Sequence record: PV636258.1
Direction: 5' to 3' (one strand)
DNA from: a phage
Length of the DNA stretch: 64,000 nt
In this document: positions 1 to 64,000 of the stretch, in pieces
How positions within the stretch are numbered: position 1 is the stretch's first letter
How the letters are laid out: every line of letters starts with the position of its first letter
Position numbers and translations under genes: made by a program
Notes under the pieces: generated by a model
Database searches by the model: none
Seen by the model: only the letters and a program-made list of their open reading frames with translations
Told to the model about the DNA's origin: nothing

Positions 1-622
1 TTTCATCTTCTGGTTGTTGTGCGGCCTTTGCTTGTGCTCTTTCTTCAGCGCGACGACGGGCATCTTCAATCGTCTTCAATAAATCGCGAGAAGATCGCGC
101 CTTTTTCCCAACCGATACTGTTGTTGTTCCGTCTGGTGAAGTTGTAACATCCACTGTCGTGTCATCAACAGGTGGTTCTTTATCACCTGTTACTGCCTTG
201 ATGGTTTTCTGGTTTTCCATCAAGTCTTTATTCAGACCGCGCATGAGTTCACCCAATTCACGGAAAACAGAAAATGCTCGCGGAGCTTCTGTGGATGCAG
301 CCAATTTAGCGGCTTGTCCCATCATGAACATTGTGGCTTCTTGCATGGCATATGTTGTGTCGCGTATCCGTTTGTAATCCGTTGTAGCATCAGTGTCCGC
401 AAACTCAGGCACTTTGGATTCCTTGGAAGCAATATCCTCCAATGAAGGCGGTTCAGGAATCGGCTGATACCCTTCCGGACGTTCACCAAACCATTCACCT
501 GTATTTTCATCGAAGTCAATACCTGGACGAGGGGCGACAGCCTCCATCGCCTCCTTCCCGACTTCGTCTCTGGCGGTCACTGCATCAAGCGTGGCGAGTA
601 ACCTTTCTGACATATTGCTCAT
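1..622 (-). CDS. Hypothetical protein, N-terminal part only (gene runs off the window start)
   Basis: ATG on minus strand at 620-622 immediately after the stop of the upstream gene; frame open to position 1 when translated by hand (MSNMSERLLATLDAV...). Not in the ORF track because it is truncated by the window edge. Confidence 0.5.
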   Translation of the reverse strand, partial: MSNMSERLLATLDAVTARDEVGKEAMEAVAPRPGIDFDENTGEWFGERPEGYQPIPEPPSLEDIASKESKVPEFADTDATTDYKRIRDTTYAMQEATMFMMGQAAKLAASTEAPRAFSVFRELGELMRGLNKDLMENQKTIKAVTGDKEPPVDDTTVDVTTSPDGTTTVSVGKKARSSRDLLKTIEDARRRAEERAQAKAAQQPEDE

Positions 623-624
623 GA

Positions 625-1323
625 TCAATCCTCCGGATGATGTATGCCGTCTTTATCAACTCGGAACCACTCAGGAAGTTCCGACCATGGCATGTTCAAA
701 TCATTAGACATTTCAATAATTATCTCTTTGATGACGTTTGGATCCCCACCGCCCGAACCATCATCAACCCAATAATCTTCTCCATAGATGTGACCATGTA
801 ATTGAAAATTGAATGAACAATCTATGTGTGGTGATTCTGTTGCGTCCCCTTCCCAGTTGTCAGAAATCGTGTGATTTACCAACATTATCTTCACGTTCTG
901 ATCTTGAGATAAAGTATCGTTGTCCTTTATCTGACAGTCAACAGAAGGAGTGAACACAGAATAAATTTGTTCTAATACTTGCAACATTTCGACCAATTTT
1001 TTAGTTCTGATATTGTATTCAAAATCTATAATGATCGGAATGCGTTGTTTGGACCGTGCCGTAACGGTCGATATTTGGTTGTGGTATGACTTCGTCACCT
1101 GTTTATTGATTTCGAACTGACCAAAGGACATTGTTGCAAATGGCAGCATATTGGCTGGCACGTTCCTGTTGAGGTCATTACGGCGGCCAATGGCCATATG
1201 CAGCGGGATTTCCATCAAGCCACGTTCGGTTTTGACTTTTAAATCTGACATGATAGCGTTGAACACATGTATGTATTTCAACAATGATTCATGATAGAAA
1301 TATTTTTCAAATGGTCTGGCCAT
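625..1323 (-). CDS. Hypothetical protein in structural module
   Basis: 232-aa ORF, tightly packed with neighbouring minus-strand genes; no recognisable motif. Confidence 0.6.
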   Translation of the reverse strand: MARPFEKYFYHESLLKYIHVFNAIMSDLKVKTERGLMEIPLHMAIGRRNDLNRNVPANMLPFATMSFGQFEINKQVTKSYHNQISTVTARSKQRIPIIIDFEYNIRTKKLVEMLQVLEQIYSVFTPSVDCQIKDNDTLSQDQNVKIMLVNHTISDNWEGDATESPHIDCSFNFQLHGHIYGEDYWVDDGSGGGDPNVIKEIIIEMSNDLNMPWSELPEWFRVDKDGIHHPED

Positions 1324-1325
1324 GA

Positions 1326-1967
1326 TTATTCCCCGAAGTCTATCTTCATTTTATTGGGCGAAAGATCTTTCTCTATTTCGTCCGCAAATTGGTTATCCGT
1401 TTGCAGGCTGGCGTCTTTGTACACACCGTCTCCTTCCAGATCCTGCAATCGTTTATCGATATCGTCTATTTCAGATACACCTGTATCGAAATCTTCGTTA
1501 CCGTATTGGAACAACGTACATGGTAGGGAATATGTGTACCATTTCCCAAATTGCATGAATTCTTCATCATTGTTCGGGTTATTCACTTTAAATATTTTGT
1601 TAGCCATAGGCAGATATATCAAATCACCTTCTTGAGGCATTTGTTCAAGGCCTGGACCATTACCAATAACTTCTGAAAAACGACGACGAGCAATAGTGAA
1701 GGTCACTTCATCTTGTAATTGGATACCGCCGAACTTTTCCCACATCTGTGTGTTGAAGCCTTGATAATCCTGCATGTACACTTCGATGTCAAACGCTTGG
1801 TCGAATTTGTGTTCAGCCTCGTTTAAAATTGGGTATTTTTCAACAATAGAACGTGGAATATACTTGACATCAATCCCACGCAATTGTATCATCTCGACCA
1901 CCAAGTCATCAATTAATTTTTGAGTACCTTGGTGTGCTGTATAGTTGAAATATTTTGAAGTAGCCAT
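1326..1967 (-). CDS. Hypothetical protein in structural module
   Basis: 213-aa ORF, 3-nt gap to downstream gene; no recognisable motif. Confidence 0.6.
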   Translation of the reverse strand: MATSKYFNYTAHQGTQKLIDDLVVEMIQLRGIDVKYIPRSIVEKYPILNEAEHKFDQAFDIEVYMQDYQGFNTQMWEKFGGIQLQDEVTFTIARRRFSEVIGNGPGLEQMPQEGDLIYLPMANKIFKVNNPNNDEEFMQFGKWYTYSLPCTLFQYGNEDFDTGVSEIDDIDKRLQDLEGDGVYKDASLQTDNQFADEIEKDLSPNKMKIDFGE

Positions 1968-2028
1968 GACTTTACCCTCAATTTTGAAGGTATTTAGTCA
2001 ATCATTAATTCTTTTGAGGAATTGATAA

Positions 2029-2241
2029 ATGAATGTTGAAGATATTAAAGAAACTCGTGACGGAAGGCGTGTGAGAATTATCTGTGTAGATGCTAAAATC
2101 GCCGATGGTTCATATAACATTGTGGGTCTTATCAAAGACGAAAAGGGTAATGATTTTATTGAATGGTGGGACGAAAAGAACGTGGTTGATGATTATATTC
2201 TAGCAAATTCAGATCCTTCCGGACGCGACATCAAGTTATAA
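2029..2241 (+). CDS. Small hypothetical protein (70 aa)
   Basis: ATG with GAGGAA Shine-Dalgarno upstream; followed directly by a terminator hairpin at 2247-2272. Confidence 0.45.
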   Translation: MNVEDIKETRDGRRVRIICVDAKIADGSYNIVGLIKDEKGNDFIEWWDEKNVVDDYILANSDPSGRDIKL

Positions 2242-2246
2242 AAAGA

Positions 2247-2272
2247 AAGGCGGGATAACCCGCCTTCTCTTA
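2247..2272. terminator. Bidirectional intrinsic terminator
   Basis: GGCGGG-ATAA-CCCGCC hairpin with A-run upstream and T-rich run downstream, between convergent genes. Confidence 0.6.
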
Positions 2273-3022
2273 TCCCATCATAAAATCGATAGGGTATTGC
2301 TGACCAGTACGCAATTCTTCCTCCAACCGCTCTATCTCGGTCTCAGCCTCACTGAACATACTATCACCATCCAGTTCGATACCACCAGGGAGACGGATGC
2401 CTCTTGCCTTCTTAAGCACCTCTGCCCAACGGCGCTTGACCAATGCAGTCGCATACGCTTTCAACCACATATCATTCCATGCTTCAGCGTTTTCTTCCGA
2501 TTCGGGGTCGATATTTTGATAACAACGAAAAGCCAGAGTTTCATCAACAATGGCAGCAAACTGCGGGTAAAGGCGTCGCTGGAACTTCTTGTACACAAAA
2601 TTACGGCGAACATTTAAGACGCTTGTGATATCCGACAGACGTTGTTGCATGGAAACATAATCAATGAGACGAATAGAAACCAGCGCTGCTTTGGGGACAA
2701 GCATTGCTTGAGCCATTTGCCATTGAGGAGTTGCCCAGTTTCCGATTGACTCAATAGGAGGTCCAGGGATAACTTCAATCACATCGTCAATATCATCGGG
2801 GAATTCTATATATCCCTTGTCGATATCTTCTTGTTTAACTTGGTACAGGAAGAACGCATCTTGGCTACCATCACGATGATATTCCCAAAATTTCTGCAGA
2901 GCATCATCGACTGCATCTTCGACTTGTGAACTGTCAAGGTTAATTTGGATCACGGGAGCGCCCAATTTACGCAAGACATAATTCATAAAAGATTTTTTGT
3001 CTCGAATCTTATTGACGGCCAT
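2270..3022 (-). CDS. Hypothetical protein in structural module
   Basis: ORF 2270-3079; start moved to internal ATG at 3022 (MAVNKIRDKK) which has AAGGGG SD 8 nt upstream and avoids a long overlap with the upstream gene. Confidence 0.55.
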   Translation of the reverse strand: MAVNKIRDKKSFMNYVLRKLGAPVIQINLDSSQVEDAVDDALQKFWEYHRDGSQDAFFLYQVKQEDIDKGYIEFPDDIDDVIEVIPGPPIESIGNWATPQWQMAQAMLVPKAALVSIRLIDYVSMQQRLSDITSVLNVRRNFVYKKFQRRLYPQFAAIVDETLAFRCYQNIDPESEENAEAWNDMWLKAYATALVKRRWAEVLKKARGIRLPGGIELDGDSMFSEAETEIERLEEELRTGQQYPIDFMMG

Positions 3023-3350
3023 TGTTATTCCCCTTTTGCTGCAAATCAGATACAGTAATCCGCAGTGTGCGAACATCATCTGAAAGACTGCTGCTATTGA
3101 GTTTTAACTCAGCCATGTTTTGTTTGACATATGCGAGGTCAGTATTCATGATCGCCATACGTTCACTCATGTCATTCACTTTCTGAAGAACTTGATCCAT
3201 CTTGTTGGAATCTCGTTCCAATACATTCACGCGCGTTTCCATCCCGCCCATGAACCAAAGGAACGATGCTGCCGAGACCAATGCAGAAGCCACGACAGCG
3301 GTTAAGATACCACGGATGTCAAGCCCCGTTCTTTCAGCTTGCGTCGCCAT
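3009..3350 (-). CDS. Membrane-anchored coiled-coil protein
   Basis: 113 aa; hydrophobic N-terminal segment (ILTAVVASALVSAASFLWF) followed by heptad-like, charged C-terminal region. Confidence 0.5.
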   Translation of the reverse strand: MATQAERTGLDIRGILTAVVASALVSAASFLWFMGGMETRVNVLERDSNKMDQVLQKVNDMSERMAIMNTDLAYVKQNMAELKLNSSSLSDDVRTLRITVSDLQQKGNNNGRQ

Positions 3351-3621
3351 TCTGACCTCCTTCGGGGATTTCGATCCCCAATTTTTCGGCCATCATTTTG
3401 ATTGTCGCCTCCAGATTAGATATCTGGTTTGATTGTTCAACAATGGTGGCTTCACGGGTTTCATTGCGTTGACGGGCTTGCAATGCAGCCATGCCAGCGG
3501 CGTGATCGGTGCAAATAATCGCGCCAGGGCAAGAACTGCTTCTCAACATGGATGCGTGCCCCTGTACTTTCACTCCACGCATATCTTTATCCTCTATTGG
3601 TTTGGTGGGCTTTACGCCCAC
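3334..3621 (-). CDS. Hypothetical small protein
   Basis: 95-aa ORF overlapping the next gene by 17 nt; start uncertain. Confidence 0.4.
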   Translation of the reverse strand: MGVKPTKPIEDKDMRGVKVQGHASMLRSSSCPGAIICTDHAAGMAALQARQRNETREATIVEQSNQISNLEATIKMMAEKLGIEIPEGGQNGDAS

Positions 3622-3634
3622 CTTTCAACATTAT

Positions 3635-6600
3635 TTATGCCAGAGCAATAAGACGGAAGTCTTTGAATGATGGAGGAGCAACTCGGTTCCCCCGTACAAG
3701 CGCTCGGACTTTCAGGCCAACAAACGGATTGTTGCTCGCCACAGTCTTGTCATACTCATATTCAAAGAATGTGGAACCGTCGTTAACCAGAGGCGAAGTT
3801 GGGGTGACGTCTTCCCAAGCCACACTATCCATCTCTTGCCCTGCTCGTAGAAGTTTCACCTGCACTTTCATCGAAGACTGAGAAGGCAGCATCGCCCCGA
3901 AGAACAGTTTCACAGTCGAACATGGGTTATCGAAACCAATGTCCTTTGTGACATATTTGAAAACGTCTTCAAAAGGATCTACACCATAAGAGTTGAAGAT
4001 CACGCTCAGGTCATCACCATCAATCATCGGTGCTGTGTACACGTTGTTTTCACTACGAGTCATAGTAGCACGAATCTGGAAGTCACCAACCTGACGATAG
4101 ATACCTTCAGTCGGTAACGCCACGTCAGTGTCAGTTTCAAACTCAGCCCAATCAGACATAGAATTTGAAGTGGCATCGCGATAACGGTATTCCAATTTCA
4201 GAATTGAACCTTCCAGAGCCGAATTGGTAACGCTGGCATAGAACATATCAACCAGATAATTGCCCAAGAAAGAAGCATTATCCCCACCGATTTGTCCATT
4301 GCTGTCTGCTGCCGTACCGACGTCAATCTTGAATGAAGTATAGCTCGCATCTGTCACAGTAAACGTTTTGTTAAGTTGTTCAGGAGTAAAGCCACAACCG
4401 CCTGTCAATTCAGAAAGAGTGACATTGTTCCCAGCAACCAAACCATGACCAGGTGCAAACACAGTCACAACAGAAGACCCGCTTACGCAGTTCAGAGTGT
4501 TCAATCCCAACGGACGTTGTTTTGGCCCGAGCTTCGGATCAAATGTTACAACGTTCTGTCCCGCAGCGAAGTTACAACGATATATGCGGAATTTCATATC
4601 GGCCATTTGGTTCGGAGACCAAGTTGAACCGTTTGAAGAAGTGAAGAACACCCCTGTATACGGTTGTTTGGCGATATATTCGTTGGACAGAAGGTTTTTC
4701 TTGCCCATTTCCGCGATATACGCGTTGTAATCCTGAGTATTCGCCAACAAAACGATAGCAAACTCAGTAGATGCTTGCAGATACACCGGATAATCAAAGG
4801 TGAACTTCGTACCGCCGGAAGAGTCTGTAGAGATCGTCACTTCAGATGGGTTCAAAGTCTTACGAGTAATGACTGTGTGAGAAGGTAAGCCGTTCTCCAT
4901 CTCGCGAATTTCCAGAGTGATCGGAACATCACGTGACTTGGTAGAGAAGAATACTTCCACGCCTTCGATATACTCGCCGCCATTCTTAGTCGCCACCATA
5001 AACGATTGGGCAATCGGATCACGCCATTGGTCGACCACAACTTCAGAAGTGCTGGTTTCGGTGCGAGTACTGGCAGTGTAACCCAGGACACGAGTGTTGA
5101 CAAAGGTCTTTTGAATACCTTGTTTCTTACCGAAAGATTTATGAACAATTTCTGCATTGGTCAGTGTATCATCCGCAGATTTACTGTCAACAGGGCTATC
5201 CGTTAAGCGGAACACGTTGTCGCCTGTGTTGAACTTGATTGTATCGTTCTGTGGAACGCGGAATACACCCTTAACAGCACCATTGGCATCAGTGGTGATT
5301 GGGTCTCCGAAATTACCGCCATTCGGTTTGCAATACAGATTGACGTCACGACCAGAGAAGAACGCATACATACGAGTGAAAGGTCGCAGTCCAGATGCGT
5401 CGAAAGAAATATCGATCTCGCGCATGTATGGGATAACTTGCGTCTCCACAATCTGTTCACCAGTCATGGTCGTGGTTGTTTTGTCCGTGTATGTATATGT
5501 GGTGACATCACGGGCAGAAACAGTCGTGCGGTAACGATATCCCCACCACACACCACCAGCACCATGCGGTTCCCAAACACGATCAGAAACAGAAACAGTA
5601 CGCCATGTTCCGTACACTGAACCTTCTTGTACAGTACCACGGGTGTTGATCGTTTCATTGATAATACGCGGCGCAACATAATAGTTTTCGAACCAGTAGT
5701 CTGTGGTCGGGTTAATCTTCAAGAAACCTTCCCAATTGAATACTGCATACGGGTTAACGTTGATCGTCGTCGTCGCATATTCTTGGTTCACCGAGATTTC
5801 AGGCGTGTAATTGCAAACCACCATCCCATCCATCACTTTGTTCCAGCCAACCGGAGTCATGTCAACAACGTTTTGTTGTACAAACGGGCGCAGACGTCCG
5901 TTTTCGGTATCGATAGAACCCATCCAATCTTCAGACAAGTCATCAATCAACCGGAAGTCTTTGAACGGATCAGCTGCAATACCATTTTTGAAACGGGGAT
6001 TGCCCGTGATGGGGTCGAACACTTGCTGTGTCATCGCTGAAGATTCCAGCTGTGACAGAGAGGTATAGTATTCAACATTGGAAATACGGGTTTCCAGTTT
6101 ACCGATATCGCGCATCGTATAACGACGATTATCAATAGTTCGAATTTGGATATCATCAATATTCGGTGTATACGGCGGGATCAACAATTCATACAAACGC
6201 ATGGCGTTCGCTGGGATTGCTGGAGAAGCCAGGTTGTTAGAACTAATGCCTCGAGCCACACCAAACACACCGTTGTCTGCCAGATAAATCGCGTCAATAC
6301 GCGGCAGATAATATTCTGTGTCCAGAATAACTGCAGTGTTTGGACGAACCATATCTGTGTCAGAAGTTCCGTTGGTGATTTTCGGACGGAAATCCAAACT
6401 ATCTGCCAGGCCGTACACCGCGCCTGATGTAGAAGATGTATAATTCGGGATATCTTTATAATCCATCGAAGTATACGAATCAGCAGAGAAGAAATCACCG
6501 GAACTGTGGGCGAAGTATTGATACACCACTGTATACGTCCCTGAGATTGCTCCAGCGCTGGATAACAAGTTAGACTTGTAATACCCTGCATCACGCTGTC

Positions 6601-8473
6601 CGCCATCTAGGACGAAGCTGGAGGTCACGTCTGCGCCAGTATCGTTTTTGACCGACACCAATTTCCAACCATCGTGATTCGCCAAAGGGCGGCTAGTCTG
6701 CGAGGTGAATGTCACTGTTTCAGTTGTTTCAGTGATGGTCTTCGTTTTGATTGTGGCCGTGGTACGAATCATCAGCGCCAGCAAATTGATTGACTGGTTA
6801 GCATTACCACTGCCCAGAGAAATCTGCAGCGCCGAACCGACCGGAGAACCAGTCAAAGACAAAGAACCAGAGATATCGAACTGCGCTTCAGAACCATCAG
6901 ATTTCGCTGCAGAGTATAACGAAAATTCTGGGGAAAAACTATATCCCAATGGAGCAGAAATAGAACCCGCGCCGCTGTTGTCCAACGTCACTTTATACGT
7001 TCTCAGAACAGTGTAGTTGATATCCACGGAGCCAGTTGGTGCTAAAGTCTTGACACCGAATACCGGAAGAGAGAAGATCAGATCTATCATAGAACTCTGG
7101 TTAAACTGATTGGATTCCAGTTCAGCAGAGAACATGGTGATACCGCTTTCTTCGTAAGACACTTTGGTGATAGTGGATGCATCGCCAGTAACGACCAGGT
7201 CGCGCATGTACAGGCGGAATTCAGTTGAACTGCGTTCGGCGGATATACACAACGCCGTGGCTTGAGCAACACCGGATGCGTTCAGTAATTTGTATCGAAC
7301 GGTGCGGGATATCACTGGCACACCTTTAGAATTCTTAGTGACCAGATAATTGCCTGTGGCCACCGCAACAGGGGTGTTGTTCAGGACATCGGTATCCCGC
7401 GCCTTATCAACGATGACCAACTCTTCCCCGACGTTTTCGATACGTCGACCGCGAACATAGGATATGCCTGGTTTCATCACAGAAACAAATTTGCTCTCGT
7501 CACCGCCATCAGCGGCATTGAATACCCCGCCATTGTTATTGACTTTCAGGTGTTCACGAATATCGATCTGATGGGTTGAAACGTTGTAATCGCCATTGGT
7601 TTCATAAGTCCGTTGGGCTAACGTGTCTTCCAGAATATTATAGGTGGACTGAGTCACCATAGACTGGATTTTACCATCACGAACTTTGGCCAGTTCAACA
7701 AAGTCTTCAACCACAGCATCATAATCAAATCGAGATAAGACCAGATCTATTCGAAGACGATGAGCGCCTGGGGCTTTGGAGTTAATCGTTCCCTGAGCAT
7801 TTGAATAAAGGGATTCATCTTCTGTTTCGGTGACAATAGTTTCGGTGACTTTAAATCCGATGCGGTGGGAAGTGATGTTAGAAGTTTTATCAACGATAAG
7901 AGTTGCGTCATCAACGTCTAGGAACATCCCACGAATGAAGTAAACGCCTTTCGTCATACGAGCGACGATAGAACCAGTCACCGCAGCTGCGATACCATAA
8001 CCAATACGAATGAAATTATCATTCACATCGTAAGTCTGGAAATACAGATTATCGTTAACATGGAATCCGTCAGCATTACCCGCTTCAGTCATCTCAAGGA
8101 TAGCCAGCATCGTATCAGGAGCAGACAGATCACGTTCAAGAGACAACACACGCGCTTTGGCATTATTGTCCTTCCCCAAAACGTAGAGTTCAGAAATACC
8201 TTCCAGATCAGTGAATTCAGTACCACCAGCCAAAGTGAATTTCAAAGAGACTGCGGCATTGGTAATCGTCAGACCGCCAGGGATAACCATAGAACCATCT
8301 TTGAACAAATGGTTGCCCAGTTTTTCAATTTGATCCTGAAGAATAGTCTGCATCTGGTTCAGTTCGCGAGTCTGAACCTTGATAGGCATCGGACGAAAAA
8401 GAATCCGTGAAAAACGTTTCCCAGGATTCCAGTCATCCCAATACGGGCGACGGTTTAAATTTGTAGATTGCAT
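3635..8473 (-). CDS. Very large virion structural protein (1612 aa), putative baseplate or fibre component
   Basis: Uninterrupted 4.8-kb ORF; ATG with GGAG SD 9 nt upstream; position adjacent to the tailspike genes; Thr/Ser/Gly-rich beta-type sequence. Confidence 0.7.
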   Translation of the reverse strand: MQSTNLNRRPYWDDWNPGKRFSRILFRPMPIKVQTRELNQMQTILQDQIEKLGNHLFKDGSMVIPGGLTITNAAVSLKFTLAGGTEFTDLEGISELYVLGKDNNAKARVLSLERDLSAPDTMLAILEMTEAGNADGFHVNDNLYFQTYDVNDNFIRIGYGIAAAVTGSIVARMTKGVYFIRGMFLDVDDATLIVDKTSNITSHRIGFKVTETIVTETEDESLYSNAQGTINSKAPGAHRLRIDLVLSRFDYDAVVEDFVELAKVRDGKIQSMVTQSTYNILEDTLAQRTYETNGDYNVSTHQIDIREHLKVNNNGGVFNAADGGDESKFVSVMKPGISYVRGRRIENVGEELVIVDKARDTDVLNNTPVAVATGNYLVTKNSKGVPVISRTVRYKLLNASGVAQATALCISAERSSTEFRLYMRDLVVTGDASTITKVSYEESGITMFSAELESNQFNQSSMIDLIFSLPVFGVKTLAPTGSVDINYTVLRTYKVTLDNSGAGSISAPLGYSFSPEFSLYSAAKSDGSEAQFDISGSLSLTGSPVGSALQISLGSGNANQSINLLALMIRTTATIKTKTITETTETVTFTSQTSRPLANHDGWKLVSVKNDTGADVTSSFVLDGGQRDAGYYKSNLLSSAGAISGTYTVVYQYFAHSSGDFFSADSYTSMDYKDIPNYTSSTSGAVYGLADSLDFRPKITNGTSDTDMVRPNTAVILDTEYYLPRIDAIYLADNGVFGVARGISSNNLASPAIPANAMRLYELLIPPYTPNIDDIQIRTIDNRRYTMRDIGKLETRISNVEYYTSLSQLESSAMTQQVFDPITGNPRFKNGIAADPFKDFRLIDDLSEDWMGSIDTENGRLRPFVQQNVVDMTPVGWNKVMDGMVVCNYTPEISVNQEYATTTINVNPYAVFNWEGFLKINPTTDYWFENYYVAPRIINETINTRGTVQEGSVYGTWRTVSVSDRVWEPHGAGGVWWGYRYRTTVSARDVTTYTYTDKTTTTMTGEQIVETQVIPYMREIDISFDASGLRPFTRMYAFFSGRDVNLYCKPNGGNFGDPITTDANGAVKGVFRVPQNDTIKFNTGDNVFRLTDSPVDSKSADDTLTNAEIVHKSFGKKQGIQKTFVNTRVLGYTASTRTETSTSEVVVDQWRDPIAQSFMVATKNGGEYIEGVEVFFSTKSRDVPITLEIREMENGLPSHTVITRKTLNPSEVTISTDSSGGTKFTFDYPVYLQASTEFAIVLLANTQDYNAYIAEMGKKNLLSNEYIAKQPYTGVFFTSSNGSTWSPNQMADMKFRIYRCNFAAGQNVVTFDPKLGPKQRPLGLNTLNCVSGSSVVTVFAPGHGLVAGNNVTLSELTGGCGFTPEQLNKTFTVTDASYTSFKIDVGTAADSNGQIGGDNASFLGNYLVDMFYASVTNSALEGSILKLEYRYRDATSNSMSDWAEFETDTDVALPTEGIYRQVGDFQIRATMTRSENNVYTAPMIDGDDLSVIFNSYGVDPFEDVFKYVTKDIGFDNPCSTVKLFFGAMLPSQSSMKVQVKLLRAGQEMDSVAWEDVTPTSPLVNDGSTFFEYEYDKTVASNNPFVGLKVRALVRGNRVAPPSFKDFRLIALA

Positions 8474-8545
8474 TTTGATGCTCCATCGAGTGCCATTTAT
8501 AGAGATATTTAGTATACAGCCAACAAACAGGATAGAAATAAAACC

Positions 8546-8566
8546 CCCCGCCGAAGCGGGGTTTTT
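8546..8566. terminator. Intrinsic terminator after tailspike gene (hairpin CCCCGC-CGAA-GCGGGG)
   Basis: GC hairpin flanked by A-run and T-run; same hairpin recurs at 12830-12845 and 15067-15082. Confidence 0.6.
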
Positions 8567-8579
8567 ATTCTTAATGATT

Positions 8580-10511
8580 TTATAATATCATCAAATCCTC
8601 AACCCATGTTCCTGGGCTACCTCCAATCTGACATACCCAACCCTTCAGCAGACAATCAGCCAGCTTTCCAAGCGCGGTAATGTTACGCGATACCACTGTT
8701 GGATTTTTTTTAGCGATATAAGAGCCTGTTGACCAGGTTATATTCCCGTAGTATGCAGGCTCTGTTTGCGGGTTGACATCGCCAACACCCACGTCGCGAC
8801 CAAGTGCAGAAATAGTTCGTTCTATTTCGCCATATTGTAAACTATAGCGTACATGGGTTGGCCCGTTCGCTGCATTAAGAAATACTTTCCCGGCCCCGCA
8901 CATACCAGACAGTGATATCAGTTGCTGATTGCCTGGATAGACGCTGTAAAGGTTGCCATCCGTGAAATTCGCTTGCACCAGGGATGTCCCGTTTTGTGTG
9001 ATCGCGGGTAGGTTATAAGCAAAGTACGACGCCGACGCTTTTTGATCTGCAGTCAGATACGCGGTATTGCCTGTCACGACGAGCGAATTTGATTTATCAC
9101 CCGATGCACCTATATCCAGGTACTGGCCCGTCATAAGCTCAAGTGTATTGTCTGCAAAAGTAAATCCTGACACGCCACCGATTATTACTACACCGTTTTG
9201 AGAACCCTCAATGCAGCATTCAGTGACTGACGAATATGTTACGCATTGCCCAGTAGCTGTTGCTCGTGCGAAATCCCAACCGCGTTCAAACACAACCTTT
9301 GACAATCTGACATCAAACCACTGCCCCGCATCAAGCGCATAGCCTTGAGGAGAGCGGATTATCTTTGTGCCAGTAAGGTATAAAGTTTGCAACCAATTGT
9401 TTGATTTAGCTACTAACAGTCCATTTACAGTGCCCCCATTGAACAGAACACGAATCAACTTCTGACCGTTAATAATGTATGTAACTTTTGATGTATCCTT
9501 CTGCGAAAAGTTAGTGCCTACAAACTCAATATTACCAGAAGCATTATCGGCTTCAGTTGATGAGAATACATATTGTTGACCATTTGCTACTATCTCACCA
9601 CCGATAAATGACACAAATTTTTCAGGTACAGAAGTATCAAGGTTGTTTACATTTACTGTTCCATCAATGCGGATAGTGCCATTGATGTAAACTGGTGGTC
9701 GTATTTTACCTGACACCATCCCATCGACACATCTTTGCATAGCTTCTGTATTGTCGAAGTCTCCGTATCTACCACCTGACAAATAAGCAAAATCGTTATG
9801 TGGATTTATACGCTTCCACCTTTTCCCATTGGTGGTCACAATCACCAATGTACCGTCATCCGCAGATGTTGTGTCGTTAGGGTCATAATAAAAAGCACCA
9901 GCACCAGATTTACCAGCATCACTATCATTATAGCGATTAACCATTATCTGCTGGTTTGGTGTCGATGGCTCAATCGACCTAAGCCCTTCTACGCTTGAGT
10001 ACCCTATGTATTTGAAGCCGTCTTCTTTTGAAAGTTCACTACGTAGAGAAACATCTCCAACACTAACCCACGCACCTAAACCAACACCACCCGTTGTTGC
10101 TGGGGTTGAACCAGGAGCAACGGTTTTAGGGAATGCACCATTCCAACGATATAGACTCACCCCATCGCTCACGACTTCGTTCTTGACACGAATCGTAAAT
10201 CCAGAAGTAAAATTTTCAACAAGAGTAACATACTCTTCCCTTAACACAGCCAATGCACCCAAATCTACGGTGCCTCCAGAGTGCGTGAGGATGCCGTCGA
10301 CCAAACTGGTGACCGTTACAGCACCAATGTTAGAAGGGAGAGCGTAGGCACGTTGAGACAACTTATCGTAGATCACTTTATAACCAGACAATGACTGTCC
10401 CGCTTTGGCATAAACGACTTCCGACTTTTTACACCCAAATTTACGGGCAATACTATCTTTGTTCGATTCTTTTGAAGTAGAACCTTTTGGTTGAGCAAAT
10501 TGCGGATTCAT
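8580..10511 (-). CDS. Tailspike-like protein (643 aa), beta-helix receptor-binding type
   Basis: N-terminal about 130 aa (ARKFGCKKSEVVYAKAGQSLSGYKVIYDK...GGVGLGAWVSVGD) shared with ORFs 12859-14985 and 15089-18592; C-terminal Gly/Asn/Thr-rich repeats typical of right-handed beta-helix. Confidence 0.65.
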   Translation of the reverse strand: MNPQFAQPKGSTSKESNKDSIARKFGCKKSEVVYAKAGQSLSGYKVIYDKLSQRAYALPSNIGAVTVTSLVDGILTHSGGTVDLGALAVLREEYVTLVENFTSGFTIRVKNEVVSDGVSLYRWNGAFPKTVAPGSTPATTGGVGLGAWVSVGDVSLRSELSKEDGFKYIGYSSVEGLRSIEPSTPNQQIMVNRYNDSDAGKSGAGAFYYDPNDTTSADDGTLVIVTTNGKRWKRINPHNDFAYLSGGRYGDFDNTEAMQRCVDGMVSGKIRPPVYINGTIRIDGTVNVNNLDTSVPEKFVSFIGGEIVANGQQYVFSSTEADNASGNIEFVGTNFSQKDTSKVTYIINGQKLIRVLFNGGTVNGLLVAKSNNWLQTLYLTGTKIIRSPQGYALDAGQWFDVRLSKVVFERGWDFARATATGQCVTYSSVTECCIEGSQNGVVIIGGVSGFTFADNTLELMTGQYLDIGASGDKSNSLVVTGNTAYLTADQKASASYFAYNLPAITQNGTSLVQANFTDGNLYSVYPGNQQLISLSGMCGAGKVFLNAANGPTHVRYSLQYGEIERTISALGRDVGVGDVNPQTEPAYYGNITWSTGSYIAKKNPTVVSRNITALGKLADCLLKGWVCQIGGSPGTWVEDLMIL

Positions 10512-10571
10512 AATGAGAATCTCCTGTTTTTCTAATAAACCCTCTCCTGAGAGAGGGAGAGGGGTAAATTA

Positions 10572-12761
10572 TTAATAAACTAAACCATCTGCAGACATAC
10601 CAACACAATACCAATGAGAAAAGTTAGCATCCCACACAAAGGACAATCCTTTTTGTTTACCAGATTCTGGAGGAACAAATCCCCCAATACGGAAACTGTC
10701 TCCCCAATTTACAGTAAGTGGTTGCCCTGATGTATTATAGATAATCATGTCCATACGCATCCCGTCTCTGGCATTATCTAAAGTATTGATGGTTATTGTG
10801 GAAGATGTCGCGTTAATAGTTGCTAAACTACATTTCATGGGATCTATGGTTACTGTCCCTGTCCCATCATGTTGAACTCTTTTGTTAACAGGGTTAGTCG
10901 AACCTGTATAAGTCGCGTTGCTTATGTTATACAAAGAATCCCAGTCATTTGTTTTATCATCATCTAAAATAGTGGCCGACGCGCCTAATAGCATAGTTCC
11001 TTCTATTTTATTCCCCTTTGTACCTCCATAAAAATGGAATCCAGAAGAAGAACCACCAATCCAACGGTTAAATTCAGCGCCTTGTATTTGCGACGATGGA
11101 GAACTATAACCCGCCATAACCCCCAAAAATAAGTTACTTGTCGCGGTTTTACGCAACAACACATCGCCATCAGAGTTAACTTCCATGTCCATTCCAATAA
11201 CCGTATTTGTAACCGCAGTTTGCGCCAAATCAGATTCATGTCCAAAAGCGATACCGAAACGACAACCTTCAGAAGTACCATTCATAAATATAGTATTGAT
11301 ACAGAATGTTGCTTCGATACCTGCTTCTGTCGTATGTTCACAAACAGGATTAATAAACGTATCGGCAGAAGTACCTCTTTTACTCGGAGATCCTTCTTCA
11401 TAATCGATTAATATTCCATATTTTGGTGTAGTGGTAAACAATTCCACATTCTTACTACAATGAAAATTATTATACAAATTACATTGAGTCCACCAACAAT
11501 GAAGCCCCGCACGAGAAATATTTGTGGCGCGTAAATTATCAAATCTAGAAGAAATTACTCCTCGAAGTGAAAACCCGTCTTTAGCAAATCCCTTTCCATC
11601 TACAATAATATTGCTCATATATGCTTCGTAGCCCCAATACATCAGGTCTGTATCACGAAAATCAAATTGTATAACATAATCATGATCACCACCAGTTAAT
11701 TCAATACGAGCGCCCTTCTCTCCTATTAAAGTCACAGGTTTGGTAAAATTCAATGGTAAACTGGTAAGATAAATCCCTTTAGGAAAGTATATGACCAATC
11801 CTGATAAAGCCCCTGCAACTGCTAATTGTAATCCGGCGGTATCATCGGTAACACCATCTCCTTTGCAACCATAATCCTTAACACTTATCGGATTATCTTC
11901 TAATTTAGAAGTAACAGAACGTACCAATGCACCAACTGCCGAATTCTTAAAATTAACCAAATTTGTACCCGTTGGACTACCTAATTCTGCTCTCAGTAAT
12001 GCAGCACTATTAGGCAATGGCAACAAATTAACCTGAACATCTCCTGGGTTGTAATTCAATTTCCCACCAGATACAGAAGAAATGACAGAACCATCAGGAA
12101 TGGTTGGTAAACCATAACTGGTTTGCGTCGCTATGTCATAAACAACTTTCTTCCCATCCAACAAAGATATGGTGTCCGTACTAACGATGACTTCAGAGTC
12201 TTTAACATTAGCAGAACGGGCAATTTCTTGAATACTGCGGTCAAACAACGGACTGATATTCGGTTGTTTAACAGACATTTCAGCGACTACCCAAACGCCT
12301 GCAGTCAGTGCAGTTTGCAAAGACACTTTCCCTGTCGTGCTGTTATAGGAATATTCAATTTCTGGTGTTTTGTACTCGCCACCGATATAAAGAGATTGGA
12401 CACCATAGGATGTGAAATCAGGAGTGAACTCGGTTTCACCTCCTACGGCCTGAAATTTGTATATGCGGATACCTTTGGCTGTATCTTCTGGCGAAAGAAT
12501 TTTATCGAATAAGCAATACACAACATCGCCTTTGGACAATGCGCGCCCGAGATTCAACATATTTCCTTCGATTTCAAAGTTGTCTAACGGAACTTGCATA
12601 CCACCGTTGATTGTGATAACACCAGTGACGGGATGGAACGGCAAAGAAAGGAAAGTTTCTCCACCGACATTTGATTTATACGTGAAAGGAATCTGGTGGG
12701 GAGCTGTGATTACGCCGCCGAATAATTCTTCTACATTTCTAGTCATTTGAAAATACCCCAT
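10572..12761 (-). CDS. Tailspike-like protein (729 aa)
   Basis: Partial copy of the shared anchor module (residues about 180-270), beta-helix-like C-terminal region; part of the four-gene tandem array. Confidence 0.6.
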   Translation of the reverse strand: MGYFQMTRNVEELFGGVITAPHQIPFTYKSNVGGETFLSLPFHPVTGVITINGGMQVPLDNFEIEGNMLNLGRALSKGDVVYCLFDKILSPEDTAKGIRIYKFQAVGGETEFTPDFTSYGVQSLYIGGEYKTPEIEYSYNSTTGKVSLQTALTAGVWVVAEMSVKQPNISPLFDRSIQEIARSANVKDSEVIVSTDTISLLDGKKVVYDIATQTSYGLPTIPDGSVISSVSGGKLNYNPGDVQVNLLPLPNSAALLRAELGSPTGTNLVNFKNSAVGALVRSVTSKLEDNPISVKDYGCKGDGVTDDTAGLQLAVAGALSGLVIYFPKGIYLTSLPLNFTKPVTLIGEKGARIELTGGDHDYVIQFDFRDTDLMYWGYEAYMSNIIVDGKGFAKDGFSLRGVISSRFDNLRATNISRAGLHCWWTQCNLYNNFHCSKNVELFTTTPKYGILIDYEEGSPSKRGTSADTFINPVCEHTTEAGIEATFCINTIFMNGTSEGCRFGIAFGHESDLAQTAVTNTVIGMDMEVNSDGDVLLRKTATSNLFLGVMAGYSSPSSQIQGAEFNRWIGGSSSGFHFYGGTKGNKIEGTMLLGASATILDDDKTNDWDSLYNISNATYTGSTNPVNKRVQHDGTGTVTIDPMKCSLATINATSSTITINTLDNARDGMRMDMIIYNTSGQPLTVNWGDSFRIGGFVPPESGKQKGLSFVWDANFSHWYCVGMSADGLVY

Positions 12762-12767
12762 AAAGGA

Positions 12768-12805
12768 TTTGCCAATATGGGGTATTTAGTCTGAACTAAT
12801 AAAAT
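12768..12805 (-). promoter_or_regulatory. Conserved hairpin directly upstream of tailspike start codon, 3-prime arm contains the GGGG ribosome-binding site
   Basis: ATACCCCATA / TATGGGGTAT 10-bp inverted repeat; nearly identical cassettes at 14992-15028 and 18598-18637. Confidence 0.5.
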
Positions 12806-12829
12806 TTATGAACAAAGGTATAATAAGAA

Positions 12830-12845
12830 CCCCGCCAAAGCGGGG
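12830..12845. terminator. Intrinsic terminator (CCCCGC-CAAA-GCGGGG)
   Basis: Same GC hairpin as at 8546 and 15067, T-rich on the minus strand downstream of gene 12859-14985. Confidence 0.55.
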
Positions 12846-12858
12846 CATAAGTTACTTA

Positions 12859-14985
12859 TTACACAGATAACTTCATACGTGTTTTACTTCCATCAGGGAG
12901 TCGTATCAAAGCCCACAGTGCACCCGCATCTAAGTACAAGGACATTGTATTAATATCCAACACACCTTCATCCGGTAATACTGTACCAGAAATAGGTAGC
13001 TCAGTTGTCTTATAATCTCCTCGGTTAACCTTGAGAGATACAGCATTAGGGGTTGAACCAGAGAGTGCAGTTAACTCAGTCCATGCTGAACCAGAACCAG
13101 CAGAACCGTTCAGATGGGAACGTAAAGCACCACTATCCAGAGTAGCTGACAGCTTGTTAATACGTAGAGCCAACTCAGCAGTATCACTATTGAACCCGAT
13201 GACTCTAGACTGACCTAATACTGGGTCAAGTAAGTTACCAACAAGAATTTTATCTGGAGGAACATTACCGACCAACCCACTTATTGTGGAGTTTGGTGCA
13301 CTGATAACCAGACCATTTGATGGTTGTGGTTTAATCCCTGCAGCCCTAATCCCATTAACAATACAATCACCTATAATGATAATTTGGTCAGAATCAAAAT
13401 TAAGGTAGTTACAATCAATAACTGTAATGTTAGAAAATACACGGTTGTAAGTATGTGCAAGCATACCTGCACCAGCACAATCCTGTACGGTAACGTTAGA
13501 AACATACCCACCACGACCATCCATACCTAAACCAACACCAAGTGAGTTCATAACAAGAATATTATCAACCAAATGGTTATTAGGCAGTTGGTGGAATGGA
13601 TATTCAGATACAGGTAAATCCCCAGGTCTATCCGGTTCTGGTGCCATACCTGGGTCAGAACCCAAGTCAAAACCATTCCAAACAGGAGACAATGCAACAG
13701 AATCCCTGAACTGTAGATTATAGTTACGTGCAGTACCACCACCAACGGAACCCTGATAAGTCTTGAAACCAGACTCACCAGCTCGCCATGATGTAACACC
13801 AATAACTCCACCATTGTGGGATTCACCACCATTATTTCTCAGGAACTGAACACCACTACCAGAACCATAATGAACACGTCCACCAATAACATAATTACCT
13901 AATCCCCAATCACCACTAAGGTTCTCAAAGGTAATGATTCCATCTTTACCACCAATGATGCTATCTGAATCAATTACCTTGCAGTGATGACAACTACGGA
14001 AAAGGTAAGCAGCCATAAGACCACCAGCATTTCTTATTTCTACTCGGCTGGCACTGCGAATATCTAGAGTGGCTGTAATATGTTGGTCTTTAACGTTCTG
14101 TGGGAGTAATGCCTCTAATCCAGGGAATTTAACCCAGTCATTTACCCCAGGTTGATAGCCTTCAATCTTTGATTGCTTCAGCGTTGCAGCAACAAGGGCA
14201 GCATCTGTAATCCATTTACCATCAGCATCCCACGGGAAAATGACCCATGGAGTAGTCTTGCTCTCCATGAATGGTTGATTAATTACCGAGCCTGGCCCCA
14301 TATTATTAAAGATTAAAGCCCCATCTCCAATAAACTTAGCCTTACAGTTAATGGTTAAAATCTTACCACCAAAATCTACAGACTCACCATCTGTGAAGTT
14401 GTAATTGATATCAATAAGCAATCCATCTACGGCTGCTGTCGCTGCATCCTGTAATGTAGAATAATCAGATAACTTTACTGAATATTTGAATTTTTTGTTG
14501 GCTTCCTGTCTAAATGCTGCGTCACCAACACTCAACCATGCACCTAAACCAACACCACCTGAACTATCTGGAGTAGAACCAGCGGCAACTACCTTTGGCA
14601 AAGAACCATCCCATCGATATTTTTTATCATCGTGAACAAGAAGTTCATTTTTCACATTAATGGTATGGCCGAAATTAAAAGAACCAGGTAAAGTCACATA
14701 TTCTTCGCGGCTTACTGCTAATTCCCCAAGGTCAACAGAGCCAGCGGAATGAGTGAGGATAGCTCTTTCATCCAGACTAATTGCAGTTGTCCCTGAAACA
14801 ATACCGAAAGGGAGAGAATAAGCCCGTTGGGTAGACTCATCATAAATTACTTTAAATCCACTGAGATCAATACCAGCAGTGAAATAAATGACTTCGTCTT
14901 CTTTGACACCGAAATTTCGAGCGATAGATTGTTTGTTAACTTCTATGGAAGTGGAGCCGCGTGGTTGATTGAATTGAGAAATCAT
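12859..14985 (-). CDS. Tailspike-like protein (708 aa)
   Basis: Shares N-terminal anchor module (ARNFGVKEDEVIYFTAGIDLSGFKVIYDE...GGVGLGAWLSVGD); C-terminal beta-helix-like repeats. Confidence 0.65.
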   Translation of the reverse strand: MISQFNQPRGSTSIEVNKQSIARNFGVKEDEVIYFTAGIDLSGFKVIYDESTQRAYSLPFGIVSGTTAISLDERAILTHSAGSVDLGELAVSREEYVTLPGSFNFGHTINVKNELLVHDDKKYRWDGSLPKVVAAGSTPDSSGGVGLGAWLSVGDAAFRQEANKKFKYSVKLSDYSTLQDAATAAVDGLLIDINYNFTDGESVDFGGKILTINCKAKFIGDGALIFNNMGPGSVINQPFMESKTTPWVIFPWDADGKWITDAALVAATLKQSKIEGYQPGVNDWVKFPGLEALLPQNVKDQHITATLDIRSASRVEIRNAGGLMAAYLFRSCHHCKVIDSDSIIGGKDGIITFENLSGDWGLGNYVIGGRVHYGSGSGVQFLRNNGGESHNGGVIGVTSWRAGESGFKTYQGSVGGGTARNYNLQFRDSVALSPVWNGFDLGSDPGMAPEPDRPGDLPVSEYPFHQLPNNHLVDNILVMNSLGVGLGMDGRGGYVSNVTVQDCAGAGMLAHTYNRVFSNITVIDCNYLNFDSDQIIIIGDCIVNGIRAAGIKPQPSNGLVISAPNSTISGLVGNVPPDKILVGNLLDPVLGQSRVIGFNSDTAELALRINKLSATLDSGALRSHLNGSAGSGSAWTELTALSGSTPNAVSLKVNRGDYKTTELPISGTVLPDEGVLDINTMSLYLDAGALWALIRLPDGSKTRMKLSV

Positions 14986-15066
14986 GATAATACCCCATAA
15001 AGGATGACCAATATGGGGTATTTAGTCTGAATTAACAAAATTTTATAAACATGGATATAATAAGAA

Positions 15067-15082
15067 CCCCGCCGAAGCGGGG
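15067..15082. terminator. Intrinsic terminator (CCCCGC-CGAA-GCGGGG)
   Basis: GC hairpin followed by TTTTT. Confidence 0.55.
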
Positions 15083-15088
15083 TTTTTA

Positions 15089-18000
15089 CTATGATGTAAA
15101 TTTCATTGCATCCCATGTTGTACCATTATGTCGATACCCGAAAATATTTGATGCCCCAGCAATAACATCATATCTGTCACCAGACGCATTACCAAAAGGC
15201 CTGTCAGGAACAGAAGTTGTGTCAGTTGCTAAAATGCCTTTAAACCACCATCCATTCTGGGTGTTTGGTTTGTATTTGTAAAATTGTTTAACATATGGTT
15301 GAGTTGGCGAGTCAACATTAATTTGCCCATGAATACCAGCGTATCCGTATAAAGGTTCACTGGTATTCACATCACTGTATACATCAATGTTGAAGTAGTA
15401 ATCCTGTACGGATAGTGGAGCTATCCCAAGCGCTGGATGCATCCATCTATCTGTTTTAATATCAGCAGTGAATTGCACAACACCAACAGTCACTCCTGCT
15501 GCTTGTTGTAATAAACCCAGGACACCACCAAACTGACAATTTGTCATATTCCATTTAATATGCATTTCAGCAAGGTGAACAAGATAATCGTTGGCAAATT
15601 TATTGGTAAACCTTATGGCTGTGTTGTCTGATAATTGAGGTGAACCGTTGGTCCCGCAAGAGACAAAAGAGTCATTGCTGTTGAAAGTAGCACCTGTTTT
15701 TTGTTTACCCAAGCGAACACACCCCCAAAAACCTGAGAAAGTGTTATTTTCACTAACAACTTCTTTGAAATAGTCCAGGTCATAAGCAACGTTTGCAGCT
15801 TTTTGTTCAGTTGTCCAATCTGTGGCTCTGTTTTTTTGCAATATGTTATTATTTGCAGAGTAAATAATTGCATTAATAGTGGTTGGGTCAGATGACAAAA
15901 CAGACGGCTGCTGTGTTGTGAATGCCGCAGTATTAGGATACCCGATAACTTGCTTTTCTGATCGTAGCGTTACAGTATTACCAATAAATCTGGCAACAGT
16001 TGTAACGTTAGGTACGGTATCCAGAACCAAAGCACTACCTGCGTCCTCACAGACGTTATTTGTGAAGGTGACTATAGATGTCGATGTAGCACCGTCGTTA
16101 GCCTTCAGGAATGGGTAGCGAGCTTTTTTGGTGATGCATCCATCAACGATCCCATTACCATGACACTCAAATACCGTACACATGTCTGACATGGTTGGCT
16201 GGATACATTTAACGTTATTTATAACGTAGCCATCGGAATGAATTCTTATTGATGAGTGGTCTGTTAGGTTACTGTTTCCAGTCACAGCGTCAGCAACGCG
16301 ATAGAAGTTGCAATTCTCTACACGCGTATTGTAGCTGTTGAACGCTGCCTGAGCTTCCTGGAATACCATTACGTTTGCACCAGGAGCATTCTTGACGTTA
16401 ACACCAGAAACAACCACACCGTTACTACCTTCGTAACATGCTACTGCTGGACAGTGAGCTTGTGCTCCAGACCAGTTCAATGGCGGGACAAGGTTATTGT
16501 CACCATTTTCATCAATTAGCATATCGTGGACATATGCGTTCTGAATTTCACGAATACCATCACCGAAAACTACAAAGCCTTTAGTGCCCCCGTTTTCCTT
16601 ATTGCGCTCAACAACACCATCGGCAACATACAGTAACGTTGCGTCGCCATCGCCGATGAAAGTAACGTTGTTGCGAAGAAAAATCATAACTTCCTGATTA
16701 CGATAAATAGTCAGACCATGCGCCGTGCCTTCCACAAGAGTCGTTTTATCCAACAGATAAGTGCCAGCAGGAACCATGACAACTTGCTGGGATCCGAATA
16801 GTTCCGCACGTTTCTCCGCATGATAACCTGCGAGGTTTATAGCATCGACCGCGTCTGCACCGATCTTATCTGCGATAGAATAGTTGTTATCAGCACCCCA
16901 GTTTGTAACAGACTGCCAATCATAATCTGTTAAATATCCAACACAGTAAAAATCGGGATAGTCTGGAACAGTTCCCGGCGCTACTGTATAACCACCACTT
17001 TGTATAGCACCATATTTAACCCAGAAAAGACCACTTGAATCAACAAGAGCTTGCTCGTTGGTGGTTAAAACTGAACCTTGCAAGAAAGACCCAAACTTCT
17101 CGAATTTACTATTGATATAATTATTAGCTACCCATTGGCGGGATGTTTCATCACCAACACCCACCCACGATCCAATCCCAACACCCCCAGATGTTTCAGG
17201 TGTTGATCCAGCATCGACAGTTTTAGGAAGTGTGCCATCCCAGCGATACTTTCCATCAGTATGTGTAAGCAATTCATTTTTAGTATTGATGACAGCACCA
17301 GAATCAAATGTCCCAGACAATGTAACATATTCTTCACGAGATACAGCTAATGCGCCCAGATCAACACTACCAGCAGAATGCACAAGTATAGCCGAAGAAC
17401 TAAGGCTGACTGCCGTGGTTCCAGTCGGTAGCTCTGGAATAAAATATGATCTCTGTGTTACTTTATCATAGATAACTTTATACCCGCTTAACACAGCACC
17501 AACACTAAAATAAACGACCTCTGTATCTTTAACATTGGTTACACGAGCCACTTCCCGCAAAGTATAATCAATTTGATTATAGATGTTTGGCGTTCCATTG
17601 ATAATTACAACAACTTCATCCTCTGCATCCAGTTCTTGCGCAAGGGTGATTTTACTGGTTAATGGATCGAATGTGAACCCCAGATTTTTATACTGGCGAC
17701 TTCCGTTTATATCAATGGCCGGAACATCATCAACAACGACGTCCAACGTGATTTCGGTTTCACCGCCAATCGCTGAACCCCCATTATAGACCCAGGTAAT
17801 CGTAGAAGAACCAGAACCACCGCCATTACCCAATTGAATAGGAGTATATTCAATCACCTGAAGTTCTGTGCTGGCTGGCAAAGAAGGACTGAAAGTGATT
17901 AAATTCCCATCTAGTGAATATTTGGATTCCGCAAGACGTTTTCCGTCAGCATACACGTCCACGATTGTTGGTGGAGTATTGAGAGTGACAGCACTTGTTT

Positions 18001-18592
18001 CAGACGCCAAAATTTGTGTAAAGATTTCACGACTGTAGACACGGCCTTGGCCAAGACCGACGCCGGATGTGATAACCCAACCTTGTTCAGGTCCAGACCA
18101 AGTGAACGTTGCTGATACGTTATCAGTTGTTATAGCCATGTCTTCAGTGGTGCCATACAAATTATTTCCAGAAGGAGACACGGTCAATGGGTAAGTGGCA
18201 AATTTCCCATAAGCATCACAAATAGTAACGGAATCCCCAATACGCGTAGGGGAAGGGAGAACCACTGTAGATGTCCCTGTTGTATTATTAATGAGATAGC
18301 CACGACCTTCTAACAAATTGCTAGAGGGAGCGTAAGGGAGCGTTTCCCAGCGTATTCCACCGCCCCCCAAAGACAACCAACCACCGTTTTCGTAATAACC
18401 TTCAAATTCATCACTATCAGGATTGTAACGCACAGAAGATGGAAGACCTGTAACTTCAGTATCTTCAGGAAATGTCATTACGGCACCAGGGGAATGCTCA
18501 ATAGTGCCGGAGTTGTTGAAGCCTTTTATGTTCGAAGACTCAGAAGTTTCTAAACCCAAAGGGAAAAGAGGCTGTGTTGGTTTGTTGGCCAT
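15089..18592 (-). CDS. Tailspike-like protein (1167 aa) with extra N-terminal domain
   Basis: Shared anchor module is internal (about residues 340-470: ARVTNVKDTEVVYFSVGAVLSGYKVIYDK...GGVGIGSWVGVGD) preceded by about 340 extra residues; C-terminal beta-helix-like region. Confidence 0.65.
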   Translation of the reverse strand: MANKPTQPLFPLGLETSESSNIKGFNNSGTIEHSPGAVMTFPEDTEVTGLPSSVRYNPDSDEFEGYYENGGWLSLGGGGIRWETLPYAPSSNLLEGRGYLINNTTGTSTVVLPSPTRIGDSVTICDAYGKFATYPLTVSPSGNNLYGTTEDMAITTDNVSATFTWSGPEQGWVITSGVGLGQGRVYSREIFTQILASETSAVTLNTPPTIVDVYADGKRLAESKYSLDGNLITFSPSLPASTELQVIEYTPIQLGNGGGSGSSTITWVYNGGSAIGGETEITLDVVVDDVPAIDINGSRQYKNLGFTFDPLTSKITLAQELDAEDEVVVIINGTPNIYNQIDYTLREVARVTNVKDTEVVYFSVGAVLSGYKVIYDKVTQRSYFIPELPTGTTAVSLSSSAILVHSAGSVDLGALAVSREEYVTLSGTFDSGAVINTKNELLTHTDGKYRWDGTLPKTVDAGSTPETSGGVGIGSWVGVGDETSRQWVANNYINSKFEKFGSFLQGSVLTTNEQALVDSSGLFWVKYGAIQSGGYTVAPGTVPDYPDFYCVGYLTDYDWQSVTNWGADNNYSIADKIGADAVDAINLAGYHAEKRAELFGSQQVVMVPAGTYLLDKTTLVEGTAHGLTIYRNQEVMIFLRNNVTFIGDGDATLLYVADGVVERNKENGGTKGFVVFGDGIREIQNAYVHDMLIDENGDNNLVPPLNWSGAQAHCPAVACYEGSNGVVVSGVNVKNAPGANVMVFQEAQAAFNSYNTRVENCNFYRVADAVTGNSNLTDHSSIRIHSDGYVINNVKCIQPTMSDMCTVFECHGNGIVDGCITKKARYPFLKANDGATSTSIVTFTNNVCEDAGSALVLDTVPNVTTVARFIGNTVTLRSEKQVIGYPNTAAFTTQQPSVLSSDPTTINAIIYSANNNILQKNRATDWTTEQKAANVAYDLDYFKEVVSENNTFSGFWGCVRLGKQKTGATFNSNDSFVSCGTNGSPQLSDNTAIRFTNKFANDYLVHLAEMHIKWNMTNCQFGGVLGLLQQAAGVTVGVVQFTADIKTDRWMHPALGIAPLSVQDYYFNIDVYSDVNTSEPLYGYAGIHGQINVDSPTQPYVKQFYKYKPNTQNGWWFKGILATDTTSVPDRPFGNASGDRYDVIAGASNIFGYRHNGTTWDAMKFTS

Positions 18593-18638
18593 TTGTAATA
18601 CCCCTAAATGTATTCATGTCATCTAGGGGTATTTAGTT

Positions 18639-19829
18639 TTAGAAAGAAGCTGCAATAGAATAGTCGACAGAACAAGCAGTTGTCGTATTTGCATTAACAA
18701 CGGAAATTCTCAATTTACCACCCACCACAGCCCCTGTGAACGTCACTGTACCGCTCGTACTTTTCTGAACCAACAACTCTGTTTTGATCGTTCCGTCACG
18801 AGTTATGGTTACTCGATATGTGTCAACAACGTTACCCGTCCCCCATTGCGCAGTTACCAGTATTTGACAAAGGTTCACCAAATCAAAATCTGGAAGAGCC
18901 GTCGTTCCAGAAGCCGAAACCGTATATGACGACAAGTTTGTTTTTGTGCGATAAACTGCGTTCCCTAAACTGTTATCAATTGTGGTCATTTTGGCATTAT
19001 ACGTTGATACATCGACCTTACCAGTCGTGAGAGAACTGATACTGCCGTCCAAGGAAGTCATCTTCGTATTATATGTGCTGACCTCGACTTTATTACCCAG
19101 AGACGTGTTGATATTGGAGATACTCAAATCCAACGACGCCATCTTAGTGTTGTAAGTCGAGGTGTTGACTTTCCCGTTCAACGACGTGTTGATGTTATTA
19201 ATTTGAGACTCTAAACTCAGCATATCTGCATCATACGCTGTCGTTGTCACATATCCATTAAATCGGTTATCTGCAAACAACGCATCAAAAAATGCAGTCA
19301 TTGCCCAATAACGCGCTCCAGAATCTGTTTGTACTGGAACTGAAGTCGGCAACGTTGGTCCGGTATACGCAGACAATCTGGTAAAATCCAAATTGAATTT
19401 GTAATATCCGGATGTCAACAACTCCCCAGCCAAACCAGAACCAGGCGGGGTAGTGTCTTCACTGACGCCATGCTTTCTCAACATGCTCAGGTTAACACCA
19501 TCTGTCGAGTTCGTTGGTTCATCTGTGATTGAAACGGATTTTCCGGCGGGAACTTGTATGCCCCCATTGGTCACCAACAACGCATTGAAAGTCTTTTTGC
19601 CATTGATTGTTTGTTCACCACTATCTGTCCGAATAACTTTGTTGGCCAAAGTATCATTGATTGTGTCAACAGATCTTTTCAACTCGTATGTCAGGCGAGC
19701 AGATGGCGGAAACAATGGGTCGTTAACTTCAAAATCGTTAATAACGTCATTTTTACTTACTTTGTCATCAACAGAACCCAATATCTGATCTATCTGCTGA
19801 CCTGTATATTGACTCAGGAAATCGGCCAT
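18639..19829 (-). CDS. Tail fibre-like protein with tandem short repeats
   Basis: 396 aa; repeated units of the form NINTSLNGKV-TSTYNTKM-SLD-SIS in the middle of the protein. Confidence 0.55.
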   Translation of the reverse strand: MADFLSQYTGQQIDQILGSVDDKVSKNDVINDFEVNDPLFPPSARLTYELKRSVDTINDTLANKVIRTDSGEQTINGKKTFNALLVTNGGIQVPAGKSVSITDEPTNSTDGVNLSMLRKHGVSEDTTPPGSGLAGELLTSGYYKFNLDFTRLSAYTGPTLPTSVPVQTDSGARYWAMTAFFDALFADNRFNGYVTTTAYDADMLSLESQINNINTSLNGKVNTSTYNTKMASLDLSISNINTSLGNKVEVSTYNTKMTSLDGSISSLTTGKVDVSTYNAKMTTIDNSLGNAVYRTKTNLSSYTVSASGTTALPDFDLVNLCQILVTAQWGTGNVVDTYRVTITRDGTIKTELLVQKSTSGTVTFTGAVVGGKLRISVVNANTTTACSVDYSIAASF

Positions 19830-19831
19830 TT

Positions 19832-20686
19832 TTAGCTCCTTGTGCTTTCTAGGAATACAGTAAATCCAGCAGGATGGAAATGCTGACGGAAGACGCGCTC
19901 AAACACACCTTCAAAATCAGATACGTCGCCTGGGACTCCTATAACATAAGTGTATTCATCATAATAGTAATCATCACGCATCCCTGTCGTGCCGTCACAT
20001 TCAAAATTTCCGTCCAGACCGCCTATGTCTTCTTTCGTAAAATAGACGCTGACTGGACAACCGAAATATATCCAAAAGAACAATTCAATCGCTTTCTTTG
20101 TTCCACGTATTTTATAGATGTGTTTCAACAATTTCAGCCAACGCGGATGATCCAGAGTTCTCCGTTTCGTTCCTTCGATATAAACAGAGAACGTATCGCC
20201 CGTGGCCGTCAATAAAGAATCCGAACCGACTGGGATAAAATGTCCAAATTCTTGAAATGATTTATCAACAGTTCGTTGGAAACCAAAATCATTATACCAG
20301 TCATCTATCTGTTTGTTCTTATCTTCTATTGACAGTAGCGGCCTTCCGTCGGAATCTAAAAGTTCTTCGGCATCCAGAGCCATCATGTTCTCAAAGGTAC
20401 GAACCAAGAATTTATCAGACAAATAATCCTTGACCTCTGAGCCTGGGGTCTTGTCGGCCTTTAAATCAATCAGCTGCTTAACTGGAGAATCTTCACTCTC
20501 AGGATTCATCCAACTAGACGTATCTGCCAGATATGCCAAGATCTCTTCTTGAGTGAACCCCTGCTGTCTATACAACCAATTGAAGAACGTGTCCATAAAT
20601 TCTATGAACAGAGGGAAATCATTCTGGTAGAACAACGGAGTTTCATACTTAACCCCGTTGTGTCCATTATTAAGATCTTTGGACAT
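19832..20686 (-). CDS. Hypothetical baseplate-region protein
   Basis: ORF 19832-20719; start moved to ATG at 20686 (MSKDLNNGH) with GAGGTG SD; position between wedge-like and fibre genes. Confidence 0.5.
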   Translation of the reverse strand: MSKDLNNGHNGVKYETPLFYQNDFPLFIEFMDTFFNWLYRQQGFTQEEILAYLADTSSWMNPESEDSPVKQLIDLKADKTPGSEVKDYLSDKFLVRTFENMMALDAEELLDSDGRPLLSIEDKNKQIDDWYNDFGFQRTVDKSFQEFGHFIPVGSDSLLTATGDTFSVYIEGTKRRTLDHPRWLKLLKHIYKIRGTKKAIELFFWIYFGCPVSVYFTKEDIGGLDGNFECDGTTGMRDDYYYDEYTYVIGVPGDVSDFEGVFERVFRQHFHPAGFTVFLESTRS

Positions 20687-22451
20687 AGCGCACCTCTGGC
20701 GTAACAACCACATCACCAATCTTGAATACTTGGTTTTGTGTAGCCTGTATGTTCTGGTTCAGTCCATCCGGTAACACGACTATGGTCACCCCTTCAGGGT
20801 TATAGTTAGAGACCGTGATCTGCTGAAGGTCTACAACCCCATTTGCATAATCTACAACCCCTGTTTTTTGAACTAAAAACTCTTTTGTCGTGTCATTGTT
20901 ATTCACTTTATACATGTTCAGATCGCCATTATTGTCGCGCATGTAGTAAGTGAAATCCACCTCGGCAGGAAGCGGTTTGAACCCCGTTATTTTCACAGAA
21001 CCAGGTTTGATACTTCGTCCATAACTGAATGTGAAACTGTCTAAGACTCCATAATCAGGTTTGAAATGGCGTTTATAACCAACTGAAGTAATATTCGAGT
21101 TGATAGAACGTTCCATTTTTGTAATTGCTTCCTGCAATATTTCTTTGTCAAACAATTGGTCAAATCCGCCGAGATTATTTTCACCCCATTTAACGATACT
21201 GTTTCCAACAACAACTTTCATCTGTTCTTCAACGTAGACTGTAGAAGTAGGATCCCAAAATATAGTCGTCGAGACTTGGATATATGTGACCTCGGAGTCT
21301 ACTACTTTGGGGGTAATAGATCCCACATTATACTTGTCCAGAGCAGCAACGATATCGGCCTTCTCAGCGTCCGAAAGTGTCTCACCAACAGAAGGTATAA
21401 CAGCGATGTAAACATAGCCAGAATCAGGAGGAGACAGCGTGTCACCACCATATGATTTAGCTCGGGAGACGTTGGAGAATAACCTTTCAGTCAATACACC
21501 ATAATCTGTTTCTGTAACCGCAGCACCATCAGCCTGATAAGCTAAAGGAGCCAACCGTTTAGTGTCCTCAATAGATTCCGGATCGTCCCCACCTGCGCTA
21601 CGTTCGGAAACCAATTCTACATCGACCTGGTTAAACCCGCCTATGGATGACGCTGATGACAGGCTTGTGATATCATTCCCATCAGCACCAGAAGTTTCCA
21701 AGTATTGAAGGAATATGACGTTCCCATCTTCTACTCGACGCGAAAGATAACCATCTCCGAATTCAAACACATACAGACCGTCAATACCCAATTCTACGAA
21801 ATACAGGTAGGCATATTGGCTCAGATCAAATGGACTGTTGTAACGTTGATATGTCGTCGAAACGTCGGAAGACTCTGATTCTTGTACTTGCACGACCATA
21901 TGATTGATATCGACATTCCCAGAAGGAATCGTGTATGTTGAAATCGCGCTTCCTTCAACATCATATGTCTTGTACAACCAATTCCCCTGTATCAACTTTA
22001 CATTATTGAACATGTAATAACCGTCTGCGGTCAACGTTGCCGACACTGGTTTCTCAACAGTAAAGTTGTAGGAACTGCCGTCTTTTGCCCCAACGAACAT
22101 CACACGCCGATCCATAATGATCTCATTGGGTGCTGTGCTGGCGTCATAAGGCGTAACTTTGATGTTGACATACATGTATGCTGCCCGATAGTTGTCAGGC
22201 GTGTAGGAAAGAAATGCAGCAGATAAACCGACGTTTGAACGTTGATTTGCTGTCTTCAAATGGCCTTCACCATTAAGCATGTTTTGCATAAAGGCTATGG
22301 CGTTCGCGTCAGATGCCAACAAACGAATAATCGCACTAAGACCAGAACCTTCAAAGTCATAATCTTTAAAGGTGGGATCAGCTTTCATTCGCTGTTTAAT
22401 AATGTATTCAAATGCTCTGACGTCGAGTGAAGGAACTGTTTGCGTGGCCAT
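20670..22451 (-). CDS. Putative baseplate wedge-like structural protein
   Basis: ORF track starts at a TTG (22502); first ATG with good GGAG SD is at 22451 (MATQTVPSL). Assignment by size and position at the head of the late structural operon only. Confidence 0.5.
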   Translation of the reverse strand: MATQTVPSLDVRAFEYIIKQRMKADPTFKDYDFEGSGLSAIIRLLASDANAIAFMQNMLNGEGHLKTANQRSNVGLSAAFLSYTPDNYRAAYMYVNIKVTPYDASTAPNEIIMDRRVMFVGAKDGSSYNFTVEKPVSATLTADGYYMFNNVKLIQGNWLYKTYDVEGSAISTYTIPSGNVDINHMVVQVQESESSDVSTTYQRYNSPFDLSQYAYLYFVELGIDGLYVFEFGDGYLSRRVEDGNVIFLQYLETSGADGNDITSLSSASSIGGFNQVDVELVSERSAGGDDPESIEDTKRLAPLAYQADGAAVTETDYGVLTERLFSNVSRAKSYGGDTLSPPDSGYVYIAVIPSVGETLSDAEKADIVAALDKYNVGSITPKVVDSEVTYIQVSTTIFWDPTSTVYVEEQMKVVVGNSIVKWGENNLGGFDQLFDKEILQEAITKMERSINSNITSVGYKRHFKPDYGVLDSFTFSYGRSIKPGSVKITGFKPLPAEVDFTYYMRDNNGDLNMYKVNNNDTTKEFLVQKTGVVDYANGVVDLQQITVSNYNPEGVTIVVLPDGLNQNIQATQNQVFKIGDVVVTPEVRYVQRS

Positions 22452-22752
22452 GATAATCTCCATCACCTGAGTTTGAATATGGTGTTGAAGATATTTAGCC
22501 AACAGGAATCAAAACGCTCGCGCGCGTTTAATTTATTCGAATATACTCGCGAGGGGGCTGACGCCCTCGCTCGTAACACCGCCTTGACAGGCAGTCCCAT
22601 TCCACAGCCATGGAGGCTGCTTCTCGTTGTTCGTTAACACTCACAACTCGAAGGGCACCGCGTTAAGATACAGTTTCTTGATGTTGTAGAAAAGTAGTTT
22701 TTACCTATTAATAATCACTGTCATTATTTTATTGGCCATTCCTGCGTTTATA

Positions 22753-22786
22753 TTCAATAAACGTATCTCCAATATAATAACGGAGA
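22753..22786 (+). promoter_or_regulatory. TTCAATAAA box plus hairpin with TATAAT loop, candidate promoter for gene 22815-23384
   Basis: TTCAATAAA at 22753-22761, 11 nt, TATAAT at 22773-22778 lying in the loop of TCTCC/GGAGA hairpin; ATG 37 nt downstream. Confidence 0.45.
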
Positions 22787-22814
22787 CATTTAATCAATTC
22801 GGTGAGGCTCCGAA

Positions 22815-23384
22815 ATGCACATTAACACAGCAATCATGAAACACATTATTCCTTTATTGGCAAAATACGAAGGGGAACGTGCCACGAAAATCCCTTTTGG
22901 AACAATCACAGATGAAGTGAAACGCCTGACGGGTAAAAGTATCAATTTCCGTCGCGTTGTTGAATCTGCGTTAGAGTTGGCCCGTTCTGATTTACAAAAT
23001 CCAACATTTTCATTTAATATTGACGTAACTTCTTCACTTCGTCAAGAATTGGAAGAATCATCACAAGCGCGGCGCGATCGTTTCCGTCATTTATATGTTC
23101 GTAACGAATTCTCCGAAGGTCGTGTTGGTATGAAACTGGAGTCTATTCGTTCTGATATTTGCTTCACTGTCAACTATGTTTTAGAGCCAGAGAGCCAGCG
23201 CATTTATTTTGGCGCGATTATCGGTTTCTATGGGAACTCTATTAATGGTTGGGCAGAACGTGTTGGATTAAAAGAAACCCAGAACAATCATTCCACACCT
23301 TCTACCCATTATATGACGCATGAAGCTGCTGGCGAATATGTTTACCTTCTGCGTCGTGTTGTGAAGTTAGAAGTGTTAAAATAA
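22815..23384 (+). CDS. Hypothetical protein (189 aa)
   Basis: ATG-initiated ORF downstream of promoter-like element; no recognisable motif. Confidence 0.55.
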   Translation: MHINTAIMKHIIPLLAKYEGERATKIPFGTITDEVKRLTGKSINFRRVVESALELARSDLQNPTFSFNIDVTSSLRQELEESSQARRDRFRHLYVRNEFSEGRVGMKLESIRSDICFTVNYVLEPESQRIYFGAIIGFYGNSINGWAERVGLKETQNNHSTPSTHYMTHEAAGEYVYLLRRVVKLEVLK

Positions 23385-23441
23385 CGCTTTATTCAATAAA
23401 TAATTGTAGTAAAGTTAGTTGCATGGAAGGGAGGGAACACT

Positions 23442-23588
23442 ATGTTTTACATGATGTTACTCCTCATCCTCCTGATCGGGATTACCTGCTCTCTCCTGGG
23501 TCTACCCGATCAGTCCGGTAAACAGTTGCCCACTTCGGCGCATCCGGTTTTGAGTGAAGGTTCGTCCGCACTGCTGTGGGCAGTGTAG
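23442..23588 (+). CDS. Small hydrophobic peptide (48 aa), speculative
   Basis: ATG with GGAGGG SD 7 nt upstream; MFYMMLLLILLIGITCSLLGL predicted transmembrane; below the ORF-track length cutoff. Confidence 0.3.
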   Translation: MFYMMLLLILLIGITCSLLGLPDQSGKQLPTSAHPVLSEGSSALLWAV

Positions 23589-24409
23589 CTCAAAGGGGAG
23601 AGGACTTTTCAAATTAGCTGGGCTGTAGTATAGTAAATTTTATGGTGTAAAGAGTCGGGCGACCAGCGGTGTAAAGGCTGAGGCCAAGCACAGTCCTAGG
23701 ACGAGGACTCCGGCTCCATAAGTCAATATCCACCTCGCTGGTGTCAGTGGACGCACTTGACCGTCGGAGAACGAAACTCCCTGTTGTAGCGTGATTAGCT
23801 CAGAATCAGAGAGCACCCCGTTGGCAAGTCGACACCAGCATATAAGGGGAGGTCGGGGGCGCTAATCTCCATCACGCCGACAACATTATGAGTCTTCATA
23901 GAGGGTTCATAATGTTGCGTCAAAGGGCAACAAGGTTCCTGTTGGTAACATAATTATTCCTACTGTCTTCCCGGATTTTAGGAGCGCCAACAGGCGAGGC
24001 CGGATGCGTAAGTTCCGGCAAATCGATGGTGAGGTGGTGCATTGGTGACACGGGGTAGCGCCCAGAAGTGTGGTTCGATTCACACCCTCTCCAACAAAAA
24101 TAAAAGGTTTTATCAATAACGGGTTACAAAGTATAGTTAACTCACTGAACGGCAAGCTGTTTGAGTCCTGGCCACTCATAGCGATGTGAGACCAAGACAG
24201 GTAGGTTTAGGACTCAAACAGGTTTTCGTTCTCGTTGCTTGCGACTTTGCGGGTTTTTAGAAACTGACCACAAAGATAAATGCAAACGATAACACGTTCC
24301 TGGCAGTAGCTTAACAGCCATACACCAGTGAGGTCTTCCGATTCCTCATCACCAAATTCGGCGCACTAAAATAGACGGGAGGGTGTGATTAATAATCTCC
24401 CGTCGACGA

Positions 24410-24536
24410 TGCCGTTATATCTGACTGTCCAAAGGGGATAAGCTCCTGAGTAAGCAGAGGTGGGTTGCCTAAGTCAGATGGGATGTAAGGTCAGCGCTGG
24501 CCAAGCATTTGGGTTCGACTCCCTAAAACGGCTCCA
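24410..24536 (+). ncRNA. Extended tRNA-like element (about 127 nt): acceptor-like stem, T-arm-like hairpin and 3-prime CCA
   Basis: 5-prime GCCGTTA pairs 6/7 with AAACGGC placed directly after a GGG-TTCGACT-CCC T-arm; followed by T then CCA; body far too long for a canonical tRNA. Confidence 0.25.
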
Positions 24537-24623
24537 CATCTTAGAGGACATTGACAGGTGGAAGCATTTGGCGCCAAATGCTCGTGGCGGGTTCGAGTCC
24601 CGTGCAGTGTCCTCTAAGATGTG
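24535..24623. repeat. 16-bp perfect inverted repeat enclosing a tRNA-like core
   Basis: CACATCTTAGAGGACA (24535-24550) and TGTCCTCTAAGATGTG (24608-24623); interior holds 18-nt perfect palindrome GCATTTGGCGCCAAATGC and T-arm-like GCGGG-TTCGAGT-CCCGT. Confidence 0.7.
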
Positions 24624-24668
24624 AGCGAAGTCTTACCAATTGCCCTGATCTCTGGCAAGTGAAGGGCA

Positions 24669-24804
24669 ACGCAAATCGAAGTTCTCTGGGTATATCTTTT
24701 AACCCTCAAGGTCTGTACACAGAAGTGGCCGTCCCATGAGTAAGTTAGGCGATATACAACATGTTGGGTCGAACCTGTTAAGCCCAGAGAACTTCGATTT
24801 GCGT
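24669..24804. repeat. 22-bp perfect inverted repeat enclosing about 92 nt
   Basis: ACGCAAATCGAAGTTCTCTGGG (24669-24690) and its reverse complement at 24783-24804; nested 7-bp stem GTATATC/GATATAC inside. Confidence 0.7.
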
Positions 24805-25183
24805 ACTTGAGAGAGCGTTGTATGAAATAGGGCAATGCCTTGCAGACCTCGACGCCTACACATTCTAGACACTGGTGGGCGCTGGCGAAGATCTCAATAT
24901 AAGCTGGTCATCAAGGGTAGCTCCCTGACTAGACGAACAATGAGAGGCCGAACTAAGGGGAAACCCGAGACAGGCGCAGTATTTTCGAGTTCGCAAAACA
25001 GTGATCATCTGACAAGTGTGATCACTCTTCGATAGAGACATTACATCGTGGCCATCAACCACATCCTCGCTCTAGTGATGAGTGGTGTTATGTTTCTGTC
25101 GGCCAGCCTCGTTTGGTCCGAGCGATAGAGGACAAGTATTCTGTGTGACGAAGACATTGAATGCGAGTTGTAACATTTGGTTG

Positions 25184-25261
25184 CAACTTTGATGGCTCTG
25201 GATTTTATAAACCATGTCTATGGGTGACGCGGGATCTTTAGTACCAGAGCCATCAAAGTTG
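25184..25261. repeat. 18-bp perfect inverted repeat with 42-nt interior
   Basis: CAACTTTGATGGCTCTGG (25184-25201) and CCAGAGCCATCAAAGTTG (25244-25261). Confidence 0.7.
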
Positions 25262-25592
25262 TGTCCAACCCGATCTTGCAAGCCCGTATCCCTGTATGGT
25301 CAAGACTTGCAAGTGGAAAGCCCTGGAAAAATAAACGCCTGTGGTGAGGCTACGGTGCAAGCCAAAGACCCACAGAAGCGCGTTGCCGTGAGGCGCACAA
25401 ACAGGCATGCATGAACTGATCATGCACAAACGGGATAAAGGGTTGAGAGACCTTGGTTGGTCACAACATACAATTAATCCATAACGGGGAAGCAATATGA
25501 CTTGGCGACAGCGCGGATACAAAACCGTAGAATTGATTTAAAATTGCCGGCGTCCTGGTTGAGTGAGAGATCACTGCCGAAACCAGGAGGAA

Positions 25593-25618
25593 TGTGGGAG
25601 GGTAAATACCCTCCCACA
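25593..25618 (+). promoter_or_regulatory. Hairpin with TAAATA loop upstream of tRNA-Met
   Basis: TGTGGGAGGG-TAAATA-CCCTCCCACA; a second 11-bp inverted repeat CATATATGTTT/AAACATATATG (25628-25665) abuts the tRNA 5-prime end. Confidence 0.4.
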
Positions 25619-25664
25619 GACCAAGAACATATATGTTTGTGTATTTTTGTGCATAAACATATAT

Positions 25665-25741
25665 GGTCCTGTAGCTCAGTGGTAAGTAGCAGTGAACTCA
25701 TAATTCATTGGTCGTTGGTTCAAATCCAACCAGGATCACCA
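25665..25741 (+). tRNA. tRNA-Met (anticodon CAT; could also be an Ile-lysidine or initiator type)
   Basis: Hand-folded cloverleaf: acceptor GGTCCTG/CAGGATC (one G-T), anticodon stem GTGAA/TTCAT with loop CTCATAA, T-arm GTTGG-TTCAAAT-CCAAC, encoded CCA. Confidence 0.8.
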
Positions 25742-25778
25742 CTAAATAAACCAGTTGTTCAATAAACAATTGGTGAGT

Positions 25779-25979
25779 ATGATGAAAACGTTCGGTGATT
25801 TTCTTACTGAGTGGGATGGTCTAGCTACCGACAACAAAGAGATTGTTGAGTTTGTTGAAAAGCGAGGCGATAAGTGGGTTGTCCTTGACCACACCAAGAC
25901 TAAAGTTCTTGGGACACATGACACCAAAGCTGACGCCGACGCCCAATTAAGGGCGATCGAAGCGAACAAGCACGGATAA
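25779..25979 (+). CDS. Small hypothetical protein between tRNA genes (66 aa)
   Basis: ATG with GGTGAG SD; lies between tRNA-Met and tRNA-Asn. Confidence 0.4.
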   Translation: MMKTFGDFLTEWDGLATDNKEIVEFVEKRGDKWVVLDHTKTKVLGTHDTKADADAQLRAIEANKHG

Positions 25980-25980
25980 A

Positions 25981-26056
25981 GACGATGTAGTTCAGTCGGT
26001 AGAACGGCGGTCTGTTAAACCGTATGTCGCAGGTTCAAGTCCTGCCATCGTCGCCA
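25981..26056 (+). tRNA. tRNA-Asn (anticodon GTT)
   Basis: Acceptor GACGATG/CATCGTC, D-arm GTTC-AGTCGGTA-GAAC, anticodon loop CTGTTAA, T-arm GCAGG-TTCAAGT-CCTGC, encoded CCA. Confidence 0.85.
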
Positions 26057-26076
26057 AATAATAGTTGCAGGAACAC

Positions 26077-26568
26077 ATGAACACAAAACAGCGCGGGATG
26101 ATAGGTGAAACGAGGTTCCTGTTTAAATGTACAGAACTCGGGATCACAGTTTCACAACCTTTCGGAGATAATGCGCCATATGATTTTGTGATTGATGTGA
26201 ACGGTCGTTTGCTCAAGGTGCAATGTAAAACCTTGATGATGGACAAGAATACCTACCTTCTTGACGCAAGCACGACTAATTTCTACAACGGAAAATGCAA
26301 ATCCGTATACCATGGTGAGAAAGTTGATCTCTATTATGGTTACCATCCTGAAACTGGGATTGAAGTTTTGGTAGATCCGAAGCAATACCCTAAAAATTTA
26401 CGTTTGAGGGTGGAACCACCTAAAAATAATCAGGTGGTTGGGATCAAGTGGTTAAAGGATTTCCTGTTTGATAATGTTATCCAGGAAATTATGAATTATG
26501 GGTGTGAAACGAAAGCAAGTAAGCACGAAGTACGCGAACGACAAGTTCTCTCGAGCGACGTCCAATAG
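26077..26568 (+). CDS. Putative PD-(D/E)xK-family nuclease embedded in the tRNA cluster
   Basis: GETRF...PYDFVIDVNG...KVQCK pattern (E, D, D, Q-x-K) matching the restriction-endonuclease-like fold; AGGA SD before ATG at 26077. Confidence 0.45.
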   Translation: MNTKQRGMIGETRFLFKCTELGITVSQPFGDNAPYDFVIDVNGRLLKVQCKTLMMDKNTYLLDASTTNFYNGKCKSVYHGEKVDLYYGYHPETGIEVLVDPKQYPKNLRLRVEPPKNNQVVGIKWLKDFLFDNVIQEIMNYGCETKASKHEVRERQVLSSDVQ

Positions 26569-26569
26569 C

Positions 26570-27018
26570 CGAACGGAATCCGAACCCGACGAAAGTAACG
26601 CCCACCAAATTCAGAGTGTAGAGGCTACAGTAGTGCGCACCTCACGGAAAGCTACACCGGACACTCTGATACAAAATCTACCACCGCGTGGATTAGCTGA
26701 GGAAGGATGGCCGATGTCCTCAAGCGTGGCCCAGCACGTGGTGGTAGACCAAACACAGTAAGCGTTGCAGCCAGCTGTGTATAAAATGGGGTGACTCCAC
26801 ATCGGAAACGATGCCCCAACTTCCAGAAATGGTCGGGCGTGAAGCCTGTAAAGTTCCAGGAGATCAGACCAGAAGGCACTGGTCGCCTTGTTAACCAATC
26901 GACGCTTCGGCGTGGGGAGTTGGACAGGCAGATCAAATGCACAATCGGGTGTGAAGCCCGTCCATATTACGCTCGGTCAAGCAGTCTGTTTGTAGACGGT
27001 CGGTGCGGGTTTTGCAAG
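26570..27018 (+). ncRNA. Highly structured non-coding segment (candidate structured RNA)
   Basis: No RBS-supported ORF; multiple stable hairpins including UUCG loop (GACGC-TTCG-GCGTC region near 26905), GAAA loop (CATCG-GAAA-CGATG near 26795), 8-bp and 12-bp inverted repeats (26612-26669, 26689-26750). Confidence 0.35.
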
Positions 27019-27104
27019 ACTCGTTTAGGCTAACAAATGGATGAGGCGCGACTCTCTGGGTTGATCACCAGAGTGCTGGGGTTCAAATCCTCTAACGAGC
27101 ACCA
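27019..27104 (+). ncRNA. Atypical tRNA-like element (possible pseudo-tRNA or processed stable RNA)
   Basis: Clean 3-prime half: hairpin CTCTGG-GTTGATCA-CCAGAG, T-arm with TTCAAAT loop, 7-nt acceptor strand, ACCA; but 5-prime half does not give a canonical D-arm and the anticodon-like loop has 8 nt. Confidence 0.3.
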
Positions 27105-27110
27105 AACAAC

Positions 27111-27194
27111 GTGAGTGTGGCAGAGCGGTCGAATGCAGGAGACTGTAAATCTCCCCGTAACAGCGCGGTGGTTCAAATCCATCCACTCACACCA
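27111..27194 (+). tRNA. tRNA-Tyr (anticodon GTA), long variable arm
   Basis: Acceptor GTGAGTG/CACTCAC, 3-bp D-stem, anticodon stem GGAGA/TCTCC with loop CTGTAAA, long variable arm, T-arm GGTGG-TTCAAAT-CCATC, encoded CCA. Confidence 0.85.
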
Positions 27195-27270
27195 ATAAGT
27201 CGTTTCGGTCAGGTCAAGAACCCAGATTTAGGTCATGGCTTGGAAAATTCTTGACCGAAGCGCAGTATAC

Positions 27271-27359
27271 GGAAGGTTGCCCGAGAGGTTTAAGGGACTC
27301 GACTGCTAATCGAGTGGGGCTTTTAGCCCCCGAAGGTTCGAATCCTTCACCTTCCGCCA
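27271..27359 (+). tRNA. tRNA-Ser (anticodon GCT), long variable arm
   Basis: Acceptor GGAAGGT/ACCTTCC, anticodon stem CTCGA/TCGAG loop CTGCTAA, variable-arm hairpin GGGGC-TTTTA-GCCCC, T-arm GAAGG-TTCGAAT-CCTTC, encoded CCA. Confidence 0.85.
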
Positions 27360-27362
27360 AAT

Positions 27363-27448
27363 TGCTTCATAGCTCGAGTGGTAGAGCGCAGGAAAGTTTC
27401 GAGAGAACAAGGTGCCTGAGGTCACTGGTTCGAATCCAGTTGAAGCAA
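27363..27448 (+). ncRNA. tRNA-like gene with canonical acceptor, D and T arms but a 22-nt anticodon-region loop
   Basis: Acceptor TGCTTCA/TGAAGCA, D-arm GCTC-GAGTGGTA-GAGC, T-arm ACTGG-TTCGAAT-CCAGT all perfect; anticodon arm is a 4-bp stem CAGG/CCTG around 22 nt; no encoded CCA. Confidence 0.4.
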
Positions 27449-27458
27449 TCAGAATAAT

Positions 27459-27613
27459 GAGTGTGACTTCCTGAAGATGAAGAAGGTGTGCATGCCGACT
27501 TCATAACAATCTGGGGTTAAGGAAGTTAAGAAAGTCGCAGGATATGCAAGTGAAATGCAAATAGCTTTCAACGTCCTGACGATTTCGGGTTCGATTCCCG
27601 ACGCACTCTCCCA
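27459..27613 (+). ncRNA. Candidate stable RNA with tRNA-like ends (about 150 nt)
   Basis: GAGTGTG at 27459-27465 pairs (one G-T) with CGCACTC placed directly after T-arm TCGGG-TTCGATT-CCCGA; followed by T and CCCA; lies between the last tRNA-like gene and the terminator at 27674. Confidence 0.25.
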
Positions 27614-27673
27614 AACGCCTAATACCAGAAATTGCTGTGAGTAGTCTTTCCATCCCCACGATGGTTTAACCAT

Positions 27674-27704
27674 AGCCCGATCAGGAAGATCGGGCTTCTT
27701 TTTG
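27674..27704 (+). terminator. Intrinsic terminator closing the tRNA/stable-RNA cluster
   Basis: AGCCCGATC-AGGAA-GATCGGGCT hairpin followed by TCTTTTTG. Confidence 0.7.
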
Positions 27705-27743
27705 TCTATAATAAATAGATCTGACTTGTAAAGGAGGTCTATT

Positions 27744-27980
27744 ATGGCAACTGCTAAGATCATACCAAACGCAAGTACATGGACACAAGTCTCAGACGGA
27801 ACATCTTTGAAAACTCTTCAAGTGACTCACGGTTCTGTGTATTTAACCGATAACCCAACTGCGCCAGCCGCCAACGCCCCTGCGCATATCATTCTACAAG
27901 GAAATATCATTGTCTTGACTCCTCCTACAGTTGGATGGATAAAGAGCGCTAGTGGTGTTCCTGTTGTGATATTATCATAA
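27744..27980 (+). CDS. Small hypothetical protein (78 aa)
   Basis: ATG with strong AAGGAGG SD. Confidence 0.5.
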   Translation: MATAKIIPNASTWTQVSDGTSLKTLQVTHGSVYLTDNPTAPAANAPAHIILQGNIIVLTPPTVGWIKSASGVPVVILS

Positions 27981-27990
27981 GGAGAGGGAT

Positions 27991-28506
27991 ATGCCCATAT
28001 TAACCTTTCCAATTATGGGAAATATGTTTCAGACCAAACGCGTGAAAAGTGAAGTTCGGTTTACTGGTCTGTCTCTCAATATCCCAACAGGTACAACAGG
28101 AGTCGATTTATTATCGTTATTTGTTGGAAAAACTCCTGTTGCTGGTTCTACAACAATGGCACCGTTCTTTGATTTGTCTGCTAACAAATTCAAAGTCTTT
28201 AATAATGATTCAACTGTCACATTGAAAATAAATTTGATAGGATCATGGCAAGGGACCACCAATAACCGAACATTAGAAATAAATTTTGTTGGGTCGGTGG
28301 GGAACCAATTAACAAAAAGTCGAGACGCTGCATTAACAGGTCAAGATATTTTATCATTTCCTACATTCTTTAGTGTTGACAAGAATGGGAATTTAGCGAC
28401 AAATGGGAGTCAAATTATTGCCAGATCTTATGGTAATGATTTTACTATCACGGAAGCTATTTTCATCGCAGAACAAATGGTCCCGTTATACATGAATTCT
28501 ATTTAA
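27991..28506 (+). CDS. Hypothetical protein (171 aa)
   Basis: ATG with AAGGAGAGGG SD; beta-rich Thr/Asn/Gly sequence. Confidence 0.55.
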   Translation: MPILTFPIMGNMFQTKRVKSEVRFTGLSLNIPTGTTGVDLLSLFVGKTPVAGSTTMAPFFDLSANKFKVFNNDSTVTLKINLIGSWQGTTNNRTLEINFVGSVGNQLTKSRDAALTGQDILSFPTFFSVDKNGNLATNGSQIIARSYGNDFTITEAIFIAEQMVPLYMNSI

Positions 28507-28577
28507 TTTGTTCAAACTTGAAAGGGGGTTTAAAATTTAACCGTTTATAAACCCCTTCATTGATTTGAGGAAACAAC

Positions 28578-38429: not shown

Positions 38430-38735
38430 GTGCAAGAACAATCTAAGTTTGGGGAAACCCCAGACAAGCGTTCCGGTGATAGCGATATGGATGGCGTTAT
38501 TATCCATGTGAACAACTTCATTCGTAAACAAACCACACCCACTTCCGTTGGTGCGGCGCTGGAATTAAAGCGTGTTCTGATAGAAAACGGTATGGCACCA
38601 GATGACGATGAAATTTTCTATAACTTCGACGACCAGTATAAAGTGAAGTTTGAAGAGAATGGCCGCCCACAGGTTGCTGTTTTCTGGTCTCCCTGGTTGG
38701 GCGGTGTGAGCTGGCGTATTGAGGAAGATGCATAA
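38430..38735 (+). CDS. Hypothetical protein (start uncertain, GTG proposed)
   Basis: GAGGAGG SD 5 nt before GTG at 38430; ORF track begins at a TTG inside the upstream gene. Confidence 0.4.
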   Translation: MQEQSKFGETPDKRSGDSDMDGVIIHVNNFIRKQTTPTSVGAALELKRVLIENGMAPDDDEIFYNFDDQYKVKFEENGRPQVAVFWSPWLGGVSWRIEEDA

Positions 38736-39640
38736 TGGCTAAAATAATTGTAGTGAAAGGCACCTCGGCCACGGGCAAGGGTACGAGAGTAGTCCAGTTC
38801 ATCGAATGGCTCCGAACTAAGCTGGAGCCTACTGAACTCACCTACACCATTGGTGACAAGACGCGCCCATTCGGCCTGAAGTTCGAAGAGCTGAAGTTAA
38901 TCTTCGTTGGCCAGTATACTGTGTCCAACAAATCCGGCCTGGCTTCCTGGACTTCCATGGACGCCATCCACGCCGCCACAGGCTCGGGTGATATCGCCCG
39001 TGATCTGGTCAAAGGCTGGCTGGCTCAGGGTTACACTTTGGTGTGCGAGGGTGAACCCCTCATGCTATCGGATAAATGGCGTCCTGAATGGATGTTCAAG
39101 AACTATCCGATTGAATCTCTGGCGTTGCTTTATTTTGCATACCCAGACCGCTATCAGTATGATGCACGCATCCGTGGTCGCTCTGGTAAGGAAGCAGGGG
39201 ACTCCGGCTGGTCACGCAACGAATCTTACTCCAAGGAGTTTGAGAAGTCGAAGACTGAAATGCTGGTGCTGGGTTGGGAAGTGGTGGTCAATGACTACAG
39301 CGGGCAAGACGTGTTGTACCGTCAATCGCCTACAAACACTCAAGAATTCAAAACAGGAAATGATAGCGAATTAGCCATGATGCCGTTTGATGCACCTTTA
39401 TGGGTGATTGGCAACGCTATTCATCATCAAATGCGTGGTGAGTTTCACGCCATGGGTCTGGACATCAAAGATTTCTACGGATTCTGTGAAACTGACCCAA
39501 TGACGCGTGAAGTCGGTGGGGATGATCCTCTAGCGCATCGAGTCCCTGAGAAGGCGACCAAATCTAAAACCAAGGCGAGCGCCAAGGGAGAGGTAACAAA
39601 GTCCTCTGTATCCCTTCTCGGCCTGTTGAGTAAGGGTTAG
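38735..39640 (+). CDS. P-loop kinase, candidate 5-hydroxymethyluracil DNA kinase-like
   Basis: Walker A VKGTSATGKGT at N-terminus; 301 aa; TAATG start overlap with upstream gene; specific substrate is inference from phage context. Confidence 0.55.
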   Translation: MAKIIVVKGTSATGKGTRVVQFIEWLRTKLEPTELTYTIGDKTRPFGLKFEELKLIFVGQYTVSNKSGLASWTSMDAIHAATGSGDIARDLVKGWLAQGYTLVCEGEPLMLSDKWRPEWMFKNYPIESLALLYFAYPDRYQYDARIRGRSGKEAGDSGWSRNESYSKEFEKSKTEMLVLGWEVVVNDYSGQDVLYRQSPTNTQEFKTGNDSELAMMPFDAPLWVIGNAIHHQMRGEFHAMGLDIKDFYGFCETDPMTREVGGDDPLAHRVPEKATKSKTKASAKGEVTKSSVSLLGLLSKG

Positions 39641-39642
39641 AA

Positions 39643-39846
39643 ATGAAACAGATGTCTAAATATTTTGTGTTCGTCGGATTGGTGATGTGTATCACAGCTG
39701 TGCTTGTCGGTGTCATGAAATATTTGGGCATCGTTGAGTTGGATTCAATCGAAATATTGAACGTTTACGCGTTATATTATTTGGGGGGTGCTATCTTATT
39801 AACGCCTTTCGTCTATAACATAATTCAGAGTTTCAAAAGGAATTAA
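39643..39846 (+). CDS. Small membrane protein (67 aa)
   Basis: Two hydrophobic segments (FVFVGLVMCITAVLVGV, ALYYLGGAILLTPFV). Confidence 0.5.
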   Translation: MKQMSKYFVFVGLVMCITAVLVGVMKYLGIVELDSIEILNVYALYYLGGAILLTPFVYNIIQSFKRN

Positions 39847-39847
39847 A

Positions 39848-40198
39848 ATGAAAATCCTCATTCCACGCAACGTTGTCGCTGTTGCTATTGATTACCGTGG
39901 TGATGCGAAGATGATTAACGCTGTCCGTTATTATCCGGAACAGAATAAAATCGTCCCACAATTTCAACTGAATACCAATCCTTCTTCTAAGGATTTCGGT
40001 TCTTGGCGTCAGGTGGGTTTGGCTCGTACCCAGGTCAATGCCCAGCATTTTATTTCCGAAAAGACGAAAACCGCCAAGCAAATTTGGTTGGTGACGAATG
40101 ATCGTCGTTTCCTGCCTATCTGGTCTCTGGGACAGCCCGTAGTAAGCCCCGAAGATATCCAACTCGAAGCCGAGGTGAAGGATGACGCATCTGTCTAA
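39848..40198 (+). CDS. Hypothetical protein (116 aa)
   Basis: ATG with AAAGGAA SD. Confidence 0.5.
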   Translation: MKILIPRNVVAVAIDYRGDAKMINAVRYYPEQNKIVPQFQLNTNPSSKDFGSWRQVGLARTQVNAQHFISEKTKTAKQIWLVTNDRRFLPIWSLGQPVVSPEDIQLEAEVKDDASV

Positions 40199-41423
40199 AA
40201 TGCCGCAGGGATATAAAGCCCCTGAAAAATGGAAATACCCGATTGATCTGGCAGTAGATTATCGTAAGCCAGAAAATCGCATGTACCTGCTCAAGGCATG
40301 GGTGGAGGCGCTATCCTACACTGAAGAGCATAACCAGCAAGTCCGTCTGATGGATTATGCCATCGAGGTTACAGAAGGCATCACACAGCTCGAAAAGATC
40401 GAGCGCAAGATTTGGATGGCCTTTTTGTGGGGGTGTTGCTATAATGGGATTGGACCATGGACAATTTACAGTGAATTTCCTGTACCCCCACAATCTCCGA
40501 AAGAGTTTCAGCGATTTTCTGATTGGTATAACCTGAATTTTGATCGTATGCGCTTCGATACAGATTGTCGTTATCGTAAGTCGAAAATGATTCCGTGCGT
40601 TCAGTCCTATATCGATTGGTTGGGTGGTAAAACCCAAATGGATTCTTTTCGTTGGATGTTGGAATGCACTACCAAGGAAGACCAGTTCACCGAACTGTGG
40701 AATACGGCGATGTCATGGAAATACTTCGGTCGCCTGAGCGCATGGAACTTCCTGGAAGCCCTGAACATGGTCTTCGGTAACATATGGGATATAGACGTCC
40801 CTGGGTTCATGTTGCGTGACCGTGATGGTAGCGAATCCAATCGTAACGGCGCGGCGTTCTTATCCAACCGTGATGATTGGGTGACCAAGCACGGGAAGAA
40901 AAAGATCAACGGTTGTCCTATTACAGACGAAGAATGTGATATACTCGAAACCGACCTTGAGAAAGCGTTTCAGGAATGCGTTGAAGAGTTTGGCCACATC
41001 ACGTTTATCAATCGTCTGAACTTTGAGACCTCCGGTGCTTGTTGGTTGAAGAAATTCTTCCGACTGAAGAATACCCGTTACATCGGGTGGGACGCCGAGC
41101 GTACATGGGACGAGATCGATTATATGGAACGTATTTGGCCTGAATACTCCTGTGCACCTCTCTGGGAAGCCCGTTCACTCTGGCTACCAGATACCCTGTT
41201 ATGTGAGAAGGCTCCTGCAGGGCACGTTCCAGGCGTCCAGAAGTGGAAGATGCCCGTGTTCTTTGAGACGGGTGTTCCTCTACATATCTGGCATTTACAG
41301 CAGGGTACACGTTGGGAACCGTCTGAGGTTTGTTTGTCAGTTGGTAAATTGGACACCATGAGCCGAAATGGTACTGTGTATCCTTCTAAAAGTGTGAACC
41401 TCATGACACTCTTGAAACGCTGA
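40182..41423 (+). CDS. Hypothetical protein (413 aa); possible DNA base-modification enzyme by context only
   Basis: ATG with GAGGTGAAGG SD; no motif recognised by eye; sits two genes downstream of the P-loop kinase. Confidence 0.55.
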   Translation: MTHLSKMPQGYKAPEKWKYPIDLAVDYRKPENRMYLLKAWVEALSYTEEHNQQVRLMDYAIEVTEGITQLEKIERKIWMAFLWGCCYNGIGPWTIYSEFPVPPQSPKEFQRFSDWYNLNFDRMRFDTDCRYRKSKMIPCVQSYIDWLGGKTQMDSFRWMLECTTKEDQFTELWNTAMSWKYFGRLSAWNFLEALNMVFGNIWDIDVPGFMLRDRDGSESNRNGAAFLSNRDDWVTKHGKKKINGCPITDEECDILETDLEKAFQECVEEFGHITFINRLNFETSGACWLKKFFRLKNTRYIGWDAERTWDEIDYMERIWPEYSCAPLWEARSLWLPDTLLCEKAPAGHVPGVQKWKMPVFFETGVPLHIWHLQQGTRWEPSEVCLSVGKLDTMSRNGTVYPSKSVNLMTLLKR

Positions 41424-41458
41424 TATAAATATCCTCGCTATAAAGTGAGGATATTATC
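41423..41458 (+). promoter_or_regulatory. Late-promoter-like TATAAATA plus hairpin sequestering the SD of the downstream small gene
   Basis: TATAAATA at 41423-41430; hairpin ATATCCTC-gctataaagt-GAGGATAT at 41431-41456 whose 3-prime arm is the GAGGA SD for ATG 41459. Confidence 0.45.
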
Positions 41459-41629
41459 ATGTTACAAGATCTGTTGGTTTATGCGCTTCCTGGCGTTGTT
41501 GTCGGCTTCGTAGCTGGCGCTCTGGTCTTCCGTAAACACGCGCAAGACGGTGAAGTGATTGTTCAGAAGGGTAAAGACATCCTGGAACAAATCGAAGCCA
41601 AACTGGACGAGCTGAAGAAAAAGTAATCT
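41459..41629 (+). CDS. Small membrane peptide (56 aa)
   Basis: MLQDLLVYALPGVVVGFVAGALVF transmembrane-like N-terminus then charged tail; below ORF-track cutoff. Confidence 0.4.
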
Positions 41630-41645
41630 GATTGCGATTGCGTTC

Positions 41646-41693
41646 TTCAATAAAGGGGAATGGGTTATTATTAGCCCGTTCCCCTTTCTTTTT
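41646..41693 (+). terminator. TTCAATAAA box plus hairpin (TATTAT loop) plus T-run: terminator/promoter composite
   Basis: TTCAATAAA 41646-41654; GGGGAATGGG / CCCGTTCCCC hairpin with TTATTATTAG loop; TTTCTTTTT 41685-41693. Confidence 0.55.
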
Positions 41694-41707
41694 GCAAGGA
41701 TTGATTT

Positions 41708-41899
41708 ATGACACCTCAATACAAAATATTGGTCACCAGCCGTTGTTATGCTTATGGACAGGGTGAAGCAATATCAGTACACACAGTTGTAGTTGATTTT
41801 GAAAACAAAGAACAAGCAGATTTGGCATTCTATAATATGCAGCAGAGCACAGCTCCTGCCGATATTGGCGTTAAACAAGTTTATACGAAATTATACTGA
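41708..41899 (+). CDS. Small hypothetical protein (63 aa)
   Basis: ATG with AAGGA SD. Confidence 0.4.
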   Translation: MTPQYKILVTSRCYAYGQGEAISVHTVVVDFENKEQADLAFYNMQQSTAPADIGVKQVYTKLY

Positions 41900-41910
41900 G
41901 GTCCTATATC

Positions 41911-42123
41911 ATGGCAATGCAACGAATTGAAGACATGTCTGCGCTCGATATGGAAGCGACTTTTGGTGATTACTTTGAGTCCACCCCAAAACAAAAAGAA
42001 CCTCTGGTTGGTCGTTTGGTTGTTTCTGAAGCGTTCGCCCAGAAGGTTCGCGAAGGTCTTCCTGCAGAATATAGTTGTTTCCGTAATGGCGCTCCTGTTA
42101 TCGTCATGGGAGAATCTAAATGA
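41911..42123 (+). CDS. Small hypothetical protein (70 aa)
   Basis: ATG with GAGG SD. Confidence 0.4.
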   Translation: MAMQRIEDMSALDMEATFGDYFESTPKQKEPLVGRLVVSEAFAQKVREGLPAEYSCFRNGAPVIVMGESK

Positions 42124-42506
42124 CACAGTCCGAATACAAACAGTACCTGTACGATCTGTTCATGAAAGAAACGGATGGTACACTCCACCCTAAGAAAGCC
42201 ACTATCGTCGCGTTGCATTCTGAAGGTAATTTGTCTATAGCATATATCCGAAAAGAACTCGATTTGATGGGAATCGAATATGAAGACCATATCACGGATA
42301 CACGTGCTTTAAAAAGAGCAACAGCAATCGTTCTTCACACCGTTGCAACAATTATGCATCGCCACCATGTTTCTTTTGACGATGCAATAACTCCACAGTA
42401 TCATGAAGAACGCTGGGAATTGCTCAAATTGAACGGGGCGCACAGTTCTCACAAAAATCAACTTCTTGGTATGACGAAGGAACAACTCGTGGATGGTGTG
42501 TTATGA
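42120..42506 (+). CDS. Hypothetical protein (128 aa)
   Basis: ATG overlapping upstream stop. Confidence 0.5.
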   Translation: MTQSEYKQYLYDLFMKETDGTLHPKKATIVALHSEGNLSIAYIRKELDLMGIEYEDHITDTRALKRATAIVLHTVATIMHRHHVSFDDAITPQYHEERWELLKLNGAHSSHKNQLLGMTKEQLVDGVL

Positions 42507-43612
42507 TTTACCTTCTGTTTGTGGTTCCTGTAATTTTGGCCATCTTGTTTATAATATATCACCGCAAGACCCATGAGCCAAAGGAGACTTTGATCGCCAC
42601 GGCCATTGTTATCGTATTGTCTTGCCTTATCCAGTCGGGATTATATGCTGCTTTCTCCCTTGGTAGTTCTGGGGACGTGGAAATCCTGAATGGATATGTA
42701 ACTGATAAGCAACGGAATAAGGTGGGTTGTGAACATTCTTATGAATGTATGTGTTATTACACAACATCTTGTACAGGTTCAGGAAATAACCGATCTTGTA
42801 CACAAACGCGTCATTGCAGCACATGCTATGAGCACTCTTATGACGTTGATTGGGACGTATTAACAACCGTCGGTGATCTGAGCATTGACCGTATTGATCG
42901 TCAGGGTACTACAGAGCCTCCGCGTTGGGCACAAGTTAAAATCGGGGAACCTGCGGCACGTGAACATTCATATATGAATTATGTGCTGGGCAACAAAGAT
43001 TCATTATTCTCTAAATCTGACCAGCAATTCGCTGAGAAGTTCAAAGAGCATATCCCTTCATATCCGAGGGTGTATGATTATTACCGAGTAACTCGTGTTC
43101 TGAATATGTCAGGGATGGACATTCCTGTTGATTACTGGAATGACTATCTGAACAATACTCTGAAAACATTAGGTGCTTCACGTCAGGTTAATATCGTTTG
43201 GGTTGTGACTTCTGGCCAGCCTGTTGAATATTTTCAGGGACTTCTATATGCATGGTCTGGCGGTAAAAAGAACGATGTTATTGTAGTCACCGATATTTCA
43301 AAGGATATGAAAATTAATTGGGGTAAGTCTACGTCATTTGCCGACGGCATGAACAACATGGAACTCCATTCTCGTAACGGACTTTCATTGACTGGGAAAC
43401 CAATGGGCATATCCGTGTTCCAAGAAGTTGCGGTCAATATCAGTAAGGGATACAACCGAGTTGAGATGAAGGAAATGGAATATCTGAAATGGCGAGATCT
43501 TAAAACTTGGGAAGTGATTATCGTCGTGCTGTTTGGATGTATCCCATTTACCGCAGTTTTCATATTAGGCCGCATGCAGTACAATGGTCGAACTTATAAA
43601 CGTTTGTTTTAA
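42503..43612 (+). CDS. Cys-rich membrane protein (369 aa)
   Basis: N- and C-terminal hydrophobic segments; Cys cluster CEHSYECMCYYTTSCTGSGNNRSCTQTRHCSTCYEH. Confidence 0.55.
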   Translation: MIYLLFVVPVILAILFIIYHRKTHEPKETLIATAIVIVLSCLIQSGLYAAFSLGSSGDVEILNGYVTDKQRNKVGCEHSYECMCYYTTSCTGSGNNRSCTQTRHCSTCYEHSYDVDWDVLTTVGDLSIDRIDRQGTTEPPRWAQVKIGEPAAREHSYMNYVLGNKDSLFSKSDQQFAEKFKEHIPSYPRVYDYYRVTRVLNMSGMDIPVDYWNDYLNNTLKTLGASRQVNIVWVVTSGQPVEYFQGLLYAWSGGKKNDVIVVTDISKDMKINWGKSTSFADGMNNMELHSRNGLSLTGKPMGISVFQEVAVNISKGYNRVEMKEMEYLKWRDLKTWEVIIVVLFGCIPFTAVFILGRMQYNGRTYKRLF

Positions 43613-43627
43613 CAAGAGGAAGTAAAG

Positions 43628-44197
43628 ATGTCACAACGTAAAGGTATTTCAATTGGTTGGATCGTTGGGTTGGCAATTCTAGCATTTGCTGTAATTGGGA
43701 TTGGCAGTGTGGTTAGCTATTTCAATGACTTCAACCGCATTGAACAACAGGTCAAAAAGTTCAACAAAGATTCTGAAAACCACCTGAGCAATTATACGCT
43801 CAAAGTTCAGGAGACGGCGCAGATTCCTGACATGTACAAAAACGGTTTGAAGGAAGTGATCAAAGATACTTTCCAAGGCCGTTATGGCGCAGACGGTTCC
43901 AAAGCAGTAATGCAATGGATTCAGGAACAGAATATTCAGTTTGATTCATCTTTGTACAAAGAGATTCAGGTTGTTATCAGCTCAGGTCGGGATGAATTCC
44001 GCATTAGCCAAACTAAAAAATTGGACGCATGTGCGATCTATGAAACTAAACTTGGCCAGTTCCCTGGTTCTCTGATAGCAGGAATCTTTGGATATCCGCG
44101 TATCGATCTTGACAAGACATGTCAGGTGGTGAGTGACACCCGTACCCAGGCCGCATTTGACTCCGGTGTCCAGACTCCGATTAACTTCAAAGGCTGA
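43628..44197 (+). CDS. LemA-like membrane protein
   Basis: Single N-terminal TM (ISIGWIVGLAILAFAVIGIGSVV) followed by about 160-aa soluble domain, overall architecture and length like LemA family; recalled from memory, not searched. Confidence 0.4.
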   Translation: MSQRKGISIGWIVGLAILAFAVIGIGSVVSYFNDFNRIEQQVKKFNKDSENHLSNYTLKVQETAQIPDMYKNGLKEVIKDTFQGRYGADGSKAVMQWIQEQNIQFDSSLYKEIQVVISSGRDEFRISQTKKLDACAIYETKLGQFPGSLIAGIFGYPRIDLDKTCQVVSDTRTQAAFDSGVQTPINFKG

Positions 44198-44201
44198 TCT
44201 T

Positions 44202-44624
44202 ATGAGCGTGAAACTAACCGAATCTCTGACGCTGGAACAGCAACAGGCGTTACTGGATGAAGTGGTAATCTCTGCTGTCAAGCAGGGCATTATCCGTGAC
44301 GACACGTTGTTGACGCGCCCCGAAATGATCCATCATCTGGTGGTGTGCCTGGGCGAAGCCAATAATCCTCGCAAAAAGATTGTAATGTTCAAAGAAGGCA
44401 TTATTTATCCCAATGGAAGATTCGCTTGGTTAACCCTATCGGGAAGTCATCCGGATTTGAAGGATGAACAGAAAGAAATCAAAACTTCTGTTCCGGTAAC
44501 GCCATACACTGAAGGAGTTGATTTATTGTCTTGGTTTGAGACCATCAATACCATCTATGTCATGGCACCTGATGGTAAGCCAGCACAGGATCTGCGTGGT
44601 GGGGTTGTAGGTTCGGAAGACTAA
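44202..44624 (+). CDS. Hypothetical protein (140 aa)
   Basis: ORF 44133-44624 with start moved to ATG 44202 (MSVKLTE). Confidence 0.45.
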   Translation: MSVKLTESLTLEQQQALLDEVVISAVKQGIIRDDTLLTRPEMIHHLVVCLGEANNPRKKIVMFKEGIIYPNGRFAWLTLSGSHPDLKDEQKEIKTSVPVTPYTEGVDLLSWFETINTIYVMAPDGKPAQDLRGGVVGSED

Positions 44625-44630
44625 TAGTTC

Positions 44631-44675
44631 TTCAATAAATGGGGATAGGGTATTATTGCTCTATCCTCTTTTTTA
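44631..44675 (+). terminator. TTCAATAAA box plus hairpin (TATTAT loop) plus T-run
   Basis: TTCAATAAA 44631-44639; GGGGATAG / CTATCCTC hairpin with TATTAT in loop; TTTTTT 44669-44674. Confidence 0.55.
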
Positions 44676-44686
44676 TGGAATGTGTT

Positions 44687-45058
44687 ATGTCTGACAAGCC
44701 AAGAAAGATTGCAATTATTGGAGGAGGAATCGGCGCTCGGACTATGGCCACTATCCTTCAAGAAAAGCTGAAAGGCGTTGAAGTAGAATGTATCAGTGTA
44801 GACGATATTCCTAAACGTCGTTGTGAACCAGGTGAACGCATGATAATTTGTGATGATCTGGTAGAAAGTGAACGCAAAACATTGGTATCTCAAGCGGTGG
44901 CTCAGTTACGGAAGGCAGATATTTCGTATTGTGAAGCAGAAGCCGATGACAGAGACATAATTGCGTCACAACGTTATCAAAAGCCGCCGCGCCTATATGG
45001 AGCCGCCCAACATAAACGTCAGGCTAAGAAATATAAAAATCGGAGTAAACGAAAATGA
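44687..45058 (+). CDS. Hypothetical protein with GGGIGA glycine-rich motif (123 aa)
   Basis: KIAIIGGGIGARTMA; basic C-terminal tail; start moved to ATG 44687. Confidence 0.4.
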   Translation: MSDKPRKIAIIGGGIGARTMATILQEKLKGVEVECISVDDIPKRRCEPGERMIICDDLVESERKTLVSQAVAQLRKADISYCEAEADDRDIIASQRYQKPPRLYGAAQHKRQAKKYKNRSKRK

Positions 45059-45504
45059 CTACTCAAAAACCAACTTATGAAGAATTGGCACAGACCGTTC
45101 TGACCTTCGACAGTACCCTGAAGACCCTGTACAAGGTACTGGGAAAGAACCCGACTTCAGAGTCAGGCGAAGCAGTTGATCTTCTGTTCCTGCCCAACTG
45201 CATGGTATCAGCTAACGCCATTGTTACCGCCCTGAAAGATACAGGAGCGCGAGAGCCGGATCCCACAGGGATTCAGAATTATCTGGAGAACTTTGACGAG
45301 TACTCCTTCACTGATCTGCTCCTGCGCGATCTGATCAACACAGAACGTCGCCGTCAGGAAAAGAACTGCCCTGTAGTTCAGTCTGACCATGAAATCGAAC
45401 AAACCGTCCGTGAAGAACTGAATGGCACCTACTCGCCCATCGACCTGGCTGTGATGATCGTTCAGGCGCTGTCATACGCCGCCAAAGGAGAAACAAATGT
45501 CTAA
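45055..45504 (+). CDS. Hypothetical protein (149 aa)
   Basis: ATG with GGAG SD, overlapping upstream stop. Confidence 0.5.
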   Translation: MTTQKPTYEELAQTVLTFDSTLKTLYKVLGKNPTSESGEAVDLLFLPNCMVSANAIVTALKDTGAREPDPTGIQNYLENFDEYSFTDLLLRDLINTERRRQEKNCPVVQSDHEIEQTVREELNGTYSPIDLAVMIVQALSYAAKGETNV

Positions 45505-45703
45505 ACCATTATCTGCTGCGGCTGTAGCAACCCTTGCTTTGTCCGCCATGGCTGAAGATATGATGCATAATGGTCGTCTCTGGGATGATCATCGTTATGC
45601 ACAGGGGTGTACCCCTGGGGAACCTGGGCATGCTCGTCCTTCCGTCAGTCGTCCTAAAAAGGCCAAGACCCATGGAAAGAACAAAAAGAAACGCCGTAAA
45701 TGA
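45497..45703 (+). CDS. Small protein with highly basic C-terminus (68 aa)
   Basis: ATG with GGAG SD; ends KKAKTHGKNKKKRRK. Confidence 0.45.
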   Translation: MSKPLSAAAVATLALSAMAEDMMHNGRLWDDHRYAQGCTPGEPGHARPSVSRPKKAKTHGKNKKKRRK

Positions 45704-45872
45704 AGTCATTCCCGAATATCGCCTTCACGCATTATCGGAAGGTGAACCCAGATCATCACGATGTCATGTTATGTTTCAAGAAGGTAAAATGATGGCCGAT
45801 GAAATCCTCTTCCTTCGAGCAGAGGTGATCCGTTTAAGTAACAATAAACCCCCAAAGAAATGAGGATATGTC

Positions 45873-46226
45873 ATGAGTTCTATTGAACAGCTGATCACAC
45901 CACAATATGTTTACAGCAATATAGTAGAGCACCTCCGCTCTCAATTGAATGTGAAGCAGTTGAACAGCTCTGAATTGAGTGGTTTAGAAATCACAGAAGT
46001 TGAAGTTGCGGCCTTCGGTAGTCGTTATCATTTTGTTGTCAATCACACTCAGGTTGAACAAGTCACTTCGAGCATTATTGACCTCGGCGCAACGAAGCCT
46101 TCCCGCGCAGAGCCGAAATCTGTGACACGCAATATTGTGGGTTATCTGGAAGAGACGTTAGAGCCAGGTGCCACCCACCCGATATTCAATTTCAACGCCG
46201 CCGTTATAAACGTTCAGGGAAGTTAA
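45873..46226 (+). CDS. Hypothetical protein (117 aa)
   Basis: ATG with GAGGA SD; followed by terminator 46236-46262. Confidence 0.5.
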   Translation: MSSIEQLITPQYVYSNIVEHLRSQLNVKQLNSSELSGLEITEVEVAAFGSRYHFVVNHTQVEQVTSSIIDLGATKPSRAEPKSVTRNIVGYLEETLEPGATHPIFNFNAAVINVQGS

Positions 46227-46235
46227 TCCTGATTA

Positions 46236-46262
46236 AAGCCTCCGATTGGAGGCTTTTCTATT
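46236..46262 (+). terminator. Intrinsic terminator
   Basis: AAGCCTCC-GATT-GGAGGCTT hairpin then TTCTATT. Confidence 0.65.
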
Positions 46263-46333
46263 GAACCACCCGCCAGTATCATAACCTTACCCAATAATGT
46301 GTTCTTCTTTGATCTGAACAGGAATTCTATACT

Positions 46334-49075
46334 ATGAAAATGCGCAAGTCCGAGCATTTCGTGCGCTCTTCTTCTACCATCGTCGGACAGACATTCAATG
46401 TCAAGATGACGGATAAATTATTTGAAACATTATTTTCAAGTCTCTACAAATATAAAGAGGCGGCGTCTTTGCGTGAGACGTTGTGTAATGGTATAGACTC
46501 GCATAATATGCGTGATCGCCAACAACGCTGGATGCCATCGCATTATGCTCCTCTCACTCCTATGCCTCAACGATACAGCAAACATCTTGCCCCCAAGGGA
46601 ACTCCTGTTGTTGTACATTTACCGGATGTTATGGAACCCTGGCTGGAAATTAAAGATTATGGGGTTGGTCTTCCATTAGAAATGATCATCGGCGAGCCTA
46701 TTACAGCGCGTGAAGATGAAGTGCTGGTTGAAGGTAATATCGTCGTGAAGGAAGACGAAATCCCTGATAGCACTGCTGTTATTGGTACACCTGGTTATTA
46801 TAATGGGGTACTGGTATTCCGCGCTGAGGATGGCGAGATCATTCGTGGACCTGGTTTGTATACAACACTCTTCCATAGTACAAAAGAGGACGACGACGGG
46901 CAAATAGGGGCGTTTGGGCTAGGTTCTAAATCCCCATTTGCGGTATCTGATTCATTTACAGTAGAAAGTCGCTATGAGGGGAAACTGTATCGCTTCCTGA
47001 TGTATCTGAATGCGGACAGAATCCCAACTGTGGATCTCATTACCAAGGATTTAGATACCCGTGATCCTAAACCGGAAGACACTGATGAGTTCAACGGCCT
47101 GACTGTTAAAGTTCCTGTAAAGAATCAGCGTTTTACCGCCTTTGAACAAGAGTTGGTCCGTTTGGGTCGAGTGATGCGACCTTCAATGCGACCGAAGGTT
47201 GAAAACGCCAGTTATTCTTTCCGTTGGTCTGACATCAACTTCGAAAACCGTGTAGGCAACACATATATCCAACCGAAGTCAGATTCCGACAACATCCACT
47301 ATGCTGTCATGGGCGGGGTTTCTTACCCGATAGATCTCGACCAATTGGACTCTGAAATATGCACCGTGCTGGAAAAATTCCCGAGTTCCTATACCTTCTT
47401 CGAACTTGGAGAACTGAATGTACCGCCGTCACGCGAAGACTTGTCATACGACGAATTCACTCGTGAAAGCCTGAACCGCGTGTTCAAGCATGTGGCCGAA
47501 AATATCATGCAAGCGAAGATGTATGAACTTCGCCAAGCGGAGTCAATGGGTCCTCTTATGTTGTATATGAAAAAGACTCAGCTGACTGATATGTTCGGTA
47601 GTGGTTTCCGTAAATTGGTCGAACGGGAATTTCCTGCAGATAACCGTTTCTACAAAGGCACGTTCCGTTATATCGGAGCGCCGGACGTCGTGCGCGATTA
47701 CTCTTTGGATGCACCTTTCCGGTCTATTGGTAGTCCTTACGAAATTGAAGTACACGACAACGGTGTAGTACACGACAGCATTTATGTGAACTCTGTCGGA
47801 AATTGGTTGAAATCTAAATCAAAAATTGCTGTTATTATTGATAACTCGAATCGTGCTCGAAACCTGAAGATACAAACAGCACGCAATAACTTCAATGTCG
47901 TTATCGTCGTCAAACCGAATGAAAATTATTTCAGTAATCGGAATCAGCTTGCGGCACATAAAGAATCATTTACCAACCATGAGGAATTGAAGTCTTATTT
48001 TGAATCATGGATCGGTGTACAAGAAACAACGCCGGACTACCTGGTCTTTGCCGATAAACTGATCGAGGTCTTTGGCGATTTATTCAATCCGGATGAAGTC
48101 TATTTCATGCATGAAATGGAATATGTTCGCCCGACCGTTGAAAAAGATCCTGGGATGTTTAGTTTCTATTACAATTCATTTAACTTCGACAGCGTTTATG
48201 AATTAGATGGAAAAACCGTTTCAGATATTATTGATTCGGGCAAAAAGATCGTATATATCGAAGTATCTGGCCGAGAAGGTATCCATAAAATTCATGGTAA
48301 TACCTTACGACAATCCACGGCTGGACATTTGCGTGAAGCGATGGAAAGAACGAAGTTCGGCGAGAATGGAAACGAAAACCTGTTTGATTTGCTGGGAGCA
48401 CATCCAACAATCGTTCTTGCGCGTCGTAAATCTGTTCCGATGATGAAGAAATTCCCAGAAGTATTCATCCCCATTGACGCAGTGTTTGATATGTTGCTTG
48501 AGCATTATAAAGATGAATTTCAGGCGCTTGAATCTAAGAAACTCCTGAAACTTCGCAAGGGTATAAACATCATGTCTCATCGCATTGATTATGGTGCCAA
48601 GCTGTTGATTGATTCCCATGGAAAAGTTACGGATGGCTATGCCCATCATCAACACAGGGCAAAAGCAATCATCAGTTATGCGAAACAACAAATCACTGAA
48701 GAAGAATGGAAGATTGTTCGTATGCTGGCCAAACGAAATCCGTCTGGATCGGGGTACGGTTATTTCCGCAAGGCTGTTGAGGAATTACATTATCGTATAG
48801 AAATGCCTTTCCCAACTACGAGATTTTTCCGCGCCTGTAACCAGTTAACTCAAGTTGTTGATTTATTGAATGAAAAATTAACTGCTGAAGGATTTGATGA
48901 GATAAATGTCACTAGCACTATATCTCAAAAGCAAAAGGCCAAAAACCGATACCGAGTTGAATGTCATCGTTTGGTGAAGTTCATGATGTCAAAATATCAG
49001 CCTTCGGCACACAACGCGATTGAAGATGCCACTAGATTTGTGAAGGCTATTTCAAAACGTATTCTCGGGGCATAA
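46334..49075 (+). CDS. rIIA: rIIA-like protein with N-terminal GHKL-type ATPase domain
   Basis: GHKL motifs: N-box ETLCNGIDS, G1 DYGVGLP, G2 GAFGLGSKSPF; 913 aa; followed by a second large gene as in the rIIA-rIIB pair. Confidence 0.55.
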   Translation: MKMRKSEHFVRSSSTIVGQTFNVKMTDKLFETLFSSLYKYKEAASLRETLCNGIDSHNMRDRQQRWMPSHYAPLTPMPQRYSKHLAPKGTPVVVHLPDVMEPWLEIKDYGVGLPLEMIIGEPITAREDEVLVEGNIVVKEDEIPDSTAVIGTPGYYNGVLVFRAEDGEIIRGPGLYTTLFHSTKEDDDGQIGAFGLGSKSPFAVSDSFTVESRYEGKLYRFLMYLNADRIPTVDLITKDLDTRDPKPEDTDEFNGLTVKVPVKNQRFTAFEQELVRLGRVMRPSMRPKVENASYSFRWSDINFENRVGNTYIQPKSDSDNIHYAVMGGVSYPIDLDQLDSEICTVLEKFPSSYTFFELGELNVPPSREDLSYDEFTRESLNRVFKHVAENIMQAKMYELRQAESMGPLMLYMKKTQLTDMFGSGFRKLVEREFPADNRFYKGTFRYIGAPDVVRDYSLDAPFRSIGSPYEIEVHDNGVVHDSIYVNSVGNWLKSKSKIAVIIDNSNRARNLKIQTARNNFNVVIVVKPNENYFSNRNQLAAHKESFTNHEELKSYFESWIGVQETTPDYLVFADKLIEVFGDLFNPDEVYFMHEMEYVRPTVEKDPGMFSFYYNSFNFDSVYELDGKTVSDIIDSGKKIVYIEVSGREGIHKIHGNTLRQSTAGHLREAMERTKFGENGNENLFDLLGAHPTIVLARRKSVPMMKKFPEVFIPIDAVFDMLLEHYKDEFQALESKKLLKLRKGINIMSHRIDYGAKLLIDSHGKVTDGYAHHQHRAKAIISYAKQQITEEEWKIVRMLAKRNPSGSGYGYFRKAVEELHYRIEMPFPTTRFFRACNQLTQVVDLLNEKLTAEGFDEINVTSTISQKQKAKNRYRVECHRLVKFMMSKYQPSAHNAIEDATRFVKAISKRILGA

Positions 49076-49107
49076 TAGCCCCATTACCCCACAGTGAGAA
49101 CTACAAG

Positions 49108-50691
49108 ATGAATGCTATAGAAAAACGTATTCTCAAGCTGTTGAATGAGAACAGAAGTCAAAGTTCAATAGCCAGTGAATTGGGCGTACCGCGCTCAATG
49201 ATACAACGCGTGTCGGATAAAGAACTGGGAGTGGATCCAGCTTCGATTAAGTCTCTGACTACTGAACAGATTCAAGAAATACAAACCAAGAGCAGCAAAG
49301 GTGAAAGCAATTCTTCTCTGGCATCAGTTTATGGCGTCAGTGCCAAAACAATTGCCCGCGCCCTGATGGTTCGTATCATCAAAGAATCTAATAACGTGGT
49401 CGTGATTTCGCCAATTAAAGAATTGACTGAAGAAGGGAAAATCCCCGACACCTATGAAGTTCTGGAAGGTTCGGTGTCTGTCGATTCTGAAGGCGAAGAA
49501 TGGTATGTTGGCCGTTTCCTGGAAAACCAAACAGTGTTTATCTGTATGCGTTACGATAGCTCTGCTGCTATTCAGGCCAAACTTTTCAGAAGCGAAGAAC
49601 TGAAACCGTTAGAAACTCGGTCAAGCCGCTTCAATGAAGAAAACATTTCTCCGTTGGCCGAATTGGCGACAGCACTGGTTGATGGCGTTACCAAAGTCAA
49701 TGACGGCGTGGTAATCAGTGTACAACATGACGGCGAAACATACCCGATGCGCGGTTCCCTTGATGCCCGTCGGCGTGTGGGATACTTTGACGCAATTCTG
49801 GGGCGTACACTTCGACTGGCGTTGTCGTCTGTTGTTTTCTCGGTTAAGACAACGGCTGTTGAGGAAGAGTCTGGCGACAAACAAACTCAGAATTCATTTA
49901 ACGAAAAAGATCTGTCGGTGTTCTTGAATGAGCACCAGATCATGATTTTACCGGAAAGCATCGTTATCGTTATGGATGGCAAACCGGAAACGATAACCAC
50001 AAGCCATCAGGCGTATGATCGTATTGTTGAAGCGATTAAAAATCGTGACGTCAAAACAGCGTACACTCTGATGAAACCGCGTGAAGCCATCAGCAAATTC
50101 ACTACAGGCATGGTTGATTTATCTGACAACCGTGTGCGCTGGGGTGGCTATGACATCACGGGAACTTCCGTCGCCAAACGCGTTTTGGCACTGGCATTAA
50201 AAGGCGATTATCCAAACTTAGAACGCTTGGGTCGTTTTCTGGACAAAATGTTTCAAAACCCGAGCGCCGCGCTGGTTCAGTCCGGTCGAATCTATGAATT
50301 CATGGCATATTCGGATATCGAAATTCATGAAGACGGTGATATCATCCTGTATAAATCCGTTCGCGGTAACTACATGGACAAGCGCACAGGAAAAGTTAGT
50401 AATGCTCCTGGGACCATTGTTCGGATGGCTCGCTCATTCGTGAACGATAACAACAAAGATCTGTGCTCTTACGGTCTTCACGTTTGTTCTCTGGCTTATC
50501 TGAAACAATGTTTTGGTAGCCTGGGACAACGCGTTGTCCGTTGCAAACTGAACCCGAAAGATATCGTGTCTATCACTGATGATTATGGCTCCAGTAAAAT
50601 CCGCTGCTGTGAATATCTGGTATTAGACGATTACACCACGGAATACAACCGCCAACATAAATCCATTGATGTTGAAGGTCTATACAAGTAA
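49108..50691 (+). CDS. rIIB: rIIB-like protein (by synteny)
   Basis: 527-aa ORF immediately downstream of the rIIA-like gene; no independent motif. Confidence 0.4.
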   Translation: MNAIEKRILKLLNENRSQSSIASELGVPRSMIQRVSDKELGVDPASIKSLTTEQIQEIQTKSSKGESNSSLASVYGVSAKTIARALMVRIIKESNNVVVISPIKELTEEGKIPDTYEVLEGSVSVDSEGEEWYVGRFLENQTVFICMRYDSSAAIQAKLFRSEELKPLETRSSRFNEENISPLAELATALVDGVTKVNDGVVISVQHDGETYPMRGSLDARRRVGYFDAILGRTLRLALSSVVFSVKTTAVEEESGDKQTQNSFNEKDLSVFLNEHQIMILPESIVIVMDGKPETITTSHQAYDRIVEAIKNRDVKTAYTLMKPREAISKFTTGMVDLSDNRVRWGGYDITGTSVAKRVLALALKGDYPNLERLGRFLDKMFQNPSAALVQSGRIYEFMAYSDIEIHEDGDIILYKSVRGNYMDKRTGKVSNAPGTIVRMARSFVNDNNKDLCSYGLHVCSLAYLKQCFGSLGQRVVRCKLNPKDIVSITDDYGSSKIRCCEYLVLDDYTTEYNRQHKSIDVEGLYK

Positions 50692-50707
50692 GTGTAAATG
50701 GATATAA

Positions 50708-50735
50708 AAGGGAGGCTTCGGCCTCCTTTTCTTTG
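50708..50735 (+). terminator. Intrinsic terminator with UUCG loop
   Basis: GGGAGGC-TTCG-GCCTCC then TTTTCTTT. Confidence 0.7.
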
Positions 50736-50743
50736 AGGTGAAT

Positions 50744-51043
50744 ATGGAAACTAGAGATGTTTACTTCGTGTATGAACAACAAGCATTTGGTTCATTACGC
50801 CGGAAAACAAAATTCCTTGTTGATTCATTCCAATTTGAAGGAGAACTCAAGGAATACTCGTTCAGGAATTTTCCTCCGAGAGAAGTCATAGGCGACCAGT
50901 TCGTGAAATTATTTTGTCGTTGTGGCGGCTGTGACTTTAACGACGACGGATATTCCATGCATGTTTATTGCTGCAATTGTTGTGGTAAATATATTACAGT
51001 CTATAGGAGAACTGATCATGGCGAAGACACAAAAGAAAATTGA
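50744..51043 (+). CDS. Cys-rich small protein, possible zinc ribbon
   Basis: CRCGGCDF ... CCNCCGKY; ATG 50744 with GAGGTG SD. Confidence 0.45.
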   Translation: METRDVYFVYEQQAFGSLRRKTKFLVDSFQFEGELKEYSFRNFPPREVIGDQFVKLFCRCGGCDFNDDGYSMHVYCCNCCGKYITVYRRTDHGEDTKEN

Positions 51044-51431
51044 AAACACTCAAACCATTCAAGAAATCACTGCACAGGAAGAAAATAAACTTCCCAGTTA
51101 TCTGCAACGCGTGGTGGATAACGTGCCTCAGGGCGGCGACGGCGGTATTGTCTACGCTGGTGACTACGGTTGGGTGTGTGAATATAAAGACGGCTCTAAG
51201 GAGCTTCTAGAGGAACTCACCGGACTTGCCGGAACTTTGCGCCGTTATGGGTTAGATAAATTCGGTAAACCTATGAAACCAGGTACTGTGGTATCAACCG
51301 ATATTACAGTTGAAGTTCTTCTTTTGCTTGATATCAATGATCTTAAAACGCTTGCGGAACCCCTGGGTATCGACGCGACTGACCGTAATGAAATAATCTC
51401 GCAATTGACTGAAAAACTGCAGATTAAATAA
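51018..51431 (+). CDS. Hypothetical protein (137 aa)
   Basis: ORF 50922-51431 with start moved to ATG 51018 (MAKTQKK), AGGAGA SD. Confidence 0.45.
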   Translation: MAKTQKKIENTQTIQEITAQEENKLPSYLQRVVDNVPQGGDGGIVYAGDYGWVCEYKDGSKELLEELTGLAGTLRRYGLDKFGKPMKPGTVVSTDITVEVLLLLDINDLKTLAEPLGIDATDRNEIISQLTEKLQIK

Positions 51432-51463
51432 TCCCAGTGTATAACTGCTGATTATAATTCAAT

Positions 51464-51856
51464 ATGGCTATCGTTGACGAAAGCAATTTGATGGAGTACG
51501 CTCTAAGACATTATATCACCCCTGGTGTCTCAAGAGATGATTTGATGGTAGACATTCAGCGAATTTCGCTAATTAATCAATCATTGAAAAGATTTGTGCC
51601 AGGGAAAAGTCCTCGCGTACTTATCAATCAATTGATTATCCTTTTCAATACCTTTGAAACCGAAGCCGTGTGCCGAATGTTGGTGTTGAAAACGGATAAG
51701 AACCAACATCCTCGTCTTAAAGCAGCGCTGTTGACGTTAGGAGTTTGGCGAGATGATTTATGTTCCGGTTCATACGAACCAGATAATGAGCTGATGATGG
51801 CTCTGAACAACGATTTGGATGAGTGGAGGAAACCATGCCAACAATCACAGTATTAG
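51464..51856 (+). CDS. Hypothetical protein (130 aa)
   Basis: ATG-initiated ORF. Confidence 0.45.
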   Translation: MAIVDESNLMEYALRHYITPGVSRDDLMVDIQRISLINQSLKRFVPGKSPRVLINQLIILFNTFETEAVCRMLVLKTDKNQHPRLKAALLTLGVWRDDLCSGSYEPDNELMMALNNDLDEWRKPCQQSQY

Positions 51857-52644
51857 TCGCACCGGAAGTTGTCCGCAACAAACCCGAAACCGAACGCAAT
51901 CATGTCGTGACGGGTGTTGCAAAGGGTTGGCAAAAGACCAGCCTCAACCAAGATCCTGACGAGATCCTGACCGAATGTAAAGGTCTTGACGCTCTTCTCA
52001 CCAAGAGCAATTTACAAGCGGACGGTGTCACCAAAGTGGATCCCACCAAGCCTATCGGCTTTCAAGTATCTTATGAAATCCACGATCCGAATGCTATTTT
52101 AACCACCGGACTTGTGATTACTCCAGCTACAGCCAGCGGAGAGATCGGACAATTTGTTGAATTGCTAGCGACGGTATCCCCTGCCAATGCCACATATCAA
52201 GGCGTTAATTGGTATTCTGGTGATATTACGAAAGCTGTACATGTCGGTGGTGGTAAATTCAAATTGCTGGCTTCAGGAACTGTAACGGTTTATGGTGTCA
52301 CGGTTGAAGGGAATCACACAGATTCTACGGTTATTACAGTTGCAGGCGCTCTATCGCTGTCGACTGATTTACCTGCCACCAAAGACGTGACTTCTGGACA
52401 AGACGGAACCTTTAGTGTTGTTGCTGCGGGCGGTACAACTCCATACACTTATGTGTGGCATTTCTCTGATACTCCTGGGGGTGCGGGGTCAGTTATCGAT
52501 GCTGGCACTAATGCCACCGCCGCCACTGCTAACCTGGTTATCACAGCAGTTGAAGCCGCAAATGAAGGCGAATATTGGTGTGTTGTTTCTGATGCAGATG
52601 GCCATTCTGTCACGTCTACTCGTTGTGAAATGGCTGTGGTGTAA
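51835..52644 (+). CDS. Ig-like domain protein (possible capsid-decoration or adhesin-like)
   Basis: Two Ig/BIG2-like segments, second ends with EGEYWCVVSDADG typical of Ig-fold strand F; start at ATG 51835 with GGAGGA SD. Confidence 0.5.
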   Translation: MPTITVLVAPEVVRNKPETERNHVVTGVAKGWQKTSLNQDPDEILTECKGLDALLTKSNLQADGVTKVDPTKPIGFQVSYEIHDPNAILTTGLVITPATASGEIGQFVELLATVSPANATYQGVNWYSGDITKAVHVGGGKFKLLASGTVTVYGVTVEGNHTDSTVITVAGALSLSTDLPATKDVTSGQDGTFSVVAAGGTTPYTYVWHFSDTPGGAGSVIDAGTNATAATANLVITAVEAANEGEYWCVVSDADGHSVTSTRCEMAVV

Positions 52645-52647
52645 TTT

Positions 52648-52869
52648 ATGAAGAGCTTCCAGGATTTCCTTGAAGACTCTTCTGCTCCGGCAACCACGAC
52701 CGCCGATGTGGGGAAACCCGAAGGCGGTATGGTTAAGGAGCCTGTCAAAAAACCAAAAGATCTTGAAGAAGAGTCTGATTTTAAAAAGATCTTTGGCAGC
52801 ATTTTCAAAGATTTGGATTTATCCAAGGCGCGAAAATGGAATTTCAGGACAGGCCAATACGACGATTAA
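52648..52869 (+). CDS. Small hypothetical protein (73 aa)
   Basis: ATG-initiated ORF followed by terminator. Confidence 0.4.
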   Translation: MKSFQDFLEDSSAPATTTADVGKPEGGMVKEPVKKPKDLEEESDFKKIFGSIFKDLDLSKARKWNFRTGQYDD

Positions 52870-52895
52870 AGAGGCTTCGGCCTCTTTTTCATTTC
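52868..52895 (+). terminator. Intrinsic terminator with UUCG loop
   Basis: AAAGAGGC-TTCG-GCCTCTTT then TTCATTT. Confidence 0.7.
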
Positions 52896-52956
52896 CAGCA
52901 TTGGGTGTATAATGGACCCGTTCCCCATGAGCGGAACCTAACTGAGGATATACCAA

Positions 52957-53466
52957 ATGCAATCTATGATCAAACGTAAAATAGAAATCTCCATGAATGC
53001 CCATGTCGATATGATCCAGCAGCTTGTGGCAGATGCGTATGAGATACAAAAGGAACGTCAAATTAGGGGAGTGATAGACCCTATTTGCTCCGGCAACATG
53101 CTCTACTACAGAATGCTCCGCCAGACCGGACATACAGCCGCTCTGAAGAAACTACTTTCTAAAAAGTTTCAGGTCGAAAACGACGCATATGTGTTTGGCA
53201 TCTTCCATACTTCTCGTGAACGTGATGCATTCTTCTATCCTTCCCGCAACCCTCAGACGGGCGAAGAATTACTTATCCCTGATGTCGACAAGAAAGAGAG
53301 CACGACGACAATCACCCATTTCATGGGGACCAGGATCGATAAGGCTAACATAATCGTGTTCTCTGACACTCTACATGATGTAAAACGTTTAGCCGCTGCC
53401 CGTGAAATGTTGCAGGATGCTCGGACCAGTCTCACAAATTTGACTTTAGTAGTGTTTCTGGGCTAG
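52957..53466 (+). CDS. Hypothetical protein (169 aa)
   Basis: ATG with GAGGA SD. Confidence 0.5.
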   Translation: MQSMIKRKIEISMNAHVDMIQQLVADAYEIQKERQIRGVIDPICSGNMLYYRMLRQTGHTAALKKLLSKKFQVENDAYVFGIFHTSRERDAFFYPSRNPQTGEELLIPDVDKKESTTTITHFMGTRIDKANIIVFSDTLHDVKRLAAAREMLQDARTSLTNLTLVVFLG

Positions 53467-53513
53467 ATATCTGTGTGGGGAGAGAACTCCCCATTTTGAA
53501 TCGGAGGTGATTT

Positions 53514-53705
53514 ATGTTACGTTGCAAGAGAGGTTCCAACTCCTTTAAGTTGGGTATGCTGACTGGAGTAACGTTCATGATTGCTTTAGACAGCCTTGTG
53601 GGACTGCTTTCCCTTCCTGATTTCAGGATGGAACGATTCATATTGTTAGTTCTATTTGGCGGTGTCTCGGTTATTAGTGCTTTGAAAGCGTACAAAAAGA
53701 TCTGA
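53514..53705 (+). CDS. Small membrane protein (63 aa)
   Basis: GGAGGTG SD; two hydrophobic segments. Confidence 0.45.
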   Translation: MLRCKRGSNSFKLGMLTGVTFMIALDSLVGLLSLPDFRMERFILLVLFGGVSVISALKAYKKI

Positions 53706-53746
53706 TTTAACTCACACACAGCAATTTTGATTTGAGACCCTATATC

Positions 53747-54232
53747 ATGCTCCCATTACTCAATGTTCCAAAAGAACGTATGACGCCGGATAGTGAAGGC
53801 AAGACCCATTACAACATATACAGTCGAAGCCGCACAGAACTAGGCAGATTCCTTTCCCATTTTGCATACCATCCCATGGATACTGTTGATGGTAATTTCA
53901 ACTCAATAGAAGGCTACTGGTATTGGCTAAAATATCGCCACGACGACTTGCGTAGTCTTTATGGGAACGACGCCAAGCAATTTGGACAAACCCTGGCCAA
54001 GTCACGCATCGTTGTATTGTCCCCTGATGATCCCAAATTTAAACGAGACATTATCGCAGCAACGAGTCAAAAATTGCTGACAATGCCATCCAAGTTGAGA
54101 TTCCAATTGGCCCATAGCCGTCTCCCCCTGATTCACGCTTATGAACATCAGGGGAAATACAGTTTTCAAAACTCTATGGATTTTATCATACAGCATATTA
54201 ACCGCTTCCGTCTAGAAGGATATTTGAAATGA
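53747..54232 (+). CDS. NADAR/YbiA-like domain protein
   Basis: NIYSRS...GRFLSHFAYHP...VDGNFNSIEGYWYWLKY aligns by eye to the YbiA core NFYSTS...GDFSNFAAWP...DGKTWPTSEHYFQAQKF (recalled from memory). Confidence 0.45.
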   Translation: MLPLLNVPKERMTPDSEGKTHYNIYSRSRTELGRFLSHFAYHPMDTVDGNFNSIEGYWYWLKYRHDDLRSLYGNDAKQFGQTLAKSRIVVLSPDDPKFKRDIIAATSQKLLTMPSKLRFQLAHSRLPLIHAYEHQGKYSFQNSMDFIIQHINRFRLEGYLK

Positions 54233-54807
54233 ATTTTCTAAAAACTATCTTCAACACATCATATGAACTCAGCCAGCGCGATTCTAATCGTTCTCCTGTG
54301 TTTGTATATTGCAAACTCGTGGAAGAGTCTTGTGAACTATCAGATGTGCTTTATGGAATCGCTGCATCCGAACCCCTGAACGGTGAAGTGGCGGACGTTA
54401 TCATCTCGGCTCTGGATCTATTATATGTTGTGGATTATCAACAAGTTCAACAACATGGGTCTATGACCAAAGAAGAAATCTTTGACTCCATGTTGTTTGC
54501 TTTGGCTACAGCCAATCACACAACTGATCTCAGCCAACATACGTTGGAGGATTATTGGTTCTGCAGTGGTGTTGAAACTATAGACAAATATCTTGCGATG
54601 GTTAATCATTACAAAGGCCGCATCACTCGTTTACTGAACCAACCTCAACGTTCAGAAGATAATATGGTGGACCTGGTTTCAAATCTGATACGCAATACTG
54701 CCAAATTGGCGTGTGGATATAATCAAAACCATATCAACACGATCGTTAAAGTGGAACATGCCATAGAACACAAAGTGGAAAAATGGCGCACTAAATTTGG
54801 TCTATAA
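54229..54807 (+). CDS. MazG-like all-alpha nucleoside triphosphate pyrophosphohydrolase
   Basis: KLVEESCELSDVL (EExxEL) and EVADVIISALDL motifs; ATGA start-stop overlap with upstream gene. Confidence 0.45.
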   Translation: MNFLKTIFNTSYELSQRDSNRSPVFVYCKLVEESCELSDVLYGIAASEPLNGEVADVIISALDLLYVVDYQQVQQHGSMTKEEIFDSMLFALATANHTTDLSQHTLEDYWFCSGVETIDKYLAMVNHYKGRITRLLNQPQRSEDNMVDLVSNLIRNTAKLACGYNQNHINTIVKVEHAIEHKVEKWRTKFGL

Positions 54808-54856
54808 GCCAACCCCATACATAATCTTGTGTGTTTACCATTGACGGGATAGGCCG

Positions 54857-56770
54857 ATGTCCAACAAAATTGATATTGAACGCAAATACAAAAAGCTCAC
54901 TCACATAGAGCATATCCTACTTCGCCCAGAGCGTCATCTGGGCAGTATTCGTTCGTCTGTGGGGACGGTGTGGGTGTATGACCCAACCAAAGACAAAGTC
55001 ATCTTTCGTGACAACTTTGAGTACTCCCCTGCGCTGATCAAACAGTTTGATGAAATCATCACCAACTGTGTTGACCACAGCAAGACCCCTGAGGGTAAAG
55101 GCTTGACGGAAATCACCGTCACGGTCTCTCCTATGAACGGTCAAATCATCGTTTCTGACAACGGGGGTATCCCTGTGGTCAAGCATGGCGTCACCAATGA
55201 GTGGCTCCCTGAGATGTTGTTTGGCTCGCTCTATGCGGGCAGCAACTTCAACGATGAGGACGAGGAGTACAACAACCAGAAGTCCGGCGGCCAGAACGGT
55301 GAAGGGGCTTCGCTCGTCAACGTGTTCTCAAAGTGGTTCCGCGTTGCTACCAGTGACGGCAAGAAGTCTTATACTCAGCTGTTTGAAGACAACATGAGCA
55401 AGAAGTCCAATCCGGTCATCGGCAATACACCGAAAGAGTTCGGCACCACTATTGCCTGGATCCCTGATTATGCGCGCCTGGGTGTTAAGGGGCTTGACCA
55501 GAACAACCTGCTCATGATTTACCGTCGTGCATTCGAAGTGGCGGCATGCAACCCGCGCCTGAAGGTTGTTCTCAACGGCAAGCAAATCCGCATTGATCGC
55601 TTTGGTCACTTCGTTGATTACTTCTACGCTGGCTCGGCTGTTGATGAAACGGATGATTGGTCTGTTGCTATCACTCCCTCATCTGGTGTGTTCATGCATG
55701 CGTCATACGTGAACTCAATCGCCACGCACATCGGTGGACCTCACGTTGATTATGTTGCTGACCAGATCGTGGCGGCGATACGCCCTCAGCTGGTTAAGAA
55801 GTTCAAGACCGAACTGAAGCCAGCGATGATCAAGAACCACATGTCATTGTTCATCGCCGCCGACATCAACAACCCTCGCTTTGACAGCCAGACCAAGGAG
55901 CGCATGACGACTCCTGTGAGCCAGTTTGGTACGTCCTACAAGCCCAGCGATAAACTGATTCGCAAGGCGCTTGAGTTCGTGACAGCAGGGCTGAGTAAAG
56001 AACTGGCTTCATTACGCAATGAACAAGAAGATGCCGAATTTGAAAAGGCGAAGAAGGATATCAGCAAACGGGATTATCGTGAGATTGAGAAGTATTATCC
56101 GGCGACCGCCAGAGGCGACCGCAGTGGGTGTTCTCTGCTACTGACAGAAGGTGATAGCGCATCCAACCCTATCCTGAACGCTCGTGATACCAAGAAAATT
56201 GGTTTGTTCCCGCTTCGTGGTAAGTTCATCAACTGCCTGAACGCCCCGCGCTCAAAGGTGATGGCGAACGAAGAATTCAAGAATTTATGCACCATTCACG
56301 GCGGTGCTGTGCCAGGCCAGCCGCTTGATATCAGTCGCTATCCACAGACCGTCGTGGCAACAGACGCGGATGACGACGGCATTCATATCCGTGGGTTGTT
56401 AATAACTCTGTATTGTACGTTCTGGCCTGAATACGTTCGTCAGGGTAGGCTGAAGCTCCTTCGTACTCCATACATGCGCGTGTGGTGTGGTAATATAATG
56501 CACGAATTCATGAACAATGCCGAATATGAGGAGTTCCTGAAGACACCTGACGCCAAGAAGATCACGAAGAAGAAATATCTGAAAGGTCTTGGCGGTAACA
56601 GCACTGAAGACTTCAAGCGTATTCTAAACAACCTGGATGCGTATACTACGACGGTCACGCTGGACGATGGATACAAGCAGTCACTGAAGAATGGCTTCGG
56701 TGATGAGGCTGCTGATTACCGCAAAACCTGGTTTAGCGATGTTTGCCTATTTGAAACCGAGGATGAATAA
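54857..56770 (+). CDS. DNA topoisomerase II large subunit (GyrB-like ATPase plus Toprim; T4 gp39/gp60-like)
   Basis: GHKL motifs (ITNCVDHS, DNGGIP, GGQNGEGAS) and Toprim motifs (LLTEGDSA, DADDDGIHIRGL). Confidence 0.85.
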   Translation: MSNKIDIERKYKKLTHIEHILLRPERHLGSIRSSVGTVWVYDPTKDKVIFRDNFEYSPALIKQFDEIITNCVDHSKTPEGKGLTEITVTVSPMNGQIIVSDNGGIPVVKHGVTNEWLPEMLFGSLYAGSNFNDEDEEYNNQKSGGQNGEGASLVNVFSKWFRVATSDGKKSYTQLFEDNMSKKSNPVIGNTPKEFGTTIAWIPDYARLGVKGLDQNNLLMIYRRAFEVAACNPRLKVVLNGKQIRIDRFGHFVDYFYAGSAVDETDDWSVAITPSSGVFMHASYVNSIATHIGGPHVDYVADQIVAAIRPQLVKKFKTELKPAMIKNHMSLFIAADINNPRFDSQTKERMTTPVSQFGTSYKPSDKLIRKALEFVTAGLSKELASLRNEQEDAEFEKAKKDISKRDYREIEKYYPATARGDRSGCSLLLTEGDSASNPILNARDTKKIGLFPLRGKFINCLNAPRSKVMANEEFKNLCTIHGGAVPGQPLDISRYPQTVVATDADDDGIHIRGLLITLYCTFWPEYVRQGRLKLLRTPYMRVWCGNIMHEFMNNAEYEEFLKTPDAKKITKKKYLKGLGGNSTEDFKRILNNLDAYTTTVTLDDGYKQSLKNGFGDEAADYRKTWFSDVCLFETEDE

Positions 56771-56771
56771 G

Positions 56772-64000: not shown

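What the first reader, a model, noticed from the sequence alone, without database searches (positions are those of the whole stretch)
26570..27018. About 450 nt of tetraloop-rich structured sequence downstream of the nuclease gene
The segment has overlapping short ORFs on both strands but none with a ribosome-binding site. It contains a UUCG-loop hairpin, a GAAA-loop hairpin, an 8-bp inverted repeat (CAGAGTGT / ACACTCTG) and a 12-bp imperfect inverted repeat (CTACCACCGCGTG / CACGTGGTGGTAG). GNRA and UUCG tetraloops clustered like this are typical of ribozymes and other folded RNAs. It directly follows a PD-(D/E)xK nuclease-like gene, which is the arrangement seen when an endonuclease gene travels with a structured RNA, but I could not identify split exons.
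Basis: partly seen in the sequence, partly recalled or inferred. Interest (0 to 1): 0.55.

Follow-up and report, generated by a model that had tools for sequence, protein, structure and literature searches.

The report
Small structured RNAs in phage tRNA cluster
The flagged stretch is not an intron or ribozyme but a chain of small, independently folding RNA modules inside the tRNA gene cluster of a Vi01-like Salmonella phage, next to a separately inserted homing-endonuclease gene; two of the modules are undescribed RNA motifs shared with unrelated phage families.

Summary
The window is a Kuttervirus (Vi01-like, Ackermannviridae) genome. The finding lies in a 4.3-kb ORF-poor tRNA cluster (23400-27700) that ends at a + strand terminator. 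The named hairpins and inverted repeats exist, and the overlapping ORFs are not conserved. The tetraloop count alone is not above chance.

Comparison with relatives shows a chain of separate modules whose presence and order differ between phages:
- M0 26500-26608
- M1 26612-26668
- M2 26677-26751
- M3 26753-26972
- M4 26973-27108

M1 and M2 show strong compensatory covariation. M1 also occurs in T5-like and SP-058-like phages. M2 also occurs in N4-like phages. Neither matches an Rfam family.

M0, M2 and M4 end in a stem followed by NCCA, like tRNAs. The M1 loop carries a 6-8-nt palindrome that changes sequence but stays palindromic, which suggests RNA-RNA dimerisation.

The nuclease resembles I-Ssp6803I. 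It is a rare 434-bp free-standing insertion between tRNA-Asn and M0. About 340 phage records have the RNA block and only nine have the nuclease. No group I or II intron, ribozyme or split exon was found.

The closest analogue is the T4 tRNA cluster, with segB plus the stable RNAs rnaC and rnaD. Function is unknown and interest is moderate.

The parts
26064..26497 (+). Inserted free-standing homing-endonuclease gene. The ORF spans 26065-26568 and resembles I-Ssp6803I (PD-(D/E)xK). Its last 23 codons and stop codon lie in the ancestral M0 sequence.
   Evidence: Pfam PF11645 E = 7.8e-25. PDB 2OST E = 5.7e-8. Absent in allotria, where tRNA-Asn joins 26498 directly. Found in only 9 Ackermannviridae records.
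26500..26608 (+). M0: RNA of about 109 nt. It has a 6-7-bp terminal stem (GGGUGU / ACGCCC) followed by A-CCA, like a tRNA acceptor end, and a variable central hairpin. It has no T-arm and no cloverleaf.
   Evidence: Alignment of 16 variants. The terminal stem is kept, with G.U to A-U and U-A to U.G changes. It is not thermodynamically distinctive: z = +0.3.
26612..26668 (+). M1: 57-nt three-way junction.
- P1: 26612-26618 / 26662-26668.
- P2: 26621-26624 / 26640-26643, closing a 15-nt loop made of CUACAGUAG plus the palindrome UGCGCA (26634-26639).
- P3: 26645-26647 / 26657-26659, closing a loop that contains GCUACA.
   Evidence: Across 21 sequences, 98% of cells pair and 11 of 17 pairs show compensatory change. 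0 of 500 shuffles reach the observed covariation score. Copies occur in T5-like, SP-058-like and environmental phage contigs.
26677..26751 (+). M2: 75-nt RNA. A 14-bp terminal stem (26677-26690 / 26735-26748) is followed by CCA (26749-26751). It encloses a nearly invariant 44-nt core with an inner hairpin GAGGA / UCCUC (26699-26703 / 26717-26721).
   Evidence: 13 of 24 pairs are compensatory, 98% of cells pair, and 0 of 500 shuffles reach the covariation score. The same core sits inside unrelated, longer stems in N4-like Gamaleyavirus phages.
26753..26972 (+). M3: a run of local hairpins.
- 26753-26780.
- 26787-26818, which includes the GAAA hairpin 26800-26813.
- 26834-26848, GUGAA pentaloop.
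- 26867-26884.
- 26902-26913, UUCG.
- 26946-26960, GUGAA pentaloop.
   Evidence: 98% of cells pair, but only 5 of 39 pairs show compensatory change because the sequences are too similar. The loop at 26902-26913 alternates between UNCG and GNRA tetraloops in relatives. The Dickeya phage LIMEstone1 lacks 26784-26865 and 26890-26923.
26973..27108 (+). M4: a hairpin region followed by a tRNA-like element at 27018-27105. The element has a T-arm-like GGGGUUCAAAUCCUC, an acceptor-like stem with a mismatch, and CCA at 27102-27104. It is not a recognisable tRNA.
   Evidence: T-arm repeat family D1. Not called by ARAGORN or by the Rfam tRNA model. The acceptor pairing is poorly kept in relatives.
25981..26056 (+). 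tRNA-Asn(GUU): an intact upstream neighbour on the same strand.
   Evidence: ARAGORN. Rfam tRNA model, 75.8 bits.
27111..27194 (+). tRNA-Tyr(GUA): downstream neighbour. In other phages the same gene sits between M2 and M3.
27674..27705 (+). Intrinsic terminator-like hairpin with a T-run that closes the + strand tRNA/RNA cluster.
   Evidence: 9-bp stem with 6 G-C pairs, followed by TCTTTTTGTC.

Best explanation
The stretch 26500-27108 is part of the + strand tRNA operon of a Kuttervirus phage. It encodes a string of small, independently folding, non-tRNA RNAs (M0-M4).

Inferred steps:
- The modules are co-transcribed with the tRNAs.
- The host tRNA-maturation machinery cuts them out: RNase P at the 5' side of acceptor-like stems, and 3' trimming back to an encoded CCA. 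This would resemble the stable 'species 1 and 2' RNAs (rnaC, rnaD) of the phage T4 tRNA cluster.

Shown: each module behaves as a cassette that is gained, lost and reshuffled together with tRNA genes. Every junction carries a short CCAAA(U) or ACAAA(U) sequence. I infer that these junctions mediate the reshuffling.

M1 and M2 are conserved RNA motifs with sequence-specific loops held by freely varying stems, so I infer that they act as RNAs that bind a partner. The palindromic loop of M1 most likely makes M1 pair with a second M1 molecule in a kissing-loop dimer.

The I-Ssp6803I-like nuclease gene is an unrelated, free-standing homing-endonuclease insertion between tRNA-Asn and M0. This is comparable to segB in the T4 tRNA cluster. 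The biological role of the RNAs is not known. My best guess is a trans-acting role in the contest between phage and host over tRNAs.
For: Identity and context:
- The window is 98% identical to Salmonella phage PM10, a Kuttervirus.
- Four tRNAs plus one tRNA-like gene lie on the + strand.
- GC is raised across the ORF-poor 23400-27700, and a terminator sits at 27674.

Modularity:
- allotria: tRNA-Asn | M0-M3 | tRNA-Ile.
- MK-13: tRNA-Tyr between M2 and M3.
- Klebsiella phages: order M0-M2-X-M1-M3, or M0-X-M1-M3.
- Vi01 lacks M0.
- LIMEstone1 lacks parts of M3.

Structure:
- M2: 13 of 24 pairs compensatory.
- M1: 11 of 17 pairs compensatory, including P1, P2 and the palindrome.
- M3: tetraloop swapping between UNCG and GNRA.

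Strand:
- In M2, 17 cells are G.U against 6 that are A.C or C.A.
- M3 has invariant G.U pairs.
- The + strand folds better than the - strand.

tRNA-like ends:
- M0 ends ...ACGCCC-A-CCA.
- M2 ends ...GGUAG-A-CCA.
- M4 ends ...GAGC-A-CCA.
- Each is followed by AAU or AAC, as at the true tRNAs.
- The T4 cluster has the same CCAAAU junctions and the arrangement tRNA-Arg, rnaD, rnaC, with segB adjacent.

Spread across phage families:
- M1 lies directly 3' of tRNA-Lys(CUU) in T5-like phages and between tRNAs in SP-058-like phages.
- M2 lies downstream of tRNAs in N4-like Gamaleyavirus contigs.

Not coding.

Nuclease sporadic.
Against: - No expression or processing data were available. Co-transcription, RNase P cleavage and stability are all inferred.
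- M1 and M3 lack a CCA end.
- M0, part of M3 and the 5' part of M4 are not more stable than shuffled sequence.
- M3 shows little covariation.
- There is no sequence homology to T4 rnaC or rnaD. Only T-arm-like matches of 15-18 nt appear, at E of 0.04 or worse. The T4 comparison is therefore an analogy, not a family relationship.
- Several distant M1-core copies sit in loci with no tRNA, so the link to tRNA clusters is not universal.
- Dimerisation of M1 rests on about five palindrome variants only.
Confidence: 0.7

Rival explanations
1. Inert leftovers: the modules are decaying remnants of former tRNA genes and spacers in a fast-changing tRNA cluster, with no function of their own.
For: - The cluster is highly fluid: modules and tRNAs come and go.
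- M4 keeps a T-arm and a CCA but has a poorly conserved acceptor stem.
- M0 keeps only an acceptor-like stem and CCA, and is not thermodynamically distinctive.
- Other tRNA-like relics occur nearby at 24491-24612 and 27362-27450.
Against: - M1 and M2 keep their stems through many double changes while their loops stay nearly invariant. This holds even across different phage families. That is the signature of purifying selection on a folded RNA.
- Neither has a cloverleaf or a T-loop.
- The M3 hairpin at 26902-26913 exchanges one stable tetraloop type for another.
Confidence: 0.12
2. Cis-acting punctuation: the hairpins are not products in their own right. They guide or protect processing of the polycistronic tRNA precursor, for example as RNase E or RNase P entry sites or as 3' exonuclease blocks.
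For: - They lie on the same strand as the tRNAs and are interleaved with them.
- They have CCA-like ends and A-rich junctions.
- Many M3 elements are simple stable hairpins with interchangeable tetraloops.
Against: - The strictly conserved loop sequences of M1 (CUACAGUAG, GCUACA) and the 44-nt core of M2 are far more specific than a generic processing hairpin needs.
- Some M1-core copies occur in loci with no tRNA.
Confidence: 0.12
3. Group I or group II intron, or another ribozyme, mobilised by the adjacent endonuclease.
For: - The nuclease belongs to the family whose solved structure is 2OST. From my own knowledge this is I-Ssp6803I, which is encoded in a tRNA group I intron.
- The region is structured.
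Against: - No intron or ribozyme model reaches E of 10 or better.
- The flanking tRNA-Asn is intact.
- The RNA block exists without the nuclease in about 97% of related records.
- The nuclease insertion is 434 bp, which is essentially the ORF alone.
- The block breaks into independently assorting pieces.
- ARAGORN finds 'tRNA with a long intron' only at relaxed thresholds. Those calls have mismatched stems, contradict each other on the two strands, and one uses sequence inside the inserted ORF.
Confidence: 0.02
4. DNA-level elements: small palindromic mobile elements, homing-endonuclease target sites or protein-binding palindromes, rather than RNAs.
For: - The modules show cassette-like gain, loss and transposition.
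- Each module has terminal inverted repeats.
- The M1 palindrome could equally be a site in double-stranded DNA.
Against: - The stems vary freely while the interiors are conserved. This is the opposite of what is expected for inverted repeats recognised by a transposase.
- G.U pairs outnumber A.C pairs, which favours + strand RNA.
- Orientation always matches that of the neighbouring tRNAs.
- The palindrome changes sequence (UGCGCA, GUGCAC, UGAUCA, AGCGCU), which does not fit one sequence-specific DNA-binding protein.
Confidence: 0.04

Closest known systems
Phage T4 stable RNAs rnaC and rnaD ('species 1 and 2' RNAs), in the T4 tRNA cluster next to the homing-endonuclease gene segB
   Same: - Non-tRNA small RNAs of about 120-140 nt are encoded on the tRNA strand, directly after a tRNA.
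- The junctions are of the CCAAAU type.
- A free-standing homing-endonuclease gene is inserted between genes of the same cluster (SegB paper PMC2330249, listed).
- Function is unknown in both cases.
   Different: - No sequence or covariance-model similarity was found.
- Here there are at least five shorter modules.
- Two of them are shared across phage families.
- The endonuclease is PD-(D/E)xK, not GIY-YIG.
I-Ssp6803I and the group I intron of cyanobacterial tRNA-fMet
   Same: The nuclease belongs to the same family: PF11645, with its best PDB match 2OST. It also sits in a tRNA gene context.
   Different: There is no intron here. The gene is free-standing between tRNA-Asn and M0, no tRNA is split, and no group I model matches.
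   Same: An M1 hairpin loop carries a 6-8-nt self-complementary sequence that is replaced by other self-complementary sequences in relatives. A second pair of loops could pair with each other (GUAG with CUAC).
   Different: No homology. Dimerisation has not been tested. M1 lies in a tRNA cluster of large tailed phages, which are not known to need a packaging RNA.
tRNA and tRNA-like RNAs: the tRNA-like domain of tmRNA, bacterial Y-RNA-like YrlA, and acceptor/T-arm minihelices (from my own knowledge)
   Same: M0, M2 and M4 end in a terminal helix followed by N-CCA. The 14-bp stem of M2 is about as long as the stacked acceptor and T helices of a tRNA.
   Different: There is no cloverleaf. M0 to M3 have no T-loop. 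The Rfam tRNA, tmRNA and other models do not match.

Membership tests
Group I intron | Conserved P3-P9 catalytic core, detectable with the Rfam group I model | tested here: not met
   A permissive cmscan (E up to 10) of 23300-27800 lists no intron family. None appears at gathering threshold over the whole window either.
Group I intron | Interrupts a host gene, leaving two exon halves (for example a tRNA split in the anticodon loop) | tested here: not met
   tRNA-Asn upstream and tRNA-Tyr downstream are complete. Split-tRNA calls appear only at 70-80% ARAGORN thresholds, have mismatched stems, and contradict each other on the two strands.
Group I intron | The endonuclease ORF is embedded in, and inherited together with, the intron RNA | tested here: not met
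   The ORF is a 434-bp insertion on its own. The RNA block is found in about 339 records and the nuclease in 9 Ackermannviridae records.
Group II intron | Domain V/VI RNA and, usually, a reverse-transcriptase ORF | tested here: not met
   No Rfam match. There is no ORF of suitable size. The 'reverse transcriptase' label in record OM681507 sits on a 114-bp ORF elsewhere in the cluster.
Free-standing phage homing endonuclease (T4 Seg type) | Belongs to a known homing-endonuclease protein family | tested here: met
   PF11645 E = 7.8e-25. PDB 2OST E = 5.7e-8, with the D...QxK region aligned.
Free-standing phage homing endonuclease (T4 Seg type) | Sporadic presence among close relatives, at a precise insertion point between conserved genes and without an intron | tested here: met
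   It is present in 9 Ackermannviridae records only. The empty site is seen in allotria and many other relatives.
Free-standing phage homing endonuclease (T4 Seg type) | Cuts the empty allele and is copied into it | not testable with these tools
   This needs a cleavage assay and co-infection crosses.
tRNA | Cloverleaf with D, anticodon and T arms, recognised by ARAGORN or the Rfam tRNA model | tested here: not met
   Nothing within 26500-27108 is called at default settings. M4 has only a T-arm, a flawed acceptor stem and CCA.
T4-type tRNA-cluster stable RNAs (rnaC, rnaD) | Encoded within a phage tRNA cluster, on the tRNA strand, with tRNA-like junctions | tested here: met
T4-type tRNA-cluster stable RNAs (rnaC, rnaD) | Sequence or structure homology to rnaC or rnaD | tested here: not met
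   BLAST finds only T-arm-like matches of 15-18 nt, at E of 0.04 or worse. The M1 and M2 covariance models do not hit the T4 locus L030.
T4-type tRNA-cluster stable RNAs (rnaC, rnaD) | Accumulate as discrete, processed, stable RNAs during infection | not testable with these tools
   No transcriptome data for Kuttervirus were found.
Kissing-loop self-dimerising RNA | Self-complementary sequence exposed in a hairpin loop | tested here: met
   UGCGCA at 26634-26639 lies in the 15-nt loop closed by P2. The predicted self-duplex energy is -7 to -16 kcal/mol across variants.
Kissing-loop self-dimerising RNA | Self-complementarity preserved through sequence change | tested here: met
   All 3 palindrome pairs covary and 100% of cells are complementary. 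The variants are UGCGCA, GUGCAC, UGAUCA and AGCGCU, plus UGCGCGCA in L011.
Kissing-loop self-dimerising RNA | Dimer formation in solution | not testable with these tools
   This needs native gels or SEC-MALS with mutant and compensatory loops.

The most novel reading that the evidence does not exclude
M1 and M2 are two undescribed RNA families, absent from Rfam 15. They spread horizontally as cassettes between the tRNA clusters of unrelated phage families: Ackermannviridae, T5-like Demerecviridae, SP-058-like phages and N4-like Schitoviridae. The M1 core also occurs in environmental phage contigs. M1 would be a self-associating RNA whose palindromic loop forms kissing dimers or higher assemblies. 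Together they would act in trans on a shared bacterial target in the conflict over tRNAs.
Probability: 0.3. Interest if true: 0.65.

Novelty: new member of a known kind. Interest (0 to 1): 0.4.

Why it matters
Phage tRNA clusters are now seen as weapons against host defences that cut or deplete tRNAs. Annotation, however, records only the canonical tRNAs. None of the GenBank records inspected annotates any RNA feature in this block. It lies within a 4.3-kb tRNA cluster region that is conserved in more than 300 sequenced phages, many of them candidates for therapy or biocontrol.

This work shows that the 'empty' DNA holds folded RNAs under selection. Two of them are shared across phage families. 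That gives concrete, short (57-nt and 75-nt) targets for experiments on what non-tRNA RNAs in these clusters do, a question open since the T4 species 1 and 2 RNAs were sequenced in the 1970s.

It also corrects a tempting misreading (endonuclease plus structured RNA equals intron). It documents an I-Ssp6803I-type enzyme acting as a free-standing element.

Tried and rejected
- Rfam at gathering threshold and at E up to 10 gave only tRNAs and noise. The noise included microRNA and plastid-UTR models that overlap tRNAs, and weak tmRNA fragments outside the finding.
- A search of all complete E. coli genomes for a host original of the RNAs found no match.
- Homology to T4 rnaC and rnaD was tested by BLAST and by the two covariance models. 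None was found.
- ARAGORN with intron search and relaxed thresholds produced 'tRNA-Ile with a 449-nt intron' on the + strand and 'tRNA-Gln with a 265-nt intron' on the - strand over the finding. I rejected both. Their stems are mismatched, the two calls exclude each other, one uses sequence inside the inserted nuclease ORF, and both are incompatible with the module shuffling.
- The single metagenome scan, with a loosened M1 pattern, returned more than 120 loci. Almost all were chance matches or protein-coding repeats. Only L090, L110/L129, L149 and L159 scored with the M1 model.
- The neighbourhoods of distant M1-core copies showed no recurring protein partner.
- Literature searches on T5 and T4 tRNA clusters, Ackermannviridae non-coding RNA and Kuttervirus transcriptomes found the SegB paper and a general catalogue of candidate viral structured RNAs (PMC10690425). 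Nothing describes these modules.
- RNAalifold predicted long-range pairings inside M3 (for example columns 83-91 with 213-221). They have no covariation support, and they are incompatible with the internal deletions seen in LIMEstone1. I did not adopt them.
Full report
WHAT THE WINDOW IS. The 4.5 kb around the finding is 98% identical to Salmonella phage vB-SalM-PM10 and matches 366 phage records. Nearly all are Ackermannviridae (Kuttervirus, Agtrevirus, Limestonevirus, Taipeivirus) that infect Salmonella, Escherichia, Klebsiella, Shigella and Dickeya. The finding lies in a stretch (about 23400-27700) that differs from the rest of the genome:
- It has almost no credible ORFs.
- Its GC content is near 0.50, against about 0.42 on either side.
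- It carries four + strand tRNA genes: Met 25665, Asn 25981, Tyr 27111 and Ser 27271.
- It carries one more tRNA-like gene with an oversized anticodon loop, at 27363-27448.
- It ends at a strong + strand terminator-like hairpin at 27674-27705.
The GenBank records inspected annotate only the tRNAs and two or three small ORFs here.

CHECK OF THE OBSERVATION.
- As + strand RNA the region folds better than all 100 shuffles (z = -3.0). The - strand is unremarkable (z = -1.6).
- The tetraloop argument alone is weak. Two such hairpins are reached by 87 of 1000 shuffles and by 9% of equal-sized windows in the same 64 kb.
- The four overlapping ORFs have no Pfam or PHROG family, whereas the nuclease and the small gene at 25755-25979 do.
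- All four ORFs are truncated by stops or frameshifts in relatives that are 88-99% identical.
- The M3 alignment contains several 1-2-nt indels.
The region is therefore non-coding.

THE NUCLEASE IS A SEPARATE, RARE INSERTION. The ORF at 26065-26568 matches Pfam PDDEXK_5 (E = 7.8e-25). Its only solved relative is 2OST. I recognise 2OST as I-Ssp6803I, the homing endonuclease of a cyanobacterial tRNA-fMet group I intron.
- In phage allotria, tRNA-Asn is joined directly to window position 26498. The same junction is seen in many other relatives.
- The insertion is therefore 26064-26497, which is 434 bp and hardly more than the ORF itself.
- The ORF borrows its last 23 codons and its stop codon from the pre-existing downstream sequence.
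- Only nine Ackermannviridae records encode this protein, while about 339 records carry the RNA block.
- No group I intron, group II intron or ribozyme model matches, even at E = 10, and no tRNA is split.
- Intron-containing tRNA calls appear only at relaxed ARAGORN thresholds and are artefacts.
The gene behaves like a free-standing homing endonuclease, as segB does in the T4 tRNA cluster (PMC2330249, listed).

THE 'STRUCTURED SEGMENT' IS A CHAIN OF CASSETTES. Pairwise comparison with 30 related loci shows sharp, recurring breakpoints. They define M0 (26500-26608), M1 (26612-26668), M2 (26677-26751), M3 (26753-26972) and M4 (26973-27108). Examples:
- Shigella phage MK-13 has tRNA-Tyr between M2 and M3, and tRNA-Ile between M3 and M4.
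- allotria replaces M4 and tRNA-Tyr with tRNA-Ile.
- Klebsiella phages have the order M0-M2-X-M1-M3, or M0-X-M1-M3 with no M2.
- Vi01 lacks M0 and most of M3.
- Dickeya phage LIMEstone1 lacks 26784-26865 and 26890-26923, both inside M3.
Every junction carries the same short motif, (C/A)CAAA(U/C), which is also what follows the CCA of the true tRNAs. A single ribozyme or intron could not tolerate this variation. A set of independent genes can.

M2 IS A FOLDED RNA UNDER SELECTION. In 16 distinct copies the 14-bp terminal stem shows compensatory change at 12 of its 14 pairs. Examples are CUACCACCGCGUG/CACGUGGUGGUAG, CUGCCGCUGCGUG/CACGCAGCGGCAG and UGGAACCCGGUU/AACCGGGUUCCG. The 44-nt interior is almost invariant.
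- 98% of cells pair. No shuffle and no slid register approaches the observed covariation.
- The same interior occurs in three N4-like Gamaleyavirus contigs. There it sits inside a quite different stem of about 20 bp and has a compensatory A-U to U-A change in the inner hairpin.
- In Ackermannviridae the stem is followed by A-CCA.

M1 IS A THREE-WAY JUNCTION WITH A PALINDROMIC LOOP. Its copies occur as follows:
- in Ackermannviridae;
- directly 3' of tRNA-Lys(CUU) in T5-like phages;
- between tRNA-Ser and tRNA-Met in SP-058-like phages;
- as a core only, in several environmental phage contigs.
Across 21 sequences, P1 (4 of 7 pairs) and P2 (4 of 4 pairs) covary. The P2 loop is CUACAGUAG followed by a 6-nt palindrome. 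The palindrome differs between lineages (UGCGCA, GUGCAC, UGAUCA, AGCGCU, and UGCGCGCA in L011) but is always a palindrome. All three position pairs change on both sides and 100% of cells are complementary.

A loopless 6-mer cannot fold on itself, so the simplest reading is pairing between two M1 molecules. Predicted self-duplex energies are -7 to -16 kcal/mol. The second loop carries GCUACA, which is complementary to the GUAG of the first loop. Both are invariant, so that contact cannot be tested by covariation.

M0, M3 AND M4 ARE LESS CERTAIN.
- M0 has a conserved acceptor-like stem with one-sided G.U to A-U changes and an A-CCA tail, but is otherwise not distinctive.
- M3 is a row of local hairpins. 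98% of cells pair, but only 5 of 39 pairs show double changes because the sequences are so similar.
- The clearest signal in M3 is the hairpin at 26902-26913. Its loop alternates among UUCG, UACG, UGCG, GAUA, GAGA and GUGA.
- M4 carries a T-arm, a flawed acceptor stem and CCA, and may be a degenerate tRNA.

WHICH STRAND. Orientation always agrees with the neighbouring tRNAs. G.U pairs, which would be A.C on the other strand, outnumber A.C pairs by 17 to 6 cells in M2. They are invariant at several M3 positions.

HOW IT MOST LIKELY WORKS.
Shown:
- the sequence is non-coding;
- M1 and M2 have structure on the + strand that is maintained by selection;
- the modules behave as independent cassettes;
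- M0, M2 and M4 have tRNA-like termini;
- the nuclease is independent of the RNA block.
Inferred:
- the modules are co-transcribed with the tRNAs;
- they are released by the tRNA-processing enzymes and persist as small stable RNAs, by analogy with T4 rnaC and rnaD, which share the layout and the CCAAAU junctions but not the sequence;
- M1 dimerises;
- M1 and M2 act in trans on a partner common to the hosts of unrelated phages.

WHAT IS NOT KNOWN.
- No host copy exists in E. coli genomes, so the RNAs are not mimics copied from the host chromosome.
- No recurrent protein neighbour was found.
- No paper describing these RNAs was found.

VERDICT. This is a new set of members of an old and still unexplained class: non-tRNA structured RNAs in phage tRNA clusters. 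Two of them, M1 and M2, are well supported and shared across phage families. M1 has an unusual palindromic loop. Interest is moderate.

Noticed in passing
window 27362-27450 (+): A good cloverleaf with 7-8-bp acceptor, D and T arms, but a 22-nt anticodon loop. Rfam tRNA model: 48.7 bits. ARAGORN with intron search calls it tRNA-Pro(AGG) with a 15-nt 'intron'. The PM10 record labels it tRNA-OTHER. It ends in UCA, not CCA.
   Followed up: partly
window 23400-25660: 2.2 kb upstream of tRNA-Met with no credible ORF and GC near 0.5. It contains long, near-perfect inverted repeats: 24669-24690/24783-24804 (22 nt, 100%), 25177-25201/25244-25268, 24147-24169/24209-24231 and 24535-24553/24605-24623. 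It has T-arm-like motifs at 24510 and 24588. ARAGORN calls tRNA-Val(GAC) with a 31-nt insert at 24491-24612. This is probably more unannotated RNAs of the same cluster.
   Followed up: no
window 26834-26848 and 26946-26960 (+): Two copies, 112 nt apart, of a 5-bp G+C-rich hairpin with a G-N-R-A-A pentaloop (GUGAA here; GCGAA, GCAAA and GAGAA in relatives). The stem and loop layout resembles the boxB hairpins bound by lambdoid N proteins; that resemblance is from my own knowledge.
   Followed up: partly
window 26498-26568: The inserted nuclease ORF has no stop codon of its own. It reads 23 codons into the ancestral M0 RNA sequence, so protein-coding and RNA-coding sequence overlap on the same strand. 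Consistent with a tail acquired from the flank, one homologue (Klebsiella phage FKP10) aligns only to residue 143.
   Followed up: partly
window 27196-27270 (+): A long hairpin between tRNA-Tyr and tRNA-Ser, with the strongest fold signal of the cluster: -25.6 kcal/mol, z = -4.8, 0 of 200 shuffles as good.
   Followed up: no
L003:663-802 (Salmonella phage BD13) and T5-like relatives: The roughly 140 nt after M1 in T5-like phages is another conserved, unannotated module with a T-arm-like GCAGGUUCAAGUCCUGC. It is present in hundreds of T5-like records whether or not M1 is present, so T5-like tRNA clusters show the same cassette behaviour.
   Followed up: partly
L004:733-811 (phage allotria), M2: The M2 of allotria combines the 5' stem arm of one allele (CUACCACC...) with the 3' arm of another (...GCAGCGGCAG). 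This gives three A.C mismatches. It looks like a recent recombinant inside the stem.
   Followed up: no
L029:732-2600 (Escherichia phage PhAPEC5): The N4-like phage that carries an M2 copy also has about 1.9 kb that is largely ORF-free, with several T-arm-like motifs (for example GGUUCGAGUCC, GGUUCGAAUCC, GGUUCAAUUCC, GGUUCGAUUCC). Only one tRNA is annotated there. This may be another cluster of tRNA-like RNAs.
   Followed up: no
L002 (OM681507.1, phage SM5) 1499-1615 and 2793-2906: Two ORFs of 114-117 bp on the - strand of the ORF-poor stretch are annotated 'helicase RecD/TraA family' and 'reverse transcriptase domain-containing protein'. They are far too short for such proteins and are almost certainly annotation artefacts.
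   Followed up: no

Follow-up and report, generated by a model that had tools for sequence, protein, structure and literature searches.

A tRNA-Ile-derived RNA of Kuttervirus phages with a conserved 30-nt module in the place of its anticodon arm

Phage tRNA genes are currently viewed either as helpers of codon usage or as replacements for tRNAs that host defences have destroyed, and for tRNA-Ile the anticodon is in addition a major identity element for IleRS. Among the tRNA genes of phage T4 there are also non-decoding stable RNAs, 'species 1 and 2' (rnaC/rnaD), which have tRNA-like termini and no known function. The C4 immunity RNAs of P1 and P7 and the CI RNA of P4 are small non-coding phage RNAs that are matured by tRNA-processing enzymes and have their specificity in exposed loops. 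Finally, the engineered E. coli 'tRNA scaffold' keeps the acceptor, D and T arms of a tRNA and has a foreign structured RNA instead of the anticodon stem-loop, an arrangement that gives processing and protection from nucleases.

The locus described here differs from the current view of phage tRNA genes in that a decoding tRNA-Ile has been given up, its body displays a conserved hairpin, and unrelated phages employ this hairpin on a different carrier. The element is an 86-nt tRNA-shaped RNA gene on the plus strand of a Kuttervirus (Ackermannviridae) phage, within a stretch of 64,000 nt (record PV636258.1) that is called the window throughout. Its region is 100% identical to the corresponding one in the Salmonella phages PM10 and Chennai (Kuttervirus, Ackermannviridae), and it is placed in a tRNA operon with the following features:

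27111-27194, plus strand: tRNA-Tyr (ARAGORN, Rfam)
27271-27359, plus strand: tRNA-Ser (ARAGORN, Rfam), ending 3 nt before the element
27363-27448, plus strand: whole element, a tRNA-Ile-derived body with the anticodon arm replaced (cmscan, RF00005)
27363-27369, plus strand: 5' strand of the acceptor stem, TGCTTCA (UGCUUCA), pairing with 27441-27447 (7 bp)
27372-27387, plus strand: D arm, GCTC-GAGTGGTA-GAGC (as RNA, GCUC-GAGUGGUA-GAGC), with G18 and G19 kept
27389-27418, plus strand: 30-nt module in the place of the anticodon arm, as aligned to the ECML-4 tRNA-Ile
27398-27407, plus strand: inner hairpin UUC-GAGA-GAA with a GNRA tetraloop (RNAfold minimum-energy structure; open-tetraloop scan)
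27419-27423, plus strand: variable region AGGTC, 5 nt
27424-27440, plus strand: T arm, ACTGG-TTCGAAT-CCAGT (ACUGG-UUCGAAU-CCAGU), with a canonical T loop, the same as the T arm of the orthologous tRNA-Ile
27441-27448, plus strand: 3' strand of the acceptor stem, TGAAGCA (UGAAGCA, 27441-27447), and discriminator A (27448)
27459-27612, plus strand: element X, a second, larger tRNA-like RNA directly after the element and before the terminator
27674-27705, plus strand: intrinsic terminator (terminator scan; 9-bp stem, then a T run) that closes the tRNA/tRNA-like transcription unit

Besides a 7-bp acceptor stem, the element has G18 and G19 in its D arm and a UUCRA loop in its T arm, and it scores above the Rfam gathering threshold: Infernal gave a match to the tRNA model (RF00005) of 48.7 bits (gathering score 29, E 1.4e-8), obtained only with permissive filters, in which the 22 inner bases are scored as an insertion. 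It was missed by a default-filter Rfam run and by ARAGORN. At the decoding end we find a 4-bp stem around 22 nt and no 5-bp anticodon stem, 7-nt loop, U33 or anticodon. A preliminary description had read from the letters alone that the acceptor, D and T arms are perfect and correctly spaced, and that 30 nt instead of 17 form a 4-bp stem with a 22-nt loop that includes a TTC-GAGA-GAA hairpin; the sequence bears out both statements, and the minimum-energy structure from RNAfold is this cloverleaf with the UUC-GAGA-GAA hairpin. The folding energy is not unusual (z-scores of -1.05 for the whole element and -0.01 for the arm alone, neither significant), and the case for the element therefore rests on comparison with relatives. 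Among nine distinct arm-bearing homologues all 207 of 207 pair cells are paired (100%), with compensatory double changes in five of the seven acceptor pairs between the Ackermannviridae and N4-like copies. The D stem is invariant among homologues and the D loop varies, with GG retained. By this comparison, the cloverleaf is real and under selection. At the 3' end of the element CCA is not encoded (UCA is next), and in sister phages it is (...gcaaTCAg vs ...gcaaCCAg).

The window contains no tmRNA that ARAGORN finds, and the sole Rfam tmRNA match, of 10.6 bits, lies on the T arm of element X. In this second RNA, which is not called by ARAGORN or Rfam, an acceptor-like helix (GAGUGUG/CGCACUC) is combined with a canonical T arm (UCGGG-UUCGAUU-CCCGA); ~95 nt separate the 5' acceptor-like strand from the T arm, and RNAfold gives -49.1 kcal/mol (z = -3.18). 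ECML-4 has it in conserved form; in Agtrevirus it varies and is replaced or reduced.

The same locus in related phages holds one of two forms. The arm form is carried by ~150 related phage records, the type phages Vi01 and CBA120 among them, and is the majority in the Kuttervirus comparison; 13 Kuttervirus records have instead a normal 73-nt tRNA-Ile(GAU), located 6 nt downstream of the same tRNA-Ser (ECML-4, Mooltan, Matapan, PS5, phage 241, STML-13-1, GEC_vB_N6, GEC_vB_GOT, SeF3a, UTK0004 and AKM_ssTn, the count of 13 taking in ECML-4 and STML-13-1 as two database records each). The window element and the ECML-4 tRNA-Ile agree in acceptor stem, D stem, variable region and T arm and differ slightly in the D loop, whereas the entire anticodon arm, stem included, differs (TTCCC-CTGATAA-GGGAG in ECML-4 vs CAGG...CCTG in the window). 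Read from this alignment, the difference between the loci is the replacement of an arm and not an insertion of 13 nt, because the stem itself also differs from the orthologous tRNA-Ile arm. The tRNA-Ile locus of Gamaleyavirus (N4-like) likewise exists in two forms: tRNA-Ile(AAU) in nithesis and the arm form in pSb-1 and Bas96, with flanks, acceptor stem (GCCCACU/AGUGGGU) and T arm identical in the three. The aligned loci show the allelic replacement of tRNA-Ile by the arm form in two phage lineages. The preliminary description had proposed that the locus be compared in related phages for the same insertion, and had considered that orthologous loci might carry a normal 7-nt anticodon loop with this copy clearly degenerating. 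The ~150 records have the arm form, but as a replacement rather than an insertion; the normal loop does exist, in the 13 Kuttervirus records and in nithesis, but the window copy is not degenerating, being the majority form and nearly invariant across phage families.

In GenBank the arm form is labelled 'tRNA-OTHER' in PM10, Det7 and many others, and elsewhere it is given the conflicting isotypes Pro, Leu and Val; the presence of this arm in the place of an anticodon arm explains a recurring annotation conflict in Ackermannviridae and N4-like genomes. We also note that in nithesis a 'tRNA-OTHER' (L129:2344-2419) adjoins the tRNA-Ile, with an apparently oversized anticodon loop (~8 nt) and no definite ARAGORN anticodon, and that the tRNA-Ile-type Kutterviruses have ~210 extra non-coding bases between tRNA-Tyr and tRNA-Ser that are absent from the window (ECML-4, L002:229-516). 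Two records named for other hosts, OR844942.1 ('Enterococcus phage Efm 3-10') and MN871475.1 ('Pseudomonas phage Pa-sanjiao'), contain the Kuttervirus locus at 98% identity, which suggests that their host names are mislabelled or the records contaminated.

The module that takes the place of the 17-nt anticodon arm of a normal tRNA has the layout CAGG-AAAGT-TTC-GAGA-GAA-CAAGGTG-CCTG: an outer stem (CAGG/CCUG), an internal loop of 5 nt (AAAGU) and 7 nt (CAAGGUG), and the inner hairpin. Eight sequence variants of it were found over three scaffold contexts, all of them compatible with the fold. The outer stem varies between G-C and G.U, and position 6, opposite U25, is A or G and once U. When metagenomes were scanned with the tetraloop as NNNN and four other module positions left free, the matches had only GNRA tetraloops (GAGA, GAAA, GGAA and GGGA), and there were no contexts beyond the three already known. 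This variation in the tetraloop argues against a reader of the arm that is specific for the loop. The inner arm is otherwise nearly invariant, so that support for the internal fold consists of three GNRA-preserving and two wobble-compatible changes with little true covariation, and the high DNA identity of the module across phages may in part reflect recent horizontal transfer rather than long purifying selection. Going by its conservation across these contexts, we take the module to be the selected, functional part of the RNA, and one that cannot read codons.

When viral contigs were scanned for a portion of the arm, three genuine contexts emerged besides chance matches in coding regions: the tRNA body of Ackermannviridae, the tRNA body of N4-like phages, and ~50 loci of HK620-like prophages. 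In the last of these the arm is part of a four-way RNA, UGUGGUG-AAU-GCGC-AGGCUGAU-GCGC-G-[arm]-UAUACAA-GCCGG-AGAUCAGCG-CCGGC-CACCACA, which we refer to as scaffold-2. The copies on scaffold-2, in HK620, in HK633-type prophages and in phage swi2, are identical to the window module at 28-30 of 30 bases, and scaffold-2 with this arm occurs, unannotated, in 107-108 of 5426 complete E. coli genomes. Scaffold-2 itself is not in the window, where its hairpins AAUGCGC-AGGCUGAU-GCGC and GCCGG-AGAUCAGCA-CCGGC have no match at up to 3 mismatches. Judged by this identity of bases, the same module is reused on a second scaffold.

The arm appears to be confined to phages and prophages, because it is absent both from species-representative genomes (among 185,579 bacterial and archaeal genomes there were only chance matches within coding regions) and from core E. 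coli sequence (BLAST against the 5426 E. coli genomes matched only prophage copies). The E. coli result also led us to reject the arm as a mimic of a host RNA. Compared with Rfam, the arm alone gave only noise, and no published description of the arm or of scaffold-2 was found in literature searches that included the raw sequence strings. In a by-eye comparison, SRP RNA, the sarcin-ricin loop, kink-turns, loop E and boxB did not fit the arm, and an 8-nt identity with 16S rRNA (AACAAGGU) is, by estimate, at chance level.

The element looks like a selected non-decoding RNA rather than an intron-bearing or dead gene. The explanation that we favour, with moderate confidence, is that it is a non-decoding, tRNA-shaped stable RNA that presents a conserved module to a trans-acting partner. 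In this RNA the body of the phage tRNA-Ile is kept, with the acceptor, D and T arms and the elbow nucleotides intact, and the anticodon arm has given way to two stems, of 4 bp and 3 bp, that are separated by an asymmetric, purine-rich internal loop and capped by a GNRA tetraloop. Having a tRNA body, the transcript would be a substrate of host tRNA maturation (RNase P, 3' trimming and CCA addition) and would have the stability and shape of a tRNA. The internal loop and hairpin would be shown to a trans-acting partner in enterobacterial cells, most likely a protein and less likely an RNA, and the molecule would be a naturally occurring aptamer or decoy of the 'tRNA-scaffolded' kind, produced in the infected cell together with the real tRNAs of the phage and presumably to its benefit. 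A tRNA-derived regulatory RNA or a decoy had been among the possibilities named in the preliminary description; of this, a non-decoding tRNA-derived RNA under selection is supported, which may act as a decoy or as a regulator.

By the features that define these classes, the window element is not a decoding tRNA, an intron-containing tRNA, a pseudogene, a tmRNA or a member of the C4 family. With phage tRNA-Ile (RF00005; ECML-4, nithesis) it has in common, within a lineage, the locus, acceptor stem, D stem, T arm and variable region, and it differs in that the 30-nt module stands where tRNA-Ile has a 17-nt arm with a 5-bp stem, 7-nt loop, U33 and anticodon. Like T4 species 1 and 2, it would be a non-decoding stable RNA in a phage tRNA cluster, but its full cloverleaf can be traced to a tRNA-Ile and its module is common to other scaffolds. 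The resemblance to the engineered tRNA scaffold, in which the acceptor, D and T arms are likewise kept around a foreign structured RNA, is one of analogy and not of family, and that construct is man-made whereas the arrangement in the window is natural and conserved. The C4 and CI RNAs (RF01695) differ in fold, and the window has no C4 match and no antisense target above chance. Scaffold-2, a four-way RNA resembling a cloverleaf, has the identical 30-nt module where a tRNA has its anticodon arm, but its body is different and absent from the window, the cargo arm is all that is common to both, and it carries ~90 other cargo types.

Other explanations were weighed against a non-decoding RNA with a trans-acting partner. 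One to which we give a low probability is that of a base-pairing riboregulator, in which the strands of the internal loop (AGGAR... / ...GAACAAGGUG) would pair with host or phage RNA, be it an mRNA, the anti-Shine-Dalgarno region or the scaffolded RNA of another phage. The loop strands are Shine-Dalgarno-like, and there is a precedent in the phage antisense RNAs that RNase P processes, C4 and CI among them; a C4 match occurs in the scaffold-2 locus L152. As a weak lead, one scaffold-2 cargo (L148) holds an 11-nt exact complement of the 3' loop strand of the arm, CACCTTGTTCT, where chance would give ~0.03 such matches over the 6.9 kb of cargo; this is, however, a single borderline observation. 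Against pairing, complementarity to the arm in the 64-kb window is at chance (the longest is 11 nt, and shuffled arms reach 10-14 nt), and BLAST detects no host target in the 5426 E. coli genomes.

Equally unlikely, in our estimate, is that the element acts in cis on the transcript of the tRNA operon, through processing or punctuation, as a folding aid or in anti-termination, with an arm that has no function in trans. The element does have tRNA-Ser before it and another structured RNA and a terminator after it, and scaffold-2 is found in leader positions (directly before N-like genes, in the leader of the HK620 late operon, next to tRNA clusters). However, a normal tRNA-Ile at the site would punctuate equally well, which leaves unexplained both the replacement of the arm and its conservation over scaffolds and genomic contexts, and the HK022 immunity region, with putL and putR, yielded none of the scaffold-2 motifs.

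A sub-case of the favoured explanation, which we consider improbable, makes the RNA a competitive inhibitor or decoy of a defence nuclease that acts on anticodon arms (OLD-family Toprim or anticodon nucleases). The neighbouring genes encode tRNA-Tyr, Asn, Met and Ser, which are isotypes that phages carry against tRNA-targeting defences. P2-OLD cuts off the anticodon arm of tRNAs at CNG motifs that are paired within its stem (PMC12445682), and, as a weak lead, the outer stem CAGG/CCUG contains a paired CAG/CUG that resembles the CNG pseudo-palindrome cut by this enzyme. Yet the pair is one register off the reported positions 28-30/40-42, rescue from P2-OLD came from replacing the cleaved tRNA and not from competition (PMC12445682), a CNG pair is expected by chance in an estimated one in six or so stems, and the conserved internal loop would be left unexplained.

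That the element is a decaying, merely tolerated tRNA-Ile pseudogene is highly improbable. Relatives do have an intact tRNA-Ile at the same site, the element cannot decode, and ARAGORN rejects it. We rejected this reading on conservation: degenerating arms and lineage-specific drift are not what is found, with the three remaining arms all perfect, stems perfect in the nine distinct homologues, virtually the same 30 nt in ~150 genomes, tetraloops that are GNRA only, and the same arm in two further settings, namely the N4-like phages, whose acceptor stem differs but is compensated, and an unrelated scaffold. The preliminary description had already argued against a point-mutated pseudogene, and the near-invariance of the arm over ~150 genomes and three contexts contradicts decay.

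An intron-containing tRNA, from which ~13 nt would be removed to leave a decoding tRNA and which had been suggested earlier as a short intervening sequence, has in its favour the length excess of exactly 13 nt, the existence of short tRNA introns in archaea, eukaryotes and some eukaryotic viruses, and the Pro, Leu and Val calls of several GenBank annotators, which imply an intron model but conflict with one another; it is very unlikely indeed because no 13-nt deletion yields a usable anticodon loop (in an enumeration of all contiguous deletions position 33 is A or C and never U, and the fifth stem pair would be A.G), and we rejected it since the whole arm, stem included, is replaced relative to tRNA-Ile and the same arm is found in a non-tRNA scaffold that has no T loop and takes other inserts of ~27 to >300 nt. 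There is also no group I intron match in Rfam and no bulge-helix-bulge signal, the 22 nt folding in RNAfold as a simple hairpin with an internal loop, and we know of no bacterial machinery for splicing short tRNA introns.

We return to the favoured reading, of a tRNA body that presents a module, and to the other carrier of that module. The four-way RNA of scaffold-2 resembles a cloverleaf, with two hairpins that hardly vary (GCGC-AGGCUGAU-GCGC and GCCGG-AGAUCAGCA-CCGGC) and an acceptor-like stem that covaries. It has no canonical T or D loops and instead contains complementary loops, GCUGAU/AUCAGC, which suggests a Watson-Crick substitute for the tRNA elbow. A search with its conserved 19-mer gave at least 120 loci; the matches listed comprise more than 100 distinct scaffold sequences and at least about 108 distinct inserts in at least about 89 clusters, and among them the inserts at the anticodon-arm position range from ~27 to >300 nt. 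In 46 sequences stripped of cargo, 98% of the pair cells are paired, with double changes in three of five T-like pairs and in six of seven acceptor-like pairs, the latter count being partly circular because the acceptor strands were located via complementarity. No Rfam model matches scaffold-2, which is apparently an undescribed phage RNA family.

The hosts of scaffold-2 include HK620 (L016:3276-3377), HK633, P1, mEp460, swi2, Taipeivirus, the N4-like phage nithesis and many metagenomic viral contigs (L124-L129, L130-L244). It lies beside tRNA clusters in P1, swi2, L164, L179 and L186, and in many lambdoid prophages it ends ~27-31 nt before a small gene for an arginine-rich N-like antiterminator, which is the place where nutL would be expected (L066:3020-3440, and also L227, L143, L214, L174, L223, L243 and L161; N-like peptide e.g. 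MTVVITYLADDNARNRRRARRQ...). In HK620 it is located between pR'/qut and the annotated late terminator, in the late-operon leader. P1 and mEp460 share one cargo, variants of which show a compensatory change from G-C to A-U. The insert at L134 (~3701-3779, minus strand) has a hammerhead-like core (CUGAUGAG-GCC-AUAA-GGC-CGAAAC) and matches Rfam Hammerhead_HH9 at 28.2 bits (E 0.0055), below the gathering score.

Several known RNAs were considered as counterparts and rejected. The arm is not a boxB/nut partner of N proteins, as the same cargo is paired with different N peptides (L143 vs L214), and in HK620 the annotated nutL and N are elsewhere. The put RNA of HK022 was set aside on the absence of scaffold-2 motifs from its immunity region; put RNA has a two-stem V shape (PMC9378689). 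With rydB scaffold-2 has only one hairpin in common, and the P22 small RNA P22E, upstream of gene 13, is unrelated in sequence.

As represented by these loci, the scaffold-2 family shows that the grafting of structured RNA onto a tRNA-shaped body is widespread in phages, and the window element is the case in which the carrier body is a true tRNA. There is a substantial chance that the element belongs to a broader, undescribed system of cargo on tRNA scaffolds. In its full form, which we put forward only tentatively, phages of enteric and other Proteobacteria would use tRNA-shaped RNAs as interchangeable carriers of small functional RNA cargo at the anticodon-arm position; the module in the window would be one such cargo, having passed between two carriers, a true tRNA-Ile body (Ackermannviridae, N4-like) and a pseudo-tRNA scaffold (HK620-like), the latter of which elsewhere has ~90 other cargo types, one of them hammerhead-like, and the cargos would act in trans, for example as decoys or inhibitors of factors of the host or of rival phages. 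If true, this would add a class of phage RNA effectors that has not been described before. If the hairpin of the window element binds such a factor, it would form part of a natural RNA-display system and be a new type of phage-encoded RNA effector, and the body would also be a ready-made, evolution-tested scaffold for RNA expression.

Two further structures were noted in passing. Upstream of tRNA-Met, at 25169-25280, the window contains a long near-perfect inverted repeat (...CAACTTTGATGGCTCTGG...CCAGAGCCATCAAAGTTG...) that gives spurious microRNA-family matches on both strands. Just 5' of scaffold-2 (L016:3190-3290, L124-L129), an apparent long helix with the strands ACAGGUAAGAGCAUU and AGUGCUCUUUCCGKU encloses a further variable insert; the helix shows compensatory changes in P1 (AAGGGUAUU / AGUACCCUU), and its 3' strand is also boxA-like (UGCUCUUU).

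Follow-up and report, generated by a model that had tools for sequence, protein, structure and literature searches.

Two adjacent genes in a Kuttervirus genome

The window analyzed here, a stretch of 64,000 nucleotides (sequence record PV636258.1), comes from a Kuttervirus (family Ackermannviridae), a phage of Salmonella and E. coli. The preliminary description had taken it for phage DNA and had reported two adjacent open reading frames on its plus strand, a Cys-rich membrane protein of 369 residues followed by a LemA-like protein of 189 residues. Both points are borne out: the two frames, listed with their features in Table 1, are 97-99% identical in DNA sequence to their counterparts in Kuttervirus phages, and they are conserved, real genes that are annotated in phage CBA120 as orf253 and orf254. 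For brevity, the 369-residue protein is referred to below as the partner.

The genes are tightly packed. The TGA codon of the preceding gene overlaps the ATG of the partner gene (ATGA at 42503-42506), and only 15 nucleotides, including a ribosome-binding site, separate the partner gene from the LemA-like gene. Terminator-like hairpins lie upstream of the unit orf250-orf255 and at its end, and a single transcription unit outside the virion-gene block would give both genes. A promoter scan found 8 candidates, compared with 9.8 expected from shuffles; as this is no better than the shuffles, no promoter is claimed.

Table 1. Genes, predicted protein segments and transcription signals at the locus (positions are those of the 64,000-nucleotide window)
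Feature	Position	Strand	Evidence
Hairpin resembling an intrinsic terminator, 16-bp stem and T run, upstream of the unit	41652..41687	+	LIMEstone1 has an annotated terminator at the matching site
Partner gene, 369 aa (CBA120 orf253, LIMEstone1 ORF194)	42503..43612	+	ATG start; phrog_2087, E 5e-167; more than 435 homologues
Partner, predicted TM1, residues 2-20	42506..42562	+	AF2 helix 2-20; hydropathy windows >1.6 at residues 1-23
Partner, predicted TM2, about residues 30-52	42590..42658	+	AF2 helix 26-54; hydropathy; sequence
Partner, predicted beta-rich domain holding the Cys/His cluster, residues 57-158	42671..42976	+	AF2 strands 57-158
Partner, predicted TPM-fold alpha/beta domain, about residues 199-330	43097..43492	+	Includes W-x-GGKKNDV at residues 251-259
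Partner, predicted TM3, residues 335-361, then basic tail GRMQYNGRTYKRLF, predicted to be cytoplasmic	43505..43585	+	AF2; hydropathy
Ribosome-binding site GAGGAAG of the LemA-like gene, in the 15-nt spacer	43616..43622	+	Sequence; phage Mooltan also has an annotated RBS here
LemA-like gene, 189 aa (CBA120 orf254, LIMEstone1 ORF195)	43628..44197	+	ATG start; phrog_1383, E 8e-88
LemA-like protein, predicted TM anchor, about residues 9-31, after MSQRKG	43652..43720	+	AF2 helix from residue 9; hydropathy and flanking charges in 218 family members
LemA-like protein, segment spanning C135 and C165, predicted disulfide	44030..44122	+	All-or-none co-variation
Intrinsic-terminator-like hairpin at the end of the unit orf250-orf255, 12-bp stem and T run	44641..44668	+	Terminators annotated equivalently in Mooltan and LIMEstone1

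Remote homology of the 189-residue protein to LemA

As the preliminary description had proposed, the 189-residue protein has the layout of a single-pass membrane protein, with one N-terminal transmembrane (TM) helix followed by a helical domain. This is the architecture of LemA, namely, a short N terminus, one TM helix and a helical domain of about 150 residues, for a total of about 185 residues. The family is large, with 1,416 representatives at 50% identity, and 218 relatives display a single hydrophobic segment near the N terminus. In the AF2 model, the protein is all helical from residue 9 onward, with a middle part of low confidence; fold searches with this model returned generic helical bundles and did not return the LemA structure 2etd.

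The suggested resemblance to LemA holds at the level of remote homology but not of Pfam membership. The Pfam model of LemA (PF04011; gathering score, 26.2 bits) finds nothing in the window protein at E values of up to 1; sub-threshold matches are seen in 5 of 48 relatives (best E value, 0.0016). In contrast, profile-profile comparison of the phage family (48 homologues) with 33 bona fide PF04011 proteins using hhalign gives a probability of 96.4% and an E value of 1.2e-9 over 137 columns, from the TM helix to the C-terminal G-[YF]-P/GF motif. Reversed and column-shuffled versions of the LemA alignment yield probabilities of no more than 1.6%. The LemA protein 2etd (Thermotoga maritima TM0961) is also the top PDB match of the phage family profile, with an E value of 0.0064. 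In the reciprocal direction, a LemA HMM searched against 2,289 ORFs retrieves true LemA proteins and the LemA-like ORFs of phages and nothing else. Some relatives are already named “LemA” in UniRef and in one GenBank record. Thus, the lack of a Pfam-level match despite the profile homology indicates that the 189-residue protein is, as judged from its sequence, a divergent relative of LemA rather than a member of the Pfam family.

This divergence is considerable. A profile search of 1.84 billion representatives recovered only close family members among its best 150 matches, with no bridge to LemA, and single-sequence phmmer searches against the PDB returned nothing for either protein. Scans of both proteins against Pfam, NCBIfam and PADLOC likewise produced nothing meaningful. 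The LemA motifs QLQRRxDLIPNLV and ENYPxLKA, both almost invariant among LemA proteins, and GTENRIxxAR are not conserved in the phage family. Its own consensus in the hhalign alignment includes N-x-LS-x-YTLK and GR-x-x-F, and a gap of about 18 residues falls where ENYPxLKA would be. The phage protein and LemA nonetheless share their size (189 and about 186 residues, respectively), the N-terminal TM helix with the helical domain of about 150 residues, the polar residues N33, E39 and N51 after the TM segment, a C-terminal R...Y...F...G-[YF] pattern, and a TPM-domain membrane protein as the gene neighbor. They differ in that the LemA-like protein is borne by virulent phages whereas LemA is encoded by cells, and in a phage-specific pair of cysteines, C135 and C165, present in about three-quarters of the aligned phage members. 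These cysteines co-vary strictly: both are found in 91 of the aligned members, neither in 29, and one alone in none.

The 369-residue partner and its predicted TPM fold

For the partner, the preliminary description had listed terminal TM segments and a dense Cys cluster. Both ends are indeed hydrophobic; the arrangement, however, is not one segment at each end but two at the N terminus and one at the C terminus. Hydropathy places these segments at residues 1-23, 28-54 and 333-359, and the AF2 model (pLDDT, 89; pTM, 0.79) has helices at residues 2-20, 26-54 and 335-361. The partner is therefore predicted to span the inner membrane three times, with much of the protein in the periplasm. Its N terminus is predicted to face outward because TM1 lacks a positive N-terminal flank, and the basic loop HRKTHEPKE that precedes TM2 would be cytoplasmic.

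The Cys cluster is confirmed, with seven cysteines within residues 76-108. Together with two histidines, it comprises C76, H78, C82, C84, C90, C99, C105, C108 and H111. C76 and C82 are found in 120 of 121 family members, C99 in 112, and C108, H78 and H111 in 113, while 87 of the 121 have 7 cysteines in this segment. The predicted beta-rich domain that carries the cluster did not match any known fold in the PDB, where the matches of the partner were to TPM and helical structures only.

The second predicted extramembrane domain, in a protein that has until now been “hypothetical,” can be assigned a fold. According to the structural model, it is a TPM alpha/beta domain, and several weaker sequence signals bear on this assignment. 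The window protein has no match to the TPM model in Pfam (PF04536; gathering score, 22.1 bits); weak sub-threshold matches are seen in 13 of 53 partner relatives (best E value, 1.8e-4). Comparison of the partner family with four bacterial TPM proteins by hhalign gives a weak alignment (probability, 12-13%; E value, 0.002) whose 57 columns fall where the structure would lead one to expect, compared with E values of at least 0.033 for six controls. A single TPM sequence gives nothing in the same comparison, and the partner-family profile did not match TPM when searched against the PDB. As a side observation from the family scans, stray weak matches to holin families turned up in only 1-2 of the 53 partner relatives.

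Relative to the recognized TPM proteins (PF04536: TLP18.3/Psb32, MOLO-1, BA41/BA42 and the YgcG-like neighbors of LemA), the phage partner thus falls below the Pfam level, and it differs from them in three respects. First, its N-terminal region holds an additional beta domain, about 100 residues long and rich in Cys and His, without a recognized fold. Second, three predicted TM helices tether it at its two ends, whereas TPM proteins consist of a signal peptide, one helix and a Gly-rich tail besides the domain itself. Third, the EVGYGLEG loop (R-I-E-V-G-Y-G-L-E-G), invariant in the four bacterial TPM neighbors of LemA, is absent from the phage family; K-I-N-W-G-K-S-T-S-F takes its place there, and the family has W-x-GGKKNDV as a conserved motif of its own.

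The membrane-tethered TPM domain of the partner is predicted to be extracytoplasmic, as it lies between TM2 and TM3 with positive-inside flanking charges. More generally, the positive-inside charge distribution fits the proposed topology of both proteins. This distribution and the co-varying cysteine pair place the soluble domains of both proteins, by prediction, in the periplasm, with the N terminus of the LemA-like protein inside. In one relative, P0241 (553 residues), the two proteins are naturally fused, and the topology of this fusion is consistent only with both soluble domains being on the same, outer side. The fusion scores 15.8 bits against the Pfam model of LemA, which is under the gathering score.

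Linkage, distribution and candidate roles of the pair

LemA with a TPM-domain neighbor is a common bacterial membrane gene pair. The expectation that a LemA-type protein would be paired with a membrane partner is upheld on both sides: the phage neighbor has the predicted TPM fold, and TPM proteins abut four of five sampled bacterial LemA genes, in either order. The two phage genes are adjacent in GAP32, KIT04, ICP1, RAY, LIMEstone1 and one JGI contig, as well as in 22 of 26 informative distant loci on genome contigs. Their counts per genus are nearly equal across 487 and 500 phage records. These carriers, about 490-500 records in all, are virulent phages and span Ackermannviridae, ICP1, jumbo phages, phiM12 and Acinetobacter phages. 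The whole LemA-TPM pair, and not LemA alone, thus persists as a strongly diverged, linked copy in about 1% of the phage genomes sequenced so far. In Achromobacter and Variovorax, whose copies may be chromosomal or prophage-borne, the flanking ORFs include genes for RecA and for a protein resembling a mechanosensitive channel; the other flanking ORFs that were scanned have no Pfam match. Neither a search of the literature on LemA and TPM nor one on LemA and phages turned up a study of the phage pair.

By inference, the two proteins almost certainly work jointly in a single complex. The pair is probably a phage counterpart, highly diverged in sequence, of the bacterial LemA/TPM-domain module, and would form a periplasm-facing complex for membrane maintenance or scaffolding. 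The partner would be held in the host inner membrane by the two helices at its N terminus and the one at its C terminus and would present the Cys/His-rich beta domain and the TPM-fold domain to the periplasm. The single-pass LemA-like protein, with its N terminus inside, would contribute a disulfide-bearing helical domain on the same side. Such a scaffold or chaperone-like complex might keep the inner membrane, or particular membrane complexes, working until lysis, or might remodel them. We infer this physiological role by analogy, because TPM domains elsewhere are extracytoplasmic accessory or assembly subunits and because bacterial lemA genes occur in envelope-stress contexts. TPM domains have been proposed to be chaperone-like partners of membrane complexes, for example in PSII repair, in the respiratory supercomplex and in PspA operons (PMC11237479). 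In Streptococcus pneumoniae, lemA adjoins htpX and is co-regulated with it (PMC8546594), and an sppA mutant shows induction of lemA as well as of a TPM gene (PMC13236525). At present, this is an advance in annotation and not a new mechanism.

A bolder and considerably less probable version is that the pair is a dedicated phage device for taking over the host inner membrane, in which the phage-specific Cys/His domain might sense metal or redox state. Until programmed lysis, it would preserve the integrity of the membrane or its proton-motive force, or blunt membrane-triggered abortive-infection defenses. If this is true, the LemA-TPM module that is widespread in bacteria would for the first time become tractable to functional study, since deletions of phage genes yield infection phenotypes. 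CBA120, ICP1 and LIMEstone are tractable carriers of the pair, and deletion phages combined with plasmid expression would make a simple genetic system for LemA-TPM. A role in membrane maintenance, exclusion or anti-defense would also be relevant to Kuttervirus phages used in biocontrol.

Both T4 holin T (with its antiholin RI) and T4 Imm and Sp resemble the pair in being phage-encoded inner-membrane proteins with periplasmic domains (here, predicted) that act, or in the case of the pair would act, on the envelope of the infected cell. Neither shows sequence or profile similarity to it in Pfam or PHROGs, and the homology of the pair is instead to LemA and TPM. The membrane-maintenance or scaffold role is favored over superinfection exclusion, lysis control and a virion role. 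Superinfection exclusion and lysis timing had been suggested in the preliminary description; none of the present results points specifically to either.

Superinfection exclusion, in which a periplasm-facing complex would stop genome entry by later phages or their degradation of the wall or membrane, as T4 Imm and Sp do, seems unlikely. The predicted inner-membrane location with periplasmic domains would suit it, as would the position of the genes in a non-structural region of early/middle type near rIIA and the confinement of the pair to virulent phages, which gain from exclusion. However, the window proteins match no exclusion, holin or antiholin family in Pfam, PHROGs, NCBIfam or PADLOC. Moreover, exclusion genes are usually lineage specific, whereas this pair is conserved over very different hosts and entry machines and is homologous to a bacterial module of housekeeping type.

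More doubtful still is lysis control, with one of the proteins being the missing Kuttervirus holin, or else an antiholin or a sensor for lysis inhibition. The architecture of the LemA-like protein is similar to that of T4 holin T, which has a single TM helix and a disulfide-bonded periplasmic domain. In CBA120, no holin has been identified even though lysis inhibition is seen (PMC3184105), and a 2022 Kuttervirus annotation has only a spanin, an endolysin and a lysozyme-like protein (PMC9409062). Nevertheless, in the window, the two genes are not beside the endolysin or spanin genes, and the absence of any Pfam or PHROGs match to holins and antiholins also argues against this role. The pair is found as well in ICP1 and in T4-like Aeromonas and Vibrio phages, which presumably have known holins of their own, and in bacteria the homologous LemA/TPM pairs belong to the ordinary gene complement and are not lethal.

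It is quite improbable that the 189-residue protein forms part of the particle, perhaps as an ejection protein that inserts into the membrane, although phrog_1383 and CBA120 gp199 in RefSeq are labeled “virion structural protein.” The label traces back to particle proteomics of phage ViI that PMC3184105 cites. Neither the orthologue ORF195 nor the partner ORF194 is in the mass spectrometry table of 39 virion proteins of the related phage LIMEstone1, even though proteins that are plainly not structural, such as rIIB and DNA ligase, were carried over into that table. RAY gp46 is labeled structural by similarity only and is absent from the RAY mass spectrometry table. The N-terminal membrane anchor, the predicted periplasmic disulfide, the LemA homology, the obligate pairing with a three-pass membrane protein and the location outside the structural block all speak against a virion role, and the propagated label probably needs correction.

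Finally, chance resemblance, by which a TM helix followed by a coiled coil would mimic LemA through composition next to an unrelated membrane protein, is equally improbable and largely refuted by the collinear hhalign alignment over 137 columns (96%, compared with no more than 1.6% for composition-preserving shuffled and reversed controls), by the specificity of the reciprocal LemA HMM search and by the neighbor, which independently has the predicted fold of the usual partner of LemA.

The LemA-like protein and its TPM-fold partner

The adjacent genes for a 369-aa and a 189-aa protein are a divergent variant of a known, functionally unsolved bacterial module, and not a new kind of system. Direct scans of the 189-aa protein against Pfam and NCBIfam gave no LemA match, so the resemblance to LemA (Pfam ID PF04011) suggested in the preliminary description fails in its strictest form, as a Pfam match; as remote homology it stands, and profile comparisons support a divergent LemA relative. 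The family comprises 86 clusters in a word-indexed search and 1416 representatives at 50% identity. With a profile of 48 members, LemA structure 2etd ranks best among 177,635 PDB sequences (E 0.0064, two collinear stretches), and 5 of the 48 have sub-threshold PF04011 matches. In hhalign, the phage family aligns with 33 bona fide LemA proteins, each with PF04011, over 137 columns that start at the membrane anchor and end at the C-terminal motif (probability 96.4%, E 1.2e-9). Controls with the LemA alignment reversed, or with its columns shuffled (five versions), reach a probability of at most 1.6% with E values of at least 0.03; the match is therefore not due to composition or coiled coil. A LemA HMM run over 2289 ORFs from all fetched loci found only true LemA and phage LemA-like ORFs, the copy in Escherichia coli phage CBA120 scoring E 0.0035. 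Database names of relatives include "LemA family protein" (UniRef, Klebsiella phage) and "LEMA protein" (phage ph0011).

LemA (~186 aa) and the phage protein are alike in size and in having one N-terminal transmembrane helix followed by an all-helical domain. However, the phage protein falls below the Pfam LemA threshold, and its family does not retain the motifs that are nearly invariant in LemA. Its AF2 model has a pLDDT of 81 and is weak at residues 60 to 110; fold searches with it returned generic helical bundles only, without 2etd. Two homologues, P0216 (250 aa) and P0220 (265 aa), carry extra hydrophobic segments ahead of the LemA-like part.

The 369-aa partner contains no Pfam domain and belongs to phrog_2087. 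Its AF2 model, built with an alignment of 53 relatives (pLDDT 89, pTM 0.79), has three transmembrane helices, a β-rich domain, and an α/β domain. Structural matches point to the TPM fold (Pfam ID PF04536): 3pw9 (TLP18.3, 10.2), 5anp (BA41, 9.3), 7tbr (TPM domain from Rhodothermus marinus, 9.1), the TPM domains 2kpt and 2kw7 (8.7 each), and 8c7i (Psb32, 8.7), with two further TPM structures lower down. A TPM-fold domain is thus predicted by the model. The sequence support is weak and agrees with the fold in direction: 13 of the 53 relatives have sub-threshold PF04536 matches, far above any other family, and hhalign against four bacterial TPM proteins gives a weak match (E 0.002, probability 12 to 13%) that beats all six controls and places residues 211 to 267 on the first helix-strand-helix-strand of TPM. 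The phage partner does not conserve EVGYGLEG, the signature loop of TPM.

The Cys cluster noticed earlier consists of seven cysteines (residues 76 to 108) inside the β domain, for which no known fold or structural neighbor was matched. Conservation is complete at C76 and C82 and reaches at least 90% at C99, C108, H78, and H111. The domain has 7 Cys residues in 87 of 121 relatives, most of which have an odd count, and its two conserved His residues lie in C-x-H-x-Y-x-C and C-x-x-H contexts. With an odd count and two conserved His residues, disulfides, a metal site, or both would fit.

Bacterial LemA had been expected to pair with a membrane partner, and this was borne out: in a sample of five bacterial LemA genes, four directly adjoin a TPM protein, in both gene orders, and the fifth, from Fervidobacterium, stands by itself. 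These neighbors (257 to 295 aa; PF04536 E values of 1e-35 to 1e-41) consist of a signal or transmembrane helix, a TPM domain, a transmembrane helix, and a Gly-rich tail. The phage pair would thus reproduce an entire module and not one gene, and the TPM-fold partner lends support to the LemA assignment. Precomputed Pfam annotation was blank for LemA neighbors in loci L039 and L040, both of them strong TPM matches in a direct hmmscan (E 2.7e-39 and 2.1e-41), so context tables can understate LemA-TPM adjacency. The finding helps annotation, and the pair would make a sensible target for phage genetics.

Linkage, distribution and predicted topology

The two phage genes form one unit. The LemA-like gene lies immediately 3' of the partner in the Vibrio phages ICP1 and KIT04, the jumbo phages RAY (Erwinia) and GAP32 (Cronobacter), Dickeya phage LIMEstone1, and a JGI contig. 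Scanning a single genome for each bacterial species yielded 28 partner loci, mostly metagenome bins and many probably phage contigs; the LemA-like gene is directly downstream in 21 of the 26 with enough downstream sequence, and the order is reversed in one. P0241, a predicted 553-aa protein in a representative library, joins the partner (1 to ~350) and the LemA-like protein (371 to 552) head to tail, a natural fusion in which each half keeps its own transmembrane helices. By tblastn, 487 phage records contain the partner and 500 contain the LemA-like gene; broken down by host genus (partner and LemA-like), the two counts hardly differ: Salmonella (168 and 166), Escherichia (63 and 63), Klebsiella (55 and 54), Erwinia (29 and 29), Acinetobacter (23 and 23), Serratia (22 and 22), Vibrio (22 and 22), and Dickeya (19 and 19). 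The named carriers that we looked at are all large virulent phages.

Partner homologs lacking an adjacent LemA-like gene (family HMM E values of 1e-80 to 1e-102) occur in loci L020, L029, L032, and L033, the last three being high-GC contigs labeled Kofleriaceae, Deltaproteobacteria, and "Enterobacteriaceae" MAGs. These may be cellular copies, or their LemA-like gene may have diverged past detection. On a Kaiserbacteria-labeled contig (L015), the phage-type pair is followed ~2 kb downstream by a bona fide LemA (HMM E 4.9e-60), so that one contig holds both LemA kinds. The pair is also found in assemblies of cultured bacteria, Achromobacter anxifer (L011, 487-kb contig) and Variovorax sp. WDL1 (L018, 282-kb contig), where it could be prophage, contaminating phage, or chromosomal. 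In the former assembly, a recA-type gene stands shortly before the pair and a mechanosensitive-channel-like gene is close by; the remaining flanking ORFs that were scanned matched no Pfam family. Phage G and the Lak megaphages have weak tblastn matches (26 to 34% identity) to the LemA-like protein and gave none among the partner-search records inspected, suggesting that there the LemA-like gene may travel with other partners.

Of the aligned LemA-like family members, 91 have both C135 and C165, 29 have neither, and none has only one. This disulfide signature predicts a periplasmic LemA-like domain with a C135-C165 bond, and an N-in, C-out orientation is consistent with the short basic N terminus. 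For the partner, a cytoplasmic location fits the basic TM1-TM2 loop (HRKTHEPKE) and the basic C-terminal tail, and a periplasmic one fits the large domain, whose start is acidic. The linker that follows the final helix of the partner half in P0241 must be cytoplasmic, from where the LemA-like helix crosses back, so both soluble domains are predicted to lie on the same, periplasmic side.

Possible roles of the pair

Our literature search found no paper on phage LemA-like or TPM-like genes. TPM domains studied in other systems belong to extracytoplasmic accessory or assembly subunits of membrane complexes: Psb32/TLP18.3 (photosystem II), AscF (mycobacterial CIII-CIV supercomplex), and MOLO-1 (a receptor). 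A chaperone-like part in the envelope-stress operons of PspA has also been proposed for them (PMC11237479). Stress of the envelope or of membrane proteins is the setting in which bacterial lemA is met: in Streptococcus pneumoniae it adjoins htpX and is coregulated with it (PMC8546594), and in an sppA mutant lemA and a TPM gene are induced together (PMC13236525). By analogy, the best reading is that the pair might form a periplasm-facing inner-membrane complex that would act, over the lengthy infection cycle of these large phages, to maintain or remodel either the host membrane or certain membrane complexes.

Other roles rank lower than membrane maintenance. Superinfection exclusion is improbable, having no specific support, and the very broad distribution of the pair speaks against a lineage-specific exclusion device. 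Even less probable is lysis: Kuttervirus has no annotated holin, and T4 holin T is built along the same general lines as the LemA-like protein, but there is no profile similarity, cellular homologs of the pair are harmless, and in phages such as ICP1 the pair presumably stands alongside other holins. That the 189-aa protein is a virion component is very unlikely: the database label traces to particle proteomics of ViI; orthologs are missing from the mass-spectrometry tables of virions of both LIMEstone1 (a table that includes nonstructural carry-over, e.g., rIIB and ligase) and RAY; and a membrane-anchored, predicted disulfide-bonded LemA homolog with a three-pass partner would make an unlikely capsid or tail part.

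Gene layout

The window belongs to a Kuttervirus (Ackermannviridae); nucleotides 42000 to 44700 share 97 to 99% identity with phages including Se-U, Marshall, Mooltan, and CBA120. Both ORFs lie exactly where the preliminary description placed them. The start of the 369-aa gene overlaps the upstream gene via ATGA, and the 15-nt spacer ahead of the 189-aa gene holds a GAGGAAG ribosome-binding site. The pair is part of a unit of six small genes (orf250 to orf255) bracketed by two strong terminator-like hairpins, with terminators at equivalent sites in the Mooltan and LIMEstone1 annotations; a promoter scan did no better than chance.

Coordinates of the pair, its domains, and related features
Feature	Position	Details
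Partner (CBA120 orf253)	42503-43612 (+)	369 aa; "hypothetical protein"
Partner TM1, TM2	residues 2-20, 26-54	two helices (AF2)
Partner β-rich domain	residues 57-158; 42671-42976	AF2
Partner α/β domain	residues ~199-330	AF2
Partner TM3	residues 335-361	helix (AF2)
LemA-like (CBA120 orf254)	43628-44197 (+)	189 aa; "virion structural protein"
Terminator-like hairpin	41652-41687	16-bp stem, then T run
Terminator-like hairpin	44641-44668	12-bp stem, then T run
Amino-acid:DNA transferase	40182-41423	PF18724 (ADDT), E 1.9e-57; ~1 kb upstream
rIIA	46334-49075	nearby gene
Gene past closing terminator	44639-45058	Mooltan_005; L002:5175-5558
L015, both kinds of LemA	4966-5601 and 7470-8051	
L039, TPM neighbor of LemA	3573-4385	
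L040, TPM neighbor of LemA	3687-4574	
H122, Bacillus phage G gp142	82676-83230	jumbo phage, Gram-positive host
H123-H125, Prevotella Lak megaphages		weak LemA-like tblastn matches

The upstream transferase gene, from a family linked to thymidine hypermodification in phages, is still "hypothetical" in the CBA120 and Mooltan annotations. The gene just past the closing terminator is labeled "FAD-binding protein" in Mooltan and "hypothetical" in CBA120; its product opens with a GxGxxG-like motif (IAIIGGGIGA).
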